Positions 1-24,143 of a stretch of 24,143 bases of DNA are shown one piece after another. Source of the stretch: a virus (lineage: Duplodnaviria; Caudoviricetes). Location of the stretch: positions 1-24,143 of IMG/VR virus record IMGVR_UViG_3300044670_002514; one strand, given 5' to 3'. The notes below the pieces were generated by a model. The model made no database searches, was not told where the DNA came from, and saw only the letters and a program-made list of their open reading frames with translations. How positions within the stretch are numbered: the first letter of the stretch is position 1; every line of letters starts with the position of its first letter. A program made the position numbers and the translations under genes.

Positions 1-1
1 C

Positions 2-262
2 ATCTATAATAAACAACATGATCTATCTGAATGGACTGATCCCAAGAACTATAAGACATATGATGAGTTGAAATCTCGCTTGGCAATGGTCTTAGGAGAA
101 TCATCAACTCCTATGAATGCAAGGGTATTAGAGAGTCTTGATCAGTCTGATGATATTCCTGGCTTTCCATCTACGCCAGATCCCGTTATTCGTACGGCAG
201 AGTCCTCTATGGCTGAGGATGATACGATGACCTATTTCGCTAAACTAGCAGCGGAAGACTAA
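2..262 (+). CDS. gp32: single-stranded DNA-binding protein (T4 gp32-like), C-terminal part; 5' truncated by window
   Basis: Frame is open from base 2: IYNKQHDLSEWTDPKNYKTYDELKSRLAMVLG...EDDTMTYFAKLAAED. The K-T-Y-D-E-L-K-x-R-L motif and acidic DDTM-x-YFAKLA tail are typical of gp32 C-termini in T4-like phages. The ORF-track start at 68 is internal. Confidence 0.93.
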   Translation: MYNKQHDLSEWTDPKNYKTYDELKSRLAMVLGESSTPMNARVLESLDQSDDIPGFPSTPDPVIRTAESSMAEDDTMTYFAKLAAED

Positions 263-264
263 AA

Positions 265-352
265 TCCTAGCTATGGAAGTGGCCCTCTAACTAGGTCGGT
301 ATAAGCACTGGTACCGCATAACCCAGTCGGTTGCTGCATACGTGAAATGCAG
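265..352. ncRNA. candidate structured RNA element (hairpin + possible H-type pseudoknot + hairpin) between gp32 and the convergent tape-measure gene
   Basis: Spacer 263-390 is 50% GC (hand count 64/128) in an AT-rich window. Stems: 266-270/291-295, 297-301/312-316 crossed with 307-311/323-327, and 334-339/347-352. Family not recognised. Confidence 0.4.
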
Positions 353-355
353 ATA

Positions 356-388
356 AGAAGGGAGGCACCTAGGAAGGCCTCCCTTTTG
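356..388. terminator. probable bidirectional intrinsic terminator
   Basis: Perfect 9-bp stem AAGGGAGGC (358-366)/GCCTCCCTT (377-385) with a 10-nt loop. It is followed by T-rich tails on both strands and lies between convergent genes. Confidence 0.75.
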
Positions 389-390
389 AT

Positions 391-2226
391 TTATTGAGCT
401 GGTGAAACTAGATTTTGTGTTACGGGTGCCTGGTCTACAGCCGGTAATGACATGGGTTCTCCACCACCGCCTCCTCCACCACCTATATTTGTATCTCCAC
501 CCTGAATGATATAGGTATCACCCACTTGAGCAATCTGTCCACTCTCCAACATACTTGCTATTATTGAATTAACCTGATTTCTTTCACCCTGAGCTCTTGA
601 TCCAAATCGAGCGAGTGGCATACTTCTATCAAACAATTCGTTTCTACCAACTGCGGAAATCCCTCGACCCTTCATACTGTTTAGTCTAAACCTATCAACT
701 CTGCTGTTTAGATCCATATCAATTGGCTCGTAGGGATCATTAAGATTTGTATTGGCAAAGGTATTATAATCCATAATTTGTTTATAACTTTCCCATGTCG
801 ACATATCATTAGGATCAAACCCTGGTGCCTTTTCTGGGTATCTAAAAAAGTGTTTTTCATCGGCCCATTTTTTTAACTCTTCGGTAGCCATAGACATTAC
901 ATAGATCGCATATTGCCCCGTATCACCTGGCGGAAGACCCATATCTCCATAATTTCTATGTAATTCTTTCATACTATTTTGTATTTGTAATAATATGGCT
1001 ATACCACCCTTACCTCTTTCAGTCGCTACCAGTTCAATATCTTGCAACGCTTTTCGCATGGGACCCGCTATATCACTAAACTCACCTGCGGGGCCAGCAC
1101 CCAAACCAAACTGTAATGCCATACCCGGCACACTTCCGGCTATCCTGAACGCAGTTGAAAGTCCTTTTGCTACAAACGAAGGAGTATTTAATATCTTTGA
1201 GGCAATCCTTAAACCAGGTGTTTTTGCAATCACTGGAGGCACTTTTGCCTTTGCCACCGTATTGGCACCTAACTCTAATGCAGCCGAAACAGGATCAAGC
1301 GCGGCCACAAGAGCAGTTGGTGCAGCCCGGTTTATGGTGCGCCGTGATAAGCTTAGTGATCCCGATTGGTAACTTTTTAGACGAGTATCACCACCATCTA
1401 TATCGGGAGGAGTCAGCCGCATAGTAGGATCTGCTACTAATGGTTTTGTAACTGTCGTGGGATCTGCACTTAATGATGGGGTGTCAATAGATGGTGCGGT
1501 TGGTGAAGTCGGAGTATTTATTCTGTTGACCAGAGCATCAGCGCCACCCGTAAGTTTTTTGGCAACCCCATCCTTAACGCTATAATTATTACCGGCTCCA
1601 TCGGTCCATGTATTACCAACCATATTTTTTGTTAGATTGATTGGTGATCCCTTAAAGGTAATGGTGGGTTTTGGTATTGGTTTTGGAATTACAATATTAG
1701 GAGATGATACCACTTTTTGGGCGACTAATTTAGGACCGGGTTGCCGGTTGAGCACGGTTGGATTGATTGTGGGTGATTGAGACATGCCAGAATTTAATGA
1801 ACTTTTATCCAATTGGTTAGCCAGACCAGCAATTGATAACGTAATATCTCCATCAAGGGGATTAGCTAATGCCTCGGCTTTTGTTGCAACTAACTTTTTT
1901 TCAAAGTCAGATAAAAAACCATCGAGTAGGGTCCTTACACCAACTACACCAGCTGCTGTTGCAGCCGCAGCCTTTGCAAGGTTAGATATACCCGAAGTAG
2001 AGCTCTTATCATCTCTTCGCTTTGGTTCCGGTCTGGCCGCTACCTTTAGTTTTTTGTTCTCGGCCTCTAGCTGATCAAGCTTGTTACGTTCTTGATTCCT
2101 TATAAAATTACTAAAATTTTTGTTGAGGCCATCAACACCATCACCAACCCTATTAATACCCTCAAGGGTATCACTGTTAATTTTCTTTTGCTCTTCAAGC
2201 TTTCTGGCTAGTGATGTTAAACTCAT
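391..2226 (-). CDS. putative tail tape-measure / baseplate hub protein (gp29-like by position)
   Basis: 611 aa with a coiled-coil-like N-terminus and Ala/Gly-rich helical stretches. It lies directly downstream of gp26/gp51-like genes and is close in length to T4 gp29 (about 590 aa). No direct sequence motif recognised. Confidence 0.55.
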   Translation of the reverse strand: MSLTSLARKLEEQKKINSDTLEGINRVGDGVDGLNKNFSNFIRNQERNKLDQLEAENKKLKVAARPEPKRRDDKSSTSGISNLAKAAAATAAGVVGVRTLLDGFLSDFEKKLVATKAEALANPLDGDITLSIAGLANQLDKSSLNSGMSQSPTINPTVLNRQPGPKLVAQKVVSSPNIVIPKPIPKPTITFKGSPINLTKNMVGNTWTDGAGNNYSVKDGVAKKLTGGADALVNRINTPTSPTAPSIDTPSLSADPTTVTKPLVADPTMRLTPPDIDGGDTRLKSYQSGSLSLSRRTINRAAPTALVAALDPVSAALELGANTVAKAKVPPVIAKTPGLRIASKILNTPSFVAKGLSTAFRIAGSVPGMALQFGLGAGPAGEFSDIAGPMRKALQDIELVATERGKGGIAILLQIQNSMKELHRNYGDMGLPPGDTGQYAIYVMSMATEELKKWADEKHFFRYPEKAPGFDPNDMSTWESYKQIMDYNTFANTNLNDPYEPIDMDLNSRVDRFRLNSMKGRGISAVGRNELFDRSMPLARFGSRAQGERNQVNSIIASMLESGQIAQVGDTYIIQGGDTNIGGGGGGGGEPMSLPAVDQAPVTQNLVSPAQ

Positions 2227-2415
2227 TTAAATACCCTGCTGCGCCTTTCGCTCTTCGGCGATTTTTTTCATTTGTTCGATCAAAAGATTAACGTAAATTT
2301 CTCTCTCCCATGGCATCATTGTTTCTATGTCGCTGAGTGAATAACTATGGTTTTCCATTAGTTGAAAATTCACTTGATAATAATTAACCAGTGTATCATG
2401 AGAGAGAGCTATTAA
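2227..2415 (-). CDS. gp51: gp51-like baseplate hub assembly frame (62 codons), not in the ORF track; probably expressed as a -1 frameshift extension of the gp26-like gene
   Basis: Hand translation: LIALSHDTLVNYYQVNFQLMENHSYSLSDIETMMPWEREIYVNLLIEQMKKIAEERKAQQGI*. The YY-x-NF-x-LM...YSL-x-x-IE-x-MMPWEREIY pattern is the small gp51-like ORF that follows gp26 in T4-like phages. There is no ATG until codon 20, which is after the conserved YY..NF. Confidence 0.85.
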   Translation of the reverse strand, partial: LIALSHDTLVNYYQVNFQLMENHSYSLSDIETMMPWEREIYVNLLIEQMKKIAEERKAQQGI

Positions 2416-2421
2416 AAAAAA
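2301..2421 (-). promoter_or_regulatory. putative programmed -1 ribosomal frameshift signal (slippery heptamer + 3' stimulatory structure)
   Basis: mRNA reads CAG GAU UUU UUU UAA UAG. Heptamer U UUU UUU is at 2421-2415, followed by a 6-nt spacer. CUCUCUCUCAUG (2408-2397) then pairs with CAUGGGAGAGAG (2312-2301), and a nested hairpin spans 2374-2336. Confidence 0.75.
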
Positions 2422-3122
2422 TCCTGTAATCCCTGTAGTGTATATTTATTCTCTTTATCGCATTTATTGCAGACAAATTCTGCTTCATATTTTAAAGACG
2501 GTAAATCATTTACATATTCAAGTATTTTTTGATAATGTGATGTCGAAAGACTATCCATAAATTCTTTGACTTCTTCTTCTGGCTCATCTTTAAACATAAA
2601 CGAATCACTATCCGTATGAAGTGAGTGAAGACACATTAGAGATAGATGATAAAGAATCTCTGTATAGCTCTCACCCTTTAATATATTTTCTTTTTGAATG
2701 GCCTCGGAGTATCGGGGAAATCCCATGGTCAACTCCATTTCATCATTAAGTTTTATTTTGGTATTGGGAAAATCCTTTTTATTAATATTAATTGTTGACA
2801 CGTCAATATCAATAGAGTTTGGATGTTCACAATCACAACGTAAGAGTATAGTAGAAGTCTCTCCAACAGATTTGGATCTTATTTGAAGAAACATATATTC
2901 TATATCAAATGTTGCAAGTTTGGTTATATCAATATCTTCTTCTACACATGTCTTGACAATATCAGCAATGGCCTTAGCTGCCATTAGATCATCGCCTGAT
3001 TCAAATGCTAAGAGTAACACTTTTTCTTCACCTACATTATAGGGTCTAAAGTGTACTGATTGTTGGAGAGAAGGTAATGTGCAATTAAATTTTGGGTAAT
3101 TAGTATGCCTAGGAAGGGTCAT
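2412..3122 (-). CDS. gp26: baseplate hub subunit / assembly chaperone (T4 gp26-like)
   Basis: Motifs LPS...FRPYNVGEEKVLL and LATFDIEYMFLQIRSKSVGE, Cys pairs CDC and CNKC, and the C-terminal LQGLQDFF. SD GAGGA lies upstream of the start. Confidence 0.9.
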   Translation of the reverse strand: MTLPRHTNYPKFNCTLPSLQQSVHFRPYNVGEEKVLLLAFESGDDLMAAKAIADIVKTCVEEDIDITKLATFDIEYMFLQIRSKSVGETSTILLRCDCEHPNSIDIDVSTININKKDFPNTKIKLNDEMELTMGFPRYSEAIQKENILKGESYTEILYHLSLMCLHSLHTDSDSFMFKDEPEEEVKEFMDSLSTSHYQKILEYVNDLPSLKYEAEFVCNKCDKENKYTLQGLQDFF

Positions 3123-3134
3123 TTCAAATCCTCA

Positions 3135-3845
3135 TTAAATTATATTATTCAAGAACCCCACAATGTTCTGCCTTGCTGTACTTGTAAAGGCTTCTTTTAA
3201 ACTTGAGGGTGTTAGCACAAACGGAGCTACCCAATCGGTATAACTAAGTTGTATGTTTAATTCCACCACTCCATCAATATCATTATTGAGTTGAATGGAA
3301 TTCATAGTTGTGGGAAATGCATCTTTAAGTTGACATCTATAGACCACAATATCATTAAACTGATCATTAAGTCCTAGTAGAGTTTCTCCCAGCTGAAAAT
3401 CAGATAGGGATGGTAATACATTCCCCATACCACTAGAAAATTCTTTTCTAAATCTTTGTGGTAGGTTTTTTACTTTCTTAAATTGTTCAATTGTTACATC
3501 TCTTACATAATCCTTTTTATAACCAATTTCATATCTATTTTGATCTACCGCAAGTGATTGCCATGTTTCAAAATATTCCTTTACACCATAATTATTAAGT
3601 ACCTGAAATGTCATTGTTACATCTTGTATCAAATACCCTGTTGCTACTCTTTCGGACACCAATCCAAAATTAAAAGGAGTCGTCGTAACCTGACGTCCTG
3701 GCAGCTGCACATCCCGACATAGAATATTCATTTCTTCGGATCTACCACCAGGTAAAGAAGGAAGTTTTACTCGCCATAGATTATTACGAGCCAGACCGCC
3801 TTTTGCAGATACGAGGCTTTTAAACTGATCTACTGTACCAGCCAT
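3135..3845 (-). CDS. tail-tube-fold protein (gp19 family; probable gp54-like tail tube initiator)
   Basis: Motifs GGLARNNLWRV, LCRDVQLPGR, VKEYFETWQ, YKKDY and L-x-DAFPT...ELNIQLSYTDW are typical of the gp19/gp54 tube fold. Confidence 0.75.
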   Translation of the reverse strand: MAGTVDQFKSLVSAKGGLARNNLWRVKLPSLPGGRSEEMNILCRDVQLPGRQVTTTPFNFGLVSERVATGYLIQDVTMTFQVLNNYGVKEYFETWQSLAVDQNRYEIGYKKDYVRDVTIEQFKKVKNLPQRFRKEFSSGMGNVLPSLSDFQLGETLLGLNDQFNDIVVYRCQLKDAFPTTMNSIQLNNDIDGVVELNIQLSYTDWVAPFVLTPSSLKEAFTSTARQNIVGFLNNII

Positions 3846-4429
3846 TACATTTTCCTTCTTGAGTCAGAATAAACTTTGCTTTTCCCGGCCTTCTGAAAGT
3901 CAGCCGTTGGCAAAAATGTTGCTATCTCCCATTCAGGAGCTTCTACCTTTGCAAATCTACTTCTCACATTTTTATTTAAATAGTGTTTTATGCAGGGCTT
4001 AAAGTACTTATACTTGCCGGCTCTTTTTAACATATTATAGGAAATATTAAATTTAGTGGACTCATCATAACTTTTATTGTTTGTAATGTCCAATAGTCCA
4101 TCAAGAAATTTTGCTCTGAGAATTGGTGGGAGATAATGTAGATTGAGTCCCATAAACCCACCCTCTGCTGGGCCTATGACGACTACCAGAGGAAAACTAT
4201 CATAATAGGGTAACTTGGCCTTATGTTTAGGATCATAGAAAAACATATACATTGAACCGACAATCTGCCTATTAGACAACTTAATGGGTTCTTCTTTCAT
4301 CAGAGCATTTCTATTGACACTGCGCATAGCGGATGCCTTACGCTTAAACCAATCCCGGGACTGTTGGGTCCTTGGCGTGATACCGTTACGGAAGGCTTCC
4401 ATTTCTAATTTGTAAAATAAATTTGACAT
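3845..4429 (-). CDS. gp2: DNA end protector protein
   Basis: Motifs MYMFFYDPKHK-x-KLPYYDSFPL, GLNLHYLPP-x-LRAKFLD and EWEIATFLPT. Confidence 0.95.
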   Translation of the reverse strand: MSNLFYKLEMEAFRNGITPRTQQSRDWFKRKASAMRSVNRNALMKEEPIKLSNRQIVGSMYMFFYDPKHKAKLPYYDSFPLVVVIGPAEGGFMGLNLHYLPPILRAKFLDGLLDITNNKSYDESTKFNISYNMLKRAGKYKYFKPCIKHYLNKNVRSRFAKVEAPEWEIATFLPTADFQKAGKSKVYSDSRRKM

Positions 4430-4437
4430 ACCATTAT

Positions 4438-4929
4438 TTATCTACGTTTTTTAACTTTTAGTGGCTTTAAAGGTTTAAGAGTTCTCTTTGGTTTGGGTAA
4501 AATACCCATTGATGCTAATTCTTTCTCAGTCCATATCTGAAATCCCCAACCCCTGTCTGCAGCATAGTTTTGGGCAGCAGCCCATTTATTCATATTCTTT
4601 ACATATGTCAAACCTTCGGTTATATATTTTTTTGTCTTACGACCCTTAAATTCAGGAGGAGATGTTTCCTTTCCTGGTTTGATTTCAATTAAAAAGGTCT
4701 TGCCATCCTTAAATGTAATCTTTAGATCCATAAAGTATCGATGATATTTTTTATCGACATCATAGAAGTAGGGTATGATTACTTCTTCGGAAGACCAAGA
4801 ACGAATTGAGGTATTATCATCACACCATTTAAAAGCATTTCTTTCCCACAAAGATCTAAAAATAACATTTTCAGTGTCACCCCTATATTTGCTTTTATTC
4901 TTTAGTTTATATCTTCCAGAATATGCCAT
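4438..4929 (-). CDS. gp4: head completion nuclease (TnsA-like PD-(D/E)xK fold)
   Basis: Motifs MAYSGRY..N..KYRGD, FRSLWER, WSSEEVIIPY, HRYFMD, IEIKP and KW-x-AA...F-x-IWTEKEL. Confidence 0.95.
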   Translation of the reverse strand: MAYSGRYKLKNKSKYRGDTENVIFRSLWERNAFKWCDDNTSIRSWSSEEVIIPYFYDVDKKYHRYFMDLKITFKDGKTFLIEIKPGKETSPPEFKGRKTKKYITEGLTYVKNMNKWAAAQNYAADRGWGFQIWTEKELASMGILPKPKRTLKPLKPLKVKKRR

Positions 4930-4937
4930 ATTAACCT

Positions 4938-4945
4938 TATAAATA
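4938..4945 (+). promoter_or_regulatory. T4 late promoter (gp55-dependent)
   Basis: Exact TATAAATA upstream of gp48, followed by SD AAGGA. Confidence 0.85.
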
Positions 4946-4960
4946 CTTTTAAGTTTTTTA

Positions 4961-4968
4961 TATTTATT
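4961..4968 (-). promoter_or_regulatory. T4 late promoter variant driving the leftward operon
   Basis: AATAAATA on the minus strand (1 mismatch to consensus), about 30 nt upstream of the gp4 ATG. Confidence 0.6.
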
Positions 4969-4979
4969 AAGGAAATCTT

Positions 4980-6161
4980 ATGGGTGTTGGCAAGGTAAAA
5001 ATAGAAGAGGGTGTATCTGATCAGGCATGGTTTCCCCTTGAAAACCAAGATGACTATAGAGGTCGTATAACATTTCGATCCTATTATGAGGATTATTCTA
5101 ATCTGTGGGAAGCTGGCACAACTATATTTGAAAGGTCAACTAGCTCTTCTACACCTACTACTACTGCACCCCTTTCGGCCGCCGAAGCCGCTGCTATTGC
5201 CGGTAAACGTCAAGTCCAAGAGGCCAGACATATAGGTAACAGGAAAAGACATCAGAATGTAACCGAAACAGATCATCAAACAATTTCTCTATTCCTTCCG
5301 TCCTCTATTCAAATAGCTGATAAGATTGATTATTCTCAGCCAGAATTAGGTTTAAGAGGTGCTTTAGCATTTATGGGTACTAGAGGAGCCGCTATGGGGG
5401 CTACAGTGACCGGGAGTGATGTTCAGAACGCTGCAGTCAATGCTGTTAAGGGTACCCTGAATCAACTGTTTAGTGGTAATCTTGGTTCAACCGCATCATC
5501 TTTAGCGACCCAAAGACTTGCCCAAAAGTTTAGTATGCCCGATGTTGCTGGTGGAGTAGCGGCAGCTACTGGTGTTGCGGTCAATCCAAATAAAAGAAAT
5601 ATCCTAAATGGTGTTGCCCTAAGGACCTTTAGATTTACATTTAAGTTAATTGCTAGGTCTGAAAGAGAGTCCAATGAAATAAAAAAAATAATCTATATGT
5701 TCCGTAGTCGTATGTATCCTCGCCTTACTGATGATAGCAAGGTTATATCTCCTGAAGTAGGAGGATTGACATCTACTGCTAATGACATATTAAATTTTGA
5801 GGGTATGTCTGCTGGTTTGAATTATCCCGCTAAATGGGACATTGAAATGTCTTACTACACTCAAGCTGATATTACTGCTAGGAATGAAAGATGGGTGCGC
5901 GTTGGTACCGAAATACTACCCTGCTTCCTAGAATCTTTTGAGGCTGTCTATAACCCCAATTCCATGTCTTTTCATTCTGATGGTTCACCTTCAGAAGTTG
6001 ATATTTCTATTAACTATGTAGAAGAAAGAGCCATGAACGCAAATGATATTGAATCACCCCCAGGTTATAATAAAGGATGGGGTATGATGGATACCGATAG
6101 ATTTAGGGAAGAGTATCAAAATCTAACTCGAGAAGACACTCGATTTTCAGGAGTACGTTAA
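4980..6161 (+). CDS. gp48: baseplate tail tube cap
   Basis: Motifs ISLFLP, NPN....NGVALRTFRFTFKLIARSERES..I..II..FR..MYP and PCFLESFEAVYNPN...DGSP. Position is divergent from gp4 and upstream of gp53. Confidence 0.85.
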   Translation: MGVGKVKIEEGVSDQAWFPLENQDDYRGRITFRSYYEDYSNLWEAGTTIFERSTSSSTPTTTAPLSAAEAAAIAGKRQVQEARHIGNRKRHQNVTETDHQTISLFLPSSIQIADKIDYSQPELGLRGALAFMGTRGAAMGATVTGSDVQNAAVNAVKGTLNQLFSGNLGSTASSLATQRLAQKFSMPDVAGGVAAATGVAVNPNKRNILNGVALRTFRFTFKLIARSERESNEIKKIIYMFRSRMYPRLTDDSKVISPEVGGLTSTANDILNFEGMSAGLNYPAKWDIEMSYYTQADITARNERWVRVGTEILPCFLESFEAVYNPNSMSFHSDGSPSEVDISINYVEERAMNANDIESPPGYNKGWGMMDTDRFREEYQNLTREDTRFSGVR

Positions 6162-7204
6162 TGACAATGTTCTCTAATTTTCCAATTGTGGATTATAATT
6201 TTGGCGGTCTTACCAATTCTGCTTTGTTTGATAACATTTCAACTCAAGTGGATTTGGTAGACAGATTTAAGGATAATCTAAATCTTTACACCGAATACTT
6301 TATAAAGGATGGTGAGAGGCCAGATATACTATCCTATAATTTTTATGGTACGGTCGATTATTACTATCTTTTCTATCTCCTTAATGAAAAACTTAGGATA
6401 AAGGGATGGCCACTTGATGAGTCCGAAATAATTGCTAAGTCTTCTGTTTACTATCCCCATAAGGCAATTCAGACTACTGACCCCATAAGTGTTGGATTTT
6501 ATAAGGGTGATCTTGTGGCCACTATTGATTATGCCTCAGTTGAATACCCAACCTTCAAGGGTAAAATAATTGAAAAGAATCTTATGCTAGGACAATTAAT
6601 AATTGAACCTGTTACCGAAATAAGAGATATTCAAATTACTAATCCAGGATCTGGTTATACTACACCTCCCGTGGTAACTATATCGGGTGGTAATGGATCG
6701 GGTGCCACTGCCATTGCAACTATTTCAGGTGGTTCGGTCTCGGCCATATCTATTCAAAAAAGAGGTTCTGGCTATACAACAGTACCTACCATAACCTTGA
6801 CGGCACCTACTACTGGAGCAAATACAGCTACTGCTACTGCCGTTATATCATCTGTAACCATAAACGAAGGTGATCGAATTTATAGTGATCCTGGGGTAGA
6901 CATAATAGAAAATTGGAATCAGGTTCCCGTGACAATACCCAATGCTAGGGTTGATGGTCTAAAGAATCAAACTCTTGGTATTCATCATTATGAAAATGCT
7001 AATGGCGAAAGACTAGATCTTAATGTATTGCCAACCGGTGGAGTCAATATAGATCAGTTCGTGGGTGATCAAACCGGATCAGGTGGTATAACATACCTCC
7101 AGCAACTCAGGCGTGAAAATGATTCTCTTAGACAGATAAAGGTATTTGAACCTAAGGTTGCTCGCCAAATCCACATCGAATATAATAGATTATTAAAGAA
7201 CTAG
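6161..7204 (+). CDS. gp53: baseplate wedge subunit with an inserted GSGYT-repeat beta domain
   Basis: Motifs FSNFPIVDY, YFIKDGERPDILSYNFYGTVDYYYLFYLLN (LysM-like), GWPL, HHYE and END..RQIKV. Confidence 0.9.
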   Translation: MTMFSNFPIVDYNFGGLTNSALFDNISTQVDLVDRFKDNLNLYTEYFIKDGERPDILSYNFYGTVDYYYLFYLLNEKLRIKGWPLDESEIIAKSSVYYPHKAIQTTDPISVGFYKGDLVATIDYASVEYPTFKGKIIEKNLMLGQLIIEPVTEIRDIQITNPGSGYTTPPVVTISGGNGSGATAIATISGGSVSAISIQKRGSGYTTVPTITLTAPTTGANTATATAVISSVTINEGDRIYSDPGVDIIENWNQVPVTIPNARVDGLKNQTLGIHHYENANGERLDLNVLPTGGVNIDQFVGDQTGSGGITYLQQLRRENDSLRQIKVFEPKVARQIHIEYNRLLKN

Positions 7205-7205
7205 T

Positions 7206-8678
7206 ATGTCATTTATTACACCAGATGCCTTTGAATTACTCAATGTATGGTTTTATACTAACCGTCTATACATTAATAATGAAAAAAATTCACAGAATAA
7301 AATTGACATAGCCAATTCCCTGGCCGAAATCTCTATCTATGAAAATATAGGTACTCCTTATCTTACGGCCAACATGACATATGTTGACGATCTAAATTTA
7401 TTTGAAATGCCTGGTGTTATTGGTACCGAGAGAATTGAACTAAATGTAGCTACTCCCATTACGTCTTCGTCATCAGAACAATACATTACGACAAAGCGTT
7501 TTGTGATATCGGGAATAAATGCAGCCCAGAAATCTAATGAATCAGTGAGTGTCTATAACATAAGTCTTATTGAAGATCATGGTTACTTTAATTTTGTTCA
7601 AAAAATAAGTAGGTCATATTATGGTAAGGGTGAAAACATAATAAAGAAAATCCTATCAGACACCCTCTCCAAGGAAATTGAATTGGGATTAAATGACTTC
7701 AGACCATTTAAGGAGTCGGTTCAGGAACCAATGAGATATAATATACCCTACATCAGGCCTCTTGATGCGGTCAAGGTAATTTTATCTAATATGACGACTT
7801 CACATGGCATGCCGTATTTTCTATACTCAACCATACATTCCGACAGACTTATACTTACGGATCTGGAAACTATATTGGAGAGTAGGCCCTTCAATAAGGA
7901 TAAGGTTGCGACATTTAATCCTACATCTTCATATACGGGTGGAAATATTCTTGACCAGATGTTTAATATTTCAAAATACTCAATCAGATCTTCGCCCAAT
8001 GAAGAAACCCTAAAGTTGGCCAATAACGGTGGTTTGGGTTTTAAATATGAAAACGTAAATGCTTCTTCGGGTTCCTATTATAATCAGTCACTAAACTATA
8101 AACGTTTTATATTACCCTGGATACAGAACATAGATGAGGCAACCGGTAATAGTGCATTGGGCCTATTGGTTGATGATGATTTGTTTGATCCCAATCCCGC
8201 AAATCAATTTGATCAAGACAATAATACTCCAAGATTGGGTGAATATAACTCAGCCGTGTTTAGTAATATATCTGCCGATAATTTTTCACCAAATAAAGAA
8301 ATTGGTATATCCGGAAACAAAACATTTCTTAATGATGTGGTTAGGGATGCCACAATGTACTATCTTACAAAGAATGTATATGATATAGAAATGTCGGGAT
8401 TGGTCTTTCTATTTAAGGATGTCTATAGATGTGTTGGAGGTCAAATTAACATAAGTGTAAATGAAGATAATGGACTGTCATCCTCTCATAATAAATCGTC
8501 CAGGTCAGAAAAGAAATCAGGTAATTATGTAATTCTTACAAAGCATCATTTATTTACTCCTCATAATAATAAACATAGAGTCAGTATGCAGGTCTCAAGG
8601 ATTACTAATAGGGTTTCCCGAGACGGTGTTAGGATTGTAGAAATGTTACCATCTGCCCTGGGCAGCGGACCTAGGTAG
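7206..8678 (+). CDS. probable baseplate hub protein (gp27-like)
   Basis: Located between gp53 and gp5. Motifs EISIYENI..PYLTA...D, ISRSYYG....II..IL, PYFLY and C-terminal SGNYVIL..HH.F fit the hub family. Confidence 0.6.
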   Translation: MSFITPDAFELLNVWFYTNRLYINNEKNSQNKIDIANSLAEISIYENIGTPYLTANMTYVDDLNLFEMPGVIGTERIELNVATPITSSSSEQYITTKRFVISGINAAQKSNESVSVYNISLIEDHGYFNFVQKISRSYYGKGENIIKKILSDTLSKEIELGLNDFRPFKESVQEPMRYNIPYIRPLDAVKVILSNMTTSHGMPYFLYSTIHSDRLILTDLETILESRPFNKDKVATFNPTSSYTGGNILDQMFNISKYSIRSSPNEETLKLANNGGLGFKYENVNASSGSYYNQSLNYKRFILPWIQNIDEATGNSALGLLVDDDLFDPNPANQFDQDNNTPRLGEYNSAVFSNISADNFSPNKEIGISGNKTFLNDVVRDATMYYLTKNVYDIEMSGLVFLFKDVYRCVGGQINISVNEDNGLSSSHNKSSRSEKKSGNYVILTKHHLFTPHNNKHRVSMQVSRITNRVSRDGVRIVEMLPSALGSGPR

Positions 8679-8686
8679 GAGCTAAT

Positions 8687-9664
8687 ATGTATTACGGTGA
8701 TAATGTACGTTGGTTTGTCGGAACCGCAATCGAAATAAATAAAAGTTTTCCCGGTAAGATAAAGATCAGGATACATGGCATTCATGGTCCTGAGATTGAT
8801 AATTCAAATTTACCATGGGCAGACATAATGCTTCCAACCACAGAAGCAGGCACATCTGGTATCGGGAGAATTCCTCAACTGCATCCTCCCGCAAAGGTAT
8901 ACGGATTTTTTCTGGATGGTAAGACATCACAATCACCCATAGTCTTGGGTTCAATGTTACATGAAGGAAGAGAGTCGGCCGTACAGGCATCTATACGTAC
9001 CTCCGTAAATCAGTCGACAACCGCCGATACTGATCAACCTATGGTCGATCCAAATAATCTTTTGTTGCATGACGGATATGTTATTCCAATATCATTAATC
9101 AGTTCATATAATGCAACCGACCGATCTGTTGGAGGTTATGGTTCAAGTAATATGATAAAAAAATCAAATATTATTATGGCTTTTTTGGTTCAAAATGGGT
9201 ATACTAGTAGACAGGCTGCGGGTATAGTTGGAAACCTAGCAAAAGAAAGTTTTAATTCAAAAGACAATATTTACTTTGATCCTCAGGTTACGGGCGATGG
9301 GGGTATGTCGTATGGACTGGCCCAGTGGAATAATTCAGCTAATGCTGGTTACAGATGGGATAAACTTAAAAGATATTCAAACATTAGGGGCATACCTGAG
9401 TCTGACTTTTTTGGGCAATTGACCTACCTCTTAAATACCCTTAATGGATCATTGGGCGGATCCGATACTGATGCTTCAGCCTATTCAAGAGTTCATCGTA
9501 ATATAAAGAATTCAACCGCATACAAAGGGGTCAAAATAAATAACTCAACATGGTATTTTTTGGATGAGTATGAAAACCCCTCCAATAAAAATATACAATA
9601 CATAGAGCGTGCTCGGTATGCTCAAGATGCCTTTCTTTGGTATGAAACATTTATAAAGGGTTAA
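8687..9664 (+). CDS. gp5: gp5 N-terminal OB-fold fused to a phage tail lysozyme (Phage_lysozyme2-like) domain
   Basis: Gp5 OB motifs RWFVG, GKIKIRIHGIH, LPWA and VYGFFLDG..SQSPIVLGS. The C-terminal domain has QAAGIVGNLAKES, GLAQW and F..YENP...ER..YA. Confidence 0.85.
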   Translation: MYYGDNVRWFVGTAIEINKSFPGKIKIRIHGIHGPEIDNSNLPWADIMLPTTEAGTSGIGRIPQLHPPAKVYGFFLDGKTSQSPIVLGSMLHEGRESAVQASIRTSVNQSTTADTDQPMVDPNNLLLHDGYVIPISLISSYNATDRSVGGYGSSNMIKKSNIIMAFLVQNGYTSRQAAGIVGNLAKESFNSKDNIYFDPQVTGDGGMSYGLAQWNNSANAGYRWDKLKRYSNIRGIPESDFFGQLTYLLNTLNGSLGGSDTDASAYSRVHRNIKNSTAYKGVKINNSTWYFLDEYENPSNKNIQYIERARYAQDAFLWYETFIKG

Positions 9665-9668
9665 TGGA

Positions 9669-11327
9669 ATGTCTTTACCAGCAATTTCAGATGAATTAGA
9701 TCAGTTACAGGGTTATATTAACTCTACGACCAATAAATTTAGTCACTCTCTAGATAATGATATTGATACCTCCATAGTCCAAACCCAATTAAATGATGTT
9801 TCAAAATTAGGTATATCACTCGGGGATATTGGTGGTATAGTATCACTAAACTCTTCTTCCGATATGGTATCAACCCAACCGGGATCCGTGCCGGTGCAAG
9901 TGGTTGGTCACATTCCGCTGGCAAAGCTTACCGAGAACATGCCGGGCCTAAAAACACAGTTGGTGCAGGATGTAGATCCGGCCATAAAGACTCTTAATAC
10001 ATCCATCACTAATTCTACACTTGCAGCTCCAGCTAATTTAAATGAGGTCCTATCATTAGGAACTACACAAGCAATATCCGCATCAATTAAAAAGGTGATA
10101 CCCAATGTCACCAAGAAGCAGATTACTACTGTAGTTAATGGTGCCGTTGTACAAGCAGACGCTGCTGTACTGGACCTTAATGATCCGGCCGGCGGTTCTT
10201 TTGAATCGGCAAAAGAGGATCTGGATATTATCATAAATTCATTTAATAATTCTATTGATAATATAATAAGTTCAGTTACGGGTACATCTAAATTAAAACC
10301 TGGTCTAACGGGACTCTTAAATAGTGTGTCAAGTGATATACTTAATTTTGCTGTCTTCGTAAATAATGATTTTAATGTGGGATTTGGTACATTAATCGAA
10401 AATGCCATTGAAAATACATTTCATCAAGGTGAAAATATATTAAGGGGTGTGGCCTTTAAGGGGGGTATTCAACAACAGATAACACCCGAAGATTTGGATA
10501 CTATTTTTAATCTGATTAAGAAAAAAAATATTTTGGGGGCATCAACGGTTCTTAAGAAATATAGTGACCTACCAGAAAATCAATTAGTAGATGCTCTGCA
10601 AAAGATCGATAATAGACTATCGACCTTTACTTCAAATAAATCTCAAGACTCAAAAAATATATCCTTTATTAATAGAAATATTAAAAATATAAAGGCCGAT
10701 TGGAATTTGGGATTTCCAAAGGATCCTTCAGTCTACTTTAAGACATACTCTATTTTTTCGGTCGAGGAATTAGAAGTAGAACTGGCCACCATAAAAAGAC
10801 CCTTTACTGAATTAATTCTGGGTTTTACTGGAGCAGCGTCAGATCAACCTATAGATATGTACTCATACCATAGGCGCAATGCCGAAAAGTATAGAAATTC
10901 AAATGGATTAACTTGGCATTATTATTTAAGCAGATCAGGTCTTATATCACGTGTCAGGCCCGTTGAGTTGGAGATTGGAAACGATTATCTGACTGCCGAA
11001 AAGAATCATTCAGCCCGGTCTATTTTTATGATGATTGATGGAGGTACAAATACTCCTTGGTATAATGGATATGACTATAAAAAACATGCCGTAAAGGATT
11101 CTGGTATCAATGCGGAACAATATTATGCTATCAATAAATTTTTATCCAAGATGTATTATTATCATTCGGGTACTCAGGTATTTGGTTGGCATGAAATCAA
11201 CAAATTAAAATTTCCCTACATGGATGTAAAGAATTATATTAAATCAAAATTTAACAAAGTCAATATATTTGATCCTATGGAAAGGGGTTCTCTCACCCTT
11301 GAGGAATTGCGAAGAGGTAAACTATAA
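9669..11327 (+). CDS. virion-associated protein with a C-terminal, apparently degenerate N-acetylmuramoyl-L-alanine amidase (Amidase_2/T7-lysozyme-like) domain
   Basis: C-terminal region LTWHYYLSRSGLISRVRP...SIFMMIDGG...EQY.AI..FL...QVFGWHEI parallels the IGYHYVI.RDG....GRP...SIGI...GG...V.GH pattern. Confidence 0.6.
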   Translation: MSLPAISDELDQLQGYINSTTNKFSHSLDNDIDTSIVQTQLNDVSKLGISLGDIGGIVSLNSSSDMVSTQPGSVPVQVVGHIPLAKLTENMPGLKTQLVQDVDPAIKTLNTSITNSTLAAPANLNEVLSLGTTQAISASIKKVIPNVTKKQITTVVNGAVVQADAAVLDLNDPAGGSFESAKEDLDIIINSFNNSIDNIISSVTGTSKLKPGLTGLLNSVSSDILNFAVFVNNDFNVGFGTLIENAIENTFHQGENILRGVAFKGGIQQQITPEDLDTIFNLIKKKNILGASTVLKKYSDLPENQLVDALQKIDNRLSTFTSNKSQDSKNISFINRNIKNIKADWNLGFPKDPSVYFKTYSIFSVEELEVELATIKRPFTELILGFTGAASDQPIDMYSYHRRNAEKYRNSNGLTWHYYLSRSGLISRVRPVELEIGNDYLTAEKNHSARSIFMMIDGGTNTPWYNGYDYKKHAVKDSGINAEQYYAINKFLSKMYYYHSGTQVFGWHEINKLKFPYMDVKNYIKSKFNKVNIFDPMERGSLTLEELRRGKL

Positions 11328-13831
11328 TGGTAGATGTAACCGAACTAGATGATTTATCGGGAGAAAAATCTTTAAATAATTTACATGAAGATATATCCGG
11401 AAAATATCCAAAACCTGAATATGTAGGAACAGCTAGTTATGCCAGGGAAGCACTTGGCAATTCTAGAACAGAACTTTACTTTAATTATGCTATTGATAAT
11501 CTGCCCATTGATGGACTGGATAATGTTAGATCAGAATATCCCCTAAATCAGGTCCAGAAAACATTCTCGGGTCATAGTTTTGAAATGGATGATACACCAG
11601 GCGCCGAGAGAATAATTATTAAACACAACACCGGTGCTGGTATAGAATTGGCCAAGGATGGTTCAATGACCATCTCTACACTCAAGAATTCAATACAAGT
11701 ATCTGGAGGCGATCAGTTTGTAACCATTGCAGGTGATGGTACAATTAATTACGGTGGTAACCTTGATATTAATGTCGTAGGTGATTTTAGTATAAATTGT
11801 ATGAACTTTAATGTAAAGACCCGTGGTAATAAAACTGAGAATATTAATGGATTTAGTAAGACAAAAAGTATGGGCCAAGAGAATATAATTAATGGTCCAA
11901 AGATGGATATTATATCTTCTCAGGTAACCGAGGTAATGCTTGGTAATAATGATCGTTATGTCAAGGGAGTGTCAACACAAATATCCGGTGATGACACTAA
12001 AATACTATCTGGTAAAAATCTTTATATGACAACTGATGGTATAATGGCGACCTCGGCTAATGATATGAATCTATCGGCGCAAAGTATGACCATGCAGGGA
12101 ACATCGGGTGTCATAGGTGGCCCTAGTATGAATTTTGTAGGAACTGGAGCAGATTTTACGGCGGGTGTATCAAGTCCTACCTTTCATGGCGATTTAGATG
12201 GCAATGCCGCAAATACATATGCCCAGGGATATGCTTCGACCGCTACGGCTGGTGGCGGTTCTATTACGGATACAGCAACCCCTACATTTGATAAACCGAC
12301 CGCAGAATCACTTACCAATTATCTTACTAAGGAGGCGGGTGGTATCAGGAAGGTACAGATAGATGAAGATTTTTATATTAAGAACAAAATAGATCCATCA
12401 TTTGATACGGGTAATGTACTTGCCAATACAGATGAGGTTACGCCAGACCTTATACGTTCTAAATTAAGAAATAAAAACAATCTAACAAATAAAAAATTTA
12501 TTGAATATGTACTAAAGACACAATATGTAAATAAAGAATATTTTGAAAACAAGACACCAGGTGGATATGGTAGATCAATCGTACAAGAAAATCAACCCGT
12601 TGTTGGTACGACTTCCTTTGGTGCTTCTTCTACAACCAATATCAGTAACTTTGATGAAAAACATCCAACAAAAAATATTACAATTGATCCAAAATATAAT
12701 GCCTATAACCTTAAAGAGATTACTTCAAAGACAAAATTATCAGACACCATATCACTATCAAGATTCTTGGGCACCCATGATCCAACAAACATTGATTTTA
12801 TAAGAGACATATCAGTAAAGCAGGAGATCGTAAAATATCTTTCTTTACATGCTCAGTTTATCGAAGCTGTCAATAATGACGACACTACCCTAAAAAGTAT
12901 GATCGTAAAACCTGTTGAGTCTATCTACAGACCCGGGGAATTTGAAATAATAGAAAAGGGTTCTGAAACCGACCTAAAGATAAAGGGTAGGTTGGTTGTG
13001 TATGATGTAATAGATAAAAACACTGGTAGGTCAAGTCCCGAGCATGTATTTGATTTGGCGGCCTTTGCAAAGGATCGTTTTCCATTCGAAAAGATTTCTC
13101 TACAGTATGATACTCTTAAAATTGATACGGATGAAGAACAATATAATGCCCGTTTATTAATTACTCTGCCCGAACTAGATGATAACTATAATGGAGACTA
13201 TAAACAGGAACTAGAGACCAAATTTAATAATCAGATTACGTCTGATAATGAATTGATTGAACATGTTCCACATCCCCCACAAATTATTCCACGAGCAGCA
13301 GATTTTGATAATCTTATAGTTGAATTTAGTTATAAAGATTCTATTGCTAAATATGGTTCCTTAATTGATAGAAAAACCATTAGTGATAATTGGGTCCTAA
13401 GACATCTGGCTGATGATGCCGAGATTGTAGTCCTAAAAATTCTACAGAATGAATTTGAGAGAATGATGACCATCTTTGGATCTCAGGTCTATACTACACC
13501 TCAGGGTATTTTCCCGGACCTTAGGGGATCGCGGTCTGTAAAATCTCAACATTTAAAGGGCAAGGCGTTTGATATCTACACCACCGAATATAATAATGAA
13601 CAAAAAATAAAACTATTAAATGCTGCATTGCAGGCAGGATTTCAGGGATTTGGTTTCTATAACGATTTTATTCATATTGACATGAGATCACCATCAGATT
13701 TCGTGGGACCAACAGGCACATGGTCACAAGTAGCTTCATGGGCTGGAAAGAGTCATACAAAATATTGGGTTGAATACATTCAAAAAAACCGAAGACCAAA
13801 CCCATATAACGTAATAAACCCCCATAAATAA
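11327..13831 (+). CDS. gp5: gp5 C-terminal (beta-helix needle) protein fused to peptidase M15 domain(s)
   Basis: EYPLNQVQKTFSGHSFEMDDTPGAERIIIKH-x-TG followed by xxG-D/N beta-helix repeats. The C-terminal SQHLKGKAFDI...GFGFYNDFIHID carries the LAS/M15 Zn motif (HxxxxxxD, HxD). Confidence 0.85.
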   Translation: MVDVTELDDLSGEKSLNNLHEDISGKYPKPEYVGTASYAREALGNSRTELYFNYAIDNLPIDGLDNVRSEYPLNQVQKTFSGHSFEMDDTPGAERIIIKHNTGAGIELAKDGSMTISTLKNSIQVSGGDQFVTIAGDGTINYGGNLDINVVGDFSINCMNFNVKTRGNKTENINGFSKTKSMGQENIINGPKMDIISSQVTEVMLGNNDRYVKGVSTQISGDDTKILSGKNLYMTTDGIMATSANDMNLSAQSMTMQGTSGVIGGPSMNFVGTGADFTAGVSSPTFHGDLDGNAANTYAQGYASTATAGGGSITDTATPTFDKPTAESLTNYLTKEAGGIRKVQIDEDFYIKNKIDPSFDTGNVLANTDEVTPDLIRSKLRNKNNLTNKKFIEYVLKTQYVNKEYFENKTPGGYGRSIVQENQPVVGTTSFGASSTTNISNFDEKHPTKNITIDPKYNAYNLKEITSKTKLSDTISLSRFLGTHDPTNIDFIRDISVKQEIVKYLSLHAQFIEAVNNDDTTLKSMIVKPVESIYRPGEFEIIEKGSETDLKIKGRLVVYDVIDKNTGRSSPEHVFDLAAFAKDRFPFEKISLQYDTLKIDTDEEQYNARLLITLPELDDNYNGDYKQELETKFNNQITSDNELIEHVPHPPQIIPRAADFDNLIVEFSYKDSIAKYGSLIDRKTISDNWVLRHLADDAEIVVLKILQNEFERMMTIFGSQVYTTPQGIFPDLRGSRSVKSQHLKGKAFDIYTTEYNNEQKIKLLNAALQAGFQGFGFYNDFIHIDMRSPSDFVGPTGTWSQVASWAGKSHTKYWVEYIQKNRRPNPYNVINPHK
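13823..13830 (+). promoter_or_regulatory. T4 late promoter variant upstream of gp25
   Basis: CATAAATA overlapping the upstream stop codon, followed by SD AAGGGG and the gp25 ATG. Confidence 0.55.
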
Positions 13832-13847
13832 GTTAAAGGGGAATTAA

Positions 13848-14291
13848 ATGGTTACCAGAGTATTATCAGCTGAGGACGGTGATTTAGCTAAAGGTTCTAT
13901 ACGCACCTCTAGGTCTGTACCCTTTAGTGATATTGATCTTACGTTTAGCGTAAAGGATAATGGAGAGATACGAAAAAAGACTGATGCAGCTGCCGTAAAG
14001 CAGGCAGTAAAGAATCTTATACTTACCAATCATTTTGAAAAACCATTCGCGCCAAGATTTGGTGGCAACATAGTATCAATGTTATTTAATTTGCATACTT
14101 CTGATGATGCGCAATGGCTAAGAAAAAACATAGCCAAGAATATTGAAGCCCTAGAACCCAGAGCATCTGTTATAGATATATCTACAAGAGACGACCCTGA
14201 CTACAATTCTTTATATGTCACAATTACTTTTAGAGTATCTAATAGTAGGCAGGTGGCAACCGTAACAACAGCATTATCAAGGTTGAGATAG
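13848..14291 (+). CDS. gp25: baseplate wedge subunit
   Basis: Motifs FSDIDLTF, DAAAVKQAVKNLILTNHFEKPFAPRFG, LF and EPR. Confidence 0.95.
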   Translation: MVTRVLSAEDGDLAKGSIRTSRSVPFSDIDLTFSVKDNGEIRKKTDAAAVKQAVKNLILTNHFEKPFAPRFGGNIVSMLFNLHTSDDAQWLRKNIAKNIEALEPRASVIDISTRDDPDYNSLYVTITFRVSNSRQVATVTTALSRLR

Positions 14292-16301
14292 ATGTCAAAT
14301 ATACCCACTACAATTAAATCATCATCATTAGATTTTAATTCACTAAAGAGTAATCTAAAGACATATTTACAAAATACTCAAGAATTTACAGACTATGATT
14401 TTGAGGCATCGGGGCTTTCGAATATACTTGATGTATTGGCTCACAATACCCACATCAATGGCCTAATAACCAACTTTGCACTTAATGAGTCCTATCTTGG
14501 CACTGCACAGCTAAGAAGTTCCGCTATATCTTTATCAGAAGGTATTGGTTATGTTCCCGACTCAGCGACCGCTTCGTTGGCCAAGATCAGAATATATTAC
14601 AATACATCCACTACTCCAAGAGAGTCTCCAGTTACACTACCGGCCTATACCAAATTTAATACAACAGTTGAGGACACCTCATATTCATTTATGACCATTG
14701 AACCTTTCGTTGCCACTGATGATGGAAATGGTTTTTATGAATTTAAGACAAATCTAGGTGTAAATGAAATATCAATATATGAAGGTACACTAAAGACCAA
14801 GACCTTTTTGGTAGGTGAGTATCAAGACAATCCGGTCTATGTTATTCCCGATACAGGTCTATTTGCAGATTCGGTAACCGTGCGGGTCTATCCTGATGCA
14901 ACGTCATCCGAATTTACAGATTATACAAATATTTTAAATACGACCTCTATTAATGCTAGTTCCAAAATTTATATACTTCGAGAATCACCCAACGGGTTCT
15001 TTGATTTATCTTTTGGAGATGGTAATACATTTGGTATATCACCACCTTCAGGTGCAAAGATAGAAGTTATATACTTGTCGACCTCTGGCCCAGCTGCTAA
15101 CGGTGCCAATAGATTTACACCAGGTCAACAATTTACTACGGGTGGTGACAACTCGATCACTGTTGATTTGATTACATCTACTCTGCAGAGAAGTGTGGGT
15201 GGTAAGGAAAAAGAATCTATTGACTCAATACGTAAAAATGCTCCTTTCTCATATGCATCCCAAAACCGTATGGTCACGGCTGCCGATTACTCTGCCTTGA
15301 TTCTTAAGAACTATTCATCTCTCATTAAGGATATTATTTCATGGGGTGGTGAAGATGCGGCAGAGCCAGAATATGGAGCAGTCTTTACTTCAATTCTATT
15401 TGAAGATGGTATAGGAGCTGCAACGGTATCTTCTGTGAAGCAGGGGATTACAAATCTAGCAGAACAGTTGGCTGTTGCTTCATTTAATCTTAGGTTTGCA
15501 GATCCAATTACTACATTTATTGAAGTTGATACCTACTTTCAATTTAATCCCACCAAAACGGATAAAACATCAAACACAGTTAGGGATGAAGTAAATACAG
15601 CCATAGTAAATTATTTTGGTGAGACCACAGGTGTCTTTAATAGTTCATTCCGAAGATCAAATATGCTTTCACTAGTTGATGATGTAAATACAGCAGTATT
15701 GTCATCACGAGCCGATGTAAGAATGCAGAGGCGCTTTACTCCCACCAATCCTCAATTAATTGCAGTAATTAATATTATTACGGATACTGGTAGTTTGACA
15801 GGCGCAGAACTTGATTATGTTATTAATCTAATTAATTCCAGAAACTATAATGGAGCTGCCAATTATCTTCTTGATTTTTCATCGCAGAATTTTACGTCCA
15901 TTAAAACCACTCTTGCTTCTACATCAATATCCAACATCCAACAAATTGATTTTCCCGTACCCCTAGCTGCAGCTGATAATGATCAATATATTATTACTTC
16001 TAATACCTTTGTCTATAAGGGTAAAAATTGCCAGTTAAGAAATCGTCTTAATAGTAACATAATTAATATAATTGATGCTGGGTCGGGACTAAATGTTGAA
16101 GAGGGTGTGGGTGTCTGGCAAGACAATAGGGTCACCATAAATTATTTTAATCCTTCTACGGTGTCGGGTACCGATACGCAGATAGCACTATCGGCAGTTC
16201 CTGCTAATACTTCTGCTATTACACCAACCCGAAATGATTTATTGGTTTATGATCCTAACAGATCTTCTGTAAACGCCGTACTAGTAACAGCTGAAAACTA
16301 A
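14292..16301 (+). CDS. gp6: baseplate wedge subunit
   Basis: Motifs LDFNSLKSNLK, FTDYDFEASGLSNILDVLA, FGDG, ESIDSIRKNAP, QNRMVTAADY and WGGED. Confidence 0.95.
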   Translation: MSNIPTTIKSSSLDFNSLKSNLKTYLQNTQEFTDYDFEASGLSNILDVLAHNTHINGLITNFALNESYLGTAQLRSSAISLSEGIGYVPDSATASLAKIRIYYNTSTTPRESPVTLPAYTKFNTTVEDTSYSFMTIEPFVATDDGNGFYEFKTNLGVNEISIYEGTLKTKTFLVGEYQDNPVYVIPDTGLFADSVTVRVYPDATSSEFTDYTNILNTTSINASSKIYILRESPNGFFDLSFGDGNTFGISPPSGAKIEVIYLSTSGPAANGANRFTPGQQFTTGGDNSITVDLITSTLQRSVGGKEKESIDSIRKNAPFSYASQNRMVTAADYSALILKNYSSLIKDIISWGGEDAAEPEYGAVFTSILFEDGIGAATVSSVKQGITNLAEQLAVASFNLRFADPITTFIEVDTYFQFNPTKTDKTSNTVRDEVNTAIVNYFGETTGVFNSSFRRSNMLSLVDDVNTAVLSSRADVRMQRRFTPTNPQLIAVINIITDTGSLTGAELDYVINLINSRNYNGAANYLLDFSSQNFTSIKTTLASTSISNIQQIDFPVPLAAADNDQYIITSNTFVYKGKNCQLRNRLNSNIINIIDAGSGLNVEEGVGVWQDNRVTINYFNPSTVSGTDTQIALSAVPANTSAITPTRNDLLVYDPNRSSVNAVLVTAEN

Positions 16302-17158
16302 TGTCTAATTCTTACGATAAAACAATACAAGATAACGATAGAAATGAAATCAACCTGCATAGGTCTGATGTCAAGAATCTATTGCCGGCATACTTCCAGG
16401 AAGATTTTCCAAAACTCATTAAGTTGCTTGAATCCTACTATGAATGGTCCAAAGAGCAGGGGTTTGATGATCAGATCCATAGGATGTATGAAAAGAGAGA
16501 TGTAACGGTTGTTTCGGATTCTCTTCTTGAATTTTTAGAAGATGAACTGCTATTGGGCAATGCATACTTTGGTGGCTTTCTAAACAAACGAGAAGCCATA
16601 AAATTTAGTAACCTGTTGTATAGATCAAAGGGTACAAAGTATTCTATTGAACAATTCTTCAGGGGCTTTTTTGGTGTAGACCCAGTTGTTATATATCCCA
16701 AGGAAAATATATTTAAGGTTGGTCCTGAAATAGATTATGATCTTAACGCCACAAATACTTCGGGCCAGCAGATTAAAAAAGATGCATCTAAATTGGGGCC
16801 TGAATCATTTAAATTTATAACGGATGATAAATTATATCAAACACTTGCTATTCTTATTAGAGTAAGTATACCTATTGATAAGTGGATCGATACCTACAAA
16901 CTATTTGCACATCCAGCTGGATTCTATATTGGTTCAGAGGTTCTCATTGAAGTCTATAATGAAAACTGGGATTATGATGGTGATACAAATGTTGGACTAT
17001 TTACACCGTTTACAGAAGAAGAGGGTATTGGATATAAAATGATATTTGGTCCTGGTAGTGTTCTTACATCAACTACTTCTTCTACGGGCCTTGCTACAAT
17101 TCAACCAGATGCTTATGCAAGCACAACAGTAATCGAGAGTGAAGATGGGCCAGCGTAG
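16301..17158 (+). CDS. baseplate wedge protein, gp7-like (compact form)
   Basis: Follows gp6. Motifs LP.YFQEDFPKLI.LLESYYEW, LYRSKGT.YSI..FFR.FFG and HPAGF. Confidence 0.7.
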   Translation: MSNSYDKTIQDNDRNEINLHRSDVKNLLPAYFQEDFPKLIKLLESYYEWSKEQGFDDQIHRMYEKRDVTVVSDSLLEFLEDELLLGNAYFGGFLNKREAIKFSNLLYRSKGTKYSIEQFFRGFFGVDPVVIYPKENIFKVGPEIDYDLNATNTSGQQIKKDASKLGPESFKFITDDKLYQTLAILIRVSIPIDKWIDTYKLFAHPAGFYIGSEVLIEVYNENWDYDGDTNVGLFTPFTEEEGIGYKMIFGPGSVLTSTTSSTGLATIQPDAYASTTVIESEDGPA

Positions 17159-17720
17159 ATTAAACACATATCAGAGAATACAATCCTATAGAAATTATAC
17201 TATTGCTGAACTGGAAGGGTATACTCTTAATGAATCCCTGTCACCGTCTGGTGTTACCTTTGATGATGCTAATACTGGAAATGATGTAGATTTTAGTGAC
17301 GGCGTAACAATGGATGAAGATATTGAGGCTAATTTTTTAAATGATGTGGCGAGCCAAATTCTGCGTCTGGGGGTAAACCTTCCATTAGAAGACTCAGATC
17401 GATTTGGTTTCTTACAATTATATGTCAATGATTATCAGATTGCTGATGTTGTAAACAATGGATTCGTTGGTGCATATGACGCATTAATAGTTTCGAAATA
17501 TGCTTCGAATGTACCAATTACAGAAGCTGAGACTGATTGGATTGAAAACAATATTGTACCCTATAATAACGGTGTTGTGGAACCTAAAATTAATATCTCA
17601 AGATTTGATCAAAATAAATGGTACACCCCATATGATACCCCAAATAACTTTGATTCTATAGGAAGGTCATTAGTTGGCACAGATTCCATAGGATATCATG
17701 GAATTACTCAGTGGTGGTAG
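17139..17720 (+). CDS. hypothetical acidic virion protein; possibly the frameshifted C-terminal part of the gp7-like gene
   Basis: 193-aa ORF in the +1 frame that overlaps the gp7-like stop and ends immediately before a late promoter. Alternative ATG at 17145. Confidence 0.6.
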   Translation: MKMGQRRLNTYQRIQSYRNYTIAELEGYTLNESLSPSGVTFDDANTGNDVDFSDGVTMDEDIEANFLNDVASQILRLGVNLPLEDSDRFGFLQLYVNDYQIADVVNNGFVGAYDALIVSKYASNVPITEAETDWIENNIVPYNNGVVEPKINISRFDQNKWYTPYDTPNNFDSIGRSLVGTDSIGYHGITQWW

Positions 17721-17728
17721 TATAAATA
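17721..17728 (+). promoter_or_regulatory. T4 late promoter
   Basis: Exact TATAAATA in the intergenic gap upstream of the gp9-like gene. Confidence 0.85.
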
Positions 17729-17755
17729 ATACTAAAGAAATTGGTAGGCAGATAA

Positions 17756-18733
17756 ATGGCTAGACAAACTATTAATACAGGTACGACTGCTAATGATGGA
17801 TCGGGAGATACATTAAGGGTTGCTGGTACCAAGATAAATGAAAACTTTGTGGAATTGTATACTACCGTTGGCGGGGGTGTTGGCAATCCCACGCGCCTAA
17901 CTGATAGTGGAGTTACCTTTCTTGGTTTATCCTATAATACAAGACTTGGATTTGTTGAAGGTGCGAGTCTTATATCAATTGATTTACCCAACACCAGCGG
18001 GGTGTTATTAGTAGATACAGCTACACAGACAATTACCAATAAAACCATTTCAGCCGATGATAATAGTATTTCGGGTCTGCCTAATTCTAGTTTTGTGGTT
18101 ACAAATGGTTCAGGTGTAATAAATGGTGCGGCTGCGGCCAAGACGATACCTGTGGGTGACGTGATTGGCTCTACGGATGCCCAAACAATGACCAATAAGG
18201 TTTTGACACGACCCACAATCTATCGACCAAATATTCACCAGTCGCTGCGTGATTCAGACGGTTCAGATATTATCAAAATCGTAACCGTGGGTTCAGCAAA
18301 TTCAATTCAAATATCTAATGCCACGACTTCCAACAAACCAATAATCGAAGTTGCGGGTGATGATGCTAATATTGGCCTGGATATCAATGCTAAGGGAACG
18401 GGGCAAATTAATATTAATTCTTCGTTGGTATTGGGTAATAATTCTATTGATTCTGCAGCGCCTACCCTAGCTGCATATATGAAATCACCTCTTACAATTT
18501 TTAATCACAATGCTTCTATTTCTGCGACAATGCCTGATGGTACTACAATAGGTCAAAAGAAAACCTTTGTAAATAAAAATACTGGAGCGGCCACAATAAC
18601 TAAATCTGGAAGTAATCTGGGTCCACATAATACCTTTGCAGTAGCAAGATTTGGATCTGCGTCATTAGTGTGGGATGGGTCCGAGTGGATAGTTCTAAAC
18701 GATCCGACATCTACATACTTAACATTTACATAA
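17756..18733 (+). CDS. gp9: baseplate wedge / tail fibre connector with T4 gp9/gp10-type N-terminus
   Basis: MARQTINTGTTANDGSGDTLRVAGTKINENFVELY is the gp9/gp10 N-terminal signature. It also has QTITNKT/QTMTNKV fibre-type repeats. Confidence 0.7.
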   Translation: MARQTINTGTTANDGSGDTLRVAGTKINENFVELYTTVGGGVGNPTRLTDSGVTFLGLSYNTRLGFVEGASLISIDLPNTSGVLLVDTATQTITNKTISADDNSISGLPNSSFVVTNGSGVINGAAAAKTIPVGDVIGSTDAQTMTNKVLTRPTIYRPNIHQSLRDSDGSDIIKIVTVGSANSIQISNATTSNKPIIEVAGDDANIGLDINAKGTGQININSSLVLGNNSIDSAAPTLAAYMKSPLTIFNHNASISATMPDGTTIGQKKTFVNKNTGAATITKSGSNLGPHNTFAVARFGSASLVWDGSEWIVLNDPTSTYLTFT

Positions 18734-18743
18734 GAGATAAACC

Positions 18744-20264
18744 ATGGCAGCAATTATTACTAAAAAATTAAAAAAACTTTTTATACAGGATCTACTTGAT
18801 CAATACAATGTAGAGAATATTGGTGATTCTAATAATTACTTCTATATTGGCCTCAGTAAATCTCAGCCCTATAATGTAGAAGTGGGTGGTTTGGATACGG
18901 TATATGACCCCGATCCATCAGATTGGGATGAACGTAGCTTTAGAATGTCACTACAATCCGTAAAGTTAGCCGAAGCAGTATCATTTGTGGTTCCCATTGA
19001 AATATGGTCTACTAATACTAAGTATTATCAATACACAGATAATTTATCACAGGATCCAAGATTCTATGTAAGAACAACCGATAATAACGTTTATGTTTGT
19101 ATTCGTCAGGGTAAAAATGCTGTTGGTGCTCATACAGAATCAACAGTTAAACCTGACCATACGGATACGACACTTCCAATTGAAACAGATGGATATGTTT
19201 GGAAATATCTCTATACCATTTCTACGACAGATGCAAACAACTACCTGACCGACACATGGATGCCCGTTAAGTATGTTGACTCGGCAGCTCCCACTGCTCC
19301 AGAGGCTCCTCAGAAGGCAGTGCAGGATGCCGCTATAGGTGGACAACTTATTGGTTATAGGGTAGTTGCAAATCAAGGTGCTGCGGCCGCTCAATATTCT
19401 CAGGCCCCTTCGCTAACAGTTATTGGCAACGGTACAGGAGCATTGGCTCGGCCTGTTATGTCTGCCATATCTGGAAATGCTACTATTGTCTCAGTTGAAG
19501 TTGGCGACAGTGTCAACGCGGGTACTACGGGATATGGTGACCTTGCTAATTACATGGGGTCAGGTTATAATTATGCTAATATTGCAATTGATAACACGTT
19601 TCTGGTATCAGGAACTGCTCCCACGATCTACCCCGTATTTGCTCAAGACTCAGGTCTAGGAGCCGATCCTACAGTTGATCTAAAGACACGGGCCATTATG
19701 TTCCACATTAAGCCAACCGGAGTTCAAAATAAAAAATTCGTTATTGATCAAAATTATAAACAAATTGGCCTGATTAGAAATCCTAATTCATATGGAACAA
19801 ATACTTTATACAATGATGCAGAGGGATTGGGTCTTTCTAAACTCAGAATCAAACCAAGGCCAGCCGGTGCTACGGGTGATCCTTCTGGTGGATATGCCCT
19901 AACATTTAGTGAGAATACAGTTGTTACACAGACGACAGGTACTAATGCAGGGGCCAAGGCTTACCTCACATGGTATGATGATTCTGATACTATATGGTGG
20001 CATCAAGATGAATATACAGGATTTTTACCATTTGATTCAGGTGAAACAATTACTATCGAGGATAACAATTCACTTCCCACGACAACTATATTTGGTATCT
20101 ATAATACTAGCACACTACCCACTGGTTCTGGGTCAAACATATATACTTCCTTTAATCCGGATATTGATAAATTTTCGGGTGAAGTACTGTTTATAAATAA
20201 CCAAACAGCTACTCCTCGTAGTAGACTTGGTGCAGAAGACATCAAGCTAGTAATGCAACTTTAA
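18744..20264 (+). CDS. gp8: baseplate wedge subunit
   Basis: Motifs MAAIIT, YFYIG, FYV.T...VYVCI, DGYVWKYLYTI, WMPV and SGEVLFINN...R....EDIKLV. Confidence 0.9.
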   Translation: MAAIITKKLKKLFIQDLLDQYNVENIGDSNNYFYIGLSKSQPYNVEVGGLDTVYDPDPSDWDERSFRMSLQSVKLAEAVSFVVPIEIWSTNTKYYQYTDNLSQDPRFYVRTTDNNVYVCIRQGKNAVGAHTESTVKPDHTDTTLPIETDGYVWKYLYTISTTDANNYLTDTWMPVKYVDSAAPTAPEAPQKAVQDAAIGGQLIGYRVVANQGAAAAQYSQAPSLTVIGNGTGALARPVMSAISGNATIVSVEVGDSVNAGTTGYGDLANYMGSGYNYANIAIDNTFLVSGTAPTIYPVFAQDSGLGADPTVDLKTRAIMFHIKPTGVQNKKFVIDQNYKQIGLIRNPNSYGTNTLYNDAEGLGLSKLRIKPRPAGATGDPSGGYALTFSENTVVTQTTGTNAGAKAYLTWYDDSDTIWWHQDEYTGFLPFDSGETITIEDNNSLPTTTIFGIYNTSTLPTGSGSNIYTSFNPDIDKFSGEVLFINNQTATPRSRLGAEDIKLVMQL

Positions 20265-20273
20265 GGGTATAAT

Positions 20274-23200
20274 ATGGCTACTCAATATACACAAAATACA
20301 TTTTTAGCTCAGTATAATGATGATTACAGAGACAGTGATCACTTCCATCGTATATTGTTTAATAATGGTCGGGCATTACAAGCACGTGAACTTACACAAA
20401 TGCAGACTATTATTCAGGCTGAAATATCACGTATTGCAACCTATCTTTTTAATGAGGGTTCAATACTCAATACAAATGTCAGCTTGGCATCCGGGCCAAA
20501 TGAAGGCGCCTATACTTTCGTAAAAGTTGATAATCTATCATCTATATCAGGATCCCAGGCTCTGGTTGGAACAGAGATTAATGATGGTACTCTATATGCC
20601 GTGGTCAAGGCGGTCATACCATCCGAAACAGTTACGCGGAATGGAGTTGTGGTTACGGATCCTGACACCCTAATCGTAAAGATGGGTAGGGGTAATCCCA
20701 ATACTGGCAACCAAGCTCCAGAACCATCATCTGCTCTAAAATTCCAGGCGGGTGGTACACTTACGACTGATCTTGGAAATTTAGATATTACGGTGGGAAC
20801 CAATGTCGTAGGTACATGTACTCTTATTGATACTCCTCGTTTTGAATCCTTTGCGGCAGGCCATATGATTATGGTTGAAGCCCAGACCCTTATTATTGAC
20901 AAGTATAGTCCTACAGGCTCTGGTATTGTTGGATTCAAAATAACCGAAGAGATCATTACAAGCAGTGACAATGTAGCCTTATTTGACAATTCAGGAACCA
21001 CACCAAATCTTACATCTCCTGGAGCAGACCGCTATAAGATTACTCTAACGCTGGACCTAAAAAAGAATTCATCAGCTGGCTCTACATTCTTTGAATTATA
21101 TCATATCTCAAATGGTCTATTTACATTAGTAAAAACAAAAGACAATAATCTTAACTTTTTAGGTGATCTATTAAATGATCGCACCAAAGCAATTAGTGGT
21201 AATTTTATTGAAAAAACCGGTGGACTTGAATCATTTACACTCTCTATAGAAGATGACTCTATTGATGAAAATTATTTAAGTTATTCTCTTGCCGGTGGTA
21301 CCGCCTTTATTGAAGGCCAGAAAATTACCAAAAAGTATTTTAATAAACTAAGAGTAGCTAAACCAAGGTCACTAGTAAATGACGTTGAAACCAAAACTAA
21401 TGAATTTGTTTCGGCAAGATATGGTGGTTACTTCCTTGCAGACTCTGCTTGGGGATTAATTGGAAAAATAAATGATTACACTACCGTAAACCTTTATGAT
21501 ATAGAAAAAAACGGAACTCAGCAGTATCAACTTAACTCCTTTAACACAAATATCGGTACGGCTCGTGTAAGACATATTGATGAATATAACGATCAATATC
21601 GTATACATGTATTTGATGTAAATATGGTTCCTTCCAAGGGCATTAAAGATGTCAAGTCATTAGGTTCTGATTCTGACAATCATGCTAATTTAGTTACTTT
21701 GTTGGGATCAACTGACATATATGATATTCAGGATAACAACCTCCTGTTTAATTTAGGTAGAGATAGAGTTCAGACCGTATCTAATTTAACGTCTACGGTT
21801 GGAGTAGTAAAGACAGATACCTCAAGTGGTGCCGGTGTAGCAACCAATATCAACTCAACCGGATCAAATACTCTTACAGATGCAGAACAATGGTTGATCT
21901 CAGTAGATTCTAGTGGAGAAATTTTCTCCGAGGCTTCTATTAATATTGCCGTTGATGGCCTATCTGCTTCGATAAGTGGATTACCATTTAATTCAGCTAT
22001 TACGGTATTGGCCTATGAGAATACCACTTTGACCCAAAAGGTCAAAACCATTTCATCTAATGTTACGGAAACGGGGCTTTCTCTCAGCAATGGAAGATTT
22101 AATCTTAATAAGGTTGACATCTATCAATTCATAAGTATTACGGATGATACGACAGGTGCAAATATTAAGCATAAATTCATACTTGATAATGGTCAAAGAG
22201 ATAATCATTATCAAGCAGGTGGTGGAGATCTAAAGGCGAGTGTTTCGGCCCCTGCTGGTACAATTACGGTTGTCTACAAATACTTTAATCATGGATCGGC
22301 ACCGTCTGGTGTAGGCTATTTTGGAGGTAAGGCATCATATCCCAGCCTTTCATATGATAAAATACCATCCTATACTACGGCAACCGGTGTGAAAAATAGA
22401 CTTACTGATGTAATTGACATGAGACCAATAAAGGATCCATCCAGTGGTAGCTTTACGTCAGGTGATGGCAGAATTGAAAGACTGCCACGCAATACTGATA
22501 CACTTACGGTTGGTACCACTGAATATTGGAAACCAAGGGTAGACATTATTTCCCTTGCTCCCGATGGCATAGTGCATCATCATGCCGGTCCTTCATCCTT
22601 TAGGTTACTTGAACCATCAGATATTCAACCAACCCACATGTTATTACATAAAGTGACCTTGGGGCCCTACACTCTAAATGCTAAGGACCTAAGAAAGACA
22701 TCATATGATAATCGTGGTTTTAAGATGGCCGACATTCGTAAAATGGACCGCAGACTAAACAATGTCGAGGCTCTCACTACACTAAGCCAAACAGAATGGT
22801 CACTATCTCAATTGGAAGTATATGATCCTGACAACCCAACATCTGTAAGGCAGACCGAAGGATTATCGGGTGATGGTTTTAATAATCTTCGCCAGACTGA
22901 TTATCACAATAACGATCACCGTGCCTTGGTATATGATCTGCCGGGTATTATGGCTCCGTTGCAGTACAAACGTCAGGTTGGGGTAACATTCGACCTATCT
23001 TCATCTGATGATGTAACTCTTAAGGGAGATCAGGTGTGGCCAGTCTATACAGAAGTAGTGGCTGATTGGTCTATGGACTCTGCGACCAGCTACATTGCCG
23101 TGAATCAATTTGAAACTGGTAGAACTATTGGTGTTGGAGAATTAACCCCACAGATGGATTATTGGACAGTAAAGAAAAAGGTTGATGAATCATATATTTC

Positions 23201-23318
23201 AGAAGCAGAAGAATCATTTATTGATCCAGATGGCAATCCAACCATACTATCCCAACCCCTGGGGTTCACAGACCTTGATGCAGGTGAAGCATATAATACA
23301 CCTGGAGGACAAAGCTAA
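20274..23318 (+). CDS. large virion structural protein (DUF4815 / VrlC-like)
   Basis: Motifs YNDDY...FHRILF..GRALQARELTQMQTI.Q, PGADRYKI, LDNGQRD, IDMRP and FKMADI.K...RL.NVE. Confidence 0.8.
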   Translation: MATQYTQNTFLAQYNDDYRDSDHFHRILFNNGRALQARELTQMQTIIQAEISRIATYLFNEGSILNTNVSLASGPNEGAYTFVKVDNLSSISGSQALVGTEINDGTLYAVVKAVIPSETVTRNGVVVTDPDTLIVKMGRGNPNTGNQAPEPSSALKFQAGGTLTTDLGNLDITVGTNVVGTCTLIDTPRFESFAAGHMIMVEAQTLIIDKYSPTGSGIVGFKITEEIITSSDNVALFDNSGTTPNLTSPGADRYKITLTLDLKKNSSAGSTFFELYHISNGLFTLVKTKDNNLNFLGDLLNDRTKAISGNFIEKTGGLESFTLSIEDDSIDENYLSYSLAGGTAFIEGQKITKKYFNKLRVAKPRSLVNDVETKTNEFVSARYGGYFLADSAWGLIGKINDYTTVNLYDIEKNGTQQYQLNSFNTNIGTARVRHIDEYNDQYRIHVFDVNMVPSKGIKDVKSLGSDSDNHANLVTLLGSTDIYDIQDNNLLFNLGRDRVQTVSNLTSTVGVVKTDTSSGAGVATNINSTGSNTLTDAEQWLISVDSSGEIFSEASINIAVDGLSASISGLPFNSAITVLAYENTTLTQKVKTISSNVTETGLSLSNGRFNLNKVDIYQFISITDDTTGANIKHKFILDNGQRDNHYQAGGGDLKASVSAPAGTITVVYKYFNHGSAPSGVGYFGGKASYPSLSYDKIPSYTTATGVKNRLTDVIDMRPIKDPSSGSFTSGDGRIERLPRNTDTLTVGTTEYWKPRVDIISLAPDGIVHHHAGPSSFRLLEPSDIQPTHMLLHKVTLGPYTLNAKDLRKTSYDNRGFKMADIRKMDRRLNNVEALTTLSQTEWSLSQLEVYDPDNPTSVRQTEGLSGDGFNNLRQTDYHNNDHRALVYDLPGIMAPLQYKRQVGVTFDLSSSDDVTLKGDQVWPVYTEVVADWSMDSATSYIAVNQFETGRTIGVGELTPQMDYWTVKKKVDESYISEAEESFIDPDGNPTILSQPLGFTDLDAGEAYNTPGGQS

Positions 23319-24073
23319 TGAGTCATGGTTATTATAAAAATAAAACAATATCAACAGTAGAAGATGTATCAGCAGGATTTGATCAGGTTCCCGTGCATCG
23401 ACCTCTTTTTCTCTACTTTGAATTTGAGGGGTTGCGGCCCAACATTCCCCATTGGTTTTTCTTTGGAGGTACGAATGTTACGACCTATGTAAGAACTGGA
23501 GTTGCCAAGTCAACCTTTACTAACGCGGCCCGTAATTCTACTCTGAAAGAGCCCGGAGATGCCTACGTAAATGAAACAGCTTTTCCTGCAGCTCAGGGTG
23601 GTCCCACTAGTTCCAACGGCGATGGTATAAAAACAGATGCCGAGGGAAAAATATTTGGTCTATTCTATTTGCAGAGTAATACCAGCCTAAATTGGCAGAC
23701 CAAATATAGCGGTACAGAATTTATTGTCAGTGACGTCCTTTCAACCAAGAAAGTTAATTCTACTTCCTATTCATCAACTATGTTTAGTGGCTTTGGGCAA
23801 TATCAAAATTACTGGACAAAGGTTACGACATCTAATAGTGCAGAATGGGTAGCGTATGCCCACAGTTCTAATAATGATAATAGTGGCGGCTATCAATCAC
23901 CCTACACTACTACGGGTAATTTTAATACGACTACAAATCAGTGGTCATATACTACTACAGGGCCAGGTGGTTACTCTTCAACATCATATTCTCAAGCAGA
24001 TAATCAGTCAGGTGGATTTTTAGGATCTTTAAAAGAATTTTTCTCTCCTCGTACAGATAATGAATTTAAATAG
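23318..24073 (+). CDS. virion structural protein resembling an internal segment of DUF4815-type proteins
   Basis: Motifs FEGLRPN..H..FF.G..VT and TDAEGKIFGLF. Start overlaps the upstream stop (TAATG). Confidence 0.6.
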   Translation: MSHGYYKNKTISTVEDVSAGFDQVPVHRPLFLYFEFEGLRPNIPHWFFFGGTNVTTYVRTGVAKSTFTNAARNSTLKEPGDAYVNETAFPAAQGGPTSSNGDGIKTDAEGKIFGLFYLQSNTSLNWQTKYSGTEFIVSDVLSTKKVNSTSYSSTMFSGFGQYQNYWTKVTTSNSAEWVAYAHSSNNDNSGGYQSPYTTTGNFNTTTNQWSYTTTGPGGYSSTSYSQADNQSGGFLGSLKEFFSPRTDNEFK

Positions 24074-24082
24074 GAATAACAA

Positions 24083-24143
24083 ATGACCGCACTTTTAAAT
24101 ATTACTGAACAAAGAAATCCTGCCGCTCAGGTATTTAAAGTAC
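24083..24143 (+). CDS. start of the next virion structural gene (3' truncated)
   Basis: SD AGGA, then MTALLNITEQRNPAAQVFKV. NPAAQVF resembles the DPLAQTF motif of DUF4815-type proteins. Confidence 0.55.
   Translation, partial: MTALLNITEQRNPAAQVFKV

Follow-up and report, generated by a model that had tools for sequence, protein, structure and literature searches.

A covarying long-range RNA stem behind the slip site of a gp26-gp51 junction in the T4 superfamily, a likely stimulator of -1 frameshifting

Six nucleotides (nt) past a slippery heptamer at the end of a gp26-like gene, a 12-bp long-range stem is under selection as an RNA helix, at a fixed spacing from the slip site. Comparison of homologous junctions indicates that this stem probably serves as 3' stimulator for programmed -1 frameshifting, by which a minor fraction of a 236-amino-acid (aa) gp26-like chaperone would be lengthened to a 298-aa gp51-like form. 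The stem lies on the minus strand of the window, i.e., the whole 24,143-nt stretch of DNA analyzed here, which comes from a marine T4-like phage (IMG/VR record IMGVR_UViG_3300044670_002514). The features of the junction and its surroundings, in window coordinates, are as follows.

2412 to 3122, minus strand: gp26-like open reading frame (ORF) of 236 aa, ending LQGLQDFF and a stop, the short "G" form (phrog_150, PF12322, fold match for residues ~1 to 96)
2430 to 2434, minus strand: SD-like AGGGA, 8 nt 5' of the heptamer; weak here, relatives being enriched for GGAGG-type motifs at this position
2415 to 2421, minus strand: slippery heptamer U UUU UUU, Asp-Phe-Phe codons, inside a U8 run (U UUU UUN in 80/80 loci, the best 80 of 219 relatives)
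2409 to 2414, minus strand: 6-nt spacer with the 0-frame stops UAA and UAG, read from the sequence
2397 to 2408, minus strand: 5' arm of the long-range stem; encodes Ala-Leu-Ser-His-Asp in the -1 frame (covariation at 2408, 2407, and 2404)
2336 to 2374, minus strand: nested hairpin, stable in this genome and not conserved in relatives (folding and comparison with relatives)
2301 to 2312, minus strand: 3' arm of the long-range stem; encodes Pro-Trp-Glu-Arg-Glu (covariation at 2301, 2302, and 2305)
2227 to 2415, minus strand: -1 frame "T" extension of 62 aa, gp51-like, predicted fusion of 298 aa (phrog_634, phrog_150)
3135 to 3845, minus strand: tail-tube-family gene, upstream context (phrog_45)
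391 to 2226, minus strand: 611-aa ORF, downstream, in the tape measure gene position (assigned by position; no family match)

Slip site and frame change at the gp26-gp51 junction

On the minus strand, the last codons of the gp26-like ORF are CAG GAU UUU UUU UAA. The UAA (2414-2412) directly abuts the heptamer (2421-2415), and a second stop, UAG, comes next. From the heptamer, the -1 frame is open for 62 codons, to position 2227, and has its first ATG at 2358, 19 codons in. Contigs from 4 of 4 DNA runs bridged the U run without an indel, which rules out an assembly error in the run. Farther upstream, in the 5' part of gp26 (2934-3086), contig breaks and raised depth in runs X2 and X4 suggest strain variation or a shared segment.

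The gp26-like ORF matched phrog_150 (E 7e-53) over profile positions 5 to 232 of 282, and the -1 peptide matched phrog_634 (E 1.5e-24) as well as positions 235 to 281 of phrog_150. Since the ORF and the -1 peptide match adjoining parts of phrog_150, fused forms exist. Among the 219 relatives found by protein, which include a locus identical to the window's protein (L001), the T peptide lay at -1 behind U UUU UUN in 80/80 of the best 80 loci; two of the 80, being truncated, were left out of further counts. In loci found without DNA patterns (the pattern-free set, 48 distinct sequences), UUU UUN at T1-T6 was invariant in 50/50 loci, compared to a background of 78 to 79% per codon. In the larger junction set described below, a 0-frame stop was present at the heptamer or one codon past it in 324 of 337 junctions of the Leu-Ser-His (LSH) type. 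At L025, L027, and L028, and in 13/337 LSH-type loci, this stop lies 8 to 9 codons past the slip site; at these loci the 5' arm is coded in two frames and would be opened by ribosomes that do not shift. As is expected of a bacterial -1 frameshift, the heptamer is phased and conserved and the conserved -1 ORF is reachable through the slip alone. Motifs of the form U_UUU_UUY are among the efficient ones in E. coli, according to the accessible part of PMC4066793.

Cultured phages chosen for spread gave the same picture, with the T frame at -1 in 12/12 and U UUU UUN in 10/12. The two Ackermannviridae among them carry the tetramer U UUC in place of the heptamer; at both loci (L593:2150-2175 and L595:2335-2360) the U UUC at the end of gp26 is followed by UAAUG, in which the stop overlaps a start in the -1 T frame, an arrangement that points to either single-tRNA slippage or translational coupling. 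An ATG overlaps the gp26 stop in 8 of the 12 cultured phages, and in those 8, T could be made by coupled translation. That overlap, together with the 35- to 60-aa "gp51" annotated in databases, would also fit a scheme without any recoding, in which a short gp51 has a gene and a start codon of its own and the stem controls initiation there. We consider such a scheme improbable for the window. Here the first ATG comes behind the conserved LSH..NYY segment, which itself matches T4-type gp51 (profile positions 1 to 49, E 5e-14 to 2e-8), T4 gp51 and the phrog_150 profile both represent the fused form, and the invariance of UUU UUN in the pattern-free loci exceeds its background.

The long form might alternatively arise by transcriptional slippage on the U run, with one added U, in which case the stem would be incidental or would act on RNA polymerase. 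This is very improbable. Although the run is U8 in the window and at least U7 in 159/337 LSH-type junctions, only six U's are present in 178/337 LSH-type and 69/77 other junctions; for bacterial transcriptional slippage, the accessible part of a review mentions runs of 9. The run always keeps the X XXY YYZ codon phase, and the 3' arm, ~110 nt downstream, would be untranscribed while the polymerase is on the run. Contigs X16, X17, and X18 from RNA libraries also cross the run without an indel; this argument is weak, since contigs drop rare variants, and they cannot show expression.

Covariation of the outer stem

The arms CUCUCUCUCAUG (2408-2397) and CAUGGGAGAGAG (2312-2301) form 12 pairs, one of them U-G (2401-2308), and enclose 84 nt; the spacer between heptamer and stem comprises 6 nt (2414-2409). 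An earlier note on this DNA, made from the sequence alone, had described the stem with these coordinates, pairs, and spacing, all of which are correct on the minus strand. It had also recognized the 3' arm as the codons of the PWERE motif. The 5' arm is likewise made of -1-frame codons (Ala-Leu-Ser-His-Asp), and two conserved protein motifs thereby double as the arms of one RNA helix. Because the register of the stem pairs third codon positions with third codon positions, a clean covariation test was possible.

Junctions were collected by pattern scans in which third codon positions were left free. The scans gave 505 loci, from which one with stops in the T frame and others that were incomplete, of T4 type, or off the fixed-spacing pattern were excluded; the 494 usable junctions were reduced to 414 at <90% identity, consisting of 337 of LSH type and 77 others. 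The His and Pro-Trp-Glu columns were set by the search patterns and hence carry no covariation evidence.

Covariation across homologues, on which the earlier note had staked the stem, was present. Among the 337 LSH-type junctions, pair 2407-2302 was C-G in 179, U-A in 79, C-A in 32, and U-G in 8, and pair 2404-2305 was U-A in 148, C-G in 103, C-A in 27, and U-G in 11. These were the two top downstream pairs by MI-APC (z ~22; next downstream pair, z 9.4) and were third and fourth over all 18,915 column pairs, the top two being upstream at 2461-2468. High-MI pairs in 2449-2468 were attributed to a probable indel in the ungapped upstream alignment and were omitted from later tests. The odds ratios (OR), ~55 for 2407-2302 and ~51 for 2404-2305, were significant in all four GC3 quartiles, and the two pairs took ranks 1 and 2 among 1048 pyrimidine/purine control pairs (ln OR of 3.9 versus 2.05 for the next pair). 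The quartiles and the control pairs rule out GC content as the source of the covariation.

The same two pairs stood out when descent was taken into account with a tree from which the stem codons had been left out. Over 168 independent sister pairs, the two sides changed together (p 1e-7 for 2407-2302 and 3e-6 for 2404-2305; ranks 1 and 2 of 5129), with one cross-register control reaching p 0.01, and parsimony required at least 34 and at least 36 switches between C-G and U-A, respectively. At the first pair of the stem, 2408-2301, C-G can flip to G-C: a C at 2301 (Glu to Gln; 20 sequences, 8 parsimony steps) was accompanied by G at 2408 in 19/20, compared to a base rate of 118/337; the sister-pair test for this pair was not significant (p 0.18). 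Toward the distal end, 2401-2308 (Ser3-Trp3) was paired in 238/337 junctions and 2398-2311 (His3-Pro3) in 203/337, the latter with no significant sister-pair covariation. The conserved core is thus the proximal ~7 bp, and the distal pairs are weaker.

Codon usage in the arms followed the helix. Leu was encoded by CUY in 289/337 junctions (22% background), Arg by AGG in 182/321 (13% background), and Ser by UCN in 322/337 (63% background); codon choice, rare codons included, serves stem pairing. In the 48 pattern-free sequences, 82% of the outer helix was paired; 2407-2302 (U-A in 24 and C-G in 15 of the 48) showed 15 two-sided changes, and 2404-2305 was unpaired in 27/48. A covarying 3' structure is therefore found within the range of 5 to 9 nt past the heptamer that is expected for bacterial -1 frameshifting. 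For comparison, the accessible part of PMC3458567 gives 5 to 8 nt as the typical spacer between slip site and structure.

Folding energies of the outer stem

Both the outer stem and the nested hairpin were part of the minimum-free-energy fold of 2440-2295, whose -33.5 kcal/mol (z -3.29) was matched by 1 of 200 shuffles. In this genome the arms of the outer stem pair with -21.1 kcal/mol, as against an average of -7.0 over 5000 synonymous recodings (p 0.0006), and in relatives with -14.9 kcal/mol compared to -6.4 for recoded arms, a gap of 8.5 kcal/mol. A stem of -12 kcal/mol or better was predicted in 263/337 LSH-type junctions and 5/77 others, which leaves 74/337 and 72/77, respectively, below this threshold strength. 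The alignment fold of 100 random members returned precisely the 12 pairs. An Rfam search of the whole window gave no family at gathering score and, near the site, one chance-level match (drum, E 0.85); promoter and terminator scans at the site gave nothing above shuffles.

It could be argued that the arms are complementary simply because of the LSH and PWERE protein motifs, phylogeny, and GC content. Indeed, 7 of the 12 pairs involve near-fixed first or second codon positions, and the His and PWE columns are fixed by the search patterns. However, synonymous positions covary in register alone, and they do so in all GC quartiles and in the sister pairs; moreover, recoded arms pair worse by the 8.5 kcal/mol noted above, and rare codons keep the pairs. 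Together, the covariation, sister-pair, recoding, and parsimony results refute this explanation, which we hold to be hardly credible.

A second structure at the same distance in other lineages

The 77 non-LSH junctions, many of which are cyanophage-like by peptide, mostly lack the long stem. Instead, the 56 Met-Ala-His junctions carry a local 11-bp hairpin in which 2409-2399 pairs with 2389-2379 (window numbering), with a mean pair probability of 0.8 to 0.86 (n = 56, added after a further scan). At hairpin pair 2401-2387, 74 Met-Ala/Ser-His junctions had U-A in 49, A-U in 7, and G-C in 5; the A-U and G-C states took 4 parsimony steps each, each with an amino acid change. The compensated combinations GCU/GAG, GCA/GUG, and GCG/GCG are seen at L099, L103, L105, L113, and other Met-Ala-His loci. 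Junctions of the Val-His and Ile-His types have a 5-bp hairpin alone. Two unrelated helices with a common start 5 to 6 nt past the heptamer are what a frameshift-stimulator role predicts, and the local hairpin at the same distance is the best argument that the long stem would play this role as well.

The comparison between the two structures also bears on a different job for the stem. Covariation shows selection on the helix, not the helix's job, and it is equally compatible with a stem that stimulates slippage, one that prevents re-initiation, and one that protects from decay. The frameshift may thus be real and the stem selected to block re-initiation or scanning into the T frame, so that no free T-only protein is made, or to shield the T segment from decay; the stem starts immediately past the stop, the first in-frame ATG (2358) lies within the region that it encloses, and the T segment would be mostly ribosome-free. 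We judge these jobs unlikely, because the two structures, unrelated as they are, both start 5 to 6 nt past the heptamer and because selection is strongest nearest the slip site and weakest distally. Re-initiation is further disfavored by the Met-Ala-His hairpin, which leaves the internal ATG uncovered.

Enclosed region and internal SD

The earlier note had placed a nested hairpin inside the stem and had proposed a multi-stem stimulator. The hairpin is present as written at 2374-2336 and folds in this genome, with -11.1 kcal/mol compared to -4.0 for recoded copies (p 0.0035, 2000 recodings; the element was chosen post hoc). Across relatives, however, its pairing did not exceed the level expected from independent columns and its register was predicted in 6/150, which rules it out as a conserved element. 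The commonest inner helix of any register was found in 37/150 relatives; inner helices are not conserved, and a multi-stem stimulator is weakly supported. The enclosed region as a whole folded 2.5 kcal/mol better than recoded copies, compared to 1.1 to 1.4 kcal/mol for control segments and 2.3 kcal/mol for stem-less relatives. This excess of structure is small and unspecific, with variable helices, and the nested hairpin may at most be a variable helper that draws the arms together.

At the position of the internal SD, relatives use GAG in 130/214 Glu codons (25% background), and 264/414 relatives match a list of stimulatory SD motifs, compared to 39% of recoded copies; the list consists of the motifs reported to stimulate frameshifting in E. 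coli in the accessible part of PMC4066793. The AGGGA of the window does not match this list, and its -4.9 kcal/mol is near the recoded mean of -4.6. Hence, the position of the proposed SD, 8 nt 5' of the heptamer, was correct and SD motifs are enriched there across the family, but the motif of this genome does not qualify as one of them. Across relatives, stem strength and SD strength showed a weakly negative correlation (rho -0.23).

Identity of the two protein forms and neighboring genes

The short form matched PF12322, the T4 gp26/gp51 family, with 163.8 bits (curated cut-off, 24.5). An AlphaFold model of this form (pLDDT 88.5) was compared with 48,161 chains, the top three being 3FGX, 3KLU, and 2OB9 (Z 8.0, 7.1, and 6.9, respectively; residues 1 to 96), with middling scores (root mean square deviation of 4.4 to 5.4 Å, 85 to 87 residues aligned). 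All three are called tail assembly chaperones in the accessible part of PMC9603447. Foldseek gave no match in the PDB at E <= 0.001, with an HK97 chaperone at rank 15 (E 2.4), and returned gp26-family proteins from a viral library. The N-terminal domain of the short form is thus predicted, at these middling scores, to have a tail-assembly-chaperone-like fold.

The 611-aa ORF begins right behind the T stop (UAAAUG) and has a coiled-coil-like start, a Pro/Thr-rich middle, and a Gly-run end; profile searches and the ESM Atlas returned no family for it. The gene at this position varies among relatives (peptidase, lysozyme, or putative tape measure), and HTVC008M has an annotated putative tape measure two genes behind gp51. 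Between the 611-aa ORF and the end of a convergent gene at 2-262, which we take to be gp32-like, a GC-rich hairpin at 355-390 has U-rich tails on both strands and probably forms a bidirectional terminator; folding of the intergenic region 263-400 was no better than that of shuffles (z -1.1). Exact matches to TATAAATA, the T4 late-promoter motif, are present on the plus strand at 4938, 17721, and 20192, with none on the minus strand.

Comparison with known frameshift systems and with T4

The gp26-gp51 signal is likely a frameshift of the lambda G/GT kind, in the T4 superfamily, with a covarying stimulator. To the extent that the accessible sources describe lambda G/GT, a -1 slip near the end of the chaperone gene yields a short and a longer form there as well, and the order of tail tube, G, T, and long ORF is shared (here with the tube gene upstream and the 611-aa ORF by position). 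As in G/GT chaperones, the N-terminal domain matches the folds of HK97 gp13, YqbN, and Rbstp2171. Unlike the case for lambda, the phage belongs to the T4 superfamily, G has 236 aa and includes a second domain as well as CxxC motifs, a covarying 3' stimulator is present, and an internal SD is found family-wide, although it is weak in this genome. The literature on tail-chaperone frameshifts, in the accessible portions and with few subscription papers covered, describes no 3' stimulator or internal SD.

The signal also resembles those of E. coli dnaX (SD plus stem-loop), IS911, and IS3/IS3411, in which a heptamer is followed after a short spacer by a 3' structure; in IS911 the stimulator is an SD with a three-way-junction stem, and in IS3/IS3411 it is a pseudoknot (PMC5009743 and PMC4066793, accessible parts). 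Like the dnaX and IS911 signals as these sources present them, most relatives have an internal SD within 6 to 17 nt. In contrast to the dnaX and IS signals in those accounts, the slippery sequence is U UUU UUN in place of A AAA AAG. Also unlike them, the helix closes an 84-nt region without conserved inner structure, so that a three-way junction of the IS911 type with conserved inner helices is not seen, the arms are conserved shifted-frame protein motifs, and a local hairpin substitutes in other lineages.

In T4, two divergently transcribed genes without a frameshift encode the two proteins, whereas here one gene would yield both forms. In T4 (L599:1303-2729), as at L203 and L598, divergent gp26 and gp51 genes precede gp27-28-29, and the T4 annotation includes an internal start, gp26'. 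In T4, Aes508, and Thanatos-1, gp26 corresponds to the G profile alone, and gp51 consists of a weak G-like part plus T in one frame; the T4 proteins gave E 1e-18 for gp26 against G, and for gp51, E 1e-6 against G and, in the same frame, E 2e-8 against T. Gp26 (208 aa) and gp51 (249 aa) of T4 are hub assembly chaperones, with the function of gp51 listed as unknown and gp51 required yet absent from the particle, according to the accessible part of PMC3004832 (Leiman et al. 2010). The G-T frameshift is called conserved "except T4" in the accessible part of PMC5009743 (Atkins et al. 2016). We found no report of a gp26-gp51 frameshift or stimulator in T4-like phages in the literature within our search, which covered few subscription papers.

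Proposed mechanism and implications

In the mechanism that we favor, once the two Phe codons occupy the P and A sites, the base of the stem would reach the mRNA entry channel of the ribosome and make it pause, and in most relatives an internal SD 8 to 10 nt upstream would add tension. Most ribosomes would then terminate at the adjacent UAA and release the short form, and a minority would slip to -1, read LIALSHD...PWERE, and complete the 298-aa long form. The outer stem would thereby set the short:long ratio. If the two forms act like lambda G and GT, the short one may coat the tape measure, and the long one may connect the tape measure to the tail or hub component that comes next.

A broader and rather doubtful extension of this mechanism is that T4 gp26/gp51 is a G/GT pair frozen by gene duplication and that most of the T4 superfamily still frameshifts with interchangeable stimulators, of which the long-range stem would be self-limiting. 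Only a slipped ribosome would melt the stem and hold it open, for ~36 codons past the partner of the 3' arm; followers would meet no stimulator, and the resulting refractory period would keep the long form low at any ribosome load.

The covarying stimulator is a separate line of evidence for a programmed event at the gp26-gp51 overlap, as opposed to an annotation quirk, and different stimulators appear to have arisen at one site. By implication, hundreds of annotated "gp51" mini-genes would be the ends of fusion proteins. The junction pattern matches ~17,000 IMG/VR stretches (an estimate from 1/64 parts) and thus concerns a very common group of marine phages. The natural compensatory changes supply the mutations for a reporter, and the role of T4 gp26/gp51 becomes testable.
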